A stretch of 64,000 nt of DNA from Ostreococcus lucimarinus (taxonomy: Eukaryota): the NCBI GenBank assembly GCA_000092065.1, contig CP000581.1, one strand, 5' to 3'. The position numbers were made by a program, and so were the translations under genes. Positions 1-64,000 of the stretch are shown piece after piece (the first letter of the stretch is position 1; each line of letters starts with the position of its first letter). The notes under the pieces were generated by a model. That model saw nothing but the letters and a program-made list of their open reading frames with translations, was not told the origin of the DNA and searched no databases.

Positions 1-1370
1 TCAGCGAGGCACCGCCCTCCGGCGCGCACGTCTTATCCGTGTACACCGGGTTGTGGCAGTAAAAGTTGTGTTGACGCGGCGCTGCAAAGTCATCCACCGT
101 CGCCGGACGCTCCCAGCTTCCCTTGTAGTCACCAGATAGAAAAACGTTGTGGTGCAACAATCCAGGGATTTCCTTCTTCAAGCACCAGTTGAACTCGAGC
201 ACGGAGCACGAATAATCGGCGTTTTCCCACTTTTCGCTCTCCTTCTTCGCCGGCTCGCCCACCGAGTCGAGCATTTGATCCCACACGCACGGTAAATCCG
301 GATTAGCGACGACGACGTCTGCGTTCATTATCTCGCCCGAAGCCAAGCGCACGCCGGTGACTTTTCGTCCCGTGTGCGAGCCGCCCTTGGCGTCCGCCAA
401 ACCGCTCACTTCCTCGGTGAGAATCTCGGCGACTTCGCTGTTGAGGCGAACCTTGGCGCCCTTCTTCTCCGCTAGCGCGTTGAAGCTTTCGCGCACTTTG
501 GTGAACCCGCCCTTGGGGTACCACACCCCGTCCGTGAGCTCGGTGGCGGCGAGCAAAGAGAAGACGCCCGGCGCGTTGTACGGGCTCAAGCCGACGTACA
601 ACTCTTGGTACGAGAAGAGCGCGCGCAAGCGCTCATCCTTGAAATACTTGGCCATTTGGTTAAACTGCGGAAGCAACAAATCGATCGGGTTCACCGCGAG
701 CGCGAGCGGACCGACGCGAGAGAGATCCACAAAATCCAGAATAGAGTTCGCGTCTCGCTCGATGAACGCCGCGACGCCGTAATCCAAACTCGCCCGCGCG
801 CGTCCGAGCCAATCGATGTATCTCCCTCCCGCCCCGAACTCGACTTCATCTAACTGCTTACGCATCGCCTCGATGTCGTACAACAAATCGAGCGTCGTGT
901 GATCGCCAAAGTGCGCGCGATACGCCGGGTCCACGCGTTCGACGTCCATGTAATCCTCCATCTTCTCCCCCACCGACGTGAACTGCTCCATGTACCGCTC
1001 CGGAAGCAGCATCAACGACGGTCCGGTGTCAAACCTGTACCCTTCCCCCCCCCCCGCGAACGTCTCGCTTCGACACCGTCCCCCCACGTCGCCGTTCTTC
1101 TCCAAAAGCGTCACCTCAAACCCGGCGTTCGCCAGCCGCGACGCCATCCCGAGTCCTCCGACCCCCCCCCCGACGACGATCGCCGCTTTCCCGCGCCCGA
1201 CGTCCGACGCCGTCGCCGTCGCCCGCGTCGTCGCGCCCGCGCGTCGCGCGCGCGCGCCGTCGCGCGCCGCGCGCCGGTCCCGTCCCGCGCCGGCCCGCGC
1301 GCGCGTCGCGTCCGCGCCGCGCGCGCCGCCCGCGCGCGTCGCGCGCGACGACCGCGCCATCGCGCGCATC
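1..1370 (-). CDS. FAD-dependent oxidoreductase of the phytoene desaturase (CrtI) family; partial, the C-terminus runs off the window start
   Basis: My own translation of the minus strand gives one continuous frame from ATG at 1370 to position 1 with no stop in the window: MRAMARSSRATRAGGAR..(Arg/Ala-rich presequence)..GKAAIVVGGGVGGLGMASRLANAGFEVTLLEKNGDVGGR..YRFDTGPSLMLLPE..WYPKGGF..NVFLSGDY..CHNPVYTDKTCAPEGGASL. The GxGxxG FAD-binding fold and the FDTGPS motif are typical of CrtI-type desaturases and isomerases. It is absent from the ORF track because no stop codon lies in the window. The first in-frame stop upstream is at 1478-1480. Confidence 0.75.
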
Positions 1371-1488
1371 GAACCGAACCCAATCGCCTCGCTCGCGCCG
1401 CGCTCGCGTCCGCGCGCGATCGACGACGCGCGCGTCCGTCGACGTGTGACGCGCGCGACGCGACGACGCCGACGGGCCTATCCGCGGC

Positions 1489-1575
1489 GACCGATCGCGA
1501 TCGATCGATCGATCGCGGGCGATCGATCGCGCGTCGATCGCGATCGCGAGCGATCGACGCGATCGATCGATCGCG
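1489..1575. repeat. (GATC/CGAT)n microsatellite-like tract in the GC-rich intergenic region
   Basis: Visible run of cgatcgcgatcgatcgatcgatcgcgggcgatcgatcgcgcgtcgatcgcgatcgcgagcgatcgacgcgatcgatcgatcgcg. Confidence 0.7.
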
Positions 1576-2119
1576 TGGCGTAAAAAAATAGAAGAGAAAA
1601 GCGCGATCGCGTCGTAGTCGACGCCGCGCGAGCGCCATCGGATGCGCGACGATATCGACGCGAAACCCTCGCGCGCGCGCGCGCGCGACGGGACGTCACA
1701 GCGCGACGACGATGCACGCGACGACGATGACGACGCTCGGTGGGATGAACACCGCGCGTCCGTGCGAGATTTCGCGAAGAGGTGCGCGCGAGAATTCGTG
1801 GCCGCGATCGAGCGCGCGTGGGGACCGCGCGAGGGGTCGCCGAACGCGCGCGCGCGAGGGATGGGGCGACGACGCGTGGGGTCGCGACGGGGGGGCGACG
1901 ACGCGCGACGGCGCGCGACGGCGCGCGCGGGCGGCGCGGGCGGGACGATGGGAGGTCGCGCGCGAGGTTCGGGCGGCGCGCGGCGTTCGCGCGCGCGGGG
2001 GGTCGCGGCGGCGCGCGCGCGGGGGGGGGGGCGCGCCGCGGCGCGCGGGGGGCGTTTGAGGGTTTTAGGTCTTGTGACTGACGGGTTTCGCGTACGCAGG
2101 CGCGGGGGCGACGTTCGGC

Positions 2120-2500
2120 GTGGAGACCGAGCAAGGGAAGTGGACCATGATGCGCCACGGGAACAAGAACGCGAAGCTTAACAAGCCGGCGGATCAACGT
2201 AAGGCGCTCATTCGAGGGTTGACGACGGAGTTGCTTCGCCACGGAACGGTGACGACGACGATGGCGCGCGCGAAGGCGATGCGAAAGCCGGTGGAGCACA
2301 TGATTCAATTAGCCAAGGATGGTGATGACTACAAGCGACGCATGGCGGAGGCGTTCATTTACGATAAGGAAGTCGTCGAGGCGCTCTTTGAGCAAGCGCC
2401 GAAGCGATATGCTGATCGTAACGGTGGTTACACACGCATCGTGCGCACGTTGAGCCGCCGCGGGGATAACGCGGAGATGGGCGTCATTCGCCTTGTGTAA
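2120..2500 (+). CDS. RPL17: Bacterial-type (organellar) ribosomal protein L17, nuclear-encoded
   Basis: The [114 protein letters not shown] matches the conserved L17 signature ([10 protein letters not shown], RRGDxAxMxxIELV). No obvious transit peptide lies in frame upstream, so an unresolved 5' exon is possible. The stop codon overlaps a TGTAA motif. Confidence 0.8.
2495..2499 (+). promoter_or_regulatory. TGTAA putative poly(A) signal overlapping the L17 stop codon
   Basis: The sequence cttgtgTAAacc places the stop codon inside a TGTAA motif. TGTAA is the established green-algal polyadenylation signal; reading it as the signal here is inference. Confidence 0.4.
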
Positions 2501-2610
2501 ACCGCTTGACTAGAGCGACGCGAGCGCAATTTAATAGGATCACGAATTATTTGTTCATCGCCTCCATCGTTTCGACGTATCGCGTGATTTCAGCGTTCTA
2601 TTACAACACG

Positions 2611-2615
2611 AAGGG
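2611..2615 (-). promoter_or_regulatory. TGTAA (minus strand) putative poly(A) signal 13 nt downstream of the Pescadillo stop
   Basis: ttaca on the plus strand equals TGTAA on the minus strand, just 3' of the stop codon at 2628-2630. Confidence 0.4.
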
Positions 2616-2627
2616 GCGAAAACAATC

Positions 2628-3023
2628 TCACTTCTTCGACTTCGTCTTCGCCGCCTTGGTCGTCTTACCCTTCTTACTCTTCGGTTCTTCTTTTTCGCCC
2701 TCCGCGGCGGCGCGTTTCTTCTCTTTGTGCTCGTTAGCCAATCTCGTGAGCTCGGCCGCGCGTTTCTCCTTCTTCGCGATACCGATTTGCATGGCTTTGT
2801 ACAGCTCTCTCTTTTTGCGAGGCAAGAGCATGTACGACATCTTCTTCATCTGTTCCTCGTCCGAACCCTTGGCGAGCTGATCGCGCATGATTTTGTCCTT
2901 TTCGCTCAGCGCCATGTCGAACGTGAGGCGACTCTTCGGGTCGCCGTTCTCGTCCTCTGATGACGACTCGTCCGAGGCGTCCTCGTCTTCGGAGGCGTCG
3001 TCGTCCGAGGCGTCGTCGTCCGA

Positions 3024-3055
<32 letters not shown>

Positions 3056-4649
3056 TCTTCTCCAAAGACTTTGAGTACGAAACCCCCTTTATTTCCGCTT
3101 CTAGTTCTTTTCTGTAACGCTTCTCTTCCGCCGCGGCCTCCGCTTCTTCGTCCATTTCCGCGTCCGCGTCGTCGAGCACCTTGATCATCGGCACGCCGTT
3201 TTTAATGGCGCGCGTCTCTTCTTGGAGCTTCAACAGCGTCTTGGCGTACTCGGGCGTGTACCCATCGTCATCGGCGCCGACGAATGGACTCAAGTGAGGC
3301 GGTGGCTCGCATTCGGGAGCGTAGTCTTTGGGCGGAATGAGCACGCGCCAGTTGGCGCAATCGCACACCCATTGCGGCTGCACGTACACGACTTTGGGAT
3401 TCAGCTTCATGTTCTTCGTCGGGCGATCTATGACGACGTGCGTGATGCGCGAGTCATCGGCGTCGTACGGGGAACCGTCGCCATCCCAGCACACCTCGCC
3501 ACCGAAAGATTTGATGATGAAGACCATCATGTTACGCGGAACCTCGCGATTGATAAAGAAGACGAGACCGTCGAAGAGTCGCGCGCACTCGCGTTGCTCG
3601 GGTGTCATCTCTTCGTCTCCGCCATCTTCGTCGTCATCGTTCGCCATGTGCGCGTCTTCGTCGTCGTCTTCTTCTTCGTCTTGATGTTCGGCGATCAACG
3701 CGAGCTTTTCCTTGAGGGATTGCGCACGCGATTCTACGGCGCGCGCCGCTTCGCTATTCGCCGGCAGCGCGCGCGCGTTCGCCGCGTCGGCTTGCTTCGC
3801 GAGCTTGTGCACGACGGCAGCCAGACCCGCCGCGGCGTCGTCCATCTCCTCGTTCAAAGTCGGTGGATATTGCAATCCAGCGTCTTTGTACAGCTTAAAG
3901 TTCACGAACGACATCAAGTCGTGGTAAAACTCGAGAAACGTGAGCATGACGCGGTAGTCCACGTCCTCGGGCATGGTTTGCGCCAACGCGTGCGGCTCGA
4001 GCCACGTGATCTTTTCTCCTTGAATCTCCGCCTCGTAGTAAATCCCCTTGACAGAAATAAAAACCTTTCGCAAAGCGTGCGTTCGCACGCAAAACGACTT
4101 AAACTCTCGACTCAAACGCTCCGACTTCTCCACGATTTCGGGCGCGATGTCGTGCCGATTCACCGTCGGCAGCACCGCGAACAGCGCGCACATCGCCATC
4201 GGGTCATCCAGATCCCCCAGCGCGTCCTGAAACGTCGGATACCGCTCCAGCACCAAATGACTCAGCTCATACCGCGGCGTGTTATCCCTCAACCGATCGA
4301 GCGCTACGTAATTTTGTTTCGCCTTGGCCCGCTTCAGCTTTCTCGCGTACGCCCTCAACTCCCGAAACTTCTCCAACAGCGGCTCGTGATGCAAGAACGC
4401 GATGTCCTTGACGTGATAATACGTCTTCCCCTGCCCCTGGTGCTTCCTTCGCGGCTCGCGCGGGTGAATCCCCTTCAGTATGCACAGCCTTCGAAAGTCC
4501 CCGAGCTTGAGCTGCAGTCGATGCAGCGCTTGATTCCGCGTCACGTATCGCGACGACGCGGACCGCGTCGTCCCTCGCTTCGCCTTGAGCGTCGACTTCG
4601 GGATCACTCGCCCCGTGGCGCTCACTTTTTTCGCCTTTCCGCCGCCCAT
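2628..4649 (-). CDS. PES1: Pescadillo homologue (PES1/Nop7, ribosome biogenesis); includes a BRCT domain and acidic tracts
   Basis: MGGGKAKK..YVTRNQALHRLQLKLGDFRRLCILKGIHPREP..YHVKDIAFLHHEPL..RYPTFQDALGDLDD..ALRKVFISVKGIYYEAE..VDYRVMLTFLEFY..LFDGLVFFINREVP..IIKSFGGEV..SRITHVVIDRP..YVQPQWVCDC..PPHLSPFV is collinear with human PES1 along its whole length. The ORF extends to 4748, but the conserved N-terminus begins at the ATG at 4649. Poly-Asp/Glu/Ser tracts are encoded by GAC/GTC triplet repeats around 2945-3060. Confidence 0.9.
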
Positions 4650-4894
4650 CGCGCCTACGCGCCGCGGTTCGCGGGCCGCCGGCGGTCGCCTCGCCGGGCC
4701 GGCGGCGGCGCGCGCGCGCGCGCGATTTATGCGTCGCGCGGTGTACATCGCACCGAGGACGCGTATACCGTTTTTCTATACTTACATATGTATCATTTTA
4801 TACATTATTTTATAGTTAGTACGTATACTTCAATACGCGTCGTATATGCTTCCAGCACCGTGATACATAAAAAAAAGCATCCGTTCCGAAGCGC

Positions 4895-7162
4895 GTGTCC
4901 GTTCCGAGCGCTCGGACACCCGACCGATACCTCGACGCGCGGGAGGACGCGCGTCGACGCGCGCGCCGCGCCGCGCGACGCGACGCGACGCGTCGCCGCG
5001 ACGCGCGCGAATTCGCGATTCGCGAGCGCCGCGTCGCGCGACGGGACGCGACGACGGCGCGCGACGCGACGCGGAAACGAAAGACGTTCATTCGAGCGCG
5101 TCGGAGACGCGCGAGGATCGAACGTCGCGCGACGATGGCGTCGACGTCGACGGCGCGCGACGCGGTGACGTGCGAGATAAAGATAGACCCGGCGACGATC
5201 GCGCGGGCGGTGTCGCACGCGACGAAACACATCGCGCGCGAACCGGAGGACGCGTACGAGTTTCCGGGACGGGAGCGCGACGGCGAGCGCGGCGGCGACG
5301 CGGGCGAGACGACGACGAGGCGAGGGACGGCGGCGCGGGACGACGCGGAGGCGCGAAGAGAGACGATGGAGAGAGGCGCGGGCGAGGGACGGGCGACGAG
5401 CGGGATGGGGGAGGTGAACGCGAGACGAGGACGCGATCGCGAGACGTCGAGCGGGGAGACGGGGGAGGTGACGATGCGGTCGAGGGGCGACGAGAGGGGA
5501 GGGAGAACGGCGCGGAAGGCGGGCGAGGACGCGGACGCGGACGAACCGTACGTGCGGTTTGAGGATTTGTTCGGGGCGAAGGCGTTGTTCGCCAAGTCGA
5601 ACTCGCGCGCGCGCGGGATTCAGGCGGACATGTACATTCAAGACTATCTCGAGCGCAAGGTGTACGGCTACGCCCACGTCAGCGTTAAGCGCAAGTCGCG
5701 AAAGAAAGAAGTCGTCATGGAGCGAAGAGTCGTGGGCGTGGGTCGACCGGAAGACGCGCTGGATTTCGCGGCGGACGAGAACCCAGCCTGCGCGGCGCGG
5801 CATCCGCCCTTGCAGTCGCTGCCTCCCGCGTTTTCTTTAGCGCGCGGCGACGCGATCAAGGCGAGCGAGTTCCTCGAACCACCGACGTGGATCCAGCGAA
5901 GAGGCGATTTGGAGGCTGTGGCGGCGGCGACAGCGACGAAACTTTCGGCGTTGTCGAGAAAGGAGTCGACGGCGGATTTCAAGAAGGCGAAGAAGACGCC
6001 GACGGTGGCGGAGGTGGCCGAGCGCGCGACGACGCCGATTCGGCCGCTGAAGCGCGCGGCGGAAGTTCTCGCCGCCAAGGGACTCAAGGCAACGCCGTCG
6101 CCCGATCGTCAAAAGACGCCGAACCCCGCGCCAGGGATGTCGCCGTTCAGCGCGCTCAAGATGCCGGGGACGATTTTTGACAGCTCAGATTTCTTGGGCG
6201 ACGCGCACGACGACATGCTGTTCTGGGATGCGCTCAACGATATCGATCACCCCACGCATGCCGCCACGCATCGTACGACGTCTGCGATGCCGTCAAAACG
6301 CCGCAAGGCGCGGGAAGCGACCCGAAGTCCATCGGTCAGGAGCGACGCGACGGGCTCGCCCAAGTCAGAGGCGAAGCTCACCGCGGTGGAGAAGCGCCTG
6401 CGCGACCTCGAAGCCAAGTTGTCGCGCGGCGAGTACCACGTTTCCGAGCGCGTTGGAGCTGCAGATGCGGTGCCAGCGACGCGCCCGATGACTTTCGACG
6501 ACACCGCCCGCGCGGAAGCGAGCGGCAAGAAGCGTACGCTCTCCGGCGGAAGCGACGAGCGCGAAAACGCGACGAGCGTTCGCGAGCAATCGACGCAAAG
6601 CGAACTTCAGAGACTCAACGACACAATCTTGGCGCTTGTGCAGCGTCAAGATAAGTACGAGATCGAGCGCCACAGGCATCAAAAGCAAATGTATGAACTT
6701 TGCCAGACTCACAAGGAGCACACGGCGAGTTTGGAGTCCATCATCGCCGCGTACGAGAAGAGGTTCTCGGCGATATCGCCGCAGACGCCGCGAAAGTGGG
6801 ATGGACCTCCGTTGTCCATTCCGCCGCGTTTTGCGCGTGACGAACCGGCGTTGTCGACGCCGCTAGAAGAGTTCCACGCGCCGCGAGACGATCCACGCGC
6901 GTACAACTCCGCGGGACCTGCTTGGGGTCGATCAAGCCCGACAGAGCGCTTCGATCGATCTTTCCACGATCAAGCGCCGTACTCGGAGAACAAGCGCAAC
7001 GAACGCTCGCGCGATGTCGAAGCTATTTTGGAGCGCGAGATGCGATTCCTCCAGGAATCGCTCGCGCGCAAGAACGAAGTCATCGCGTCCCTGGCCAGCG
7101 AGCTCGGCTCCGCCAAACAGAAACACACTAAATCTCGATGGGATTCAGTCGGATTGAATTAA
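4895..7162 (+). CDS. Hypothetical protein with a C-terminal coiled-coil region; the start is uncertain and may be the ATG at 5135
   Basis: This is a 755-aa ORF. The first ~80 codons lie in a gcgcgacg low-complexity tract (Arg/Asp/Ala-rich). From MASTSTARDAVTCEIKIDP onward the composition is normal, for example YVRFEDLFGAKALFAKSNSRARGIQADMYIQDYLERKVYGYAHVSVKRK and ELQRLNDTILALVQRQDKYEIERHRHQKQMYELCQTHKEH. I recognise no family. A TGTAA lies ~70 nt downstream of the stop at 7232-7236. Confidence 0.5.
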   Translation: MSVPSARTPDRYLDAREDARRRARRAARRDATRRRDAREFAIRERRVARRDATTARDATRKRKTFIRARRRRARIERRATMASTSTARDAVTCEIKIDPATIARAVSHATKHIAREPEDAYEFPGRERDGERGGDAGETTTRRGTAARDDAEARRETMERGAGEGRATSGMGEVNARRGRDRETSSGETGEVTMRSRGDERGGRTARKAGEDADADEPYVRFEDLFGAKALFAKSNSRARGIQADMYIQDYLERKVYGYAHVSVKRKSRKKEVVMERRVVGVGRPEDALDFAADENPACAARHPPLQSLPPAFSLARGDAIKASEFLEPPTWIQRRGDLEAVAAATATKLSALSRKESTADFKKAKKTPTVAEVAERATTPIRPLKRAAEVLAAKGLKATPSPDRQKTPNPAPGMSPFSALKMPGTIFDSSDFLGDAHDDMLFWDALNDIDHPTHAATHRTTSAMPSKRRKAREATRSPSVRSDATGSPKSEAKLTAVEKRLRDLEAKLSRGEYHVSERVGAADAVPATRPMTFDDTARAEASGKKRTLSGGSDERENATSVREQSTQSELQRLNDTILALVQRQDKYEIERHRHQKQMYELCQTHKEHTASLESIIAAYEKRFSAISPQTPRKWDGPPLSIPPRFARDEPALSTPLEEFHAPRDDPRAYNSAGPAWGRSSPTERFDRSFHDQAPYSENKRNERSRDVEAILEREMRFLQESLARKNEVIASLASELGSAKQKHTKSRWDSVGLN

Positions 7163-7408
7163 TCGCAGGCAGCATTTGCCCGCGTACACCGCACACAACA
7201 CGCTGTATTAGCACTCATACCATATTCATGATGTAATAAAGTTGCCATTAATTGCGATGAAACCACGCCGTTCGAACACTTCCATGTTCTCGACGCCCGT
7301 CTCGCCGCGCGCGAAACCGTTCTCGACGCACAGCTGGAGAAACGTCACTCCTCGCCTCGCACGTCCATCCGAAGGTCGTCAGCGCTTGACGCGCGAGGAC
7401 GCACTCAT

Positions 7409-8605
7409 TTGTTAGTACGTGTCTCTCACGCGCTTCAAGGCGGCGTTCGCGCGTTGATGACGGATTTGCGCACGTTTGAGAATTCTGAAACGGACTCGAG
7501 AGCCTCGGCGCCAGCGGCGCGCGGCGGCGAAGACAACGCACTCGACGCGCCCACGCGCGAGCCGCTCGCGTCCGCGCAGGCGTGTCAGCGCGCGAATCAT
7601 AACGATACCGCGACGACGCGCGTTGACCTCGCGTTGGACGAGGGCGCGGCCGAAGTGTTGAAGGTGGGCGAGCTGCGTCTCGGGTGGGCCTCGGCGCCGG
7701 GATCGACGACGCGCGCGTGCTTGAAACACGCCATCACGTGTACGTGCGATTTCAGCGCTATCGATCAGACCTTAACGTGTGCAAACATGCTCGCGCGCGA
7801 AAGAGCGGAGAACGATGAGATGTGGGGGCGAGTTACGCGTGAGGACTATAACTCAAGACTGCGCGCGGTCCAACACGTGCGCTACAGATTGGTCGAAGGC
7901 ATCGTTCGAAGCGGCATCATGAATGATTTTTCCGTCGTCACAGCGTCGCTGGCGGTTAGATACATGGACTATTTCTTGACCACGAGCGGATACCAGATCG
8001 GAAACGATTCATTTTGGCTGTATCAGTTGCTGTCGGCGGCCTGTCTGTTCATCGCTTGCAAATTCGAAGAACCCGCGAACAATCTTCGAAATAGTGTGGG
8101 TACGAGATTGCAGCTGTCGAACGATATCTCGTTTGACCTCGCATCGCTGAAGAAGATGGAAGCCATCGTCCTTCGGGAGTTGAAGTGGAAAGTCTCGCGT
8201 ATAACGCCGCTTTGTTTCGTCCCGATCTTCTTTCGGTTAGTCGACTGCAAAGGGTTAGTTTGGCCGCAGCGAGACGGTTTCGATATCGACATGAGAATCG
8301 CCATCTTGAGAGAAGCCGAGCTTCTGACGACGACGGTGTTGTACGATGCAAGTGCACTGTGTTACTTCGAAAGCAGCGTGATCGCGAAGGCCATCATTTG
8401 CATTTTACTGGCAAAATTTTGTGACGACATCGGCAGCGATGAAATTGTGCCCACGGTAACGATGAACATCTTGAAGAAAGTGTACGCGGACGGCGACGCC
8501 GATTACTTTTCCTACGTGATTCGTCGGGTGACAGAATGCGTGCGCATTATCGAAGGAATGAAGGCGACTCTGAAACAGTACGCAGAGTCGATGGAACATT
8601 TGTGA
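7409..8605 (+). CDS. Cyclin-domain protein, D-type-like; an alternative start is the ATG at 7457
   Basis: Cyclin-box motifs are present: MDYFLTTSGY..LLSAACLFIACKFEEP..LKKMEAIVLRELKWKVSRITPLCFV, followed by a second cyclin-fold-like region. Confidence 0.65.
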   Translation: MLVRVSHALQGGVRALMTDLRTFENSETDSRASAPAARGGEDNALDAPTREPLASAQACQRANHNDTATTRVDLALDEGAAEVLKVGELRLGWASAPGSTTRACLKHAITCTCDFSAIDQTLTCANMLARERAENDEMWGRVTREDYNSRLRAVQHVRYRLVEGIVRSGIMNDFSVVTASLAVRYMDYFLTTSGYQIGNDSFWLYQLLSAACLFIACKFEEPANNLRNSVGTRLQLSNDISFDLASLKKMEAIVLRELKWKVSRITPLCFVPIFFRLVDCKGLVWPQRDGFDIDMRIAILREAELLTTTVLYDASALCYFESSVIAKAIICILLAKFCDDIGSDEIVPTVTMNILKKVYADGDADYFSYVIRRVTECVRIIEGMKATLKQYAESMEHL

Positions 8606-8696
8606 GCGCGCGTGTTCGTGACGAAACGAGTATTCGAGATGATTGATGCGCTACCGATCGATGATTTGCTGCTTTGATAAAATACCTCCTTCACTT

Positions 8697-11231
8697 TTAC
8701 TTTCGAGAACCGCGCGTTCTACTACTTTCTTCCAACCTTGAATTCTTTAACTTTTCCAACATGATACACGCGCGTTCTCCTATCCAACCGCATATAGTTT
8801 TGAGCTTCCAGTCTTCGCCCTCGGGACCGAGCGTGATTAAAAGAAGCGATATGAAGACGAGCGCCCACACGAGAGAGCTCGCGATTGTCGTGGTGATCAA
8901 AAACGCGAATTTCGCGAAAAATTGTAGGGTACATAGCCAAAGGATCGAACCACTTATAACAGTCGTCACCGCTGAGGCGACGATCGACACGCCCATCGTT
9001 GCGAGCGCGTATTGCGTTCGATCGCCTCTCGACTTCATCGCCGCCGGCGCCTCGACGTAAGCGTTTCCTAAATGCACGCCGTAATCCACGCTGAGGCCGA
9101 TGAGAATGACCGCCGCAATAGTTTCGCGAATCCCTAAACTCCAGTGCATGACTCGATAAACGCCGATCCCAAGCACGCTTACCACGACGCCGGCGACGCT
9201 CACTGAACAAATGGACGCGACCAACACGTTCCCCGTGCTGATGCATAAGACGACAAACGCCATACAAAAGCAGATGCTAATTCCTTGAAATGTATTATCC
9301 ACCAACGTCTCTTGCATTCGCATCCATGTCCAAGCGACGTATGCAGTTTGTGACCCGCTCTTTACGCCGTCTGGGGCGACTTCATTCAGATTTCGGATCA
9401 AACCTTCGAATTCGTCGTGCACCCCTCGAGAGACGCTCGCTGGCGCTTGATGCATGAGGGTCGATTTCGTGGATACTTTCACAAAAAATAATTCGGGTTC
9501 ACCAGAGTTTTTGTTTGGTCGAAATCCAATTTGATGCGCGTATCGTGATCCCACCGACGACGAGCGAAACTCCCAAAGCTCGTCGAGGAAGCTGTCTCGA
9601 GGAACTGGAAAGTTTTCTTCGCCCACGTAATCGCGAAACGCCTCCATGAAACAATCCACGTCGCGCGTGAGTCGACCATCTCTACATCCTCTCGAAGAGC
9701 AGCTCGCGTGACGAAGCGTGAGACAGCTATTCAAAATGTGTACCTGCGATACCTCTGCGGAAACGTCGAAAGATTCGTCCAATTGCAATCTGCCCCTCGA
9801 CGCCAAATCCCATTGCGAAACGCTCGACATGTCCACGCCGAGCAAGCCCCAGAACACGTCCACAGCCACAACCAAGTCGTCGTCTGAACGCAAAAAGGCA
9901 GTCTGGTCGCGATCACTAAACTGCTGTACGAGGTGTTTCGATGAGTACCAGCGCTCGATTTTGGAGGGTGTCTCAAGACGCACGCAAAATCGTGCCGCGA
10001 CGATGAACATAGCCGTGAACGCACCGATCGTAACGAATCGTACGAATGGCCGCCTGAGCGTTTGATAGAACGGCCCGTGGAAGAATCGTTCAACACGACC
10101 GAGTTCTTTTGATTCGACGATCTCACTTTCGTTGATTTCTTTGCTCGCCGGCAAGAATTGGCGCCACGTCATGTTCTCGAAGTATCGTGCAAAAAGCACG
10201 AGAGCGGCTGGGAACAAGAGCACGTTTACGACGAACAATACAGCGATCATCGTCGCCGAAACTATCCCAAAAGCCGCCAGTGGCGTTATCGGTGACCACG
10301 CTGTGGCTAAAAACGCTCCTGTGGTTGTGAAAGACGTCACGAAGATGGCTTTCGACGCCCTGTCGGTGGAGTACATCAGGCGGTCGAAGAGAGCATCGCC
10401 GACTTCCGCTTCCGTCGCGCTCTGACGAAACGCATCAAAGTACACGAAAACATCATCGGCACCAATGCCGAGACAAATGAATATACTGAGCGCTTGAATG
10501 TTTCCGACGTATGGGATGCGAAAAATGAAACGGTAGATGAGCAACGCGATCGGGAAGGACACGAGAATCTCAAACATGCCGCACGTTGCGATGAACAGAG
10601 ATCTCGTGTTGAACGCCATGTACAGCCACACCGCGGCGATCGAGGCAATGGCCCACGCCAAGTCGCTCGCAATCACTCGGGCTGAGTCGCGCTCACGCAA
10701 GAATTCAGCATCCCAACGGGTGATCAAAGTAGCCCCCTTCGCGCGTTCGCGCGTTGACGTCATGTAAGGAGAGCTGACGAAGCTCCCTCGCATGCCGTAT
10801 CGACGAAACAGCGCGGTCTCGATGGGGTCAAGAAACGAAGCGAGCATCGCCTCTTGTTCATCCGGTCTGTCACTCGAACTCACGAATCCACGAAACGGTG
10901 TCCCAACGGGATACTTGGCGCGCGTGATTCCGACAGTCGCCGCGGTCGAGTCGAAATCGCCTAGAAAATATCCAAACGCGCTTAAATTGGTCGCGAATAC
11001 GTCCCGCACAACGGCGTCGACGTCGTCGACCATCGTTCCATCTTGATCGAAGAAATACGTCAGCGGCGAGAGATACGGCACACATCCGCGCGCGATGCCG
11101 AGCTCATCGTACTCGATTTGACAAAAATCTTCGTACCTGGCGAGCGCGATGGCTTCCACGTCTCGCATCGCCAGCAAGTTTTCTCTCGTAAACACACTCT
11201 TTCCGCGCACCGAGCTTTCCCACTGAAACAT
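8697..11231 (-). CDS. RND-superfamily sterol-sensing-domain membrane protein, Patched/Dispatched/NPC1-like; the N-terminal exon is probably missing from this model
   Basis: The 844-aa ORF has 11 or more predicted transmembrane segments. GIGADDVFVYFDAF resembles the Patched SSD motif GIGVDDxF. A second transmembrane bundle (GISICFCMAFVVL..LIGLSVDYGVHL..) is separated from the first by a large loop. The model starts in the first extracellular loop without TM1 (see findings). Confidence 0.75.
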   Translation of the reverse strand: MFQWESSVRGKSVFTRENLLAMRDVEAIALARYEDFCQIEYDELGIARGCVPYLSPLTYFFDQDGTMVDDVDAVVRDVFATNLSAFGYFLGDFDSTAATVGITRAKYPVGTPFRGFVSSSDRPDEQEAMLASFLDPIETALFRRYGMRGSFVSSPYMTSTRERAKGATLITRWDAEFLRERDSARVIASDLAWAIASIAAVWLYMAFNTRSLFIATCGMFEILVSFPIALLIYRFIFRIPYVGNIQALSIFICLGIGADDVFVYFDAFRQSATEAEVGDALFDRLMYSTDRASKAIFVTSFTTTGAFLATAWSPITPLAAFGIVSATMIAVLFVVNVLLFPAALVLFARYFENMTWRQFLPASKEINESEIVESKELGRVERFFHGPFYQTLRRPFVRFVTIGAFTAMFIVAARFCVRLETPSKIERWYSSKHLVQQFSDRDQTAFLRSDDDLVVAVDVFWGLLGVDMSSVSQWDLASRGRLQLDESFDVSAEVSQVHILNSCLTLRHASCSSRGCRDGRLTRDVDCFMEAFRDYVGEENFPVPRDSFLDELWEFRSSSVGSRYAHQIGFRPNKNSGEPELFFVKVSTKSTLMHQAPASVSRGVHDEFEGLIRNLNEVAPDGVKSGSQTAYVAWTWMRMQETLVDNTFQGISICFCMAFVVLCISTGNVLVASICSVSVAGVVVSVLGIGVYRVMHWSLGIRETIAAVILIGLSVDYGVHLGNAYVEAPAAMKSRGDRTQYALATMGVSIVASAVTTVISGSILWLCTLQFFAKFAFLITTTIASSLVWALVFISLLLITLGPEGEDWKLKTICGWIGERACIMLEKLKNSRLEESSRTRGSRK

Positions 11232-11864
11232 AAACGTCCCGCGTGCATTTTCTTCCGACCTCTCGCGCGTCTGGTGCGCCGTCGCCGCGCTTCCATTCGA
11301 CGCGTACCTGCGTTCGCGCCGCCGACGCGCGTTTCGTCAGTCTCGCCTCGCCTCGACGACGCCGACCGCCGCGCCTCGACCCCCCTCATCTCCCTCGTTC
11401 GACCCCCTCCCGCTCCGTCCTCGATCACGCGATCTCGTCTCGTCGCGCGCACCCGTCCAGCGTCTTCATCGCCATCCGCGCCGCGTCCGCGACGCTCGTG
11501 ATCCCATCCCTCGCGATGACCCACTCGCGCTCGCTCGGCGCTTGAAACTCCATCGCGCCGCCCAGGTACGACGCGAGCGCGCACGCCGTCGTCGCGATCG
11601 CGACGCACGACGCGCACGCGATCGGGCGTTCGTGCGCCGTCCTCGCGCATCGTCGCAGCATCGCCGTCGCGCGCGCCGCTGTATCGAGCACCCAATCGCT
11701 CAATCCACGCGAATCGTCGCCCCGAGAACGCGAACCGTCACCGCCTCGATCGCCGCGATCGACCTCGCCGCGTCGCCGACGACGACGAGATTCAAACCAT
11801 CGCGCGGACCGCGGCGCGACGACGACGACGCGGACGACGACGCGCGATCGCGACGATCGACGCG

Positions 11865-13754
11865 ATGGCGACGATGGCGACCCGCGACGCGCGCGCGACG
11901 GCGCGACCGACGCGCGACGCGATGCTCTGGACGATCGAAGAGCTCGCGAGCGCGGGCGTCGACGCGACGACGCTGCGAAACCTGCTGCCGGTGGGACTCG
12001 CGGGCGAGGGCGCGCGGGCGGCGCGCGCGCGGAAGCGCGTGCGACATTTTTTTCTGCTGAGCGCGTCGATCGCGGCGATCGAAGGGGCGGAGGGAGAGGA
12101 GACGGAGAAGAGTCTGGAGGCGCATCGAGACGCGATGGCGCGCGCGAGAGACGCGTGCTTTCAGGAGGACGACGGCGACGAGGAGGATTTGATCGGCGAG
12201 GATACGGAGGCGTTTCGGGCGTACGTGAAGGCGGCGGAACGAGCGATCGAGGTGCTGGGGATGCGGGAGGCGTGCGAAGGGCTCGATGAGCGCCGTTCGG
12301 CGCGCGACGAGACGCCGCGAGACGCGGTGCGACGGGTGGTCGAGGAGTGGAAGGACGCTTTGCTCGGCGTCCACGGTCGGGACGTGGACGAGCACTTGGA
12401 TCGCATCGAGGACGCGTGGACGCGCAAGGCTGCGGATCGTTATCACAGATTGTGCGAGGTTGAGGAGTGGGACGAGCCGTCGCGCGCGTTGGTGAAAAAG
12501 GCGCTCGAGCTCTTGCGCGCCGAGCTTTGCGGGAAAGCGACGACGTTGACGACGGTGCAGGAGCACTTGGCGAACTCGTATTACGTGCCTTCGCGCGCAA
12601 AGCCAGGGTTCACGCTGGGTAAGCGTGATGATGGCGTGCGCGAGTGGGTTGACGTCGGCGCGCGTGGCGTGAAGCGCCGAGCCGAGACGAACGCGGACGC
12701 TTTCGTCTCGTCGCCATCGACCAAGCGAGTTCATTCAGAAGAAACATCTCCGGCCAAACCTCGTTCGTCTCCGGGACGATTAGGCGCCTTGCTGTCGAAG
12801 ACTATTTCGTGGGTGCGCAAATCGGTGGACGCGCCAGCGTTCATCAAATCACCCTTCGGCAAATCACCGCTCGGCAAGTCATCGCGGATCACGGCGTCGC
12901 AAACCATCGACGACGTAGAAGAAAGACGTACAGACGAAGTAGAAACTCTTGAAGACGACACGCCCCCCAGCGAGCACGAATCAGAAGAAGAAATAATGCC
13001 GACGCAAGTGCCTACGGGCTCGTATACTGACGAAGATGACGAAGACGAAGACGAAGATGAAGACAAAGACAAAGACCCGGAGCCATCTCCGACGCAAGTG
13101 CATACGGGCTCGTATACTGACGAAGATGACGAAGACGACGACGAAGATGAAGATGAAGACCCGGAGCCATCTCCGGCGCCGACGGAGCCGTCTCCGGCGC
13201 CGACGCAGACAATACAACCGGCTCCGCTCAAACGGCAAGGAAAAGTGTATCCGAAGGCACAACGACTGGTGTCGGTGAGAGCAGCACACGCGCGCTCACC
13301 TTTAACCGGCTCCGACGACGAGTACGACGAAATCGAAATCGAGGCGACGCCTGGCAATTACCTCGTGCCCCGCGTCAATCGACTCCAGCCAGTGAAGACC
13401 AGTGTCAAGCAATCCCCAACTCGTAAGAGAAAATACGAGAGACAAACAACAAGACGCGCGCCTGGACGCCCGAAGAACTGGACGCCCGAGGAAGAGACCG
13501 CCCTGATCGAGGGCGTGGAAAAGTTTGGCAGTGGCAAGTGGAAAACGATTTTAGCAGACGACGCGCGCGGTAAGAACGTTTTCGCCGCCAACGCCCGGAC
13601 AAACGTCGATTTGGCGAAAAAATGGTACCATCTACGCCCATCTCATTTGAGCAACATGTGGCGACAGCACGAGCAAGATCAAGAAATAGTGGCACGCCAA
13701 GAGAAACCTAAGTTGGATTACATTATCGACGCAATCCTAGAGGGCAGTCATTGA
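11865..13754 (+). CDS. Myb/SANT (telobox-type, TRF-like) DNA-binding protein with acidic repeat region
   Basis: The C-terminal single Myb repeat WTPEEETALIEGVEKFGSGKWKTILADDARGKNVFAANARTNVDLAKKWYHL matches the telobox pattern (W..EE...L..GV...G.G.W..I........R..VDLKDKW). The central region carries two near-identical tandem copies encoding PTQV(P/H)TGSYTDEDDEDEDEDED..PEPSP. A TGTAA lies at 13767-13771, 13 nt past the stop. Confidence 0.7.
   Translation: MATMATRDARATARPTRDAMLWTIEELASAGVDATTLRNLLPVGLAGEGARAARARKRVRHFFLLSASIAAIEGAEGEETEKSLEAHRDAMARARDACFQEDDGDEEDLIGEDTEAFRAYVKAAERAIEVLGMREACEGLDERRSARDETPRDAVRRVVEEWKDALLGVHGRDVDEHLDRIEDAWTRKAADRYHRLCEVEEWDEPSRALVKKALELLRAELCGKATTLTTVQEHLANSYYVPSRAKPGFTLGKRDDGVREWVDVGARGVKRRAETNADAFVSSPSTKRVHSEETSPAKPRSSPGRLGALLSKTISWVRKSVDAPAFIKSPFGKSPLGKSSRITASQTIDDVEERRTDEVETLEDDTPPSEHESEEEIMPTQVPTGSYTDEDDEDEDEDEDKDKDPEPSPTQVHTGSYTDEDDEDDDEDEDEDPEPSPAPTEPSPAPTQTIQPAPLKRQGKVYPKAQRLVSVRAAHARSPLTGSDDEYDEIEIEATPGNYLVPRVNRLQPVKTSVKQSPTRKRKYERQTTRRAPGRPKNWTPEEETALIEGVEKFGSGKWKTILADDARGKNVFAANARTNVDLAKKWYHLRPSHLSNMWRQHEQDQEIVARQEKPKLDYIIDAILEGSH
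13008..13180 (+). repeat. In-frame tandem duplication (units of about 91 and 85 bp, roughly 95 percent identical by eye) inside the TRF-like CDS
   Basis: ccgacgcaagtgcctacgggctcgtatactgacgaagatgacgaagacgaagacgaagatgaagac... is followed directly by cgacgcaagtgcatacgggctcgtatactgacgaagatgacgaagacgacgacgaagatgaagatgaagac..., and then by a short PEPSPAPT-encoding direct repeat at 13163-13210. Confidence 0.8.
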
Positions 13755-13877
13755 CTTCGATGGCACTGTAAGAAAAAGAAACGCGAACTCCAACACTATA
13801 ACTCGTCTTCACTCGTCCGCTCGCAACAACCGCGCACGCAGTCCCATCTCTCGCGCCCAAACGCTCGAAGACTCTCC

Positions 13878-15029
13878 ATGGAGACGTTTACGCAGGGCGC
13901 GCGCAAGGCGCGCGCCACAGACGCGCTCATGCGCGATGAAAACGAAGTCGCCCAGCGCATTCGCAAGGATCGATTCAAAACCGTCGTCGTCTTGCTCACG
14001 CTCGGCGTCTTCGCCGCCGCGTTCCTGATGCTGAGCACGACCAACGTCGTCGCGTCACTCGGCGTGCGCGGCGGCGCGGTGAACGCCCTCGGACGCACGC
14101 TTCGAACGGGACGACAGGGCGGTCGCGCGCGATCCGGGGTGTTGGCGGGCCTGGGGTCGTCGCTCGAGCGCGGTCGGTCGGTCATGGCGCGGTTCGGAGC
14201 GCCCGAATTGAATACGCCGATATTTTTCGTTTCTGTCGGCACGACGGATGACGAAACGCAGATGAAGGATAGCTTGGAACGCATGCGCGTGAGATCGGGG
14301 TTGGAGCCGGAGACGCTGAAGCGGTTGGTGACGGTTTCTAAAGGCGTCGACGCCACGGCGTGGCCGGATAACACGCACTTGGTGGAGTATGCGGTGAAAG
14401 ATATTCGTACGTTAGCCGCCCAGCACGGCAACGTCCTCGCCGAGCTGCCGTGGGTGCAAATCATCGAGTTGAGTAAACAAACGCAGGATGGCAGGTTGCC
14501 CGTGGAGTGGCGACGGTTGGCGCATCACGTCGGTTGCATGTACGCCCACTTGTTCCAATGGCAGCTTGTCAAGGAGCAAAAGTTGAAGAAGGCGCTGATT
14601 TTTGAGTCCGACGGCGTGCAACAAACCGATCTACCCTTCGCTGAGGCGCAGAAAGCGATCGATCGCTTACCCGAAGACGCGGATTTATTGTTGTTCTCGT
14701 TTGGTAACACCCCCGGCGGCGACTTGGTGGACCAGTGGAAAGGCCACGGCGACGACGGCACTCCCGTTGACGTGCACTTATACAAGTGGAACAAATGGAA
14801 CGCCGTCGCGGGGTTACAATCTTACGTCATCACCGACAATTTCGTGCGCAAAGTACAGGAATACATCAGCCACAAGGGCGCCGACATGATCGACGCGTGG
14901 CTGTTGGGCAAGATGTGCGTCGTCGGTAAGGACAAGGATTGGAACATGCGCGGGTTAGGTGAGACGCAATTCATGCCCCCGGGGTCGAAACCCATCTTAA
15001 ACTGCTACCACGCCACGACGTGGAGTTGA
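13878..15029 (+). CDS. Type II membrane protein (N-terminal signal anchor) with a large lumenal domain, possibly a glycosyltransferase; the family is unresolved
   Basis: 383-aa ORF with a single hydrophobic segment, FKTVVVLLTLGVFAAAFLMLSTT, near the N-terminus. The downstream domain has normal composition (LIFESDG, DLLLFSFGN). It is supported only as an ORF with coding-like composition. Confidence 0.5.
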   Translation: METFTQGARKARATDALMRDENEVAQRIRKDRFKTVVVLLTLGVFAAAFLMLSTTNVVASLGVRGGAVNALGRTLRTGRQGGRARSGVLAGLGSSLERGRSVMARFGAPELNTPIFFVSVGTTDDETQMKDSLERMRVRSGLEPETLKRLVTVSKGVDATAWPDNTHLVEYAVKDIRTLAAQHGNVLAELPWVQIIELSKQTQDGRLPVEWRRLAHHVGCMYAHLFQWQLVKEQKLKKALIFESDGVQQTDLPFAEAQKAIDRLPEDADLLLFSFGNTPGGDLVDQWKGHGDDGTPVDVHLYKWNKWNAVAGLQSYVITDNFVRKVQEYISHKGADMIDAWLLGKMCVVGKDKDWNMRGLGETQFMPPGSKPILNCYHATTWS

Positions 15030-15153
15030 GCGTCGTCAGCGCCGCGATCATAGCGACGCGCGTTTGTCTCGCGTCTGTAGTCCCAATACTAGAATCCAAA
15101 CGAAATTGCATCGCTCCACACGCCGACGCGCGCCCTGCGCGCGCCCTCGCGCG

Positions 15154-16611
15154 ATGCCGCCGGACGCAACGCGACTCGTATCGTCTCCCACGCCGCACGG
15201 CTGCCTCAACGTCGTCGTCCACGGCGCGCGAAACGTCAAAAGTTCGAGCGCGTTGCGCATCCTGCGACTGCTCTGCGTCGTCGAATGCGCGGGCGCGCGC
15301 TTCAAAACCCGCTCTAAACGCACGCGCGGCGCACCGGACTGGCACGCCGCGGGACGTTTGACGTTTTCGTCCGCGCGCGACGCGCTCGAGGACGACGTCG
15401 TGCGGGTGAGCGTGTGGGACAAGCGGCACGGGGGACACAAGTGCATGGGGAGCGCCGAGACGCCGCTGCGAGACGTGGCGCTCGATTCCGGACGCGAACA
15501 GTGCGTGATGCTGACTGGGGGGAAATTTGATGGAGCGTACGTAACGCTGACGATGTGGAGGAGCGCGGGTGAGGCGAACAAAGGCGGAGAGGCGGCGGTG
15601 GAGGAGCCGGGAGACGCGCGCGCGAGCGACGAGGAGACGACGGCGATCGAAACGACGGCGACGAAGGATGCGGATGAGGCGAGCGAGGATGCCGCGCGAG
15701 AGGTCGTGGAGACGTTTGAGAGTTTTACTGCGGATGAGAATGACGATGAGGAACAGGTTGTGGTGGAGTCAGAGTCGACGCGGGCGGAGGAAGTCGCGGA
15801 GGACGAGGACGAGGACGAGTGGAGCGCGGCGTTGCGGCCTTCGAAACGCGCGACGGAGGAGGAAGCCACGGAGATGGAACCGACGACGGCGGATGAAAGT
15901 GATGCGCACGTGCACGATGAGGCGATGCGTGCTAATGCGGTCGCGCGCGCGTCGGAGATCGCTGATATATGGGCTGAGGATTCGATGGATGACATCGTCG
16001 TGGTGTCGCCGCCGCCTCAGCCGCGCGACCGGCCGCTGGACGAGCGGAGTGACGCGAGGGCAAATCGCGACGGAGCCGCGGACGAGCGAGCTAAGGCAAT
16101 AAATGAACTTCACACCGTGCGTCACGTGGTTTCGCCCGCAAAGCCGGTGTCAGCTCTGAAAGACGCGGATGTCGAGGTGTGCAGACTCGAGTCGGCGTCT
16201 CCCGAGCGGCCAATGAAATCAGCCATAAAGACGCCTCCGATGGTTTCCCCGCGTCAGCCGAAACAAATAGAAAACGAAGACGATTTAGTAGCTGCGCTGC
16301 TATCGCCAGGTCGAATGAACGGTGCGCGTGTGACGTTTGATGAACGTTTGATGCGAACGCAACTGCCCACGCGAACCGCAGCATCGCCAAAGACACCAAC
16401 GGCGCCGAAGACCGTGGCGCACAAAGTACCGATCGCGAACGGCGCGCCGAGGACACCATCGAGCGCACATCGTGGTGTGTTTGCAAAGAAGCTATTCGCT
16501 GAACAAGTCAAGCCGTTTTCGATGCCGACGAAGGCAGAGATCGACGAGGCACGACAACTCGCGATGATGTACGAACGCGCGGAAGCAGTGTTCGCCAGTT
16601 GGACGTTTTAG
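15154..16611 (+). CDS. C2-domain-like protein with a long acidic C-terminal region
   Basis: The ORF runs from 15064, but the first normal-composition ATG is at 15154 (MPPDATRLV). The N-terminal ~120 aa fit a C2 beta-sandwich pattern: LNVVVHGARNV..RILRLLCVVECAGARFKTRSKRTRGAPDWHAAGRLTF..DDVVRVSVWDKRHGGHKCMGSAETPL. The downstream region is Glu/Asp-rich. Confidence 0.5.
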   Translation: MPPDATRLVSSPTPHGCLNVVVHGARNVKSSSALRILRLLCVVECAGARFKTRSKRTRGAPDWHAAGRLTFSSARDALEDDVVRVSVWDKRHGGHKCMGSAETPLRDVALDSGREQCVMLTGGKFDGAYVTLTMWRSAGEANKGGEAAVEEPGDARASDEETTAIETTATKDADEASEDAAREVVETFESFTADENDDEEQVVVESESTRAEEVAEDEDEDEWSAALRPSKRATEEEATEMEPTTADESDAHVHDEAMRANAVARASEIADIWAEDSMDDIVVVSPPPQPRDRPLDERSDARANRDGAADERAKAINELHTVRHVVSPAKPVSALKDADVEVCRLESASPERPMKSAIKTPPMVSPRQPKQIENEDDLVAALLSPGRMNGARVTFDERLMRTQLPTRTAASPKTPTAPKTVAHKVPIANGAPRTPSSAHRGVFAKKLFAEQVKPFSMPTKAEIDEARQLAMMYERAEAVFASWTF

Positions 16612-16658
16612 TAGCAGTGAAATTAATAGGGTATCTAGGTTCTAAGACAACATATCCA

Positions 16659-17462
16659 TTAGGTTCCGTGCGTTTTTTGGATTTGAACGACGTCCTCGTC
16701 CTCGAGCACGTGCTCCTTACCCACGCGTTGCGGACGATGCTTCACGCTCGTCCCCCACACCAAGGCGTGCTTGAACGTGCGAATAATCGTCTTGTGCAAC
16801 TTGTTACAGAAATCTTCAACCGTGCAATTCTTCTTGTGCAGAATGATTGGTTCGTCGAAGTTCGGCTGCGTACCTCGCGGCATCGTGTACACGCGAATCA
16901 AATCGAGATACTCCCAAACCTTCTCCAACAAACCGTCCAAGTTCCACTCTTTTTCAGAAGACGTCATGACGTAGTGCTTCATGTCATCCATGAGCTGCAA
17001 TTCTTCCAACGAAACGGAGTCCATCTTATTCACCGCGTACACCGCAGGGGTGTAGATGCGGTTACCCTCGATGACATCAATCAATTCCTCATCCGTGCAA
17101 TCCGCGAAGAGCTTGACGTCGGCGTTGTGAATCTTGTACTCGGCGCAAATGCTCTTCACCGTCTCTTCGTCCAAGAAGGTTGTCTTCCCGTTGGGGTTAG
17201 GCGTGAACGCGATCCCACCTTTTTCTTTCCTGTTAAAAGTGATCGCCGGCGGTTTCTTGTTCAAGCGTATGCCCACACCCTCCAATTCGTGTTCGATTAA
17301 TTTGCGGTGCGTAAACGGCTTCAACGCGTCGAGCACGATGATTATCACGTCGCACGTTCTCGCCGTGGAAATCACCTGTCGACCGCGACCTTTGTTATCC
17401 TTCGCGCCTTCGATGATACCGGGAAGATCGAGCAACTGAATGCGAGCGCCTCTGTATTTAAT
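16659..17462 (-). CDS. DRG: Developmentally regulated GTP-binding protein (DRG, Obg family), exon 2 of 2, including the stop codon
   Basis: [127 protein letters not shown] is collinear with human DRG1, including the C-terminal TGS domain. Confidence 0.9.
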
Positions 17463-17531
17463 CTATCGAGTCGAAGCAAAATCGTCGTCAGTCCTTCGTC
17501 GCCGAGCTCGACCGCGAACGTTAAAACTCAC
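17463..17531 (-). other. DRG: Spliceosomal intron (69 nt, GTGAGT...CTGAC...AG) in the DRG gene
   Basis: The exon 1 frame ends ..TLTCVPGV, then gtgagttttaacg...ggactgacgacgattttgcttcgactcgatag, then the exon 2 frame resumes [15 protein letters not shown]. Both exon frames are confirmed against the DRG consensus [20 protein letters not shown]. The 5' end is a canonical GTGAGT donor, there is a CTGAC branch-like motif, and the 3' end is an AG acceptor. Confidence 0.85.
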
Positions 17532-17852
17532 CACTCCCGGCACGCACGTCAGCGTCGTGAACTCATACGCCGCCGCCTCTGAAAAGACCCCCGTCAACTT
17601 CGTCAACAGCGTCGACTTTCCAACGGACGGAAACCCTACCAATCCCACTCGACAGTCCCCAGTCTTCGTGACGTCGAAGCCCTCGCCTTTGGGTCCACCC
17701 TTCGGTCCCGCGAGCTCGACCAGCTCTCGCTGCAGCTTACACAACCGCGCGCGAAGCGAACCGATGTGTGAGCTCGTCGCCTTGTTCACCTGCGTTCGGC
17801 TGATCTCCAGCTCGATCGCGGCGATTTTATCCATGATGGCGCCGTCACTCAT
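17532..17852 (-). CDS. DRG: DRG GTPase exon 1 of 2; start at the ATG at 17852
   Basis: [107 protein letters not shown] matches the DRG N-terminus, G1 motif GFPSVGKST. The ORF-track ORF continues upstream to 18074 through Arg-rich low-complexity sequence that is unlikely to be coding. Confidence 0.85.
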
Positions 17853-18117
17853 GGTTCGATCTTTTATCCGACTCGAATCGCACGCGCGCGCGCGCGCTGC
17901 CGCTCGGTGATTCGCGCGCGTCGATCGACGGTGCGCGTCGTGTTTTCGCGCGTGGAAGCTTTCGCTCGCGCTCGTTCGCGCGCGTCGCGCTCTGCGGCGT
18001 CCGTCCCGAGCGATGTCCCAGCGAAAGCGTCCCGCCGACATTTGGACTTTTGGCGCTTCGCCACTTTTCGCCACATTCCGCGCCGCGCGGGCGCCGCGCG
18101 GGCGCCGCGCGGGCGCG

Positions 18118-19164
18118 ATGCTCGTGCTGCCGCGAGACGACGACGCGAGCGACGCGGCGGACGCGCGAACGGCGGTCGCGCGCGCGTGGGGACGGACGTT
18201 GCGCGTCGGGACAGACGAGGAAAAGCTCGAGTGCCTGCGAGAGATGCGAAGACGCGTCGACGACGACGAGGAGTGGACGCGCGCGATCGGGTGCGTCGAT
18301 CAGAGCCTGATGCGCGTGATCGATGGCGATGGATCGTCGAGCGAGGTGCGAGCGAGCGCGTCGGAGGTGTTCGAGGCGTGCTCGAAGCCGCCGCCGGGGG
18401 CGGCGTGGCCGGCGTTCGGGCGCGCGCAAGAGGCGACGTGGGTCGCGGCGCACGTGGGCTCGCAGTGGCGGCCGTTGAGTTTGAGATTGCGCGTGCGAAA
18501 CGATCGAACGGTGTCGGCGATGGTCTGGCACAGTTGTTTAGTTCTCGGAAGATGGTTTTCAAGGGCCGAAGTTGCGCGATGGTTCGCGGACACGTTCGCG
18601 GGAGCGACGAGGCGGTTTTTAGAGATTGGTGGCGGAAACTGCATCGCGGGCATGGCGTTCGCGGCGCAGATCGGCGATGGGAAATGGGACGTAGTGTTGA
18701 CCGACGCTGACGCGGAAGCGGTTCGAAATACGATGTACAACGCGTCGAAGCAGGACAGTTTGCGAAATCGCTCGGTTCGATGCGAGACGCTCGATTGGAA
18801 CGCCGATGAAGATTTCTGCGCGCGACACGGCGCGAGAACGTTTGACGTCATCATAGGTACGGATGTCGTGCACGAAGAGTCCATGGCTCCCGGTGTGTTG
18901 CGCGCCCTCGATAGATACCTGGCTCCGGATGGACTCGCCATCGTCGTCAATCCGGCACCGCACTCGCGAGGGGGCGCGGCGAGCTTCCAGAAATTGCTCG
19001 ATGAGCGCGCGTGGCGCGTCGAGACGCATCACGGTATTTCTAATAGTATCCTATGCGTCGGGATTGAAGAAGAGTGTGAGGATGTACCGCTAGACTTTTA
19101 CGTCATCCGGCGCCGTGAGACAATAGACCTCGACCTGCCGCCGATGCAAAACTTGGGAAAATAG
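18118..19164 (+). CDS. Putative protein-lysine N-methyltransferase (Methyltransf_16 / METTL21-FAM86-like, class I SAM-MTase)
   Basis: [54 protein letters not shown] fits the Methyltransf_16 motif order (GxGxG, acidic residue after beta2, LDW, DxxxGxDVhY). The ORF begins at 18013, and I prefer the ATG at 18118. Confidence 0.65.
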
Positions 19165-19220
19165 AATCTGTATATTAACAAATCGAGTTGCCTGTGTTGT
19201 ATTATTAACTTATTGTGTGT

Positions 19221-20759
19221 CTATGCCGCACCGATGATACCGATGAGCGCGGCTTGGATGAAAGGCACGGCGACAAGGACGCTGGAGATGATGCCGCTGA
19301 GCGCGTAAGCGAGCGCGCAGTACGGCAACGCATTCGGCTCGCTACCCACGAGCGCGGCGGTACCTAAACCGTGCGCCGAAGCCGCCGTAGCGAGACCTCT
19401 GGTGATCGGATCCTTCGCACCAACCTTGTTGAGAATTGGGATGCACAGAGAGCTACCGATGAGACCGGTGAGAACGACGCCTGCTGCGGTGACGCTCACC
19501 ATCTCCGGATGTCCCAAAAGCGTCGTGACCGGAATTGCCAGCGCCACGGTCACCGACCGCGGAACGAGCGCGGCAGTGAGCGCAGACGACAATCCGAGAT
19601 ATTTACCCGCGACTGCGGTGGTAAACATGGCAAACATGGACGTAGAGACGAGGCATCCGAAAATTTCGACGGCGTGTCGAGCGATGATTTTCCGCGCCTC
19701 AAACACCTTGAACGCAAAGCTCAAGATGACACTCCCCAGGAAAGTCATCAAGATATCGCCAGCGCCGAGACCGGCGATGTTGTTCAGTCCAAACGGAACC
19801 CCGGTGCGATAAAGACCGAGCATACCCATCCACCCGTCACCCGTCACGAGACCGAGCGCTGCCGCGTATACGTTGGCCAAAACCGATGTCGTCACAATCG
19901 GGTTCATCTTCGCCTTAACATCGGGACTGTTGCCGACAAGAAATGAACACACCGTGGCGGCGAGCATTGTCACCACTTTCGCCGAATTCGCGCCCGTCGC
20001 GAGAGCAGCGACGGTGGAGACGGCCAAAATTCCACCCCACATTTTGTAGACGTAATCCTCCGTCGGCGGCGCCGCCTTCGCGGGCGCCACCGGCAAAAGT
20101 GTCGTCCCAGTCATGCCACGAATCGCGTTCGCGCTCGTGGCACTGAAAGCGATCGTACTCACGAACCCCACGACGACGATCACTAAAACTTTCGCGATGG
20201 CGCTCGGCGCGATTTTCGTCAGCACCAACGGCGTCACAACCAGGCTCGGCACGTAAAACACCGGCAACCACGACGTAATCCAATTCAGCGCTGGACTCAC
20301 CGTGCTCTTCAGTTTATTAGCTGCGTCCTCGCCGACGAGTTTCTCCGTCACCATCAAAATCACCAGCGCCCCGAACATGCCGATAAGCGCGCTCGGAAAG
20401 CTCACGCCCGCGGCTTTCAGCCCGTTCTCGAGTCCTTTATCCAGCGCGAAGAGCGCGCCGACCGACGCGACGAGATGCGCGTGCTCGCGCGCCTCCGTCG
20501 CGCGCGTCGCGACGGATGTGCGCGCGTGCGGTCGTGCGAGCGGCACGACGCGCGCGGTCGCGCGTCTTCGCGGCGGCACGACAGTCTTTCGTTCGTCGCG
20601 TCCCAACGCTGGGACAACTGTCCCGAACGACGCGGTCGAGACGCGCGCGGACGCGTGCGGGCGCACGCCGGTCGTTCGCGCGCGACGAATCGATCGTGCG
20701 TGGGTGTTTACGCGCGCGGGTGACGCGAGCGTTCGCGCGAGCATGTTTAAGACGTTCAC
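19221..20759 (-). CDS. PLGG1: Plastidial glycolate/glycerate translocator PLGG1-like (fused LrgA/LrgB family) membrane protein with a transit-peptide-like N-terminus
   Basis: 512-aa polytopic membrane protein. The N-terminus is Arg/Ala/Ser/Thr-rich. LrgB-type motifs include ALVPRSVTVALAIPV and GHPEMVSVTAAGVVLTGLIGS. PLGG1 is specific to the green lineage. Confidence 0.75.
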   Translation of the reverse strand: MNVLNMLARTLASPARVNTHARSIRRARTTGVRPHASARVSTASFGTVVPALGRDERKTVVPPRRRATARVVPLARPHARTSVATRATEAREHAHLVASVGALFALDKGLENGLKAAGVSFPSALIGMFGALVILMVTEKLVGEDAANKLKSTVSPALNWITSWLPVFYVPSLVVTPLVLTKIAPSAIAKVLVIVVVGFVSTIAFSATSANAIRGMTGTTLLPVAPAKAAPPTEDYVYKMWGGILAVSTVAALATGANSAKVVTMLAATVCSFLVGNSPDVKAKMNPIVTTSVLANVYAAALGLVTGDGWMGMLGLYRTGVPFGLNNIAGLGAGDILMTFLGSVILSFAFKVFEARKIIARHAVEIFGCLVSTSMFAMFTTAVAGKYLGLSSALTAALVPRSVTVALAIPVTTLLGHPEMVSVTAAGVVLTGLIGSSLCIPILNKVGAKDPITRGLATAASAHGLGTAALVGSEPNALPYCALAYALSGIISSVLVAVPFIQAALIGIIGAA

Positions 20760-20838
20760 GCGCGATTGTGGGGAATCGCATTGGGGGCCTCAGTTGGTTA
20801 GCGACGAACCACGGCGAGCGAGCGTCGTTCGTGTATTG

Positions 20839-20843
20839 ATTAC
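20839..20843 (-). promoter_or_regulatory. TGTAA (minus strand) 3 nt after the CSC1/OSCA-like stop codon
   Basis: The minus strand reads TGAtTGTAAtca. This leaves under 90 bp between it and the PLGG1-like start codon. Confidence 0.35.
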
Positions 20844-20845
20844 AA

Positions 20846-23800
20846 TCAGTTGTTCTTGGACGTCACGCCCGGATAACCGCGCCAGACCTTGCCGATATCC
20901 GGGAACCATCCCGAGGCGGCGGGGCGAAGCGCGGGATGGGTGTAGATTTCGCCACCGAAATCTGTCGGCGGCGCCGCAGTGGCTTCGCTGAGAGGGACGG
21001 CCCAAGAGCTCGCGCTGCCGAATTCGGCGCGGAACTTTCTGTAGACCTTGAAGAGGTAATAGGGGACGGTGGCGTACAAAACGGCGCCTTGAATGTACGC
21101 CTGTTTGCTGAATAGCACGCAGGACAAGAACGTCTGGGCGACGACGAGAGACAGGATGACGAGCTGAGTAAACGTGAACCATACCGAACCGTTTGATTCG
21201 TATCCTCGCTCGTACACGTACAAGACGTGGTAACGCCAGATGACGAAGTTGGTGATGTAAAACAAGGCGGCGGCGAGTGGAATGAGCGGTGCGATGCAAA
21301 CGAATGTCAAACCAATGACCATGATGAGCATAAAGACGCCGGTTTCGCGACCCATGCGAACGGCTCGTGGAGAGTACAGACGAGTCTTGTCTCGCGACGT
21401 TCGCGCGCACGAGCCGCGTTTTTCGCACCAGAAAATATCAGCCGCCAGACAGAATGATCCCGGGTGGGGGAGCAACAGGCGCTGCACGGGGAGGTAGATT
21501 GCGCGGAAAACGATGAAAAGCAAGAAGAAATTGCTGCTCAGCGGCAAGACGCGACCAAATTGTAACTGTACCTCGTTCAACGAAACGTTGCTCGAGCTAA
21601 GCGTCGTCGTGAAGAGACTTAACGCGCCGCCAAAGATACCTCCAAGCAATACGTTCAACGCCCCCCACGCCCAATAGAAACGTAGAAATCGACGATCTGT
21701 AGCGGCTAACGATACATGAACGTTTTGTCTCTGCACCAAATACATCATGTAGAAGGAGATGACAAAAACTTCCCAGAGCGTAAGGATAATCGGTGGGAGG
21801 ACGCCCGAGATTATCGCGGCGTAAACCTTGGCATCATCCGAGCAATACCAGTCCAAAGCTGCCCCGCTATTGATAACATCATCTCCTTCGCGCACCTGAC
21901 ACACACTGGTCACCGCTGTCGCGAACATACCGGTCGGGAAGATCATCAAAGCTATGATGAAGGGCCAGATAGCGAGCGCTCGGGCACGGTTATCTGTCGA
22001 ATTGTGTAGAAGCGTCGGCCAATTGACGTCATCCGGACCGGGTGCGGGTAGAGCGCGGTATACTCTGTGCGACGCGCGCGAAATAACACACTGCGCTGCC
22101 GTACTCGCGGAGACCTGGTTTTCAAAGACTGCAAAGGCGCAAGGTCCCGGGGACCCTTCCCAAGTCGTCTTGCGCACGCAGATGATTGCCTCATCAATTG
22201 CTTCGAGCTGCGCTTCCAAAACCGCAACCTGCTCTGACAACGCGAGCTTACGCAAATTTTTCGGAGGCCTAAGCACATCGGCGAAAGCTTTTTTGAATTC
22301 TTTCCAGTTGTGGCCCAATTGCAATGTTCCTTTTTCAACCTCGCAAAGTCTCGTCCCAAATTTGTACGTCAACGCCTTCGGCGACTGCGTTTCCGGTATC
22401 ATGCCCTCGCGCGCCATTAACATCCTAATTCTCGTTATCATATTCTTACATTCATCACGGCTGTCCAAAAGCGCATCCGCTGGACGGTGATCAAAGATGG
22501 GTATTAAGCCTCTGAACTCATCGCCGTAAATATACTCGAGCGTCGCCTCAACTTCTCGCAAGCCGCGTACTCTCACCTCTTCGCCATTTTCGCCCATGGC
22601 TCGAACGAATGGGATATCGGTGATTAAAACCGTGTAGCTGGACGCCCAGACACTCACGATTTGATTCGTGTTCGTATCAAACGCGTTGACGGTGCGTATA
22701 CTGTCAACATCGGGCACCGCCGACGGAGCTTCTTGTAGATAATCGCCCACGCACAAGGACGCCCGCGTCACCGGAGACGTCGCGCTGAGAGGAGACTCTG
22801 GATCGTCGAATAAAGATGTCAGATTTCTCTTCGGCTCTTCGCCCTCCATCGTTTGTCGCTCTGGAACTTCTAGTGGTCGTCCATCAGTGCGAGGATTAGG
22901 TTTGGATCCCGTTCCTTTAAACTGGTGCGTAACGTCCAGGCCGACCCACCAATCGTGCGCGATCGATGTTTCGGCGCGAATTTGGACACCTTCACTGCCA
23001 CGGCCGCCGCAGCGAACGGCCTCGCCCGCGTCTTCGAGAGACTTTACTCTCGCGAGCGCTTTCTTCACAGCTGGAGTGAGCGCAATATTCTCCACAGGCA
23101 AGTCCTCCATCGTAGGCATTCGATTGTGTTTACCACGTCGCGGCGATTTCGTAGGGCTTACGAGCCAGGCCAAATTGTCAGCACTCCCTCGTTGATTGAT
23201 GACACCTTCCATGAGCTGCTTCGTGCCGATATCTTCGCGAGAAGTCACGCGGTGCATACCAGACGCCTGCGCCGCCTCGTGCTCTCGAAGCGTTTGACTA
23301 ACGGAAGCCGGCATCGCTCCCAACGATCCAAACGAACCCATCCGGAGCTTTCGTCGTTCTCTTCGTTTAGCAACTGCTGGCGGCTCTGAAACAGGCGGAT
23401 TGACATTCAGATCCAGGTCGTCCGAGTTTTCACCCGAAGTAAACGAAGTAAAGTGCCGTGATTCCGTCACCGGTCCCGGCTCTGTTTTGTTTTCAGGTTG
23501 TGAAGAAGCTTGACTCGTCGACGCCCGGCCGAGCGTCGGTGTTACAGGTACCGAAGGTCTCCGGGCCATTTGGCGATCGTCTGCGTCGGCAGATGCGGGC
23601 GACTTGAACAAAGTTCCAGCTCCCTTCAAGCCTTGCGCGACGTTGCCAACCTGCGGAGGCGTGAGTCGCCGCGCTGTCGGCCCACCAAAAGGCGATAGAT
23701 GAGGGGTACTCGCGAAAGGTGATATCTTCACCGTCGATGACGCTAGCGTATCGCCATATGCATGCGTGGGCGATGGCTCAGTGTCGAGCTCGTGCAAACT

Positions 23801-24685
23801 CTGACGCCGCTCTTTATCTTCAAGCCTCTTGTCTACGAGCCGTGTCGACGCCGCGCGAGTGAGCAACGACTTTGCCTTGTGTGAAGTTACGTCCACAGCG
23901 CGCTTCAACAAGCCTCTTTGCTCATCTTCATACTCGTCCATCGCCGCCAGCGCATCGCATGCCGCGTTAATGTCGTCTGAATTGGCACTTTTCATCTTGC
24001 GCAATTCATCGTCGTCGATTTCAGCTCCCGCCTGCGTTCCTTGCACGAGCAACTGCTCTATGAAGTTCGACGGTTGGTGCACCACTCGCCACAGATTGGT
24101 GTCGCCGCGAGTGGTTAAATAAAGTGTTCTAAGTACCACAAACGTCGCACTGTGCTGCTTCAGAAGCCAAGTCGTGTATAAGACCATCAACCACATCCCC
24201 ACAGTGTGCAACCAAAGCACGCCTTGCTTACCTGGTATGTTTGCCACCGTTGTTAAGATCAACCCGCCTGGCACTTCCGCAGTCGTGTTCACTTTCGCGA
24301 CAATATACTGTGCGTGTTGGCGCACCATATCGTCCCCGTTCACGTGAATAGGCAACAAAATCATCATTGAAAAAATCGACAACGGCACGAATAATTGTAA
24401 CCCGAACTGACACACGCGTAAAAACGCAAACGCATCCAGCCCCGCCGTCTGGATCAGCGTCTTATCGTCCACGCGCAAAATGTGCGGAATCCAACCAAAG
24501 TAGTATCGCATCACACGCTTAAACACGCCGTCTTTTGTCGTACCATCGCGCTTCCGCGAGTGAAACGGCGGCGGCGGCTTCGTCAAATTTCGCAGTCGCA
24601 ACCGTCCGAAATAAATAGGCATCACGTGTCGCATGCGTCCGAAGAGAAGCAACCCCAAGAACGCGATTGTGGCGTAAATGCCCAA
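20846..24685 (-). CDS. CSC1/OSCA/TMEM63-family (DUF221) hyperosmolality-gated cation channel homologue with a long inserted cytoplasmic region
   Basis: N-terminus MGIYATIAFLGLLLFG (TM0), then VMRYYFGWIPHILRVDDKTLIQTAGLDAFAFLRVCQFGLQLFVPLSIFSMMILLPIHVNG, the late-exocytosis/RSN1_TM signature. The C-terminal half is a 7-TM DUF221 block: ..IWPFIIALMIFPTGMF.., ..VFMLIMVIGLTFVCIAPLIPLAAALFYITNFVIWRYHVLYVY.. The middle ~450 aa is Ser/Pro/Ala-rich low complexity. Confidence 0.8.
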   Translation of the reverse strand: MGIYATIAFLGLLLFGRMRHVMPIYFGRLRLRNLTKPPPPFHSRKRDGTTKDGVFKRVMRYYFGWIPHILRVDDKTLIQTAGLDAFAFLRVCQFGLQLFVPLSIFSMMILLPIHVNGDDMVRQHAQYIVAKVNTTAEVPGGLILTTVANIPGKQGVLWLHTVGMWLMVLYTTWLLKQHSATFVVLRTLYLTTRGDTNLWRVVHQPSNFIEQLLVQGTQAGAEIDDDELRKMKSANSDDINAACDALAAMDEYEDEQRGLLKRAVDVTSHKAKSLLTRAASTRLVDKRLEDKERRQSLHELDTEPSPTHAYGDTLASSTVKISPFASTPHLSPFGGPTARRLTPPQVGNVAQGLKGAGTLFKSPASADADDRQMARRPSVPVTPTLGRASTSQASSQPENKTEPGPVTESRHFTSFTSGENSDDLDLNVNPPVSEPPAVAKRRERRKLRMGSFGSLGAMPASVSQTLREHEAAQASGMHRVTSREDIGTKQLMEGVINQRGSADNLAWLVSPTKSPRRGKHNRMPTMEDLPVENIALTPAVKKALARVKSLEDAGEAVRCGGRGSEGVQIRAETSIAHDWWVGLDVTHQFKGTGSKPNPRTDGRPLEVPERQTMEGEEPKRNLTSLFDDPESPLSATSPVTRASLCVGDYLQEAPSAVPDVDSIRTVNAFDTNTNQIVSVWASSYTVLITDIPFVRAMGENGEEVRVRGLREVEATLEYIYGDEFRGLIPIFDHRPADALLDSRDECKNMITRIRMLMAREGMIPETQSPKALTYKFGTRLCEVEKGTLQLGHNWKEFKKAFADVLRPPKNLRKLALSEQVAVLEAQLEAIDEAIICVRKTTWEGSPGPCAFAVFENQVSASTAAQCVISRASHRVYRALPAPGPDDVNWPTLLHNSTDNRARALAIWPFIIALMIFPTGMFATAVTSVCQVREGDDVINSGAALDWYCSDDAKVYAAIISGVLPPIILTLWEVFVISFYMMYLVQRQNVHVSLAATDRRFLRFYWAWGALNVLLGGIFGGALSLFTTTLSSSNVSLNEVQLQFGRVLPLSSNFFLLFIVFRAIYLPVQRLLLPHPGSFCLAADIFWCEKRGSCARTSRDKTRLYSPRAVRMGRETGVFMLIMVIGLTFVCIAPLIPLAAALFYITNFVIWRYHVLYVYERGYESNGSVWFTFTQLVILSLVVAQTFLSCVLFSKQAYIQGAVLYATVPYYLFKVYRKFRAEFGSASSWAVPLSEATAAPPTDFGGEIYTHPALRPAASGWFPDIGKVWRGYPGVTSKNN

Positions 24686-25177
24686 ACTACGTTTCGCGCG
24701 CGCGTCGCGCCTCGTCGTCAGTCGTTTTTTCGAGCGCGTGTCGAGTCAACGTCGGTAAAAGTTCGTTTAAACGCTCGTCCGTGTCCCAAAGCTCTCTCGA
24801 CGCGCGCGTCGCGTCGCGCGCGCGCGGCGCGCGGTCACGACGTGAGGTTGCCGCATTATACGCGTCATCACGCACCCAACGTATATATCGCGGTCGCTCG
24901 TCGCGAAACGAACGCATGAAGTTCCGCTGCAGCCACTGCCGCTGGACGCGCCGCTCATGTCGCCGGAAGACGACGGAGCGCGCGAGACGATGCGACGGTG
25001 CGAGCGTTAGATGCGCAGACGCGATGTCGTTCGGTTCGACCGCGGCCTGTCGGCTCGCGCGCTGCCGCGCGCGCGGACGTGTGCGGCGCATGTAGGGGCG
25101 CATGTAGGCGCCAGCTGGAGGCGACGAGGCGTGGAGAGTTGGTCCAAGTCAGTTGGATTCGTTCTACTAAATGTCTT

Positions 25178-28100
25178 CTAAGCCTCGGTCAAAGATAACC
25201 GAGGTGCTATGTTCATGGATTGCAACTCTTGGAATAAGAGCTTGCACGCGTACGGGAGCTTTAACGTCGCGACTTCGGCCTCAGTTTTGCACAGCGTGCA
25301 CGCGTTCCTGCGGGTGATGTGGTGCTGGAATCCGAGCAAGCCGCACTTGGTGCAGACTTGCGCTTCGAATTGATCGGAAGAGATCATCAAACGCTCCAAA
25401 ATAAGTTGTGATGCGCCATAACCGATGAGGCAATCGCGTTCCATCTCGCCGAGGCGCAAACCACCGTCGCGGGCTCGACCTTCGGTGGGTTGGCGTGTGA
25501 GGACGACGCGAGGACCGCGCGCGCGAGCGTGCATCTTGTCCTGAACCATGTGTTTGAGCTTTTGATAGTACACTGGACCCATGAAAACGTTGACTTCAAG
25601 CGCTTCGCCGGTGATTCCACAGTGAAGCATGTCCTTGCCTTTGTAAGAGTACCCGGATTCAACCAAGGTTTGTTGAATGGCTTCAACCGTGTCTCCACCA
25701 AACGCGGTTCCGTCGTGGAAGCGGCCGCTCTCGAGTCCAGCCTTACCGCCGAGAAGTTCGATCATCTTTCCGACCGTCATACGTGACGGGAACCCGTGCG
25801 GGTTCATGATGAGGTCAGGAGTAATCCCACGTTCGCTGAACGGGAAATCTTCCTGATCGAGGATGATGCCGCAAACGCCTTTCTGGCCATGACGAGAAGA
25901 AAACTTATCACCAACTTCTGGTCGACGCGTCTGACGCACGAGCGTCTTGATATTGAATTGCCCTTCATCCGTCATTGTGAGTAAGACTTTATCAACAATC
26001 GCCGATTCACCTGCGGGACCTTTGTATGAAAGCGGATTCGAGCGATACATGGTGTCTGGCATCGCGTGCGGATTCGCCATCGGATCCCGAGTGTTCACCG
26101 GCGTTTGCTTGTTGACATAAATGTCACCAGGCTTGATGCGACCACCGACGGCGGCGATGCCATCATCATCTAATAAGTGATGTCGACTATTTTGGTTCGC
26201 GCGATGATCATCTTTGGGCCCGACGATTCGGTCCATGGTTCTATTGCTATACTTTTTCACCTGCGCAGAGTATTTGCGCAACACCGTGCACCGGCCAAAA
26301 CCTCGGTCAAGAGACGCGCGATTCATCACGATGGCGTCTTCGATGTCGTACCCACTATACGACATCACGGCAATTGTCGCATTTTGACCCGCACCGAGAC
26401 GATCATAGCCTATTAACTCTATGGTCTTTGTCTTGACGATTGGCTTTTGCGGGTATACGAGCAAGTACATCAACGTGTCCATTCGGTTTAATTGATTGAA
26501 CGCAATATTACCCATCGCTTGCTTACCCATGGCGCATTGATATGTATTTCGCGGTGACTGATTGTGATGAGGATACGGGATGATGCCAGCACAAACGCCA
26601 AGCAAAGTGAAAGGTTCAATCTCCAAGTGCGTCGTCTCGTCGTTCACCTCGTCTTCGTACAACGCAATGTACGAATTGTTCTCTTCATTCACGTCCAGGT
26701 ACTCGACTAATCCTTCGCGTAGGAAATCATTGAACGTACGATGACCATCTTTCAGCTCGTCGAGATGTTCTTGAGTCAGTAAAGGCTCACCACGCTCGAT
26801 GATGATGAGTGGTCGACACACTCGTCCACCGTCTGAAGAAATGTACACGCATCCATCCGCAGTGTACACAGAAACGAACTCACCAATTCGCCCCGCCCGT
26901 CGCAGCTTTCTAAACGCGTGCGAGAACGCTTCGGGTTGCGCGTGCACGCCGAGCAGGGAACCGTTCATCAAAACGTGCGCACCAGACGGCGAATGCATCT
27001 CACCGGCGTTTAACCACGTAAGCGGTTCTACACCGAGCGCGTGTGCTAAACGGCGAAGCGGCTCCTCCTCGTCATCCGTCGTGACGTGCGTCATCAGCGC
27101 CAAGTTTTTTACGAGCCCGCATGACTCTCCTTCGGGAGTGTCACTCGGGCAGAGCATCCCCCATTGACTCGGTTGTAACGCCCGCGGACCGGAAACCTTT
27201 CTGGTCTTTTCAAACTGAGACGTTATGCGCGTCATCATACCGAGCGCGCTGATGAAACTCAGTCGACTCAGCACTTGAGTCACGCCTTTTCGTTCCATTC
27301 TAAAACGCTTTACCGTCCAGTTACCGCTCGAAATTGCGTGTTCCAGGCCGTTACTCAGGGTGTCTTGACGAATGCACTTTAAGATGTCAAACTGCGTCGC
27401 ACGATTTGCTTTGGAAAGCACGGCGTCGGCTTGTCGCTTCAAATCAGCGTTCAAACGTTTGAAGCAATCTTCAAACAATAGGGCAATGAGCTGACCGGCG
27501 AGTTCAAGACGCTTGTTACCATAGTAGTCCTTGTCATCGATCTGCGTCGGGTCGAGCATCGCGTTCAGAATTCTGCGAACCATGATGGAAATGTAAGCGC
27601 ACTTTTGCCTAAAGTCATACGACGTCACGGGCACGTGTGCGAGTACGACGCCGGCAAGAATGTCGCGCGCTTCATCTACGCGCGATCTACCGAAGTTTCG
27701 CACACCCGGTCTATTCGTCATGTGCGTCTTCACCACGCGCACCTTGTTCGCGCAATACTCTAGCGCCTGCTGCGTAGTGAAAACTCCAGCTGCTTGACAC
27801 TCCTGTAAAGTCGGCCCCAAAAGCATCGCGTACGCTGGTTCCGATCCGATCATTTGCACCGCTTCTTGATCGCTCTCCAACCCCATTGCCTTGAGAACGA
27901 TCATGATTGGAATGTCGTCCGCAAACGTGTTGTGTCGAAGGTAGAACTTTCCGTGCTTGACTACGATGTTTGTCTTACTCTTCCGTTCGTGCGTCGACGA
28001 AGTCACCGATGCCCCAATCTCTCCTTTGGCGTCGACTTCTATGATAATTCTATTCTTGCTCAACTGCTCTTGAATCAAAATCACTTTCTCCACGCCCTTG

Positions 28101-28936
28101 ACGATGAAGTATCCACCCGGATCCAACGGACACTCCCCCAACCTCGCCAATTCGTCCTCATTTTTTCCGGTCAACACACACCGCGAGCTTCGCAGCATCA
28201 AAGGAATCCGTCCAATAACGACGCCACCCACACCATTCTTCGCCTGACGCGTCACGATCTCCTTCCCACGCGTGTACTCCACATCCACCGTAATCGGCGC
28301 CGCGTACGTCATGTCTCGCAATCGACACTGCTGCGGCGTTATTTCCTCCACCACGTAATCTTCCTCCACGCTCGGTCGTCCAACGTGTATATTCGTGTAC
28401 TTCAGGTAAAAGTTTGGATCACTATCGCACGTCACTCGCTCGTTCGCCTTGGCGTGAATGATTTTTTTGATCTCCTCGTTCACCAGGTAGTTGAACGAGT
28501 CGATGTGCTGCCTGACCAGCCCTCTCACCTTGAGAAACGCCGGCAGGAGCTCGTATTTATCCTCCAACGTCGCGATCGGAGCGGTGATCTTCGAGGGGTC
28601 GCGCGTGAGGCAGTCCATGGCGCTCGCATCGCTCGCATCCGGCGCTCGCGCGCTCGATTTGCGCGGCTTTTTCGCGCCGCCGCCGGTATTCGTCATGCCG
28701 GCGGCGATGTCGTCGATCGTCGCGTCGCTCGCGCGCTGTGACGGCGCGCGACTGCGCACGGCGCGGCGAACGGTCGATCGATCGCGTTCGGTGCGCCGCG
28801 AAGCGCGTCGGGCGTCGCGGCCGACGATCGAGGCGCTGCGAGGCGCGGTATGACGCGCCGCCCCAGAGAGCACAAGCCTCGAGCGGGACGAAGGCGGACG
28901 CGAGGCGAGGCGAACGGCGCTTCGAGATGCGAGCAA
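25178..28936 (-). CDS. RPC2: DNA-directed RNA polymerase III second-largest subunit (RPC2/POLR3B); the start is probably internal, e.g. the ATG at 28618
   Basis: Collinear with human POLR3B throughout: [185 protein letters not shown], and the C-terminal zinc ribbon [13 protein letters not shown]. The first ~100 codons of the ORF are Arg/Ser-rich low complexity. Confidence 0.9.
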
Positions 28937-28954
28937 AGACGCGCGAGGACGTGA

Positions 28955-30703
28955 TCATTCCAAGAGTCTATCTATACGCTTAATTAAGGGTGAAGACGTC
29001 GTCTCGCGCGATGGCGTCGCGCTCGGTAAGCGCGGCGCGTCTTGAGCGGCGGCGGCGGCGAGTCGATTTTGCTCGTCGCGAAGCTGGTCGGGGGGAAGCG
29101 ACGGTTTGGTCGGGAGTCCGGCAAGCTCGGCGCGCGTGAGGCCGTCTTCACCGGATGCGCCCAACATTGCGTGATCGGTGTCTTTTTCTTCGAAGAAGCC
29201 CGAACCCGGGTCGATGCGTTCCTCGGGAAGAGCCGCGAATTTGTCGCGACCGCCGTTCGGCAGTAAGCCTTGCGTGCCCTTGCCTTTGAGCGCCTTGACC
29301 TCGTCCCAAGTGAGAGTTGGGGTTTTGTACGTCGCCAAGTACTCGCCACCTTCACGTTTGTACACGTCGAGGAATTCTTCGGTTTGGCCCCGAATCGCGC
29401 GCGGGTATTGGAGTAAGAGATCCAACTCGCCGGCGTCGAGCGATAACAACTTGTCCATGACGGGTTGCGGGAGCTCGGGGTAGTGCTCGTAAATCCGCGC
29501 CTTCATCATCTCGTAAAAGTAGTAGTATTTGGGACGCGGGCGAATGTACTCTGGCACGTTTTCCCATTTGTCCTCATCGAGCCACTTCAGCGCGTCCTCG
29601 ACGCTGGTTTCTTCGCGCGAGAGCACGTCGCGAATCTCACTCGAGAGCTTGGCGACAAGTCGAAGAAATTCTCGTCCGTACTCTTCCACGGTAGCATCCA
29701 ACTCCAACGCACGCTTCATCCACAGCGCCGACGCGACTTGGGCGTCGACGATCAGAGCGTCACTGTACGCACCTCGCGACGACTGGCTCGCCACTTCAAC
29801 GCGCGACACGTGGTTGTGCACGAGGTCTTGTTCGATGGCGAGCGCGTAACCGTGATACGCGCGCGCCCACGCGGGATAGTACGCCAACGCCACGCGATAG
29901 TCCTTCACAGCCTGAGCGTAGTTACCGACGTGTGCGTACGCCTCGGCGCGCAAGCCGCTCAAGAAGCCTCGTCGCATCGCGCTCGTCTTGAGAGAATCGC
30001 CTATGGAGAGGAAAAATATTTCGGCGAGCTCGGAGCGCCAACGAGATTCTACACCCACGGCACAATCCACCAACGTCTGCGCCATCGCGTGTAGACTCAT
30101 GCGCTCTGACTCCGGTTTCACCGGTTTCAGCCATTTCCCATCCCGCGGCGAAACTGGGTTGGGCATTTCGCCCTCCGAAATCGTCGACGCGTACATGGCG
30201 CACGCCTCCGTCATCTCCACGCGCGCCGCGCACTCAACCAACTTCAACCGCACATCCTCATCTTTCGGCGCCATTCTCCTCGCGTCTAACAAAACCGCGA
30301 CAGCGTCCAAGGTCGCTCCCAATCCCATGCTCGCCACGCCCGAGCGATACAACGCCTTCGCCATCAACCTCGCCGCGTTCGACTCTCCTTCGCGCTCGCT
30401 CGCGACCAGGCCCTTCAACAGCTCCACCGCCCCATTCGCGTCCCTTCGCGCGCCATCGTAATCCGTCAACTTCAACGCCATCAACGACCGATTCACGAGC
30501 GCTCTCGCGAGATCCAACTCCTCCGCGTGCGCCGTGCGATCGTTCACGCACAGCGTAAAGTGCATGTACGCATCCATCCAGTTTTCAGTCCGCGCCAAGT
30601 GTTTCGCCGCCCGGTCGATCGCGTCGTACTCCCCCTTGGACGCGACGACGCGCGTCGCTTTTTTTCCCGCGTCCTCCGCGATCGCGTCCACCGCGCGCAC
30701 CAT
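28955..30703 (-). CDS. TPR-like repeat protein with a conserved aromatic C-terminal domain; function unknown
   Basis: The ORF extends to 31447, but its first ~248 codons are Arg-rich and antisense to the opposite-strand acyl-CoA ligase 5' region. Normal composition starts at the ATG at 30703 (MVRAVDAIAEDAGKK). TPR-like helical pairs follow (AYAHVGNYAQAVKDYRVALAYYPAWARAYHGYALAI), and the C-terminus reads PEYIRPRPKYYYFYEMMKARIYEHYPELPQPV.. Confidence 0.55.
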   Translation of the reverse strand: MVRAVDAIAEDAGKKATRVVASKGEYDAIDRAAKHLARTENWMDAYMHFTLCVNDRTAHAEELDLARALVNRSLMALKLTDYDGARRDANGAVELLKGLVASEREGESNAARLMAKALYRSGVASMGLGATLDAVAVLLDARRMAPKDEDVRLKLVECAARVEMTEACAMYASTISEGEMPNPVSPRDGKWLKPVKPESERMSLHAMAQTLVDCAVGVESRWRSELAEIFFLSIGDSLKTSAMRRGFLSGLRAEAYAHVGNYAQAVKDYRVALAYYPAWARAYHGYALAIEQDLVHNHVSRVEVASQSSRGAYSDALIVDAQVASALWMKRALELDATVEEYGREFLRLVAKLSSEIRDVLSREETSVEDALKWLDEDKWENVPEYIRPRPKYYYFYEMMKARIYEHYPELPQPVMDKLLSLDAGELDLLLQYPRAIRGQTEEFLDVYKREGGEYLATYKTPTLTWDEVKALKGKGTQGLLPNGGRDKFAALPEERIDPGSGFFEEKDTDHAMLGASGEDGLTRAELAGLPTKPSLPPDQLRDEQNRLAAAAAQDAPRLPSATPSRETTSSPLIKRIDRLLE

Positions 30704-30784
30704 CTCGCGCCGTCGCGGTGTGCCGTTCGGTCGTTCGAAACGCTTCAAAAACGCTCGCGAAACCGGCGACCGGAAAAGCGTCAC

Positions 30785-32392
30785 ATGTCGGCGCGTCCGC
30801 ACGTCGTCGATCGCGCGCTCGCGGCGTACGGCGGCGCGCGCGACGCGCGGACGGGCGCATACATCGGCGGTGCGCGCGCCGACGCCGCGCTCGCGACGTA
30901 CGCGCGCGACGACACGCGCGACGCGCGCGCGACGAAACGCGCGACGAATGGGTTGGCGTTCGCGCGGTCGGTCGACGCGACGGCGCGCGATCTCGCGGGA
31001 TTCGGCGCGAGAAACGCGGTCGTCGCGCTCGGGATAGAGTGCTCGGAGACGTTCCTGAGGTACTGGTTGGCGTGCGCGCAGTGCGGGGCGTGCGCGGCGC
31101 CGTTGAATGGGCGCTGGGACGCGGCGGAGGCGGCGGCGGCGGCGCGAGACGCGGGCGCGGAGGTGGTGATTCTGGACGACGCGCACGACGCGCGGTGGTC
31201 GAAAGCGGGATTTAGGGACGTTGGAATCGTAGTGTTCGATGCGTCGCCCGAGGAGGGGTCGGGCGATGAGGATGAGGGTTGGACAAAGGCGTACAGACGC
31301 CGCGCGGACGACGCGTGCGCGATGTGCTACACGAGCGGAACGTCGGGGTCGCCGAAGGCGGTGATGCTGTCGCACGGTAGCGTGTGCGCGGCGACGCGGG
31401 CGAAGTTGGAGGTAGTGGGATACGACGCGGGGGATACGTATCTGCACGTCGCGCCTCTATATCACGTCGGTGGGTTGTCGAGCGCGCACGCGACGCTCGC
31501 CGCGGGCGCGAATCACGTGTTCGTGAATAAGTTTGATCCGGACCTCGTGTTGCGCATCATCGTCGACGAAGGCGTCACGGCGTTCATCGCTGTGCCTGCG
31601 ATGATGCGCGAGCTCGTGGACTCGCGCGGTGGCGACACAGTGTTTCCGACGGTGAGGAAAATTCTCGTAGGCGCCGGGCGGCTGACCGACGAATTGTACA
31701 ACTCGATTCGGCACGTCTTTCCGAACGCTAAGGTCACGATGGCGTACGGTATGACGGAAACGACATCATCGGTGACGTTTCTTTCGCCAGAGGACGCGCG
31801 GTTTGAACTGGATGCGGATTCAACGTTTGCGGGAAACGCGGCTCCAGGGGTTGAGGTGAAAACGGACGCCGAAGGACAGCTTCTCGTTCGGGGGTCGTCG
31901 CTCATGCTCGGCTACGTCGGCGTTGATCGCACGGAGACATTCGATGCAGACGGATGGTTTGCCACGGGTGATCTCGGCGCGGTTGGGGAGGCACGGGGCG
32001 AAGAGACTGGTTCGCGCGTTTGGTTACGAGGCCGCGCAAAGGAAATGATAAAATCTGGCGGCGAAAACGTCTCGCCCGAAGAAGTAGAGCGAATTCTGAA
32101 CAAGCACGCGAACGTCGAGGCGTCCGTCGTGATCGGCGCGCCGCATAGGAAATGGGGTGAAGCCGTCGTGGCGATCGTGAAGCTTCGCGCGACGGCGTCG
32201 GATACCGAAGCAGAGCACAGAACGGCGCTTCGCGACTGGTGCGCGAAATCGGAACTCGCGCGCTTCAAGATTCCGAAGTGTTTCGTCTTCACGGAGGACT
32301 TGCGATCGAACGCCATGGGGAAGTTAATGAGAGATGCAACCTACAGGGCGAATGTCCTCGCGATTGAACACGCGGTCTCGAGAGTTAGGTAA
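30785..32392 (+). CDS. AMP-dependent synthetase/ligase (acyl- or aryl-CoA ligase family)
   Basis: AMP-binding motif I YTSGTSGSPKAVMLSH, motif II YGMTETTS, TGDLG, and the C-terminal EMIKSGGENVSPEEVE. The ORF begins at 30527, but its first 86 codons are low complexity. I prefer the ATG at 30785. Confidence 0.8.
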   Translation: MSARPHVVDRALAAYGGARDARTGAYIGGARADAALATYARDDTRDARATKRATNGLAFARSVDATARDLAGFGARNAVVALGIECSETFLRYWLACAQCGACAAPLNGRWDAAEAAAAARDAGAEVVILDDAHDARWSKAGFRDVGIVVFDASPEEGSGDEDEGWTKAYRRRADDACAMCYTSGTSGSPKAVMLSHGSVCAATRAKLEVVGYDAGDTYLHVAPLYHVGGLSSAHATLAAGANHVFVNKFDPDLVLRIIVDEGVTAFIAVPAMMRELVDSRGGDTVFPTVRKILVGAGRLTDELYNSIRHVFPNAKVTMAYGMTETTSSVTFLSPEDARFELDADSTFAGNAAPGVEVKTDAEGQLLVRGSSLMLGYVGVDRTETFDADGWFATGDLGAVGEARGEETGSRVWLRGRAKEMIKSGGENVSPEEVERILNKHANVEASVVIGAPHRKWGEAVVAIVKLRATASDTEAEHRTALRDWCAKSELARFKIPKCFVFTEDLRSNAMGKLMRDATYRANVLAIEHAVSRVR

Positions 32393-32577
32393 TAGATGGG
32401 ATAGATGGAACCATAGCGAAGATAGTTGTGTAGACTTGGCAAGCGCGGCGAGGCGACGAGATGTTGTGACTGAAAACTAATTTTACACCGGCAACTCTTT
32501 ACGTTATCCATTTACGTGTGTGTATGTGCGTGATGATCAGAAAGTCGGTCTCGAACCTACGAGATGACTCAATTTTT

Positions 32578-32600
32578 GATCGAACGATAAACGTTCGATC
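32578..32600. other. Perfect 9-bp-stem hairpin (gatcgaacg-ataaa-cgttcgatc) in the convergent 3' intergenic region
   Basis: Inverted repeat read directly from the sequence. It lies between the acyl-CoA ligase stop at 32392 and the cyclin B stop at 32725. Confidence 0.6.
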
Positions 32601-32724
32601 GAACCCAACGCGTACGATCCATCCGGCGCGAGAAACGACGTGTCGAAAGACACGCGGCAATTCTCTCACGCGCTAGAGGTACGCGAACACCCTCTCGGTG
32701 GCGAAAGATCGCCTAGCTCTTCCT

Positions 32725-33795
32725 TCAGAGTCGAAGATCGTGCGGCACCGGAAGCGAAGCTATCTTCATGAACTTCTCACTGCTATACTTCTTGTAAACA
32801 GCGGTGAGCGAAGCCGTCGGCGCCTTGCGCATGAGTTCCGCCATGTCGCACGCGCACGGGTAGACTTCCGCCTCAGAAAGTCGTGTGTGCGCCTCCATGA
32901 CGTGATTCCACGACCCCGTTCGAAGCCCTCTCATCGCAATGTATACACCAGCCGCGGCCAACGTGCTACCCGGATATTGCAACATGTTGTAATCAGGCAA
33001 CGCGCACTCGACGGCGTACGAGGCGTACAACTGAAACTTGCGGTCGCCCCCGGCGGCTTTGAAGAAACGGTTCATGAACTGGTACGGCGTGGGCACGGTC
33101 AAGTGGAACCCGAGCGCGTTCAACATTTGCTTTTCCATCTCCAGGATCTGCTGGCGCGTGTACGCGCGATCGCTGATGTAAACAAAGTCGCGCACCTCCG
33201 GCGCCCAGATCTCTTCATACTTGCTCGCCACCAACATCGCGGTGACGCCGACGAGTTGCAAGTTTTTGCGCGTCACGGTTTTCAACTCGAGGAATCGATC
33301 GATCAAGTTTGTGGTCAAGAACAGCGTCTCAGGCATGAGTTTAAACTTCAAGTGCACCTCGACGAGCCAATCGATGAGAATGGCGCGCATCTTGCTGTTG
33401 ATGTCGCCCTGAATGAGCATGTACGTCTCGGACACCTGCGTCTCCGGCTCGACTTTGTACCAGTATTGGTAAATGTCGTTGACGTACTCTGTCGCGCACA
33501 GCGGATTGTCGTGATCGTAAAGATCGATATCCGGCAATGCATCCGTCATGACATCCCCACTCCCCGCGCTTCGCTCGAGATAGGTGGAATACGACTCGCG
33601 CATGTCCACATCCGCGCCCGCCGTCGTCATCGACCCTCCGGTTTGGTTCCCGTCTCTCGGTTTGCCGTGGCTCGTGCGCTGCGCCGTGCGTCCCCATCGC
33701 GTAGCGACTTGCTGTGCTTTCTGCCCGAACGCGTTCAACATTCCCGCCGGCGCTTGTTCCTTCTCAGTCGTTTGACTACGGCCGCGCGTACACAA
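32725..33795 (-). CDS. CYCB: B-type (mitotic) cyclin
   Basis: Cyclin N box KMRAILIDWLVEVHLKFKLMPETLFLTTNLIDRFL..KNLQLVGVTAMLVASKYEEIWAPEV..YTRQQILEMEKQMLNALGFHLTVPTPYQFMNRF, and a second cyclin fold (ASYAVECALPDY..LQYPGSTLAAAGVYIA). Confidence 0.85.
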   Translation of the reverse strand: MCTRGRSQTTEKEQAPAGMLNAFGQKAQQVATRWGRTAQRTSHGKPRDGNQTGGSMTTAGADVDMRESYSTYLERSAGSGDVMTDALPDIDLYDHDNPLCATEYVNDIYQYWYKVEPETQVSETYMLIQGDINSKMRAILIDWLVEVHLKFKLMPETLFLTTNLIDRFLELKTVTRKNLQLVGVTAMLVASKYEEIWAPEVRDFVYISDRAYTRQQILEMEKQMLNALGFHLTVPTPYQFMNRFFKAAGGDRKFQLYASYAVECALPDYNMLQYPGSTLAAAGVYIAMRGLRTGSWNHVMEAHTRLSEAEVYPCACDMAELMRKAPTASLTAVYKKYSSEKFMKIASLPVPHDLRL

Positions 33796-34513
33796 TAATC
33801 ATCGTCAGTCTCTCCCTCTATTTCGCGCTCGCGAGCGCATCCGTTGCGCGCTCGCGCGCCCGCGCGTTTTTCGCATTCATCACAAACGTACCTCGCCTTG
33901 GCCGATCGCGTCTGTCTCGCGCCTTGCGCCCCATTCATCATATTCCCGATGTTCGACAGCGCCGCTCGATTCCCCGCCGGCGCCAAGCCTCCTTGCGACC
34001 GCAATCCTGTTCGCGCGCGCGTCCCGCGGTCAGTCCCAGTCGTTCCCGTGTCGACATCGCCAGCGCGTGTCCCGAGCCTTTTCCGTCGTCCTCGCGCACC
34101 TTCTTTCGCGCCATGCGGCACGTTCCGCCCGCGCGATGCGTTTTCATTCATCGTGCGCGTTTTCGCGCGGTTCGAGCCTGCGCGCGCGACGCGATCGTCC
34201 GTCGTCAGTCGCGATGTCGTGTTTCGCTAACGGCTGGCGTTCCCCTCGCGCGCGATGGTGATGATGCGGGACGCGTCGCGCCCGCGCGACGGCGCGATGG
34301 CGCGCGCGGTGAAGGGCTCGCGGCGGTACGGACCGTGCGGCGGTGCGGCGACGAGCGAGCGCGTCGGCGCGCGCGACGTGATGTGCGGCGACGCGCGGCG
34401 ATGGCGCGACGAACCGAACCGACGAAAAATTTGGTTCCCCCGACCGGGACGCGCGGAGATTTGGGAAATATAGGGGATTTAGGAGTGTTGTATGGAAATG
34501 ACGCGCGCGCGCG

Positions 34514-36352
34514 CTAGGCTTCGAAAGCGACGCGATTGGTGAGCCGGGCGACGGCGAGCGCGCACGCGGCGACGGCGAGATCGATTTTGGTGACTCGTTT
34601 CGGCGCGCGCGCGGAGGCGGCGTCGAGGTCGGCGGAGGAAGATGCGCGGGAGAGATCGGCGGCGAAACGCGCGCGCGCCGAGAGAAGACGACAAGACGCG
34701 GGGGAGAAGAGCTCGGCGGCGTCGAAAGCGCCCTCGAACAAAGGAATTGCGTCGATGATGATCGCGGTCCAAAGCTCGGGAGGCGTGGATCTCGGCGCTA
34801 AGGCGGCGATGAGGGCGTCAGCGGCGGTTTTGGCCGCGACGCGCGCGCGCTCGTCGAGCGCGACGGACGTCTTCAGGATCTTCATCGCGGCGTTGAACTT
34901 GGCGCGCGCGCGGAAAAAGTCGACCGCATTTTCATGAACGTCCACGTCGCGATTCGCATTCACGAGGACTTGGTCACCGTGTTTCTCCATGAACTTGTCC
35001 ACGCGCGCGAGCGTCGCCGCGGCGTCCCCGAGCGCGCCGACTTGCGCCAATCCTCTCGCAAGCTCGTCGCTTCCCACCGTGTTTTGTGACACTCGAAGCC
35101 AGTCAAAGGCGAGTGAGACGTACCCATTCGCTCGCGCGCGCTCGCTCGCCATCTTCGCGATGCGTGCGCTGGTGTTCGGAAGACCGACTTCCACGGCGAG
35201 CGCGTGCGCCGCCTTGGCCGGCGCGTCGTCCTCGGTTTCTCCTTCATCCTCCGTCACCGCGAGACGCATGAGCGTCGTTGCCATCATCTCTATGCCGCGC
35301 TCTGAGCAACATGCCGCTAGAATTCGCACCGCTAAGTCCCGTGTCTGCGCCGAAGTCGCTAAGGAGGAGCAGTATTCGAGCATGTACAACTCGCTCTGGC
35401 TCGCCCCGGACGCCGTCGGTCGTCTCAAGACGTCAGCTTGCGCGCCTCCAGCGCGCGACAGCAGCGTCGTTGAGTACGCCATGAACCAGGAATCTAAGTG
35501 TCTCGAGCACACCGAGATGACGCCTTGGGAGTCACCGGCGATGGCGTACATGATGAGCGAATCTAACGCCTCGCTGACCAACTTACCCTTCGATCGACAC
35601 GCCGCGCGCGCCAGGCTCTCGTGTTCACCCTGAATCTTCAAAGTCGGATGAATGTGTTGCAGCTGCGCAATCATGAGCTCCACCCAATTTCCGACGCTCG
35701 AAACGATCGTTCGCTCGTCGCCGGACAACACGAGAAGAACGTTCCGAACGCCGTCCGCCGTCGGGCCCCAGCAGTTGTTGAAAAGCCCTCCCTCCGCGAG
35801 CACGGTTTTCACTTGGCGCAACCATTCATGTCTATACGCCGCGTACTGCTGCAAATTCGCGGCGCCCTCTTCGCCACCGAGTTTCGGCAGCGTGCGTAAA
35901 AGCGCACCGGCGGCTTCCATGAGCTCCACTTGCGGCTGCACGCTCGTCTTGCGCAAACGCCACTCCGCCCACGCGCTGTGCATTTGTAACAAATCGTTCG
36001 CCGCCTCCGTCCAACCGATGGCGACCATCGTGACGATCATCTCCCAATACCCGCTCGCTTCTTCCGGTCTCGCGCTCTCCTTGAGTCGCGCCACCAACTC
36101 TCGCAATCGTCCGCTCGCGCTCGCCTCTCCGAGCGCCAGGCTCGACGCGTTGACGCGATACCAATCCACGACCGCGTCCGTGCCCACGCCTAAACCACCG
36201 CCGCGGGTGATGAAGTACACATCCAAAAGCTCCCACACCGCGCGCGCGAGCGCGACGCCGTCGCCATCGCCCTCGCTCGAACTCGACGCCTCCTCGAGCG
36301 CGTCCGCGACGGCGCGACTAAACTCGTGCGCGCTCGCGAACGCGTCTTCCAC
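34514..36352 (-). CDS. NUP85: Nucleoporin Nup85 (Nup75) homologue, Nup107-160 Y-complex
   Basis: Ordered matches to human NUP85: [24 protein letters not shown] resembles [51 protein letters not shown] resembles [44 protein letters not shown] resembles [22 protein letters not shown]. Alpha-helical throughout. Confidence 0.7.
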   Translation of the reverse strand: [612 protein letters not shown]

Positions 36353-36466
36353 GTACGTCCCGCGCTCGAGCGACGCCGTCTGCGCGCCGCGAAATCATCC
36401 ATCGTCGTCAGTCATTCGCATCACCGCGTCACCGGCGTCCAGATTCCCGCGTCTCGCGTCACCGTC

Positions 36467-36556
36467 CGCGTCCGCGTCTCGCGTCTCGCGTCTCGCGTCT
36501 CGCGTTTGAAAACCAAGTCCCCCTCTGGCGAGACGAATCGCATCGCATCGCATCGC
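36467..36556. repeat. Short tandem repeats: (cgcgtct)x5 and (cgcat)x3 in the GC-rich 5' intergenic region
   Basis: gcgtctcgcgtctcgcgtctcgcgtctcgcgt and cgcatcgcatcgcatcgc, read directly. Confidence 0.7.
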
Positions 36557-36986
36557 CTTCTCTCGTCGCTTTCCGCGCGTACCTCTCGCTTTCGCAGCGT
36601 CAGCAGCGCCGCGGACGTGGACGCCGCGACGCGCGCGCCGCTCGCCGTCGCGCGTCCCCACGCGCACGCGCGCGGCGCCTCGGCGCGCGCGCCGTCGTCG
36701 AGGTTGCACACCAACAGCTCGTTCCCGACGCCGAAGTGCGCCACCGCGCGACCGCGAGGCGCCGCGCGGCGCAGCGCGTCCTCGAGCGCGTCGTCGGACA
36801 TCGCGCGCGGATCGACGCGCGCGCGTCGCGACGCGCGAGACGCGTTGTGACGACGGCGCGCGCGGAGGTTTGACTCGGACGCCGTCGCCGCGACGACGAA
36901 ACGAGCGACGTCGAACTCGAGACCGCGCGGACGCCGCGACGACGCATCCGAGCGACGTCGCGCGCGCGCGAAACGCCATATTTTAT

Positions 36987-37373
36987 TTACAACCTCCCGA
37001 CGTACGCCGCGAGGAGCGCTAACAACAACACCGCGACCGGCAACAGCGTCGCGCCGAGCGCGCCGAAGCCGCTCGTCGTCATCCCTCCCGTCGCGCTCTT
37101 CTTCACGCCCCCGTCCGCGCGTCCCGACGCCCCGCCCGCGTATTCACCGATGTAGAACTTCTTCAGCTGTTCGTACGCGTTCGGCGAGTGTCCGACGTCC
37201 TCGAAATCGTCCGTGCCGTCCTTTCCCGCGGCGTTCAGCATGATCTCGCCGCCGCCGGGATGGTCATCCATGAACGCCGTCACGTCGTACACCTTACCGG
37301 CGATGACGAGCCAGAGGTCATCGTACGCGACGTGCTTTTCGACCTCGGCGAGCGAGATCTCGCGAGGCGCCAT
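36987..37373 (-). CDS. CYB5: Cytochrome b5, tail-anchored
   Basis: ISLAEVEKHVAYDDLWLVIAGKVYDVTAFMDDHPGGGEIMLNAAGKDGTDDFEDVGHS (HPGG heme-binding motif), with a C-terminal TM anchor LLPVAVLLLALLAAYV. The ORF continues upstream to 37472, and I prefer the ATG at 37373. Confidence 0.85.
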   Translation of the reverse strand: MAPREISLAEVEKHVAYDDLWLVIAGKVYDVTAFMDDHPGGGEIMLNAAGKDGTDDFEDVGHSPNAYEQLKKFYIGEYAGGASGRADGGVKKSATGGMTTSGFGALGATLLPVAVLLLALLAAYVGRL

Positions 37374-38229
37374 CGCGTCGCGGAGTGCGGCGCGAAAGCG
37401 CGACGACGTCCGATGGAAGCAGCCACCATATCCGAAACGTTCAAACGCGAGACGGGACGCGAGACCGGACACCGGACGCGAGACCGGACGCGAGGACGCG
37501 AGGACGCGAAAACGCGCGAGGAGGCGCGAAAAAGAGTGCTACGCTACGATTGTCGACAGAAGGCGAGACGATGGCTAGGGTGACGGGAGTTGACGAGCGG
37601 CGCGCGCGCGACATCGACGATAGGCGCGCGCGCCGCCGCGAACCGCCGTCTGCCCGAGGGCGTGCGCGGCGAACGCCGTCGCACCGCTCGCGCACGCGAC
37701 GTACGCGGGGGAGAAGATGAAACTCAGCGCGACGCCGAGTTTGGTGCGCTTGCGACATCTCGCGCAGTGCGCTCTGTACCAACCGCGGCGCGCGCGTCGA
37801 CGCTCGGGCGTCGACGGCGCGGCGTCGGCGTCGGCGCCGCTCGACGTCGACGCGTCCATCGAGCGGCATCGGCATCGGTTCAGCGGTTCGCGGTACGCCA
37901 GCGCGAGGGTGGTGAGCGAGCCCAGGGCGCCGACCGTGGACGCCGCGGCGACGGCGGCGCGTCGCGGGACGCCTGCGCGCGAGGTCACCGCGGTCAGTCT
38001 GAAGTCACCGACGAGGTCGCGAACGCGCGACGCGCGCGCGAGCGGGGCGGACGGCGCGCGCGGGCGACGCATCGACGTGCCTATTATCGCCGCCCCGCAC
38101 ACGACGGCGATCGCGGCCATGTTCGCGCGCGCGCGGGTGAATGCGGGCGCCGCGCGGCGGAGACGCGGGACGAGCGGGACGCGGCGACGGACGCGAACGA
38201 CGCGCGCCGATGTCTCGGATTCAAACGTC

Positions 38230-39345
38230 TCAGCTAGGCCTACGAAAAATCATGATCATATTGTGCGCGTTTTCGTCGTCTAAAGCGATGCGACCGTCCA
38301 TGTCGCCGTACGCGGCGGCGAACTCCAAGCCGGCGGCGTTCGCGAGGGCGACCATCTCCGGGGCGGTGAAAATTTTGCACGGCACGACCTCTTGCACAAT
38401 CTTGAGCACGGCTTCGGTGGAGGCGTCGACGAGGGAAAACGACACGGTGCGTTCGTAAATTTGTGACTCGATGTCAAAGTTATCGCCGTCTCGACCCCAC
38501 TCGACGTAGACTTTAACGCCTTTTTCTTCGTCGACGCGTTCCCAGGCGTCGCCCTGGCCTTGCGCGATTTCGCCGCTGAACAAATCCCAAGGATGCTCGA
38601 GCTCGACGATGAACAGACCGCCCGGTCTCAAATTCTCGCGAACAGACTTAAAACACCGCATCGCGTCGTCGTGGGTCAACAAATGCGCCGCCGTACCGAG
38701 CAACATCAGCGCGACGTCGAACCCGCCCTCGGGTTTCGTCGTCGGCGCCATCGCCACGTCTCGCATATCCCCCTCCACGATTCGTATATTCCTCGGCGCC
38801 GCGTCTCCGAGCGCCGCCAACTTATTCATCGCGTGCGCTCGCATCGCCGCGTTTTGTTCCAGCGCCACCGCCTGTATCCCTCCCTTCGCCGCCGCGACGC
38901 TGTGCCACGCCGGCCCCGCGCCGAGCTCCAGCGCGCTCGCCACCGTCCGCGTCGCGTCCATCCCAATCCCTCCCTCTCCGTAGCTCGCGTGTCGCCGCGC
39001 GCACTCTCTGACGAACTCAATCTCTTTTTCGAAATCACGAAATCCGAACGCGACGTCGTACACCTCCGGTTCGTCGTACACGCGTCCCTCCGCGTCGACG
39101 CCGCCGCCGCCGTCGTCTCGCGCGCTCGTCCCGCGAACGCGTCCCGCGTCCCGCGTCCCGCGTCCCGCGTCCCGCGCGCGTCCCGCGTCCCACGAGCGCG
39201 TCCCGCGTCCGCGTCGCGCGCCCGCGGTCCCGCGCGCGACGCCGCGCGCGCGCGTCGCCGTCCGCGCGTCCGCGATTCCGCGCGCCGTCGCGAATCCTCG
39301 CGCGCGCTCGACGCGTCGCGCGACGGCGCGCGCGACCGCGCGCAT
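38230..39345 (-). CDS. Class I SAM-dependent methyltransferase with an Arg/Gly-rich N-terminal extension
   Basis: VYDEPEVYDVAFGFRDFEKEIEFVRE..ALELGAGPAWHSVAAAK..RIVEGDMRDV..FDVALMLLGTAAHL..LRPGGLFIVE shows motif I (LELGAGPA), the post-I acidic residue, and motif II/III spacing. The ORF runs to 39639. The ATG at 39345 is the first plausible start. The N-terminal part is encoded by a (gtcccgc)n repeat at 39139-39210. Confidence 0.6.
   Translation of the reverse strand: MRAVARAVARRVERARGFATARGIADARTATRARGVARGTAGARRGRGTRSWDAGRARDAGRGTRDAGRVRGTSARDDGGGGVDAEGRVYDEPEVYDVAFGFRDFEKEIEFVRECARRHASYGEGGIGMDATRTVASALELGAGPAWHSVAAAKGGIQAVALEQNAAMRAHAMNKLAALGDAAPRNIRIVEGDMRDVAMAPTTKPEGGFDVALMLLGTAAHLLTHDDAMRCFKSVRENLRPGGLFIVELEHPWDLFSGEIAQGQGDAWERVDEEKGVKVYVEWGRDGDNFDIESQIYERTVSFSLVDASTEAVLKIVQEVVPCKIFTAPEMVALANAAGLEFAAAYGDMDGRIALDDENAHNMIMIFRRPS
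39139..39210. repeat. (gtcccgc)n heptanucleotide tandem repeat
   Basis: cgtcccgcgtcccgcgtcccgcgtcccgcgtcccgcgcgcgtcccgcgtcccacgagcgcgtcccgcgtccgcg, read directly. Confidence 0.75.
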
Positions 39346-39536
39346 GCCGGCGACGCGACGCGCGTCGATCGCGTCGCGCGCGTCGACCGCGCGTCGACGA
39401 CTGGCGTCGGCGCGCGGCGCGTCTGAATGTGCCTGAAACCGTTGACGGTTCACGAATCGAGACGACCCCCCCCCGCGCCGGCGGTCGATTCGCCGCCGCC
39501 GCGCGACGCCGCACTCACCGACGCGCGGCGCTCGCG

Positions 39537-42083
39537 ATGCTCGACGCGACGGCGCGCGCGATCGCGATCGCGCCGACGTCGCGCGCGCGTCGCGCGGCGA
39601 CGCGGGCGCGCGCGACGACGACGCGCGCGGAAGGCCCACGCGCGCGACGAACCGGCGGCGGCGAAACGAATCCGCGCGACGAACGCGAGACGCGAGACGC
39701 GCGCGGAGGACTCACGCGCGCGCGAGCGACGAAGACGCGCGCGCGAACGGTGCGCCGAGCGACGGGCGAGGACGCGGACGCGCCGCAGGCGACGGAGACG
39801 ACGAACAACGAGGGATGGAGCGCGCTGGAGACGTGGCAGAACCTGGGTCTGGTGTGGAACTTCATAACGCCGAGCTCGCCCGAGGGACGAGCGGTGATAA
39901 AGCGCGCGCACGCGAGCCGTGGGAATAAATTGAAGGGGATATCTAATTGGCGGAAGGCGATGTGGGACGAAACGTCGAGGAAGGCGCCGATAACGTTTTT
40001 GGACTCGCACACGCCGTTGCCGGGGTGCAGAGGGTATCGGGTGTGCTGGGCGAGCGCGAACGATATGCCGACGGGACAGAAGCGAGCGATCGTGATGTTT
40101 TACGTCGCGTCGACGCGGAAGTTTTATTTCGAGGCGGATATCGCGAAAGGGGCGGTGAAGAAGGAGGACGTGGATGAGGCGATGTTTAAACCGACGGAGG
40201 AAATTTTTGAGGCGCAACGAAGAATTTTCAACGTCAACGAAACTTTTCGGGAGGTGTACACGAGCATGTTGAAGGTTGATAAGAAAATGACGGCGGCGAT
40301 GAGCGCGGATGATGATCTCGGCGCGCTCGGGTTGGAGTGGGAAAAGTTCGAGGATACGATGATACGTCAAACCGAAGAAATGAGTTCGCGACGAGACGAC
40401 GTCGCCGACGGCCCAGAGAGCCCCATGGAGACGTGGAGTAAAGGCCGCGGCGTCACCCCGCCCGAGCTGTACATGCAGCTCGGGGTTAATTACGACTTTC
40501 ACGGCCCCGCAGGGGTGGTGATGCAGGGCATCATCTCCACCGTAGGCGCGGCGCGAGGGATGGACATGAGCGGGGCAGACAAGTGGCGAAAGCAGAATTG
40601 GGAAGACGCCGCGGACGAGCTGTGCATCACGGTTGAGTCGACGCACGCTCCGCTGAACACCCTCGGCCGCGGTTGGAAGGTGTGCTGGATCGATGGTAAC
40701 GGTGAAAGAGATGCGCCGGCGGTGGTCGTTTGGAGTCCGGACGCCGGAGAGTACTTCAGCTTGGGCGCGGTGAAAAAGAAGGGCTCGTGCGCTGGGCAAT
40801 CCTTGGACGCCATTTTGAAAGCCATCTTAGGCGTGGCCCAGGCGCAACCGGTGCCGATTGGATTGAAAGAAGCGTTGACACGGGATTTAGACTTCCGAGA
40901 CCTCATCGGTCGCTCACCGGCTGGGTCGAAATCGACGACTGCGCCGGTATCCGTCGACGTCTATGACGATTCGGAAGAAGGGACGGTGTATGTCGAGGTC
41001 GACCAGGACGACGACGAGGATAGTGACGACGATGACGAAGAGGAGGTAGACATCGACGTGGGCGGTGGGTTTGGCAACTCGATGATGTGGCAGAACACGA
41101 TGATGAAATCGGAATTCGACGTATCGACGTCATCGTCGGACAAATTCGTCCTCGACGAAATGCTCAACCCGGATCTCGAGCCTCAGTATCCGTCGAGCTT
41201 GGACGATCACATTCCTGATGGCGTAGGTGTGCCCCCGATCTCGCGCTCCGCAGGGTACTTGTCTTTCGTGGAGGATGAATTCGATGATGATGATCTCAAG
41301 CGTGAACTCGGGATCGATCGAGACGATATGTACCGCGGACCGAAGGATTTCCCAGACTTGTCCGTCACACCGACGCCGACGCCGACGGATGGGCCGACGA
41401 CGACGGTTAATTTGCGAGAGGCGTTTCCGCAGGGCTTGCCGCGTCCCGCTGAGTCGTTCCATGTTTTAGCGCTTGACAGGGTCGATTTCCTCGTCTCCAA
41501 GACGAACGACGGTCGATTGGATCTGCGTGAAGTTTTTAGCGCCAGGCGCGACGGGTACGGTCGCTTTGTCGAAGAAGCGCAACGCGTCAATACTTCGGCG
41601 TTCGTGTCGTTGCCTCCGGCATATTATCAAGAGATTGCTTGGACCGAACTCAATGTGACAAACGAGGAAGATTTCGACGGCGGGGACGTGATTCCATCCT
41701 TCAACACGACCGAGGAGCGAACGACAAAGATTTACCTCATCTTTGCACGCAACGCGCCGAGCGCGAACAGCGCGTTCGACCGCTCGCTCGACTTCACCAA
41801 GCCCGTCGTCATGCTCACCAGCGCCGACGTCGGCATGACCTCAGTCGCGGTTTCAGGCGCAACGTCAGATCCAAACGCTTCGCTGGTGATCAAGAATGGT
41901 GAGCTTTACTGCCAAGATCACTCGCAAGTCCCGACGTTTGAGAGCATCATCGCAGAGCACGAACGCGCCAAGCGCGCCGACGCCGTGAACGCCACGCAGG
42001 AATTTTTAGCCGAGACCGACACCGACATTGAGGCCCAAGCGTTCGATGAGGAAGAAGACACTCCGGAGATTGATCAAATCTAG
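39537..42083 (+). CDS. Hypothetical protein with an internally duplicated ~45-aa module and acidic low-complexity linkers; function unknown
   Basis: The ORF starts at 39429, and I prefer the ATG at 39537. There are two related modules: APITFLDSHTPLPGCRGYRVCWASANDMPTGQKRAIVMFYVAS and ELCITVESTHAPLNTLGRGWKVCWIDGNGERDAPAVVVWSPDAG. The C-terminal ~300 aa has normal composition. A TGTAA lies 27 nt past the stop at 42110-42114. Confidence 0.55.
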   Translation: MLDATARAIAIAPTSRARRAATRARATTTRAEGPRARRTGGGETNPRDERETRDARGGLTRARATKTRARTVRRATGEDADAPQATETTNNEGWSALETWQNLGLVWNFITPSSPEGRAVIKRAHASRGNKLKGISNWRKAMWDETSRKAPITFLDSHTPLPGCRGYRVCWASANDMPTGQKRAIVMFYVASTRKFYFEADIAKGAVKKEDVDEAMFKPTEEIFEAQRRIFNVNETFREVYTSMLKVDKKMTAAMSADDDLGALGLEWEKFEDTMIRQTEEMSSRRDDVADGPESPMETWSKGRGVTPPELYMQLGVNYDFHGPAGVVMQGIISTVGAARGMDMSGADKWRKQNWEDAADELCITVESTHAPLNTLGRGWKVCWIDGNGERDAPAVVVWSPDAGEYFSLGAVKKKGSCAGQSLDAILKAILGVAQAQPVPIGLKEALTRDLDFRDLIGRSPAGSKSTTAPVSVDVYDDSEEGTVYVEVDQDDDEDSDDDDEEEVDIDVGGGFGNSMMWQNTMMKSEFDVSTSSSDKFVLDEMLNPDLEPQYPSSLDDHIPDGVGVPPISRSAGYLSFVEDEFDDDDLKRELGIDRDDMYRGPKDFPDLSVTPTPTPTDGPTTTVNLREAFPQGLPRPAESFHVLALDRVDFLVSKTNDGRLDLREVFSARRDGYGRFVEEAQRVNTSAFVSLPPAYYQEIAWTELNVTNEEDFDGGDVIPSFNTTEERTTKIYLIFARNAPSANSAFDRSLDFTKPVVMLTSADVGMTSVAVSGATSDPNASLVIKNGELYCQDHSQVPTFESIIAEHERAKRADAVNATQEFLAETDTDIEAQAFDEEEDTPEIDQI

Positions 42084-42225
42084 GATTTCGCGCCGCATTC
42101 TTTTCCAAATGTAATAGAGAACGAGACAGTTAGACTTTCGACGCGTGGCGGCGCCGCCGACGCGCCCACACGCTCCGCCCGCACTTCGGGACGCGCCGTC
42201 GACGAGTCGTCGACGACGACTCGCG

Positions 42226-42987
42226 ATGTCGAGAACGAATCAATCGCGCGCGTCCATTCCGTCGTACGCCGAGCTCGTCCAAACGCACGGCGCCGACGCA
42301 TTTTTCGAGCTCGCCAACGCTCCGAAGTTTGCATTCGAGAACCTGGTGCTCGCGCAGGACGCGAACGCGCGCGAGCACTGCGGCGGCATCGTTTGGGAGA
42401 GCGCGTTTTGTCTCGCCAAGTACCTGCGCGAGCGCTCGGTCGGGCTCGTGCGGTCGTCCAAGCGCGGGAAGAAAGCCCTGGAAGTCGGCTGCGGTTGCGG
42501 ACTCCTGGGCTTGGTCTTGGCGCGGGACTTCGCGTTTGACGAGGTGGTGATGACGGATCAATCGCGCGTGTTGGAAAACGTGACGAGAGAGAACGTGGAG
42601 ATGAATCGCAAAGAAATCGGCGGCGCGGCGACGGCGCTGCACGTGATGGCGCTGGATTGGGAGGTAGAGGAGGAATTAAAAGCCGTGAGCGAACGAGGAC
42701 CGTTTGACGTCGTCGTCGGGACGGACGTGCTGTTTGGCGTACATCTAGTCGCACCGCTTTTGCGCGTCATCGAACGCACGCTGAGTGACACGCGAAAGTC
42801 TGCTGTGTGCTATATTTGCGTGCAACGGCGAAGTCCCGACGCGCACGACGAGTTTTTGCGCCTCGCGGGGGAAAAGTTTGCTGTGGTCGCCGTGGAGAAG
42901 GCGTTAGTCGCGTTTTCAGAGGACGATGAGTGCGAGATTTTCGAGCTGCGTTGGAAGCGCGCGAAGAAGAGGAAGAGTGTAGATTAG
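42226..42987 (+). CDS. Putative protein-lysine N-methyltransferase (Methyltransf_16 family), second copy in the window
   Basis: GGIVWESAFCLAKYL..KKALEVGCGCGLLGLVLA..VVMTDQSRVLENV..LHVMALDWEVEE..FDVVVGTDVLFGVH shows the same motif order as the gene at 18118-19164 but is clearly divergent. The ORF begins at 42145. Confidence 0.7.
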   Translation: MSRTNQSRASIPSYAELVQTHGADAFFELANAPKFAFENLVLAQDANAREHCGGIVWESAFCLAKYLRERSVGLVRSSKRGKKALEVGCGCGLLGLVLARDFAFDEVVMTDQSRVLENVTRENVEMNRKEIGGAATALHVMALDWEVEEELKAVSERGPFDVVVGTDVLFGVHLVAPLLRVIERTLSDTRKSAVCYICVQRRSPDAHDEFLRLAGEKFAVVAVEKALVAFSEDDECEIFELRWKRAKKRKSVD

Positions 42988-43040
42988 CCGTAGCATAGGG
43001 CGGTGTACTTTGAGTTTGTTTTAGTCAACTATCTAATTCG

Positions 43041-46000
43041 CTATTTGTCCAAAATTGTCAAACCGATCTCGCGTCCGAGTTCCAACAACCATCGGAGTTC
43101 CGTCGGGGCGAAATACTTGTGCACACCAAACTTCGGGTCGGCGGTCATTTCAATTATTTGTGTCGTTCCAGTGCGCGTGGCGGCTTCGACTTGCGCCGCT
43201 TGGATCACGAGCGAAGGCACGCAGATTGCCCGACATAACGCATGTACCAACGTCTCGCTACTGCCACCGACTGATTGTACGTCGAGCGTGACTTCTTGTC
43301 CTGGGAGATCACCCTTGACGCAGTCGGCCATCGCCAGCGAGACGTCTTGGTATAGCGACGCTCGATCTTCATCGTTGCATTCGGTGGAGATCTGCACGAC
43401 GACTTGACCGTACTCACCTTCCACGCGCGCAGGACACTCGCCGGGCGTGACGCCTACAGTCGCGCTCACCTCAACGACGCCTTGAGCGAACTTTGAGCCA
43501 AGCAACGTCTCGAGATCTCGGGCGATTTGCTCAATACTCATATTCGCCGAAGTCAATGGGTCGTCGAAAGCTTTGGCGACGGGAATCGCGACAACCCGTA
43601 GCGTCGCGTCGCCCGTTTGTTCCATGTCGTCGTACAACGCTTCGTCGTCGAGCCAATTCTCCGACCGAAGAAGCGCCACGACGGCGTCGATGGCGTCGCG
43701 TGCCTTCGCCAGCTCGTCTTCAGTCACTTCCCCCGCTGAATTTGGAGCGTACGGGCGAGTGTTTTGTGCCGCTACGTCTAGTCGTCTCGATTCGTTCACG
43801 CTCCAGACTTGCTTCCATTGCGAAATAGCCTCCGTGGCGGCGAGGTATCTCGCCCAGTCGGCAAGTTCAGCCGCAGCGGCCGCGGCTCCGTTCGCTCTCG
43901 CTTCCTCTTGCGCGACTTCTGGAAGCTCCTCGAGTAGGATGACGCGAGCACGGAGTTCACCATCCACTGGGGCGTCATTCGCAAAGACCTCGATCGACGT
44001 TCGCTGGCACATGAGTTGGCGGAGCAGCAAACACGCGTGTTTCACCGCTTCTGGGTACGTCTCACTCGTAACGCACGCCCACTGGAGCATCAAACGTCGA
44101 TACTCGGGTCCTCGGTGAACGTTCACGAGACTCGTGGAGTCGCTTAAGGCTCTCGTGACGATTTCTCGCCACCCGCCCGGGCCCTCTATTTCCATCCAAA
44201 GCGCCGCCTCGGCGTAACACAGCGTCTTGCGAGAAAGCACGGCGGGCGCCAGGAGATCCAAGAAATTGGCGTACGTTTCAATCAACAGAGGGTGTCTCAA
44301 GTGCACCACGTACGCTGGCACCAACGCGTAACGCTTGTTTGCGATCAAGTGCACAACGTACAAGTTGAGCACCTTATTCAAGTGAAAGTAAAGCTCGCCT
44401 CCGGGAGATAATCCACCACCTTCCGGCAACAACGACTCTAAAAACAGTAGCGCATGCGCGGTAAAGCGGGTGAGACCAATGTCGAGCGGCTCGGAACTTA
44501 CACGTTCGACATTTGAATCAAGCTCGTCCTCAGGGAAGATCCATCGCATCATATGGTCCAACAATAACTCCTTCATCTTACCGAGAATCAAGTGCGTCTG
44601 CACCGTTCGATGCGCGTCGGCGTCGGGAAAACGTTCGGGCATCTTGACTAGCAAAATTTCTTCCACTGTCTTTGGCGTCGCGTTGATGACGTCTCGCGTT
44701 GGCCATCGTGGTTCGCCCAAACGATCCACAGCGTCATCCGTCGTCTCTAGCTCAGTCGGATCTCGCACGACTTCGCCAGGTTCAAAGTTTGACACGTCGT
44801 CGAGCACCTTGCCCGTGTTCACGACGGCATCGACCCGAAGATCGAACAGCGCTCGGGTGTAAGCCCACGCCGTGGACTCCCAATCACCCTCGCAAACGGC
44901 GAGCATCGTTTGTAAATCACCGCATAGCGCCCCGTACACACTCGCCTCATACTTGGCCGCGGGCGTTTGCGAAAGCTTGCCGGCTTTGTCGATGTGACGT
45001 GCGGCTACCATGCAGGTCCATTTCCACAGCGCGCGACGCGCAGTGCCGATACCGTCGCACTCGGCCGCAGTAGCATCGTCGTTGAGGTCAACTTCATTTT
45101 GTGCCGCGAGCGCGTCCTCGTCGCGAAGCGCCAAGAGCTTACGAATGTCTCGCTCGAGCTCTTCGTCAGCAGTGCTGCCGACTGGAGCCGGTCCCCAGCC
45201 CGAGGCACCGCCAAGCGAGGCGGCGCGCCAGTGCTGACCGACTTTGGAGCACAAATCGCGCGCCTCTTGCACGCTCCCAGCGCGAATGAGCTTCCACAAC
45301 CGTTTACACAATCGAACCTCCGCGTCCGCGTTGGACGGGTGCAGCGCCGATTTCGTGCGCATGGGCCCGTCCGGGTCCAGCGACGTCGACAGCGGATTAC
45401 CATCCGGATCACACTTAGCCGACGCGTCGATGGCATCCGCGGTTGCGCGCCAATCGCACTCATCTCGCAAAAACCTTCCATCGTACGCCGTGCCATCCAG
45501 CTCCGCTCTGCGAAGCGCTGAAGCCGAGTTGGCCTCCAACCACGCGATTATTCTATTCAATCTAAACGTCACCGGATCTCGCTCTTCGTCTCGAGACGCG
45601 CATCGCAGTCGACTGCGAAGCGGCGGCGGAAGAAAGTCTCCTCTCGTCCCGCCCTCCTCCCTCGGCGTCGCGCGCAGCACTTCAGTTTCCTTTTCCGCGC
45701 TCTCCCGCTCCACCGTCGCCCCGTCGCCGAGCAAGTGATAAATCAACGACCACGAGTGCGCCTCCCGCTCCAGCGCCTCGGCCTCGCCCACCTCACGCTT
45801 CGCCACGCTCGGCGCTCGCCGTCTTCGCGCCTCCGCTCGCGTCCGCAGTTCCCGCGCTCGCAACCGACACGCGTCTTCGAACATCGCCGCCGCCCCCCCC
45901 GCGCCCGCGCCTTCCCGTTTCACCCGCATCAGCGCCTCCGCGAACGCGAACTCCTCCGCGCGCACGTCATCCTCCACCGTCGTCCGCGCGTCCGCGTCGC

Positions 46001-46265
46001 TCTCCCGCGTCGCGCGCGCGCTCGCGAGCGTCTCATCGTCGAGCGCGCGCAGCGGCACCAACGGATTCAACGCGTCACCGTCATCGTTCGCGATCGCTTC
46101 GGCGCGTTTCTTCGGCGCGACCGCGTCGGCGTTCTCATCGTTCGCGAGATCGCCGTCGCTCGGCATCGCGCGCGTCGCCTCGCGCGCGCGTGTGCGCGCG
46201 GAATCGCTCGCGGCCGTCCTTCCCCTCGCGTCCCGCGACCGACCGCGTGGACGTCGTATGTGCAT
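43041..46265 (-). CDS. NUP107: Nucleoporin Nup107 (yeast Nup84) homologue, Nup107-160 Y-complex; the start may be the ATG at 46166
   Basis: KVGQHWRAASLGGASGWGP..RRALWKWTCMVAA..YEASVYGALCGDLQTMLAVCEGDWESTAWAYTRALFDLRVD matches human NUP107 [67 protein letters not shown]. The all-alpha solenoid continues to the C-terminus. Confidence 0.8.
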   Translation of the reverse strand: MHIRRPRGRSRDARGRTAASDSARTRAREATRAMPSDGDLANDENADAVAPKKRAEAIANDDGDALNPLVPLRALDDETLASARATRESDADARTTVEDDVRAEEFAFAEALMRVKREGAGAGGAAAMFEDACRLRARELRTRAEARRRRAPSVAKREVGEAEALEREAHSWSLIYHLLGDGATVERESAEKETEVLRATPREEGGTRGDFLPPPLRSRLRCASRDEERDPVTFRLNRIIAWLEANSASALRRAELDGTAYDGRFLRDECDWRATADAIDASAKCDPDGNPLSTSLDPDGPMRTKSALHPSNADAEVRLCKRLWKLIRAGSVQEARDLCSKVGQHWRAASLGGASGWGPAPVGSTADEELERDIRKLLALRDEDALAAQNEVDLNDDATAAECDGIGTARRALWKWTCMVAARHIDKAGKLSQTPAAKYEASVYGALCGDLQTMLAVCEGDWESTAWAYTRALFDLRVDAVVNTGKVLDDVSNFEPGEVVRDPTELETTDDAVDRLGEPRWPTRDVINATPKTVEEILLVKMPERFPDADAHRTVQTHLILGKMKELLLDHMMRWIFPEDELDSNVERVSSEPLDIGLTRFTAHALLFLESLLPEGGGLSPGGELYFHLNKVLNLYVVHLIANKRYALVPAYVVHLRHPLLIETYANFLDLLAPAVLSRKTLCYAEAALWMEIEGPGGWREIVTRALSDSTSLVNVHRGPEYRRLMLQWACVTSETYPEAVKHACLLLRQLMCQRTSIEVFANDAPVDGELRARVILLEELPEVAQEEARANGAAAAAAELADWARYLAATEAISQWKQVWSVNESRRLDVAAQNTRPYAPNSAGEVTEDELAKARDAIDAVVALLRSENWLDDEALYDDMEQTGDATLRVVAIPVAKAFDDPLTSANMSIEQIARDLETLLGSKFAQGVVEVSATVGVTPGECPARVEGEYGQVVVQISTECNDEDRASLYQDVSLAMADCVKGDLPGQEVTLDVQSVGGSSETLVHALCRAICVPSLVIQAAQVEAATRTGTTQIIEMTADPKFGVHKYFAPTELRWLLELGREIGLTILDK

Positions 46266-46595
46266 ACAGTGTGACGTCGTATACGACGACGCCTCGAGAC
46301 GCGCGCGCCGCGCGTCGCGCGCGCGTCGGCGTCGTCACTGCGCGACCGCGACGGCGGATTCGCGCGCGGACGGATGCGGTCCGTCGCGCGCGTCGCGCGC
46401 GTCGCCGCGCGCGCGCGCGACGCGCGAGGACGCGCCGAGACGCGCGATCGCGACCGCGGTGGCGTCCGCGCGCGGTGGCGCGCGCGACGTTCCGGAAGCC
46501 GCGGCGTCGCGCGCGACGCGGTGTGGGAACCGCGCGCGCGGGAGAAACGCGGTGGCGACGCGAACGATCGCGCGGTGGCGACGCGCGGACGAGAG

Positions 46596-47270
46596 ATGGA
46601 GACGTTCGCGCACGAGGGGGCGACGACGGCGAATTTAGGGGCGTGGCTCGCGCGGCGAGGGGTCGCCGTGGAAAAGTTTGATCGCGCGAGAGGGACGAAG
46701 AATTTAGAGGATTTGCTCATCGAGCTGAAGAGCGGCGAGAGCGTGCTCGTGAGCGAGCGCGAGCGCGCGTCGGGGGAGAACGGAGGCGAAATGAATGAAG
46801 ACGCGCGGGAGACGTGCGTGCGATACGTCGACGTGCTGACGCTGCGCGTGCGAAGGCCGGGATCGAACGCGGAGGATGGGATGTGCTTGATCGAAAAGGA
46901 ACAGATTTTTGGTAAGAATGAGTTGAAGCGAAGACGAAATCGACCGCTGAGCGAAAAGATGAACTTTGGCGAGCACTGGCGCGATTGCGTCGAGCGCGCG
47001 GTGAGGGAAGAGTTGGGAAGCGCGCTCGGCGACGATTACGTCGTGGAGACGCTCGAGGACACGTACAAACTGTGCGTGAGCGAAGAGATGAGCGCCTCGT
47101 ACCCTGGATTGCGCAGTCGATTCGCGTTACACCGCGTCGACGCCATCGTGCACGGATTACCGGACGAAGACGAGTTCCAAAGCGAGGAAACCACGCACCG
47201 CGGCGTCTTGCGCGCGACGTGGCGCTTTGAAAAGTTTCGCTGGCCCGAAACCGACCCCGGTCCCGCGTGA
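46596..47270 (+). CDS. Hypothetical protein
   Basis: The ORF starts at 46374 in a GC-rich repetitive tract. Normal composition begins at the ATG at 46596 (METFAHEGATTANLGAWLARRG..). I recognise no family. Support rests on ORF length and composition only. Confidence 0.4.
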   Translation: METFAHEGATTANLGAWLARRGVAVEKFDRARGTKNLEDLLIELKSGESVLVSERERASGENGGEMNEDARETCVRYVDVLTLRVRRPGSNAEDGMCLIEKEQIFGKNELKRRRNRPLSEKMNFGEHWRDCVERAVREELGSALGDDYVVETLEDTYKLCVSEEMSASYPGLRSRFALHRVDAIVHGLPDEDEFQSEETTHRGVLRATWRFEKFRWPETDPGPA

Positions 47271-47330
47271 CGCGCGAGGCGTGTCGTAGGCGTGTCGTAG
47301 TGTTGTATCATATGTTTTTCTACCCCTCTC

Positions 47331-47385
47331 CGCGCGTCGTCGAAGCGCGTCGTCGAAGCGCGTCGTCGAAGCGCGTCGTCGAGCG
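47331..47385. repeat. 15-bp tandem repeat (gcgcgtcgtcgaagc)x3.6 upstream of the AKR2-like gene
   Basis: gcgcgtcgtcgaagcgcgtcgtcgaagcgcgtcgtcgaagcgcgtcgtcgagcgc, read directly. It is preceded by (gcgtgtcgtag)x2 at 47277-47300. Confidence 0.8.
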
Positions 47386-47713
47386 CTTATCCACAACGAG
47401 ACAAGCCCTACGCCCTCACTTTGGAACTCGCGATGGCTGGTGCGTCTCGATCGCGCCTCGGCGCGCGCCTCGGCGCGCGCGACTCGAACGATCGTCCTCG
47501 GTCGCCGGGCGACGCGCGCGCGCGCGATCGACGACGAGCGTCCGAAAAGTCGTCCCGATGATGAGTCGGCGACTCGGCGATCTGATGCGTCTTCGCGACG
47601 ACGACGCGAGCGATCGCGGTCGTTTCTGCGGTGGAAACGCGCGTCGGGCGGTCGCTTGAGATGATACCTACGGACGCGCGCGACGGGACGAACGACTGAC
47701 GGCTGATGGTGCG

Positions 47714-48772
47714 ATGATAGGCGATTTACCTCCAGGATTCGGACTGCCCCCGGGCATGGCGATGCCGACGGGCGGCGGCGGGTCGCCGTTCGATATGGCG
47801 AAACTCCGTGAAATGCTCGATGATCCCGCGATTAAGGAGATGGCGGAACAGATCAGTAGTGATCCCAACTTCAAGGTGATGGCGGAACAAATGCAGGCGA
47901 ACATGGCGAACATGCAAGCGCAAATGGGAGCACTGCCGCCGGGGATGGGCATGCCGGCGGGCGGCATGACGGGTATGATGCCGGGGATGCCGGGGATGGG
48001 CGGCATGCCGGGGATGGATCAACCGGCCGCGATGGAAGCTATGCAAGGTGTCATGCAGAACCCCGCTTTCATGCAAATGGCGCAGAAGCTCGGGGAGCAA
48101 ATGATGGAGAACCCCGAGATGAAGGCTATGATGAACACGATGAACGACCCGGAAACGGCGGAAAAGATGAAGGCGAAGATGGAAGAATTGAAGAACGACC
48201 CGGAAATGAGTGAGATTATGAAAGAGATCGAGACCGGTGGTCCGCAAGCGATGATGAAGTACTGGAACGACCCCAAGGTGTTGAAGAAGATAAACGCCGC
48301 CATGGGCGACGTTGCGCCGATGTTTGGCGGCGGCGTGCCCGCCGAAGAGGCAGACGAAGAGGAAGACGAAGAAGACGAGGAAGAGGAAGGCGAAGAGGAA
48401 GAATCCGTTCTCACGGCCGCTTCCGAGGGTGACCACGAGGCGTTGCAGGCGTTTTTGAAGGAGGGACAGGACGTCAACATGAAGGATTCAGAAGGACGCA
48501 CCGCGTTGCACTTTGCCTGCGGTTACGGCGAGATGAAGTGCGCCGAAATCCTCGTCAAGGAAGGTTCGGACGTGAACGCGACTGATAAGAACAAGAATAC
48601 TCCGTTGCACTACGCTGCGGGTTACGGTCGCGTTGATCTCGTGGAGCTTTTGGTCGAAGGCGGCGCCTCGGTCACTTTGGTAAACAACGACGGCAAGTCT
48701 CCGTTGGATGTCGCCAAGTTGAACGACCAAGACGACGTCGTCAAGGCGCTCGAGAAAGACGTTTTTCTTTAA
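47714..48772 (+). CDS. AKR2: Ankyrin repeat protein AKR2 homologue (plant chloroplast outer-envelope protein targeting factor)
   Basis: Collinear with Arabidopsis AKR2A: [49 protein letters not shown], an acidic EEE linker, then four ankyrin repeats [95 protein letters not shown]. The C-terminal ..LEKDxFL is conserved. Confidence 0.9.
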
Positions 48773-48889
48773 AATTCCAACGACATTGATTGATGTGATT
48801 GATGACTTTAAAACTCAACACTCTACAGTACACATAAAAGGCTAAATTCTAATGTACTCGCGCTTCTACGACTTCGCGGCTGAACGCGC

Positions 48890-50194
48890 CTAAATGAATA
48901 AAGAGTGATCTGCTTCGACGCGCTCGCGTAGTTTTGTCCCTCGCCGACACAGTCTCTCGAAGACATCGCCCGGCATGATCGCTAGTGCGGTGTTTTTCAC
49001 CAACGAACGCACCGAACATCGTCTCGGGATGCGGCCTTTGAGCACCTCGTAATCTCCAAAGTAGCAACCTCGAATAAACTTTGCGACCTCAACCTCGGAC
49101 TTTTGATCCGCTCTCTTCATGTCCAGCGCGCGCTGTCGCACCGATGCCGACATGTCCGACGCGTCAGCATTCAAGTGCGCCACTTGCGTCGGGATTGGGC
49201 GCAATATCGTCATAGGGTCGTTCGCGAACTTGAGCGCCTCTCGCGTGTGCACCCGCGGATGCCGCGGGTGCACCAGCTTGGTCGCCGCGCACGCGCCTCG
49301 AATGACGAAGTACACCGAGTACCCACCGGAACGGGAATTGCGCTGCTCGTGATCCCACGCTTGGCCTTCTTTTAGCACGTACTCGCCTTCATCGTACACC
49401 ACCTGTCGCACCAAACCTCTTTTAAATATGTCCCGCTCGCGCAACCCGCCGCCGAATACGTTCTCGCCCTGACACAACTGAATCGCCCGCATGAACTCCT
49501 CCAACGCCTCCTCGCTCGCATCTGGTCCACACTCCACTTTCGTCGACGACACGTCGCCCACGCTCTCGTCGATCACGGTACTACGACCGACGAGCACGTC
49601 TTCCTCTTCGTCCTTGGCGCTCGCGTCGCTCGCCGTCGCCTGAGAATCCGTTCGGGACGTCGAGCTCGATATCCCCGACGCGACCGACGCGACCGACCCA
49701 TCGTCATCGTCAAATTCACTGCGTTCGTCGTCGTCGTCGTCGTCGTCGTTCTCTCCGTCGCGCCATCCTCGTCCGCGTCGTCGCTCGCGCGTCCCGTCGT
49801 CGTCGCGCGGCGGCGACGAACGCGAATACGACGACGATGCGTACGACGACGAATGCGACGACGTCCAGCGCTCGCCTTCGGCGCGGTGCGACTCGGTGCG
49901 CGTCCCGTCGTCGTCGCGGGAGTCGCGCGACGTCGCGTCGTCGTCGTCGTCGTCGTCGTCGAGCTCGCCGCGCGCGCGCGATGTTTTCGCGTCGCGCCCC
50001 GGCGCGCGCACGCACGGCAGGACGACGCCGACGACGCGCAGGATGCCGGCGCGCAACTCGCGACGCGTGACCGGCATGACGCGCGCCGACGCGACGGGCG
50101 CGCGCGGTCGTGTGCGGCGCGTCGCGGCGAGGCGTTCGGCGCGGCGTCGACGCGGCGAGCGCGGAGACGAACGCGGAACGAATGTGATGTACAA
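48890..50194 (-). CDS. Cyclic-nucleotide-binding-domain protein with a poly-Asp/Ser N-terminal region; the start is uncertain
   Basis: C-terminal cNMP-binding fold: [60 protein letters not shown] (G-x-FGE-like phosphate-binding cassette and RxA). The N-terminal region is encoded by (gtc)n triplet repeats. Confidence 0.55.
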
Positions 50195-50264
50195 CGGCGA
50201 GTCGGCTCCGTCGCGCGCGCGCGCTCACGCGTCCGAACGCGAACGAGACGCGAACGCGAACGCG

Positions 50265-50993
50265 TCAGATTCGCTTGGCCATGAGAAGTTTGGTTCGTCC
50301 CCGCAAGACGTCGTACGGCGTCCGAAACGGCGCGCGAATCGTCTCGTATCCCGCCTTCTCGTACGCCCGCACCGCGCCTCGATTTTCTTCGTACACGTGC
50401 AACAGCGCGACGTTAAACCCCCACTCTCGCGCCACGCGCTCGCCCGCGCGCATCAACAGGCTCGCCAGCGCCCGTCGTCGATGCGCCTCGTCCACCGTCA
50501 TGCACGACAGGTACGCGTACTCCTCCGCGTCGTCCTCGCCTCGCGCCTCGCGCAGCGCCTCGATCGCCTCGAAATCGCGCTGTATCGACACCTCGCACGC
50601 GCCGACGATGACGTCGTCCACCGTCGCGACGAGCGGCGCGAACCGTCCCGCGCGCGCGTACGCGTACTTTTTCCGCAGCGTCCGCGCGACGTCCCACGCG
50701 AACGCCGCGCGCAGCGGTCCGTCGATCGCGTCGATCGTGCCCGCGCCGCGCCCGAGCGCGGGCTCGTAGAAACCTCTCGTCTGCAGCCGCGCGAGCGCGT
50801 CGAGCTCGTCGCGCTCGGCGAAGCGCGCGACGCGACCGCGCGCGTCGCGCAGCACCTCCCCGCTCGGGTCCTCGCCGCGCCGCGTCACCGCGCGTCGCCG
50901 CGCCGTCGTCCCGCGCCGCGCGCGTCGCGCGCGTCGCGACGCGTCGCAGCGCGCCCGCGCGCCCGCGCTCTGTCGCGCGCGCGCCAGCGCCAT
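50265..50993 (-). CDS. GNAT-family N-acetyltransferase with an Arg/Ala-rich presequence
   Basis: Acetyl-CoA-binding motif A region: [57 protein letters not shown] (the R/Q-x-x-G-x-G/A pattern). The ORF continues upstream to 51734 antisense to the ITPase gene, and those codons are rejected. The first ATG after the antisense region is at 50993. Confidence 0.65.
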
Positions 50994-51080
50994 GGCGGCA
51001 CTTCGATGCGCGCCGCGCTCTGTCGCGCGCGCGTCGCTTCGCCGCCTCGACGCCGTCGCGTCGTCGCGTCGCGCGCCGCG

Positions 51081-51641
51081 ATGGACGTCACGTTCGTCAC
51101 CTCGAACGCGCGCAAGCTCGCGGAGGCGCGCGCGATCCTCGGCGCGACGCCCGCGTTGACGCTGACGTCGCGCGCGCTCGACCTGCCCGAGCTCCAGGGC
51201 GAACCCGAGGACGTGGCGCGCGCCAAGGCGCGGCGCGCCGCGAGCGTCGTCAACGGTCCGGCGCTCGTCGAGGACACGTCGCTGTGCTACGACGCCCTCG
51301 GCGGGCTCCCGGGGGTGTACGTGAAGTGGTTCCTGGAGAAGACGGGACCGGAGGGACTCGTCGACGCGCTCGCGGCGTACGACGACAAGAGCGCCGAGGC
51401 GCTGTGCGTGCTCGCGTACGCGACGGGACCGACGGACGAAGCGCCGCGAACGTTCGTGGGGCGAACGCGAGGGCGAATCGTGCGCCCGAGAGGGTCGAGA
51501 GATTTCGGATGGGACTGCGTGTTCGAGCCGGAGGGACGCGCGGAGACGTACGCGGAGATGGACGCGGCGACGAAGAATTCCATCTCGCACAGGTATCGCG
51601 CGTTCGAGCTGTTTCGAGCGCACGTCGCGAACACGGCGTGA
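51081..51641 (+). CDS. ITPA: Inosine triphosphate pyrophosphatase (ITPA/HAM1 family)
   Basis: [118 protein letters not shown] matches Ham1 motifs. An upstream in-frame ATG at 51006 would add a 25-aa basic extension. Confidence 0.85.
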
Positions 51642-51763
51642 TGTAATGAAACGCTCGCGATGCGATGACGCGGACGACGTCGCGGACGCGTCGCGACGCG
51701 GGACGACGCGCGACGCGCGCGCGAAGCGCGGCACAACGCGCCGCGGCGGCTCGACGACGCGCC

Positions 51764-52744
51764 ATGACCGAACTCACCCCGTACGAGCTCGAGCGCGAGC
51801 GCAGAATCGCGGTGAACCGACAGCGCATGCTCGCCCTCGGTTTGCGTCGCGACGACGTGCGCATGCACGACGCGTCGCGCGCGCGCGCGTCGGGGAAAGA
51901 TTCAAAAGCGGCCGCGACAGCTCGAGCGGTGAAATCGCCGACGAAATCGCGTCGCGCGCGCGACGCGAGCGAACGCGACGACGTCCGACGGTCGTCTCGA
52001 CGGCGTGGGATCGCGCCCGAGCGCTTCGCGTCGACGAGCGACGACGCGCGCGAGAGCGATGGAGGCGAGGGGTCGAGGCGAGGCGACGACGAGACGACGG
52101 CTGAGACGCGAGCGCTGCACGAACGCGCGGCGGAGGCGTACGCGGCGAGAAACGCGGGGAAACAGGCGCGCGCGGCGATCGTGGGGACGACGTCGTATAA
52201 TCACACGCTCATGCGCGTGAAGACGATGGACGAACGAGGGCTGGAGCGAAGGATGCACGCCATCAGAAACGCGCGCGGAAAGCACTGCGTGACGAAGATG
52301 CGGCTGTTCGCTCGAGTGTTGTTTTTGGAGGGATACGAGGACTTAGCGGGGATGTGCGTGGAGGCGCTGGAGGAATTAGTGGCGGAACTGGGCGATCCGG
52401 ACGAGGAGGACATGAAGGCGGCGGCGGTGGACATCGCGCGAGAGGAGAGAGACGGAGCGAACTTTCGTTGCGACGCCGCCACCGACTTGTCGGACCCGTC
52501 CGTGTACGCGGACGTCGTTCGCATCGAAGCCAAAGCCGTGAGCGCGATGGCGGTGGATGAAAAACCTACGAGCGCCGCGCTCGCGGGAATCCCCAACGCG
52601 AATCGCTGGCAGGTCGCCGCCGCGGCGCTCGTCGGCGCCGACGGCGCGCTCAAGCCGAGCGGCAACGTCGTGTCGTTCGACAAAAACGGCGCGTACCACG
52701 TCGCGCGCGTCACGCCCGAGATGCGTAAAAAGATGAAGAGATGA
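51764..52744 (+). CDS. Hypothetical protein; basic N-terminal half and conserved-looking C-terminal half
   Basis: The ORF starts at 51665, and I prefer the ATG at 51764 (MTELTPYELERERRIAVNRQRMLALGL). The C-terminal region has normal composition: LMRVKTMDERGLERRMHAIRNARGKHCVTKMRLFARVLFLEGYEDLAGMCVEALEELV. I recognise no family. The 3' UTR contains a (gatgatgaaatga) repeat at 52738-52787. Confidence 0.45.
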   Translation: MTELTPYELERERRIAVNRQRMLALGLRRDDVRMHDASRARASGKDSKAAATARAVKSPTKSRRARDASERDDVRRSSRRRGIAPERFASTSDDARESDGGEGSRRGDDETTAETRALHERAAEAYAARNAGKQARAAIVGTTSYNHTLMRVKTMDERGLERRMHAIRNARGKHCVTKMRLFARVLFLEGYEDLAGMCVEALEELVAELGDPDEEDMKAAAVDIAREERDGANFRCDAATDLSDPSVYADVVRIEAKAVSAMAVDEKPTSAALAGIPNANRWQVAAAALVGADGALKPSGNVVSFDKNGAYHVARVTPEMRKKMKR

Positions 52745-52876
52745 TGAAATGAGATGATGAAATGAGATGATGAGATGATGATGCGTTCGAAAAAGTAGTC
52801 GGGACGCGCGTCGCCGCGCGCGATGTGACTTTGCGTCGACGCCGACGCCGACGCCGCGACGCCACACGCCGACGCG

Positions 52877-54094
52877 ATGCGCCTCCGCGCCCCCGCGCCC
52901 TCGGTCGCGCCTCGTCCCGTCCCGAGCCGCGCGCGCGAGCGACGACGCGCGCCCTCCCGCGCGCGCGCGTCGTCGACCGCGCGAGACGACGCGCTGCGCG
53001 GTTGCACCGAGTGTTCGCTCCCGAACGAGCGCGCGCGCGCGGACGCCGTCGCGCGCGCGATGGCGCTCCCCGACACCGGACACGCGCGCGCGCTCGTCGT
53101 CGGCGTCGAGACTGGAATGCTCGCGCGAGCGCTGACGACGGACGACGGCGCGCGGTGCACGGTGCTGTGCGCGGACGCGTCGACGGCGATGCTCGAGCGC
53201 GGGGCGGAGACGGTGGGCGCGCCGCGGGCGCTGCGGGCGGGCGTGGACGTGTTAGGGAACGAGAGAGGGGCGCGATTCCTGCGCGCGGACGATGCGTTGA
53301 AAGAGTTGAAGCCGTACCACGGACCGTTCGATGCGGTGGCGTTTAACGCGCACCTGTGCGATCGAGGCGAGGCGAGGCGAACGGCGCTGACGCGAGCGAC
53401 GATGGCGCTCAAGCCGGGGGGACGGATGGTGATTTCTGAGCGTAAGGCGGGCGATGCCGAGGGCTCCGACGTCGATGGTGGGTTAGATTTCGCGGAAATC
53501 GTGCGCGATTTGCCGCTGGCGCGCGTGGACGCGAGTGGGTCGTGTTCGGGGAAGGATTTGAGCGCCGCGGCGACGGCGACGGCGATACGCGCGGACGACG
53601 ATGAGAATCCCTTGGTGCTCATGGTGCCTAAATTCTACGAGTTGGCGAATAGATTCACGCTCGAGGCGCCCGTGGTCACCGGGTTCGGTCGAGGGAGTAA
53701 ACAGATGGGGGTGCCGACGGCGAACTTGGACCCGGAGACGTGCGGCGGCGAGGCGGTTTTGAGCGCGCTTCCGCTCGGCGTGTATTTCGGTTGGGCCAAA
53801 CGCGAAGGCGAGTCAAACTGGCACGAGTGCGTGCTTAACGTCGGTAAGCGACCGACGTTTGTCGACGGCGACGGGACGACGATCGAGGTGCACGTCATGG
53901 GCGCGAGCGACGCGACGCCGGAGTACGAGGACGATTTTTACGGCGAAACCATGCGCGTCGACGTGTGCGGATTCATCCGTCCCGAGTTGCGATTCGATTC
54001 CTTGCCCGAACTCGTGGCGCGCATCAAGACCGATATCGGCCTCGCGCGTAACGCGTTGGCGTCGGGCGCGCACGCGCGACCGTCGTCTTCCTAG
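52877..54094 (+). CDS. RFK: Two-domain protein: N-terminal class I SAM-methyltransferase-like fold fused to a C-terminal riboflavin kinase (flavokinase) domain
   Basis: The C-terminal 150 aa are collinear with human RFK: GFGRGSKQMGVPTANL..GVYFGWA..NVGKRPTF..EVHVM..DFYGETMRVDVCGFIRPELRFDSLPELVARIKTDI. The N-terminal region, ALVVGVETGMLARAL..TVLCADASTAMLERG..FDAVAFNAHL..LKPGGRMVISE, has the motif I / post-I / motif II-III spacing of a Rossmann MTase. Confidence 0.75.
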   Translation: MRLRAPAPSVAPRPVPSRARERRRAPSRARASSTARDDALRGCTECSLPNERARADAVARAMALPDTGHARALVVGVETGMLARALTTDDGARCTVLCADASTAMLERGAETVGAPRALRAGVDVLGNERGARFLRADDALKELKPYHGPFDAVAFNAHLCDRGEARRTALTRATMALKPGGRMVISERKAGDAEGSDVDGGLDFAEIVRDLPLARVDASGSCSGKDLSAAATATAIRADDDENPLVLMVPKFYELANRFTLEAPVVTGFGRGSKQMGVPTANLDPETCGGEAVLSALPLGVYFGWAKREGESNWHECVLNVGKRPTFVDGDGTTIEVHVMGASDATPEYEDDFYGETMRVDVCGFIRPELRFDSLPELVARIKTDIGLARNALASGAHARPSSS

Positions 54095-54321
54095 ACTTGT
54101 TAGAGGCGGAATCGCGAGAGAAGATTTTATCGTGTATTTTCTGTTAAAATCAAAAGCCGTTCGTTCGCGCGCGTCGGCGCGGCGCGACGTCCATCGGAGT
54201 GATACGCGTCCAACGAATCATCGTTGAAATAACTTTCGAGCACCACTCGTCACCGTCATCGCGCGCGCGCCCTCGCGAACTCAACCTTTATCCACAGTCC
54301 ATCCGAGCGCGCGTCGTCCGC

Positions 54322-54642
54322 CTACGCCGCCGCCTTCATGACTTCTTCGATAAACTTACCGAGCTTCCCTTCCGGTCCACCCTTACCGTCGACCAAGTGC
54401 GAGCCATCCGCCTTCTTGGAGTACAAAAGCTCGTCGGTGTCCAATCGCAGAACCTCAAACGCCCCCTTTCTCCACAGCGCGCTCTCCCCGCCCGGAATCG
54501 GCTTCTCCGCGTTATTCTCAATGTACCACCCCTGTCCCTCCGGCACCGTCGCCCTCAGCACCTCCTCGACGTTGTACGTGAAATCAAACTTCCCCGGGCA
54601 CGCGTCGTTCGTCTTATCGATGAACATCTTCACCCGAGGCAT
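54322..54642 (-). CDS. Small conserved-looking protein (106 aa); function unknown
   Basis: MPRVKMFIDKTNDACPGKFDFTYNVEEVLRATVPEGQGWYIENNAEKPIPGGESALWRKGAFEVLRLDTDELLYSKKADGSHLVDGKGGPEGKLGKFIEEVMKAAA. It has balanced, non-Arg-rich composition, unlike the spurious GC-tract ORFs. I recognise no family. Confidence 0.5.
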   Translation of the reverse strand: MPRVKMFIDKTNDACPGKFDFTYNVEEVLRATVPEGQGWYIENNAEKPIPGGESALWRKGAFEVLRLDTDELLYSKKADGSHLVDGKGGPEGKLGKFIEEVMKAAA

Positions 54643-55391
54643 GTAGTTTCACTTTTCGCAGTACTCGATGTGGATCGGAATCCCCGCGCGCGTCTGCGCG
54701 CGTCGTCCGGTGCGTCCTCGCGTCGCGCGCGCGCGCGCTCTCGACGCCACCGTCGCGCCGCCGGTCGCGAACGCCTGCGCGCGCTGCGCGAGCATCGTCG
54801 TCGTCGTCGTCGTCGTCGACTGCCGTCGCCGCGCGCGCGTCGAGGGGGTGTCGGGTGTCGTCGCTTCGCGCAGGGGGCCATCGCGTGTGGGCAAACAGTG
54901 AGATGACGCGACGCGGGGCGACCGTTTCGTATGCGTACACAGTAAGAACACGCGGTCGGTCGGTCGCGGTCGGTCGGCGCGACCGCGACCGCGCCTCGAC
55001 GCGCGCGACGCCGCGCACGACGACGCGCGACCGCGACCGCGACGCGAACGTCGACGCGCGAGAGACGACCCGTCGGTCGGTCGCGAATCGCGAATCGCGC
55101 GCGCGTCGCGCGAATCGCGCGCGAGTAACGCGCGACGCTTGGATTCCACGCCCACGCGCCACGCGCGCGAATCCGACGCGCGCGAATCCGACGGCGCGTC
55201 GGCGAGGCGACGCGCGGCGCGGGCATAGGATCGCGCGGCGTCGTCGAGGGATCGCGCGCGGCGTCGGACTCGCGCGACGCGATCGCGCGACGCGCGGGAC
55301 CGGGCGACGACGAGCGGGCGCGTGCACATTCGTGCGGGTGCACATTTCCACGAGTCGTGACTCGTCGCATAAGGGACGCCGATCCGCCCGG

Positions 55392-56582
55392 ATGCGGGGC
55401 CGATTCGGCGCGGATTCGAGGGCGATGGCGATGGCGATGCGACGGGTGGAGTCCATGCCGGAGCTCGGCGAAGCGCGCGCGAGCGCGAGTCAAGAGACGG
55501 CGCGCGCGCTGAGATCGGCGAAAAATAGCGATGAGAGCACGGAGGATGCGTTCGCGATGGCGACGAGCGAGGCGGCGGGCGACGACGAAGACGCGAGGGC
55601 GGAGCGAGACGAAGCGACGAAGACGCGAGAGGCGACGGCGCGCGCGCGCGGCGACGAGACGACCGCGGACGAGCGCTGTTTTGTCGATCGAGAACCCACG
55701 GTGTTGATCGTGGATGATTGTTCGATGAATTTGCGCATCGTGAGCAGGGTGTTGGCGGCGATTTTTAGCGACGTACGCGTCGAGTTCGCGCACGACGGTC
55801 GGGAGGGTATCAAGCGGTACGAAGAGTTACGGAACGATGTGTCGTGTGATTTAGCGCTCATCATCGTGGATTATAACATGCCTTGGTGCGATGGGGTAAC
55901 GGCGTCCAAGTATGTGCGGGCGTTGGAGGAACGACACAACAGTCGCGCGCGCGAGCAATCCGACGTCGCCGCCCTTTGGCGGCGAGTGCCCATCGTGATG
56001 TACACAACCGAACTACACGTCATTCTGCCGGCTTTGGTAGATGGCACGATTGACGATCGGTTGCCAAAGGTGTGCACGCGAGAGATGTTTTCGAGATCAG
56101 TCGTGCGCCATCTCGCGCCTCGGCACGCTCGATGGGTGCTGCCAGAATGGCGCGGAATCGAGTCGAGGGCGGCTCGGTTTAGTTGCAACGACGTCGCCAA
56201 CGTGGAGTTGGAATTAGACATGCGCAGTCGCGCTTTCGTATCGTTCGACGATGCGATCCAAGGGAAGAGTGTGAAAAAGCGTCATCGTCAAAGAGACGAA
56301 GAACCGCCGGCAAACGGTGCCAAGTCGCTTCGAGGGCTCGACGGAGAGATTATCGTTTTAGGTTCGTCATCGGCGGAGGTGTCGAGCGATCACAACCGGG
56401 GGCTTCTGAAGCGTCTCTCGAGATCGTTTAATAAGTTGTTCAAGTCGAAAAGCTCCACGCCGACGGCGAGAGCGAAACTAAAAGAGGATAAACGCGCGGC
56501 GCTGTCGAAAAAATTTGAAACGACGGGTGCTTCCTCGTTGCATACATCCCTGGACAACGCTTTTCCTCGATATAGCATGTAG
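55392..56582 (+). CDS. Response-regulator receiver (REC, CheY-like) domain protein with no recognisable output domain
   Basis: TVLIVDDCSMNLRIVSRVL..VEFAHDGREGIKRY..CDLALIIVDYNMPWCDGVTASKYVRALE..PIVMYTT shows the acidic DD pocket, a phospho-acceptor Asp in the IIVDYNMP context, and T/K positions in receiver-domain order. The ORF begins at 54855 in a GC-repeat tract. The ATG at 55392 or 55425 is preferred. Confidence 0.6.
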   Translation: MRGRFGADSRAMAMAMRRVESMPELGEARASASQETARALRSAKNSDESTEDAFAMATSEAAGDDEDARAERDEATKTREATARARGDETTADERCFVDREPTVLIVDDCSMNLRIVSRVLAAIFSDVRVEFAHDGREGIKRYEELRNDVSCDLALIIVDYNMPWCDGVTASKYVRALEERHNSRAREQSDVAALWRRVPIVMYTTELHVILPALVDGTIDDRLPKVCTREMFSRSVVRHLAPRHARWVLPEWRGIESRAARFSCNDVANVELELDMRSRAFVSFDDAIQGKSVKKRHRQRDEEPPANGAKSLRGLDGEIIVLGSSSAEVSSDHNRGLLKRLSRSFNKLFKSKSSTPTARAKLKEDKRAALSKKFETTGASSLHTSLDNAFPRYSM

Positions 56583-56622
56583 CGAGGATGTATTTCGTTA
56601 AATAAATGTACATTCATGATAT

Positions 56623-56627
56623 TTACA
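56623..56627 (-). promoter_or_regulatory. TGTAA (minus strand) putative poly(A) signal ~32 nt downstream of the giant-ORF stop
   Basis: atttacaatt on the plus strand equals TGTAA on the minus strand, below the stop at 56660-56662. Confidence 0.35.
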
Positions 56628-56659
56628 ATTCACTATGGTGCGCCATCATCAACGCCTCA

Positions 56660-59600
56660 TCAACGCAACAGTTTTCTCGGCAACAAGGTCTCGTCGATGA
56701 TGTCCTTCGGCACGTCCGAAGCCTTCCCAGAAAACGCGGCGTGTATAGCGGATATTTGCGTCGCTCTGACTTTCCGAGCAAGAATGGCTTCCTCTTTAAC
56801 GTCGTGCTCGCTCGCCAACGTGATTGCCTCGGTCGTGTCGTACGAGGATCGCTTGTCCGCCGCACTGGGAGATTTGGCGGCGACTCGTTGCGCAAAGACT
56901 TCGATTTGGCCGGGGAACCTTCGATGCACGTAATCGAGTTCAGCCGTAGATTTAAACCCAAGAACGCGCGTTTCGTCGACGGGAGGGAGGGTATCGGCCT
57001 TCGATTCTTCCTTGTTTGGCCAAATCCATGTGCCAAACGTCTCGCTCGTGCCCTGATCCGCGAGGATGGAGTTCACCTTGCGCTCGCGGTTCGATTCAAT
57101 CGTCACGTGACGCTTGTGACCGGCTCCGTCGTGCATGGCGCGCACCACTCTATTCTTGAACGGTTCGAGTCGATCGATTGTGTTTTCACTTTCTGGCGGT
57201 GCGGCTACGATGCCGAATCCCTCCTTGCCTTTGATGAGCCATCTGCCCGCCGACGCCGCTTCCGTGCGGTTGACGACATACGGGAAATTTGTCTGCGAAC
57301 GGTACGATGATCGCGCGCCGAACTCAGATAACATCCTCGCAATATTGAGTCGAGTACTGATGACGCTCTGATACCGCTTTTGCGACGCCTTGAACAAATC
57401 TTCCGCGGTACCCCACAAGTAGAGCACACTGCCGTGGTGCACACGCGCATCGACGGCTCTGGGTCCATCGATCGCTTGGAGGGAGATGGACGTGGGATCA
57501 GCGCCTTCCATGAGCATGTGCTTGACAATGTCTTCACAGCCGAGCTCTCTGGCTTCGGCTCGAATGGCCGCCGTGACCGCCCACATGAGTGGATAGCTTC
57601 GCATTCCGATTGATCTCTCCGGGTCGAGTACGAAGTTGTCGTTCAAAGTTTCGTCGAGCGCCGTCTTATCGCCTTGTTCGACGTATCGCTCGCGTAGCTC
57701 TTTGTACCTCCGCATCCGATGCGCTTTGAGCTGGTTTCGCGCATTCGAATACGCTTCCGGGGCGAGCACAGAATGCAAACCAATCTTATCGACGTTGGCG
57801 CCCTTGTTGATGCAAATCTTGGCGAGCGTTATGCCGACCGCCAGTTGCTCTTGCGACTTGGCTGTGGCGGCGCCGTACAGCGCGGCAAATAGAGGCGTGA
57901 ATTCGTAAGGAACCAAACCAACGCCATAACTCTCTAGTAAAGGGTTCCTGGCGAAGGCATCGATGTTATCAGCACTGCACTTCTCTAAAAGTTTGATCGC
58001 GACGGCCAAAGTGGTCTTTTGTCGGGAAGCGTGTCGGAGTTCAAGCTCTTCCCGCGTCAATGGACGAGCCGATTCCCACTCCGCTTCGATCAGCATCTGC
58101 TCTTCCCGGTCAGCTTCGCTCGGTGCACCGATTTTATCGACGTCATCATAGAGTTTGTCCATCTCTGTTTGATCAAATTCTTCAGGGAACTCGTCATCCG
58201 AAGGCCAGTAAGCGCTCCCCTCGTTCCTTGACTCGTATGATTCACCGCCAGAGGTGAGAAGAGTAGCAGTTTCTTCTTTAACCACCGCCGCGGATATGTT
58301 TTGTCTCACCTCCATGTTCATCCTGGACGAAATCATCGTCGTCGTTTCGATTCCACTCTTAGTCACTTTGACTTGTGAATCTGACCCCGTCGCGCTTTGT
58401 CGTTTTACACCGAAATTTTGCAAGCCTTTTGGAATTATCCCATGGACCATTCGATTGAGTTCGGTCTGTCTCTTTTCTTCTTCTTCGTTGATAGCCCAAT
58501 CTAGTTCTTTAGTGTCCGCAGCTTGGAGTTGCTCTTCAAGATCATCGTCTGTTTGCGGATCCGAGTCGTACACGTTCTTATCGACCGAACTCGACCACCA
58601 CGTACTTGACCGTACTTGACCACCACGTACGGTGTTGTTTGGATTGACGAATCGCTGTCGTATCTCGTGTGCTCTTCGTTCATTCTCTTTCCGGGTTATC
58701 TCAAGAGCCCTCGTCTCGAAAGACGTATGGCCGACGACCACTGTTCGCACGAGGCCTGGAATATCTCGGCGCGCGGCGATGCTTGCTGGTCCAAATCTTG
58801 AGCCTTTTGGACGAATCACGCCCTGCACCATGCTCATTTTAGGCACAATTTTCGTGGGTACAGCTTCAGTATCAGCATTGACGTCTTCAGGCGCCTCCTC
58901 GACCGTGTACACTCGTCCATCGTCTGGACGCTCGGGACGCAACGCGTCGAGCACGGTCCGTCGCCGCAACGCACTGATATCTATGTCGTCATTTACCCCA
59001 CCGAGAATACGCGCTTCATTTCTTTTGGTAACCTTTTCGTAGAAACTCGGTTCCTCCTCGCCCTGATCATATACTCGGGTACTCTGCCTTCTGAACGCCG
59101 CGTGCTCGAGGGCATTTGAAATGGTGTTGTCGAATTTGTCTTCCTCCGTTTCCTTTGTTTTTGGTTGTTCTTGATTGGCAGCTTGATTCAAACGAAGCAA
59201 AACTTCCCCAACGTTGAGCCTTTCGAAGTTTGTTTCGTCTTCTGGTGCTGGAAGCGGCGCCGCGGCTTCGACGGCCGCTGCGATAGCCATGGCCACGAGA
59301 TTGCCTTCAATCCATGAGTGGAAATTTTTGTGCATCATCCGCCGAACCATCGCGCCAGCATCGAGAAGGCGCACGACCAACTCCACGGCTTCTTTATGGC
59401 CTTCTTTGGCCGCGGCCTCGATGGCCCAGAACAAAGGTGGATATTGGCACTCGCCTGAACGATGAGGAAGCGCTGGGAAAGGCGCGCCGAAATCAAAGTT
59501 CTTCACAGAGCCAAACATGGACGATCTGACTGATGCATCATCGTCAGTATCGCCTGACTCTTTGATTTTCTTTAGTCTTGTCACCTCTTCGAATACTTTT

Positions 59601-62455
59601 CCGAAATCCAGAGAGCTCAGTTCGCCATCGCTCAGATCTTCGTGCTCGCCGGGGTGAGGCGGAACGAGCTCCATTGATGGCTGACGCACTCGATGTACAA
59701 TGGATGCGACTTGCGCATTTTCCTCGGCACGTGCGCAAAGAAGTGTACGTTCTGGCATCATAGCGAATGTTACCGCCGGTACCTGATGATTTGTAATCTT
59801 AATCGCCTCAATGTATGCCTCTGGAATTTTCTCGCTGTAAACTTCGATGCAACACAAATTTGGATCGGCGCCACGTTCGAGTACTTGTTTAATCAATCTA
59901 AGAATTCGCTGACGATCCGACTTGCCCGCACGCAAAGCGTGAATGAGCTGTATTAGTGTTGTTCCTTTACTTCCATCCGGAAAGAGTGCCTTCAGGTCCA
60001 CGGATACGTTATACTTTAAAAGCTTCTCAAAGGCTTCTTCGGCGCCATCAACGCCGTGATAAATCGCCATCGCGAGCGTAAAGAGAGGTGGTGCGGCGAT
60101 CGGATAAGGACCTAGACCTCGTGCATTGACGTCAATGTTGGTTTCTAGTAACATTTCGAAGAGCGGGTACGCCTCTTGCATGTCTCTTGCGATGTAACCG
60201 CTAACCATACACAGAGGCGTGGTTGTCGTTTCCGCGCACGTGTGTGCGAACTCGCGGTTGAGCGTCATGCGGACGTTCGGATTCGCGCCCCGCTTCAACA
60301 GTGATTTGGCAAGATCGAGACAGTCGAGTCTCGCCTGCGTCGGTCTGTTGAAGACAACGGCCTTCTCTTCTTCTTCTCCCTGAGCTAGCGCCAATGCTGT
60401 TGTGACATCGCCGATGGCTTTTTCCGAGCTGTCAATGAGAGAAAATGTCACGTTTTTCGCCGTTTCAACAAGCAGCTCGAATCTGCCTAGACGAGCCGCT
60501 CGCGCTTTCGCACGTATTCGTTTCAACTCTTCCGGATCTTCATGGTCCAAGAACACCCCCGACTTGGATTTCATCATGTACTCTGTAAAGCCAACGACGA
60601 AGGTATTCCCATCCTCGTCTGTGTATTGCGTCGCCCCTTTTGCAGCAAGCGTCTCCTCATTATCTCCCTCAGGCTCAGATTCGGATACTTGTTGCTGCTC
60701 TTCGATAACGCTATTTTGTTGCGCTTTCTCCGCCTGTGCGATTGCGGCGGCAATTCTAGCGGCTTTTCTATCGCGCTCCGCCTCGGCGGCAATTTCCTCA
60801 TCCGTCATGATCATTTCTTTTTTCCTCTCCGTTTCAAATTCCTCGCGCCGCGCCACGGCACCTCGACCATCAAACGCGGCATCGTTAATATCAGGTATAT
60901 ATTCATCCAGTGCACTCAAATCTTCGGCGTCAACGGCCGAAAGTGCCCGCCACGACCCTTCGCCTTTGGACAACTGCGAGCCTAAAACACTTCCCATGTC
61001 TGAGACGTTCGCTTTCACGGCGGCTGATTCCCACCAAGTTCTCGTTTCTATGAAACCGAGACTATTGAACGAACACGGTGCATCTATGGCGTCTATCACC
61101 ATGGCAAGCAAAGGTAATTTTCGGCCGTGATGCGATCGGGCGCCGACGTAGTCGTCGGTGATTTTATCCAACTTTTCTAAAAGCAAATCCATCAGTGCAA
61201 TCGCGACTGTACCTACTCCTTCCGCGATGGCGCACGCTAAAATGAAAATCGCTGGCCCTCGCATTAGCGTGTGTATCTCTACCGGCGCTATACGGCGATC
61301 TGCCAATTCCTCCACGCTGAGCCGGTGCGTGAAGGTTGAATCTATGTTCAGCTTGACGTCATCGCAACCTTGTATTATCAGCCCCGCAAGCTTCGCTATC
61401 CGACATTTTCGCTCGTACTCCATCTCGTACGGAATGCTAGACTCGAGCGCAGCGCAACACACATTTAGTGGAGTGAGAAATTTTCCACAGCACGCATGCC
61501 TACCTGGTCGCTCGCACTCGGCATTTGCGCTCGCGCCTCGACTAGTCAATCGAGCCGCCAGAGACAGCACGTCGTCTCCGGCGCCCGAGATGATGGCCAG
61601 CGCACAAAAGAACAGAGGTGAGCCATATGTGCCCGGGACCCCGGCGTAGGGCGCGATGCGGTTATCTGCGATCGCACCCGTCTCCGGCTGTATTTTGTAC
61701 ATGCCGTTCGCGCTCGCGCCCGCGGCGAGCATCGCCGTCGCGAATTCCACAATCGCCCCTGAACTTTGAGCGAACGAATCTCCTCGCTCACCCACGCTCT
61801 TACGAATCGCCGCCACTTTCTCTGCGTAGAGCGCACCCTCCTCGTCAGCCTCCTCTAACGCCCGTTCGTGATGCTTGTCTCTCGTCATCTCCCGCGCGTC
61901 TCGCGTTCTCCGCTCGCTCGGCGTCAGCATCCTCGACTCCAACATCGAGCACAACAGCGCGAGCGGCGAGATCCCTTTCCCATGGTTCATTCGATTCCCC
62001 ACCGCATCTAAATCGCACTCAAACTGCACCAACGATTCGAACAATGGTCGCACTTCGCTCGCGCTCGCGCCCTCCACCATCGCGCACGTCAACAACCACG
62101 TCGCCCTTCCGCTCGTCCCATCGCTCATCACTTCGTTCTCCTCCAGCGCGGCCGCGTCCACGCCACCGTCCGCCATCGCATCCGTCTCGTGCTCCGCTTG
62201 TTGGATCGCCAACCGCACGCGCGCGAGCTTTTCGTTGCGCTTGTGTTCGGCGAGTTTGCTCGCGACGTGGACGCGCTCGGCGACCGCGCGCGCGACGCTG
62301 TCCGACGTCGTCTCGGCCGTGGAGCTCGCCCAGGCGGGGAAGGACGCGGACGTCGATCCATTCGAGCGATGACGGCGCGCCGACGACGCGTCGCTCGCGC
62401 GCGGCGGCGCGGACATCGCGCGCGCCGGGCTCTGCCGCGCGTTTAGTGTTACCAC
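56660..62455 (-). CDS. Giant (1931 aa) uncharacterised protein with degenerate ankyrin-like repeat modules and acidic/coiled-coil segments
   Basis: Single uninterrupted 5.8-kb ORF in a high-GC genome. There are recurrent ANK-like helical-hairpin modules: PLFFCALAIISGAGDDVLSLAARLTSRGASANA; TPLCMVSGYIAR..LFEMLLETNIDVNARG; PPLFWAIEAAAKEGHKEAVELVVRLLDAGAMV; TPLFAALYGAATAKSQEQLAVGITLAKICINKGANVDK; YPLMWAVTAAIRAEARELGCEDIVKHMLMEGADPT. I see no catalytic motif. An alternative start is the ATG at 62416. Confidence 0.8.
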   Translation of the reverse strand: MVTLNARQSPARAMSAPPRASDASSARRHRSNGSTSASFPAWASSTAETTSDSVARAVAERVHVASKLAEHKRNEKLARVRLAIQQAEHETDAMADGGVDAAALEENEVMSDGTSGRATWLLTCAMVEGASASEVRPLFESLVQFECDLDAVGNRMNHGKGISPLALLCSMLESRMLTPSERRTRDAREMTRDKHHERALEEADEEGALYAEKVAAIRKSVGERGDSFAQSSGAIVEFATAMLAAGASANGMYKIQPETGAIADNRIAPYAGVPGTYGSPLFFCALAIISGAGDDVLSLAARLTSRGASANAECERPGRHACCGKFLTPLNVCCAALESSIPYEMEYERKCRIAKLAGLIIQGCDDVKLNIDSTFTHRLSVEELADRRIAPVEIHTLMRGPAIFILACAIAEGVGTVAIALMDLLLEKLDKITDDYVGARSHHGRKLPLLAMVIDAIDAPCSFNSLGFIETRTWWESAAVKANVSDMGSVLGSQLSKGEGSWRALSAVDAEDLSALDEYIPDINDAAFDGRGAVARREEFETERKKEMIMTDEEIAAEAERDRKAARIAAAIAQAEKAQQNSVIEEQQQVSESEPEGDNEETLAAKGATQYTDEDGNTFVVGFTEYMMKSKSGVFLDHEDPEELKRIRAKARAARLGRFELLVETAKNVTFSLIDSSEKAIGDVTTALALAQGEEEEKAVVFNRPTQARLDCLDLAKSLLKRGANPNVRMTLNREFAHTCAETTTTPLCMVSGYIARDMQEAYPLFEMLLETNIDVNARGLGPYPIAAPPLFTLAMAIYHGVDGAEEAFEKLLKYNVSVDLKALFPDGSKGTTLIQLIHALRAGKSDRQRILRLIKQVLERGADPNLCCIEVYSEKIPEAYIEAIKITNHQVPAVTFAMMPERTLLCARAEENAQVASIVHRVRQPSMELVPPHPGEHEDLSDGELSSLDFGKVFEEVTRLKKIKESGDTDDDASVRSSMFGSVKNFDFGAPFPALPHRSGECQYPPLFWAIEAAAKEGHKEAVELVVRLLDAGAMVRRMMHKNFHSWIEGNLVAMAIAAAVEAAAPLPAPEDETNFERLNVGEVLLRLNQAANQEQPKTKETEEDKFDNTISNALEHAAFRRQSTRVYDQGEEEPSFYEKVTKRNEARILGGVNDDIDISALRRRTVLDALRPERPDDGRVYTVEEAPEDVNADTEAVPTKIVPKMSMVQGVIRPKGSRFGPASIAARRDIPGLVRTVVVGHTSFETRALEITRKENERRAHEIRQRFVNPNNTVRGGQVRSSTWWSSSVDKNVYDSDPQTDDDLEEQLQAADTKELDWAINEEEEKRQTELNRMVHGIIPKGLQNFGVKRQSATGSDSQVKVTKSGIETTTMISSRMNMEVRQNISAAVVKEETATLLTSGGESYESRNEGSAYWPSDDEFPEEFDQTEMDKLYDDVDKIGAPSEADREEQMLIEAEWESARPLTREELELRHASRQKTTLAVAIKLLEKCSADNIDAFARNPLLESYGVGLVPYEFTPLFAALYGAATAKSQEQLAVGITLAKICINKGANVDKIGLHSVLAPEAYSNARNQLKAHRMRRYKELRERYVEQGDKTALDETLNDNFVLDPERSIGMRSYPLMWAVTAAIRAEARELGCEDIVKHMLMEGADPTSISLQAIDGPRAVDARVHHGSVLYLWGTAEDLFKASQKRYQSVISTRLNIARMLSEFGARSSYRSQTNFPYVVNRTEAASAGRWLIKGKEGFGIVAAPPESENTIDRLEPFKNRVVRAMHDGAGHKRHVTIESNRERKVNSILADQGTSETFGTWIWPNKEESKADTLPPVDETRVLGFKSTAELDYVHRRFPGQIEVFAQRVAAKSPSAADKRSSYDTTEAITLASEHDVKEEAILARKVRATQISAIHAAFSGKASDVPKDIIDETLLPRKLLR

Positions 62456-62559
62456 GACGCGACGTAGAGTGCGCGGGTTTTAGTCCATGTTCGAGGCGCG
62501 GTGTGCGTTCGGTAATCGGACATTCGGTGTATGCGTTTTTAGTTTGAGTATTAAAAGAA

Positions 62560-64000
62560 ATGACATCGGCGCCGCGTTTGAAAATTCGCGTCTGTCGCGC
62601 CGCGCCATCGCCCGACGCGCGCGCGACGGTGATGGCGCTCGCGCGCGAGCGTCACGGTGACTCGAGCGATGAGGACGCGTCGCCGAGCGCGAAGCGCGCC
62701 AAGGCGAGCGATGCGCGCTACGACGCGCGTGGGTACGTCCCGGGGGCGCTCATGCGGGTCACGATGCACAACTTCATGACGCATAAACACGCGACGTTCG
62801 AGCCTGGGCCGCGGTTGAACGTCGTGCTGGGACCGAATGGGACTGGGAAGAGCGCGTTCGTGTGCGCGGTGTGCGTTGGACTCGGTGGATCGCCGAAATT
62901 GCTCGGTAGAGCGGGATCGCTTGGAGATTTCGTCAAGCGCGGCGAGGAGAGCGCGTACACGGAGATCACGCTGCGGGGACGCGACGCGGCGAAACCGATC
63001 ATCATTCGACGAGATTTCAATAATCGCGCCGGTGGGGCGTCGACGTGGAAACTGAATGGGGAAACGGTGAAGCATGAACGAATTCAACAAGAGATGAAGG
63101 CGTTGCACATGCAGTTGGACAATTTGTGCTCCTTCTTGCCGCAAGACAGAGTGGTGGCGTTTTCGATGCTCAATCCGCAGGAGTTGCTGTTAGAGACGGA
63201 GAAGGCGATCGGAAACGCAGAGATGTACGAACAGCACGAAAAGTTGAAGAAGATGAAGGATGGGATTTTAGATTTAGAGCGGTCGGTGGATCAAAAGACG
63301 ATGCGCTTGGACAAGCTCGGGCGAGACAACGAAAAGTTAGAACGCGACGTCGAACGGCTTCAAACGCGTGAGAAATTACTCGACCAGGCCAAAGATATGT
63401 CTACTAAGATTCCTTGGCTACTTTATGATCGATGCGCGGTGGAGAGGCAGCAGATTATGGCGGCGTACAAGGCGGCAAAGGAAAAGGTGCAACAAGCCAA
63501 ACTCGAGCACGCAGAGAAACTTAAGGAATATCATGAGCTAGAAACGCCGTACAACGCCATGGTGGATAAGATTAAGGAAGGTCGTGACAATTACAAGGAT
63601 ACGAAGAGCACGCTGTCGAAGATGGATGCAAAATTTAACAAACTCGCGGGCAAGCACGACGCGCTGACTCGATCTCTGAAAAAGGCGCGCGACGAAGCCA
63701 ACTCTGCTAAGAAGAAGTTACAGAAGCGCGAGGATACGATCGCTCTGCTCAAGGCACAACTTAATGATGTGCCCGAAGTGCCTAGGGATATTGATCAACA
63801 ACGAGCGGAGTTGAGAACTCGCACGCAAGCGGTTCATAACGAAGTCAGAGGCACCGACGAGGCGCTTCGTAAGGCGCAACTTGAAAAGCGCCCGCTCGAT
63901 GACGAATTCCAACGTTTGAAGCGACAACACAATGCGCTCGAATCCGTGCGCGAGCAAAAGATCATGAGATTGTCGCAGCATCGCAATTTTGGTCGCATCA
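62560..64000 (+). CDS. SMC5: Structural maintenance of chromosomes protein 5 (SMC5), N-terminal part; continues beyond the window end
   Basis: My own translation from the ATG at 62560 is open to position 64000: ..YVPGALMRVTMHNFMTHKHATFEPGPRLNVVLGPNGTGKSAFVCAVCVGLGGSPKLLGRAGSLGDFVKRGEESAYTEITL..LCSFLPQDRVVAFSMLNPQELLLETEKAIG.. followed by a long coiled coil. This matches human SMC5: [90 protein letters not shown]. It is absent from the ORF track because no stop lies in the window. Confidence 0.85.
   Translation, partial: MTSAPRLKIRVCRAAPSPDARATVMALARERHGDSSDEDASPSAKRAKASDARYDARGYVPGALMRVTMHNFMTHKHATFEPGPRLNVVLGPNGTGKSAFVCAVCVGLGGSPKLLGRAGSLGDFVKRGEESAYTEITLRGRDAAKPIIIRRDFNNRAGGASTWKLNGETVKHERIQQEMKALHMQLDNLCSFLPQDRVVAFSMLNPQELLLETEKAIGNAEMYEQHEKLKKMKDGILDLERSVDQKTMRLDKLGRDNEKLERDVERLQTREKLLDQAKDMSTKIPWLLYDRCAVERQQIMAAYKAAKEKVQQAKLEHAEKLKEYHELETPYNAMVDKIKEGRDNYKDTKSTLSKMDAKFNKLAGKHDALTRSLKKARDEANSAKKKLQKREDTIALLKAQLNDVPEVPRDIDQQRAELRTRTQAVHNEVRGTDEALRKAQLEKRPLDDEFQRLKRQHNALESVREQKIMRLSQHRNFGRI

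What the first reader, a model, noticed from the sequence alone, without database searches (positions are those of the whole stretch)
52877..54094. Riboflavin kinase fused to an N-terminal SAM-methyltransferase-like domain
The C-terminal 150 residues are an unmistakable flavokinase. The canonical eukaryotic architectures are RFK alone or, in plants, HAD-type FMN hydrolase plus RFK. Here the N-terminal ~230 residues have the glycine-rich motif I, the acidic post-I residue and the motif II/III spacing of a Rossmann-fold SAM methyltransferase (VVGVETGMLARAL...VLCADAS...FDAVAFNAHL...LKPGGRMVI). This is not the known plant fusion partner. It is either an unusual bifunctional flavin-metabolism enzyme or a nucleotide-binding domain repurposed for regulation.
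Basis: partly seen in the sequence, partly recalled or inferred. Interest (0 to 1): 0.55.

Follow-up and report, generated by a model that had tools for sequence, protein, structure and literature searches.

The report
Chloroplast-type riboflavin kinase with dead methyltransferase domain
This is a real single gene for a riboflavin kinase (the enzyme that makes the cofactor FMN) joined to a methyltransferase-shaped front domain; the fusion is old and widespread in green algae and non-seed plants, and in this alga's lineage the front domain has lost the residues its relatives conserve where methyltransferases bind their cofactor.

Summary
The 405-aa ORF at 52877-54094 (+) is real. Residues 256-395 are a eukaryote-type riboflavin kinase (RFK) with intact PTAN motif and catalytic Glu (Pfam E=1e-30).

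Residues about 36-255 have a class I methyltransferase (MTase) fold, not HAD and not FMNAT. The window's own Pfam hit is borderline. Homology is secured through chlorophyte orthologues (E~1e-15) and a Foldseek match of the AF2 model.

The fusion is not peculiar to this genome. It occurs across prasinophytes, core chlorophytes, streptophyte algae, mosses, liverworts and ferns. Seed plants show only HAD+RFK. Chlamydomonas RFK2 (Cre01.g025250), shown experimentally to be chloroplast and thylakoid-enriched, has the same architecture.

In all Mamiellophyceae-type copies, including this one, residues invariant in bacterial stand-alone relatives and in canonical algal fusions are replaced: motif I LDVGxGxG to LVVG(A/V)ETG, and SHPxG to SER. 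A CxxC motif is gained. The domain remains under purifying selection (dN/dS ~0.3, against ~0.07 for RFK).

Most likely this is a plastid-targeted RFK carrying a non-catalytic pseudo-methyltransferase module. The gene is an orthologue of an annotated family, but I found no paper describing the N-domain. Interest is moderate.

The parts
52877..54094 (+). Complete single-exon gene, 405 aa plus stop: presequence, MTase-like domain and riboflavin kinase domain
   Evidence: ORF listing. In-frame stop 48 nt upstream of the ATG, GC3 0.825. Full-length homologues at 64-99% identity, and conserved gene order in three related contigs.
52877..52981 (+). Residues 1-35: fast-evolving Arg/Ala/Pro/Ser-rich presequence, a presumed organellar transit peptide
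   Evidence: 10 Arg and 1 Glu, net charge +9. dN/dS about 1.2-1.4 and 21-31% identity to P0003 and P0010. pLDDT below 50. The Chlamydomonas orthologue is chloroplast-localised. Targeting of this protein is inferred.
52982..53080 (+). Residues 36-68: N-terminal helical segment of the MTase-like domain, carrying the lineage-specific RDDxxxGCxEC motif (C43, C46)
   Evidence: dN/dS 0.15-0.29 in the two more distant comparisons. CxxC is present in 50 of 52 Mamiellophyceae-type sequences with enough upstream sequence, and in 0 of 45 canonical fusions. Family-invariant F36 is replaced by R.
53003..53014 (+). CxxC motif (C43-T-E-C46)
53081..53446 (+). Residues 69-190: class I MTase-fold core (beta1 to beta5)
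   Evidence: Pfam Methyltransf_11/12/25 at residues 73-186. AF2 secondary structure runs beta-alpha-beta. Foldseek matches CysG, CmoA and YecO. dN/dS 0.30-0.41.
53093..53116 (+). Degenerate motif I, L73-V-V-G-V-E-T-G80 (canonical form is L-D-V-G-x-G-x-G)
   Evidence: D is present in 85 of 85 aligned stand-alone homologues and in all canonical fusions, but is V74 here. The central G, also 85 of 85, is E78 here. E is present in 57 of 57 Mamiellophyceae-type sequences.
53447..53641 (+). Residues 191-255: acidic, partly disordered remainder of the N-domain (beta6/beta7 region) and the linker to RFK
   Evidence: pLDDT below 50 at residues 193-200. Family-conserved G191, P200, D239 and Y244 are lost. 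dN/dS 0.22-0.49.
53642..54061 (+). Residues 256-395: riboflavin kinase (flavokinase) domain
   Evidence: Pfam PF01687 E=1e-30. PDB sequence matches: human RFK 6e-22, S. pombe RFK 2e-18. Foldseek to 1n06 and 1nb0 gives rmsd 2.5-2.9 A. dN/dS 0.066-0.093.
53714..53725 (+). PTAN motif (P280-T-A-N283) of the RFK nucleotide/Mg site
   Evidence: T281, A282 and N283 are invariant in 28 aligned family members. They align to the PTAN of human RFK.
53885..53887 (+). E337, aligned with the conserved Glu of the human RFK 'METH' segment (the catalytic base, from knowledge of the family)
   Evidence: Invariant in alignment A1. Pairwise alignment to 1nb0.

Best explanation
The gene encodes the Mamiellophyceae (Ostreococcus-like) orthologue of Chlamydomonas RFK2, an organelle-targeted, most likely plastid, riboflavin kinase.

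A basic presequence of about 35 residues is followed by a class I methyltransferase-fold domain and then a eukaryote-type RFK domain. The RFK domain keeps all hallmark residues. It is inferred to phosphorylate riboflavin with ATP to give FMN inside the organelle.

The N-domain descends from an ancient fusion, made before chlorophytes and streptophytes split, with a small bacterial-type SAM methyltransferase of about 205 aa. In this lineage it has lost the motif-I Asp and central Gly and the family-specific SHPxG motif. It is therefore most likely no longer a methyltransferase.

It is kept under moderate purifying selection as a structural, regulatory or localising module of the kinase. In other words it is a pseudoenzyme domain, as seen repeatedly in plant flavin enzymes.

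Shown: the architecture, the homologies, the residue replacements, the selection pattern and the phyletic spread. Inferred: RFK activity, plastid targeting of this protein, loss of SAM binding, and the role of the N-domain.
For: RFK domain:
- Pfam E=1e-30; PDB human RFK 6e-22; Foldseek rmsd 2.5-2.9 A to 1n06 and 1nb0.
- GxGRGS, PTAN and E337 are invariant in the 28 aligned family members. Among 196 retrieved proteins of 290 aa or more carrying GxGRGS, 191 also carry PTAN.
- dN/dS is about 0.07.

Same family as Chlamydomonas RFK2:
- BLASTP E=5e-42, spanning N-domain beta3 through the RFK end.
- hhalign of its N-part against the N-domain profile gives probability 99.8%, E=2e-29.
- RFK2 is chloroplast and thylakoid-enriched by Venus tagging (bioRxiv 10.1101/2022.05.31.493820).

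MTase fold.

Loss of catalytic signature. In 85-88 stand-alone homologues and 44 canonical fusions, D74, G78, H188, P189, G191, F36, N162, P200, D239 and Y244 are at least 86% conserved. All are changed in the 57 Mamiellophyceae-type sequences. G76, G80, D100, D138, D152, N157 and S187 are kept.

Domain not decaying: dN/dS is 0.30-0.41, against 1.2-1.4 for the presequence. The substitutions V74, E78, E188 and R189 are themselves fixed across the clade.

Gene integrity: gene order is conserved in three relatives.
Against: - No biochemical data exist for this protein or for any member's N-domain.
- The ribose-binding Asp (D100), the Asp after beta3 (D138) and the D152/N157 beta4 motif survive. 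Adenosine or SAM binding is therefore not excluded.
- The paired change D74 to V with G78 to E could relocate the carboxylate rather than abolish it.
- A dN/dS of 0.3 is compatible with a still-functional ligand-binding domain.
- The homologue sets were gathered by shared 5-residue words. Conservation of 'VLDVG' among them is partly ascertainment.
- Plastid targeting is transferred from Chlamydomonas and from composition only. No targeting predictor was available. A mitochondrial or dual location is possible.
I could not check whether E78 occupies the SAM pocket.
Confidence: 0.62

Rival explanations
1. It is a genuinely bifunctional enzyme. The N-domain is still an active SAM-dependent methyltransferase acting on a flavin-related or other plastid substrate, coupled to FMN synthesis.
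For: - MTase fold retained.
- D100, D138, D152 and N157 retained.
- Purifying selection on the domain.
- Core chlorophyte and Chlorokybus orthologues have a fully canonical LDVGxGxG motif and pass Pfam at 1e-15. The ancestral fusion probably was bifunctional.
Against: - The motif-I Asp and central Gly, invariant in 85 of 85 stand-alone relatives, are replaced.
- The SHPxG motif after beta5 and five other family-invariant positions are lost.
- The beta5-beta6 segment conserved in canonical members is replaced by an acidic disordered stretch.
- Independent degeneration occurs in Chlamydomonas (LVVGSGAVP), Cymbomonas, Picochlorum, Chloropicon and moss. This argues the methyltransferase activity is dispensable.
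Confidence: 0.12
2. The N-domain has been neofunctionalised into a sensor. The remodelled former SAM pocket (E78, E188/R189, R36) and the gained CxxC pair bind another ligand, such as an adenine nucleotide, a flavin or a metal. Alternatively they form a thioredoxin-controlled disulfide that switches RFK activity with light or redox state in the plastid.
For: - The replacements are not random decay. They are fixed across the 57 Mamiellophyceae-type sequences.
- CxxC is present in 50 of 52 such sequences and in 0 of 45 canonical fusions.
- The adenosine-contacting Asp residues are retained.
- dN/dS is 0.15-0.3 for residues 36-190 in the comparison with P0003.
- pTM of 0.82 for a two-domain model suggests a defined interdomain arrangement.
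Against: - This is purely sequence-based.
- The CxxC segment has only moderate model confidence (pLDDT about 62).
- No ligand or redox data exist.
- Paired Arg and Glu gains could simply be salt bridges filling an empty pocket.
Confidence: 0.2
3. It is an annotation or assembly artefact: two adjacent genes (a methyltransferase and an RFK) read through as one ORF, or the true start is the internal Met62.
For: Some metagenome gene callers report a 344-aa version starting at Met62, and other shorter fragments.
Against: - The open frame is continuous.
- The region upstream of Met62 (RDDA..GCTEC..) is conserved, with dN/dS 0.15-0.29 in the two more distant comparisons.
- The same fusion appears in more than 100 proteins. 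These include TSA, MMETSP and Trinity transcript-derived entries in other green algae, and the 390-aa Chlamydomonas protein that was cloned and expressed.
- Complete 405-aa ORFs occur on 247 contigs.
Confidence: 0.02
4. The N-domain is a diverged HAD FMN hydrolase (plant FHy/RFK type) or an FMN adenylyltransferase (bacterial RibF type).
For: - Foldseek lists C. ammoniagenes FAD synthetase with about 400 aligned columns.
- Phyre in the Chlamydomonas atlas supplement picked the same template.
Against: - Those alignments have rmsd about 20 A and TM about 0.29, so only the RFK module superposes.
- No HAD (PF00702, PF13419) or FAD_syn (PF06574) hit even at E<=10.
- Orthologues give MTase families at 1e-15.
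Confidence: 0.01

Closest known systems
Chlamydomonas reinhardtii RFK2 (Cre01.g025250, UniProt A0A2K3E6B3)
   Same: Same three-part architecture: presequence, MTase-fold N-domain, RFK. BLASTP E=5e-42 and N-domain hhalign 99.8%. It also has a degenerate motif I (LVVGSGAVP). It is chloroplast and thylakoid-enriched by fluorescent tagging.
   Different: About 35% identity over the aligned 283 columns. The degeneration of motif I is different, so probably independent. RFK2 has no CxxC motif. The atlas preprint treats RFK2 only as a riboflavin kinase; its only 'methyltransferase domain' passage concerns another protein.
Plant bifunctional AtFMN/FHy (At4g21470; Sandoval and Roje 2005, cited in PMC2972280 and PMC9678776)
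   Same: A eukaryote-type RFK domain at the C-terminus of a two-domain protein. The RFK domains are the nearest relatives outside the family (E~1e-20).
   Different: The partner domain there is a HAD-superfamily FMN hydrolase, and the enzyme is cytosolic. Here the partner is an MTase fold with a presequence. Both types coexist in Sphagnum mosses (P0238 and P0313, from two Sphagnum species).
Monofunctional eukaryotic RFK (human RFK 1nb0, S. pombe Fmn1 1n06)
   Same: Beta-barrel flavokinase fold, GxGRGS...PTAN motif and conserved Glu.
   Different: Those are single-domain proteins of about 150-160 aa.
Small stand-alone bacterial class I SAM methyltransferases of about 205 aa (e.g. P0154, P0158, P0170). 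Nearest solved relatives: CmoM (8joz, 4htf), CysG (9fcl)
   Same: They match the family N-domain profile A2 at E=1e-59 to 1e-35. The solved structures match the same profile at E~1e-12 and the window's AF2 model by Foldseek.
   Different: They keep VLDVG(S/T)GxG and SHPxG (85-88 sequences), which the window protein has lost. They sit in bacterial contigs with no flavin genes nearby. Their substrate is unknown.
Plant flavin enzymes with an inactivated fused domain (AtFADS1 pseudo-pyrophosphatase, AtRibF1/2 pseudo-RFK, PyrD/PyrR)
   Same: One half of a fused flavin-pathway protein has lost catalytic residues yet is universally retained (PMC9678776).
   Different: The domains are different. In those cases inactivity was shown biochemically. 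Here it is inferred from sequence.

Membership tests
Riboflavin kinase / flavokinase (Pfam PF01687, EC 2.7.1.26) | Significant match to the family profile above the curated threshold | tested here: met
   106.8 bits against a cut-off of 19.6, E=1.1e-30, covering profile positions 3-123 of 124.
Riboflavin kinase / flavokinase (Pfam PF01687, EC 2.7.1.26) | Gly-rich GxGRGS...PTAN nucleotide/Mg motif and the conserved catalytic Glu | tested here: met
   G269-F-G-R-G-S274, P280-T-A-N283 and E337 are present. They are invariant in 28 family members and align to human RFK.
Riboflavin kinase / flavokinase (Pfam PF01687, EC 2.7.1.26) | Six-stranded beta-barrel RFK fold | tested here: met
   The AF2 model superposes on S. 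pombe 1n06 and human 1nb0: rmsd 2.5-2.9 A, target TM 0.70-0.75, E~5e-11. This is a predicted model, not an experimental structure.
Riboflavin kinase / flavokinase (Pfam PF01687, EC 2.7.1.26) | ATP-dependent phosphorylation of riboflavin to FMN | not testable with these tools
   Requires an enzyme assay.
Class I (Rossmann-fold) SAM-dependent methyltransferase | Alternating beta-alpha-beta fold homologous to known MTases | tested here: met
   Pfam Methyltransf_11 22.6 bits against 21.2 on the N-half. Orthologue N-domains E=1e-15. Profile against PDB 7e-13. Foldseek CysG-SAH 9e-7.
Class I (Rossmann-fold) SAM-dependent methyltransferase | Motif I (D/E)-x-G-x-G-x-G SAM-binding loop | tested here: not met
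   The sequence is V74-V-G-V-E78-T-G. The Asp and the central Gly, 85 of 85 in stand-alone homologues, are replaced.
Class I (Rossmann-fold) SAM-dependent methyltransferase | Acidic residue at the end of beta2 (ribose hydroxyls) and Asp after beta3 (adenine) | tested here: met
   D100 and D138 are conserved. Their role is assigned from general knowledge of the fold.
Class I (Rossmann-fold) SAM-dependent methyltransferase | Subfamily-specific conserved residues (SHPxG after beta5, F36, N162, P200, D239, Y244), whose role in substrate or active site is assumed, not known | tested here: not met
   All are changed in the window and in the 57 Mamiellophyceae-type sequences.
Class I (Rossmann-fold) SAM-dependent methyltransferase | SAM binding and methyl transfer | not testable with these tools
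   Requires ITC or thermal shift and activity assays. Ligand co-folding was not available.
Plant FHy/RFK (HAD FMN hydrolase + RFK) | N-terminal HAD-superfamily domain | tested here: not met
   No HAD Pfam family even at E<=10. True FHy/RFK proteins in the same searches carry PF00702 and PF13419.
Prokaryotic bifunctional FAD synthetase RibF (FMNAT + RFK) | N-terminal FMN adenylyltransferase domain (PF06574) | tested here: not met
   No PF06574 hit. NCBIfam RibF models match only residues 256-396, far below their cut-offs. Foldseek superposition covers the RFK module only.
Green-lineage RFK2-type kinase (MTase-fold + RFK; Chlamydomonas RFK2) | Homology to RFK2 across both domains in the same order | tested here: met
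   The family spans chlorophytes, streptophyte algae, bryophytes and ferns.
Green-lineage RFK2-type kinase (MTase-fold + RFK; Chlamydomonas RFK2) | Chloroplast localisation | not testable with these tools
   Only indirect evidence here: a basic, acidic-poor, unconserved 35-residue presequence. Localisation was shown for Chlamydomonas only.

The most novel reading that the evidence does not exclude
In Mamiellophyceae the former SAM pocket of the fused methyltransferase domain has been rebuilt into a new ligand-, metal- or redox-sensing site. The rebuilt residues are E78, E188/R189 and R36, plus a gained C43-x-x-C46 pair, all fixed across the clade. Such a site could gate plastid FMN synthesis, for example through a thioredoxin-controlled disulfide linking flavin cofactor supply to light.

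A wider corollary follows. Orthologues with an intact motif I (Chlorella, Coccomyxa, Chlorokybus) may still catalyse an unknown methylation coupled to flavin metabolism in plastids.
Probability: 0.15. Interest if true: 0.6.

Novelty: new member of a known kind. Interest (0 to 1): 0.4.

Why it matters
FMN synthesis in plant plastids and mitochondria is attributed to 'as yet unidentified enzymes' (PMC9678776). The RFK2-type protein is the obvious plastid kinase in green algae and non-seed plants. It was not detected in seed plants, which sharpens the question of what replaced it there.

The N-domain is a clean natural series. Core chlorophytes and Chlorokybus keep an intact methyltransferase signature. 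At least four or five lineages show independent decay. Mamiellophyceae show a fixed, remodelled version. The series could show how a fused enzyme domain becomes a pseudoenzyme or a regulator. I found no paper in the searchable library that discusses this domain.

For genome annotation, the gene should be called a plastid-type riboflavin kinase with a methyltransferase-like domain, not a bifunctional methyltransferase/kinase.

Tried and rejected
- HAD/FMN-hydrolase and FMNAT identities for the N-domain: rejected.
- Gene-fusion artefact or internal start at Met62: rejected.
- afdb50 fold search, to obtain named eukaryotic structural neighbours: the library was not available.
- Genomic context of the stand-alone bacterial MTase relatives, as a clue to substrate: neighbours are unrelated to flavins (glutamate dehydrogenase, FTCD, EamA transporter, EF-G), so uninformative.
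- Chlamydomonas RFK2 interaction data: the only recorded bait is a Nudix hydrolase (Cre03.g189500). That accession occurs 214 times in the interaction table, and the RFK2 pair has replicability 1. It is too promiscuous to interpret.
- Literature searches for a described methyltransferase-RFK fusion: nothing found.
A window GC of 0.603, chromosome-size contigs of about 1.13 Mb, 43% identity to Micromonas commoda and a ladder of relatives at 91, 74 and 64% identity fit an Ostreococcus-like Mamiellophyceae. This is inference only.
- Not used: the search of protein representatives (it returns no names, so it would add little) and the second structure job (coordinates cannot be inspected).
Full report
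**1. Observation**

The window contains an uninterrupted ORF at 52877..54094 on the + strand, 405 codons, starting with ATG. An in-frame stop lies 48 nt upstream, and no other ATG precedes the conserved part of the protein. GC3 in this frame is 0.825, against 0.603 for the whole window.

The long antisense ORF at 52201..53622 is the usual by-product of high GC.

**2. C-terminal domain**

- Pfam Flavokinase PF01687 matches residues 258-393 with E=1.1e-30, 106.8 bits against a cut-off of 19.6.
- Against PDB sequences the best matches are human RFK 1nb0 (E=6e-22) and S. pombe RFK 1n05 (2e-18). Bacterial RibF modules are far weaker, at 1e-10 to 1e-7. The domain is therefore of the eukaryotic type.
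- GFGRGS (269-274), PTAN (280-283) and E337 are present and invariant across 28 aligned family members.
- An AlphaFold2 model (mean pLDDT 80.9, pTM 0.82) superposes on 1n06 and 1nb0 with rmsd 2.5-2.9 A.
- dN/dS against three relatives is 0.066-0.093.

I take riboflavin kinase activity as very likely, although it is inferred.

**3. N-terminal domain**

On its own the window sequence gives only a borderline MTase signal. Methyltransf_11 scores 22.6 bits against 21.2 for the isolated N-half and 21.0 bits in the full protein. Methyltransf_12 and _25 are below cut-off. No HAD or FMNAT family appears even at E<=10.

Homology is nevertheless firm:
- The N-domains of orthologues hit five MTase Pfam families above cut-off, with E down to 1e-15 (Myrmecia) and 1e-11 (Micromonas).
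- A 12-sequence N-domain profile (A2) hits solved MTases: CmoM 8joz/4htf at 7e-13 and CysG 9fcs at 5e-12.
- The model has the beta-alpha-beta order of the fold. It matches CysG-SAH, CmoA and YecO by Foldseek at 1e-6 to 1e-5 with probability 1.00.

The roughly 400-column Foldseek alignments to C. ammoniagenes FAD synthetase have rmsd about 20 A and TM about 0.29. They reflect the RFK module only.

**4. The fusion is ancient and widespread**

Full-length relatives with both domains were found in many groups:
- Prasinophyte-grade and other early-branching greens: Micromonas commoda, Cymbomonas, Chloropicon, Tetraselmis.
- Core chlorophytes: Picochlorum, Nannochloris, Chlorella, Micractinium, Coccomyxa, Trebouxia, Myrmecia, Raphidocelis, Monoraphidium.
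- Streptophyte algae: Chlorokybus, a record with identifier SM000166S02449 (P0171; the source gives no organism, and I attribute it to Spirogloea from the identifier style only), and Closterium.
- Mosses: Ceratodon, Physcomitrium, Sphagnum.
- Liverworts: Marchantia, Calypogeia, Riccia.
- Ferns: Adiantum, Ceratopteris.

Seed plants appeared in the same searches only as HAD+RFK proteins matching the RFK third of the query. Several entries derive from transcriptomes (TSA GHUV01002536, MMETSP, Trinity), so the two domains sit on one mRNA in relatives.

The exact window protein is in public collections. A near-identical 405-aa form occurs on 247 contigs, the longest about 1.13 Mb. JGI names cluster members 'riboflavin kinase'.

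In three related contigs the gene order is the same as in the window: GNAT (-), Ham1/ITPase (+), unknown protein of 323-359 aa (+), this gene (+), unknown protein of 101-106 aa (-), response regulator (+).

**5. Link to a characterised protein**

The chloroplast protein atlas of Chlamydomonas (bioRxiv 10.1101/2022.05.31.493820) localised RFK2 (Cre01.g025250, 390 aa) to the chloroplast, enriched at thylakoids.

Its sequence, recovered from the supplement, aligns to the window protein from N-domain beta3 to the end of RFK (E=5e-42). Its N-part matches the N-domain profile with probability 99.8%, E=2e-29. The window gene is therefore a member of the RFK2 family.

The atlas preprint treats RFK2 only as a riboflavin kinase; its only 'methyltransferase domain' passage concerns another protein. 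No paper in the searchable library describes a methyltransferase-RFK fusion.

A JBC paper states that plastid and mitochondrial FMN synthesis in plants is due to 'as yet unidentified enzymes'. It also says that loss of one activity in fused flavin enzymes is common in plants (PMC9678776).

**6. State of the methyltransferase site**

The closest non-fused relatives are bacterial proteins of about 205 aa (E=1e-59 to 1e-35). They lie in contigs with no flavin genes nearby.

I aligned 85-88 of these, 44 canonical fused proteins and 57 Mamiellophyceae-type proteins to the N-domain HMM.

| Position (window numbering) | Stand-alone and canonical fused | Mamiellophyceae-type, including the window |
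|---|---|---|
| 74 (motif I acid) | D | V (commonest) |
| 78 (motif I central Gly) | G | E |
| 188 | H | E |
| 189 | P | R |
| 36 | F | R |
| 162 | N | D (commonest) |
| 191, 200, 239, 244 | G, P, D, Y | changed, variable |
| 76, 80 | G, G | kept |
| 100, 138, 152 | D, D, D | kept |
| 105, 157, 187 | M, N, S | kept |

Positions in the 'stand-alone and canonical fused' column are at least 86% conserved in both groups. The fold and the residues that normally hold the adenosine are therefore preserved. The methionine-side loop and the subfamily's own conserved motif (SHPxG) are gone.

A CxxC motif (GCTEC, residues 42-46) is present in 50 of 52 Mamiellophyceae-type sequences and in none of 45 canonical fusions.

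Other lineages have degenerated motif I in different ways: Chlamydomonas LVVGSGAVP, Cymbomonas MDVSFAGN, Chloropicon LLIGMGAS, moss ALVGPGSI, and Picochlorum by deletion. This indicates repeated, independent loss of the catalytic signature.

One caveat applies. The homologue sets were collected by shared short words, which favours sequences that keep 'VLDVG'. However, the motif-I consensus is also general knowledge for the fold.

**7. Selection**

Nei-Gojobori estimates from codon alignments with three relatives. For the linker and RFK, the lower figure comes from the comparison with P0003 or P0002 and the upper from P0010.

| Region (residues) | dN/dS |
|---|---|
| Presequence (1-35) | 1.2-1.4 |
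| N-terminal helix with CxxC (36-68) | 0.15-0.29 in the two informative comparisons |
| MTase core (69-190) | 0.30-0.41 |
| Linker (191-255) | 0.22-0.49 |
| RFK (256-395) | 0.066-0.093 |

The N-domain is constrained, so it is not a decaying remnant. It is four to five times more relaxed than the kinase.

The presequence is unconserved, has 10 Arg and 1 Glu, and is disordered in the model. This is what a transit peptide looks like.

**8. Interpretation**

The best-supported reading is an organelle-targeted (by orthology, plastid) riboflavin kinase. Its N-terminal methyltransferase-fold domain is a non-catalytic module in this lineage (confidence about 0.6).

Rivals:
- A still-active methyltransferase (about 0.12). 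This is kept alive by the retained adenosine-binding Asp residues and by the possibility that E78 substitutes for D74.
- A neofunctionalised ligand or redox sensor built from the remodelled pocket and the CxxC pair (about 0.2). This is really a more specific version of the main reading.
- Artefact, HAD or FMNAT readings, which the data exclude.

**9. Novelty and score**

The gene is an orthologue of an annotated and partly characterised family. The architecture is already visible in database domain calls, so it is a new member of a known kind.

What is not in the literature I could search:
- recognition that the plastid-type RFK of the green lineage carries a methyltransferase-derived domain;
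- its distribution (not detected in seed plants);
- the fixed remodelling in Mamiellophyceae.

This is moderately interesting to specialists in flavin metabolism and pseudoenzymes. Interest 0.40.

Noticed in passing
window 51665-52744 (+) and 54322-54642 (-): Two ORFs flank the kinase gene (359 aa and 106 aa). Their positions and sizes are conserved in three related contigs, but they have no Pfam family at E<=0.01. They are lineage-specific proteins of unknown function.
   Followed up: partly
window 49896-51734, both strands: The mechanical ORFs 49896..51641 (+, 581 aa) and 50265..51734 (-, 489 aa) overlap almost fully. Only the last ~190 aa of the + ORF is a Ham1/ITPase domain (E=1e-50). Only the C-terminal part (residues 356-470) of the - ORF is a GNAT acetyltransferase. 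Related contigs call them as 187-240 aa and 190-257 aa divergent neighbours. The real genes are probably much shorter than the ORFs, with a very short divergent intergenic region.
   Followed up: partly
window 52201-53622 (-): A 473-aa Ser/Ala-rich antisense ORF overlaps the kinase gene. It is probably a high-GC artefact, since the + frame has GC3 0.825 and all the homology.
   Followed up: partly
window 54855-56582 (+): A 575-aa ORF has a response-regulator receiver domain exactly at the Pfam threshold (30.2 bits against 30.2) and a long Arg-rich N-terminal part. It is syntenic in relatives.
   Followed up: no
proteins P0048, P0275, P0277: A subgroup of relatives (362-392 aa) has PF09493 precomputed alongside PF01687, with no MTase family listed. 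Separately, the motif-I tally shows other degenerate variants (VIVVGKPTADG, VILAGRPTTDG). I did not check whether these belong to the same proteins, or which organisms they come from.
   Followed up: no
loci L001-L004; proteins P0150-P0236: The closest non-fused relatives form a large family of ~205-aa bacterial SAM methyltransferases with near-invariant VLDVG(S/T)GxG and SHPxG motifs. Their substrate is unknown, and some sources label them generically as UbiE-like.
   Followed up: partly
Chlamydomonas data, bioRxiv 10.1101/2022.05.31.493820, supplement file 5: RFK2 was recovered as prey of a chloroplast-envelope Nudix hydrolase bait (Cre03.g189500, WD-score 16.4). This is curious because a Nudix enzyme is the plastid FAD pyrophosphatase in Arabidopsis. 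However, the bait's accession occurs 214 times in the table and the pair has replicability 1.
   Followed up: partly

Follow-up and report, generated by a model that had tools for sequence, protein, structure and literature searches.

The longest open reading frame (ORF) in the window, i.e., the whole 64,000-nucleotide stretch of Ostreococcus lucimarinus contig CP000581.1 analyzed here, is a real, intronless, single gene. Its 1918-residue product carries degenerate modules that sequence comparison and structure models identify as ankyrin (ANK) repeats, arranged in four blocks with a predicted ankyrin fold. By default, its domain content and the general role of ankyrin domains suggest that this giant ANK protein acts as a non-enzymatic multivalent scaffold or adaptor, a reading to which we assign a probability of about 0.6.

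A real, intronless single gene

The ORF extends over 56660..62455 on the minus strand and comprises 1931 codons counted from a GTG start; the runner-up in the window has 1279 aa. The first-pass annotation had rightly called it the largest gene in the window and had given its length as 1931 aa. The ORF behind that figure stands, but the count begins at the upstream GTG; the first ATG, at 62416, gives a product of 1918 aa, as follows.

56660..62416, minus strand: complete single-exon CDS of the giant ANK gene; 1918 codons plus the stop at 56660–56662; collinear orthologues; dN/dS 0.30

The 1918-aa product is identical to GenBank XP_001416023.1/ABO94315.1 (UniRef100_A4RS59), a "predicted protein" of O. 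lucimarinus CCE9901, a marine picoalga of the Mamiellales, and the public GenBank model is a single exon that coincides with the ORF. A literature search found no paper citing these accessions. The gene is already annotated in GenBank but uncharacterized.

Purifying selection acts on the gene and is strongest in the ankyrin blocks: comparison with a relative at 93% identity gives a dN/dS of 0.30 for the whole gene, 0.11–0.23 for the repeat blocks, and 0.55 for the central linker, with every segment below 1. The base composition had been described as GC-rich, which holds for the window (60% GC), whereas the local region has only 51–55% and the giant gene overall 0.55. Along the gene (56663–62416, minus strand), GC3 shows a strong gradient, with 0.82 in the first 200 codons, 0.47–0.57 in the middle, and 0.61–0.67 in the last ~500 codons. 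GC3 is also low, at 0.61–0.63, in other long ORFs of the window.

It is barely conceivable that the ORF is an artefact, be it a product of chance, a pseudogene, or several separate genes mistaken for one. Nothing specific was found in favor of this; GC-rich genomes do yield long spurious ORFs, and the opposite strand here carries several overlapping ORFs of 160–310 aa. However, 1931 stop-free codons are expected by chance with a probability of ~1e-27 at the base composition of the window and 1e-37 at the local composition, as the first-pass annotation had surmised in stating that so long an uninterrupted frame is not due to chance. Collinear full-length orthologues exist at identities down to 25–28%, dN/dS stays below 1 throughout, and the GenBank model is the same as the 1918-aa product. 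Thus, ORF statistics, orthologues, dN/dS, and the GenBank model lend no support to several genes or to a pseudogene. The sole split version, at locus L010 of the 93%-identical relative, comes from a contig on which the giant gene and SMC5 are each broken into two ORFs, which points to sequencing frameshifts; both splits are probably assembly frameshifts.

Ankyrin blocks and linkers

The layout of the protein was drawn from conservation profiles, composition, and two AlphaFold2 models, covering aa 36–700 (pTM 0.66) and aa 691–1760, both built from shallow input alignments of 10 sequences. From the N- to the C-terminus, the segments are as follows.

62147..62416, minus strand: N-terminus, aa 1–90; poorly conserved Ser/Ala/Arg-rich start, then a long predicted helix at aa 41–80
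60977..62146, minus strand: Block A, aa 91–480; ~6 ankyrin-like modules with long β-hairpin loops; predicted fold ankyrin
60347..60976, minus strand: Linker 1, aa 481–690; acidic/charged, modeled mostly at low confidence, with long predicted helices at aa 539–574 and 628–675
59807..60346, minus strand: Block B, aa 691–870; an N-terminal half repeat and 3 full modules; pLDDT 80–93
aa 871–960: acidic spacer
59177..59536, minus strand: Block C, aa 961–1080; 1–2 ankyrin-like modules (YPPLFWAIEAAAKEGHKEAVELVVRLLDAGA...); the lowest dN/dS, 0.11
58097..59176, minus strand: central linker, aa 1081–1440; highly charged/acidic, pLDDT <50, least conserved; dN/dS 0.55; no Pfam domain
57197..58096, minus strand: Block E, aa 1441–1740; ~3–4 ankyrin-like modules with a helical insertion; AlphaFold2 pLDDT 70–88
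56663..57196, minus strand: C-terminal tail, aa 1741–1918; weakly conserved, with a few invariant residues; the AlphaFold2 model ends at aa 1760

In total, ~10 clear modules and ~6 partial or split ones are found in four clusters. The at least five modules of the first-pass annotation were correctly seen as ANK-like but undercounted. Ten modules align to the pattern xx(T/P)PL(F/L/M)x(A/L)(A/C)xA...G...LxxxLLxxGA(D/N)xN and are 34–45 residues long. Compared with the canonical ankyrin repeat, which has a 33-residue period with TPLH and GADVN, the (T/P)PL and GA(D/N)xN elements are present, whereas the His of TPLH is missing, with F, L, M, or C in its place, and the loops are extended. Most modules are too degenerate for the HMMs of the Pfam Ank superfamily, from which they also differ by longer inter-helix loops, long β-hairpins, and some helical insertions. 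Block B is the nearest to the canonical repeat, and module 2 of Block A is interrupted by a helical hairpin insertion of ~55 aa.

A profile search and structure prediction, which the first-pass annotation had proposed as checks, both agree with an ankyrin identity. Pfam Ank (PF00023) matches the whole protein at 30.4 bits (cutoff 21.1, E 4.2e-7). Scanned alone, Block B scores 25.1 bits and Block E a sub-threshold 17.6, with its best stretch at aa 1609–1642, and Blocks A and C give no match. The AlphaFold2 blocks are predicted to form the stacked helix-turn-helix and β-hairpin solenoid of ankyrin proteins. In a Foldseek comparison with the PDB, ankyrin proteins rank first, yet none reaches E ≤ 0.001. 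Profile–profile comparison (hhalign) links the blocks to each other, at 95.6% for A–B (E 1e-8 over 140 columns, hairpin loops among them), 89.9% for C–E, and 52% for A–C, whereas every control pair of a block and a linker gives 1% or less. It follows that the protein grew as units of several repeats were duplicated within it.

When the PDB was searched by sequence, with the protein alone or with profiles, only designed ankyrin-like proteins came up, and the N-terminal profile had no match. RBL4 (PDB 8fre), an artificial designed loop protein, is matched at E 3.4e-16, a value that arises from one natural module (aa 815–855) aligned to four near-identical designed repeats at ~15 bits each. All that this match shows is convergence on an ANK-like consensus whose inter-helix loop is longer; it carries no evolutionary or functional implication.

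Outside the ankyrin blocks, no further domain is recognized. A Pfam scan of the whole protein at E ≤ 10 gave no enzymatic, nucleic-acid-binding, BRCT, TPR, LRR, SAM, PARP, KH, ZU5, UPA, death, or SOCS domain; Pfam scans of the linkers and the tail, each segment by itself, recognized no domain, and NCBIfam gave no match. The Pfam, NCBIfam, and PDB sequence searches thus bear out the earlier statement that no enzymatic or DNA-binding domain is present. Pfam and composition likewise gave neither a spectrin-binding domain nor a transmembrane-like segment. About 45% of the protein, i.e., the linkers and tail, is without a confident model, and a novel domain or activity could be hidden there.

Low pLDDT and composition suggest that the linkers are flexible. 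The first-pass annotation had also named coiled-coil stretches; what is predicted are long helices, at the N-terminus and in Linker 1. Linker 1 holds a small conserved hairpin, GATQYTDEDGxTFVVGFT. The highly charged central segment described in the first-pass annotation corresponds to aa 1081–1440, where acidity reaches 38% D+E per 40 aa. Within it lies a strongly conserved island, aa 1198–1232 (~58721–58825), GVLRPEGSRFGP..RRDIPGLVRTV, with the pattern GVLRPEGSRFGPxxxAARRDIPGLVRTVxVGHTS. Only the Ostreococcus-type clade has this island; all that the distant clade (see below) keeps of it is a G(A/S)SRF core with basic surroundings. The island may serve as a short motif for docking or modification. 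The window protein ends in ...LLPRKLLR (56663–56690), a short basic-Leu-Leu motif in which the proline is invariant; the distant clade's C-termini read ...RRPMRRLLT and ...RRPVRRLLT despite a poorly conserved tail and ~300 extra residues.

Three candidate motifs were set aside. KNVTF (aa 654–658) resembles a PP1 RVxF docking motif, but its K and V vary among orthologues and it sits in a predicted helix. Zn binding by the Cys/His of the hairpin loops (RPGRHACCG) was rejected, as the cysteines are not conserved in the distant relatives P0081 and P0082. An organelle transit peptide at the S/A/R-rich N-terminus was also rejected, as orthologue N-termini have early acidic residues and run straight into the long helix.

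Family and genomic neighborhood

Among 5.8 billion proteins searched, the full-length matches form nine clusters of 1832–1952 aa at 51–93% identity, and there is one distant collinear relative (P0010) of 2303 aa at 27% identity. A second, word-indexed search of the same proteins with the family profile added no members. Exhaustive HMMER with a profile of aa 691–1760 against 1.84 billion representatives added P0081 (2175 aa) and P0082 (2132 aa), both distant and full-length, as well as many same-family fragments, all assignable to the Ostreococcus-type or the distant clade. Outside the family, this last search gave only a weak tail of generic, canonical ANK proteins, which match the profile where it covers Block B. 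Viral contigs, when scanned, contained no relative and gave no sign of a prasinovirus or giant-virus link. These sequence searches, which bear on the orthologue distribution that the first-pass annotation had wished to see checked, indicate that the family is limited to Ostreococcus-type genomes and one distant sister clade, which we take to be other picoalgae; GC at the sister-clade loci is 55–70%. PF00023 matches P0001–P0009 and, at 22.6 bits, P0082, whereas P0010 and P0081 fall below the cutoff. Conservation between the two clades peaks in Block E, which also gives the best HSP to P0010. Residues invariant in both clades lie almost all inside the four ANK blocks, and therefore the blocks are the functional core.

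Upstream, the giant gene is arranged head-to-head with SMC5, as follows.

62417..62559, no strand: divergent intergenic spacer between the giant ANK gene and SMC5, 143 bp
62560..64000, plus strand: 5′ part of SMC5, head-to-head neighbor that runs off the window; Pfam AAA_23/SMC_N

The first-pass annotation had the neighbor right, as its product matches AAA_23/SMC_N and solved SMC5 chains (E 1.6e-53); from its ATG at 62560, the spacer measures 143 bp rather than the ~100 bp given. The adjacency is kept in Ostreococcus-type relatives at 51–58% and 93% protein identity. In contrast, each of the three distant-clade loci has an unrelated 760-aa ORF upstream instead. Intergenic regions of <200 bp are typical of Ostreococcus (PMC2850359), and the median divergent gap in the window is ~150 bp by a crude ORF map. 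An alignment of the spacer over three Ostreococcus-type loci has no conserved block, and the spacer is not alignable between Ostreococcus clades; inspection by eye revealed no canonical E2F site. Because the adjacency is absent from the distant clade, short gaps are typical, and the spacer is unalignable, the neighborhood is weak evidence of a functional link to SMC5.

Just past SMC5, two Ostreococcus-type loci (L005 3319–4395 and L010 2432–3417) carry a divergent pair of 103-aa histone-fold genes with Pfam CENP-T_C matches; these are possibly core histones. The equivalent region of O. lucimarinus falls beyond the end of the window. On the other side, the convergent downstream neighbor (55431–56582, plus strand) encodes 383 aa, in which a response-regulator receiver domain is weakly matched (31 bits). 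The stop codons of this neighbor and of the giant gene are 77 bp apart, so the 3′ ends must abut or overlap. This neighbor is conserved in the Ostreococcus-type loci L001, L005, L007, and L010, and the distant clade's gene in the equivalent position is not homologous. The only neighbor common to both clades is a methyltransferase–riboflavin kinase fusion (window 52877–54094, plus strand; L002 17406–18518; L008 16429–17763; L009 16601–18004), which lies 2–4 kb downstream of the giant gene in the distant clade and whose relative orientation is inverted between the clades. An ORF with a Tc3-type transposase HTH (L010 16303–16836) lies between the response-regulator and flavokinase genes and is absent from the window.

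A probable scaffold and its alternatives

The first-pass annotation had described a degenerate ankyrin-like protein with no assignable function, and the predicted ANK fold and the lack of any other detected known domain support that description. As a scaffold, the protein would use its four ankyrin solenoid blocks (~6, 4, 2, and 4 modules), partly derived from internal duplication, each offering a concave groove and extended β-hairpin "fingers" for protein binding. The long acidic/charged, largely disordered linkers would tether the blocks and might contain short docking motifs. So built, the protein would gather several partners or hold a complex in place.

The architecture is most like that of multi-cluster ANK scaffolds, i.e., the ankyrin-repeat clusters (ARCs) of tankyrase and MASK/ANKHD1, without their defining extra domains. 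The MASK/ANKHD1/ANKRD17 proteins are scaffolds of ~2000–2600 aa that likewise combine multiple ANK clusters with long disordered stretches. They have a KH domain and two large ANK clusters, whereas the giant protein has four small clusters and no KH; homology to them beyond the generic ANK fold was not detected. Tankyrase is likewise multi-cluster, with five ARCs; however, its clusters are parted by short helices, those of the giant protein by disordered linkers of hundreds of residues, and its SAM and PARP domains have no Pfam counterpart here. No sequence similarity specific to tankyrase was found.

An unlikely alternative to the scaffold is a regulatory or targeting subunit of an enzyme, e.g., a protein phosphatase or ubiquitin ligase, in which the ankyrin blocks would select substrates, in the manner of MYPT1 for PP1 or ANKRD28/44/52 for PP6. 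MYPT-type PP1 regulators have a conserved RVxF just N-terminal to the ANK domain, whereas the sole RVxF-like motif of the giant protein is not conserved. It is quite improbable that the protein is a classical ankyrin-type tether, for membrane and cytoskeleton or for an organelle. The protein is large and ANK-rich, and like speculation has been made for the expanded ANK families of Bathycoccus (PMC3491373). However, the canonical ankyrins ANK1–3 have 24 contiguous repeats followed by ZU5-UPA-death, whereas here the repeats form four separate short clusters of at most six modules each, with no ZU5, UPA, death, or spectrin-binding domain and no transmembrane-like segment.

We consider it very unlikely that the protein would be an SMC5/6-linked chromatin adaptor, co-expressed through a shared divergent promoter, that helps localize or regulate SMC5/6 as vertebrate SLF1 (SMC5-SMC6 complex localization factor 1) does. 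The confirmed head-to-head arrangement and its conservation in the Ostreococcus-type relatives speak for such a role, and SLF1, whose ankyrin domain reads nascent histone H4, provides a precedent for an ANK protein recruiting SMC5/6 (PMC11551741). Like SLF1, the giant protein contains ANK repeats and has a link to SMC5/6, the link here being genomic adjacency only. SLF1 carries a tandem BRCT at its N-terminus as well as an Nse5-like domain, neither of which is in the giant protein, and its ankyrin repeat domain, like those of TONSL and BARD1 an H4K20me0 reader, shows high similarity to these two (PMC11551741), a similarity not found here; nor does Pfam at E ≤ 10 detect the tandem BRCT of SLF1/BARD1 or the TPR/LRR of TONSL. 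The stronger version, by which the giant protein would be an Ostreococcus-specific SMC5/6 partner or localization factor, co-transcribed from the 143-bp divergent promoter, and an independently evolved SLF1 analogue with ANK blocks reading chromatin or repair proteins, we hold to be highly improbable.

With ~55–75 ANK-repeat genes per Ostreococcus genome (PMC3491373, PMC4815162), one large uncharacterized member is not surprising, and no long-standing question is opened or settled by it. The protein exemplifies how far ankyrin repeats drift past the reach of sequence HMMs yet retain their predicted fold. What is gained for a model picoalga is a domain map of one of its conserved "predicted proteins", with the four ankyrin blocks, their duplication, the disordered linkers, and the family limits. 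Homologous recombination works in Ostreococcus tauri. The domain map makes the giant ANK gene tractable in that species, as a gene to tag or to knock out.
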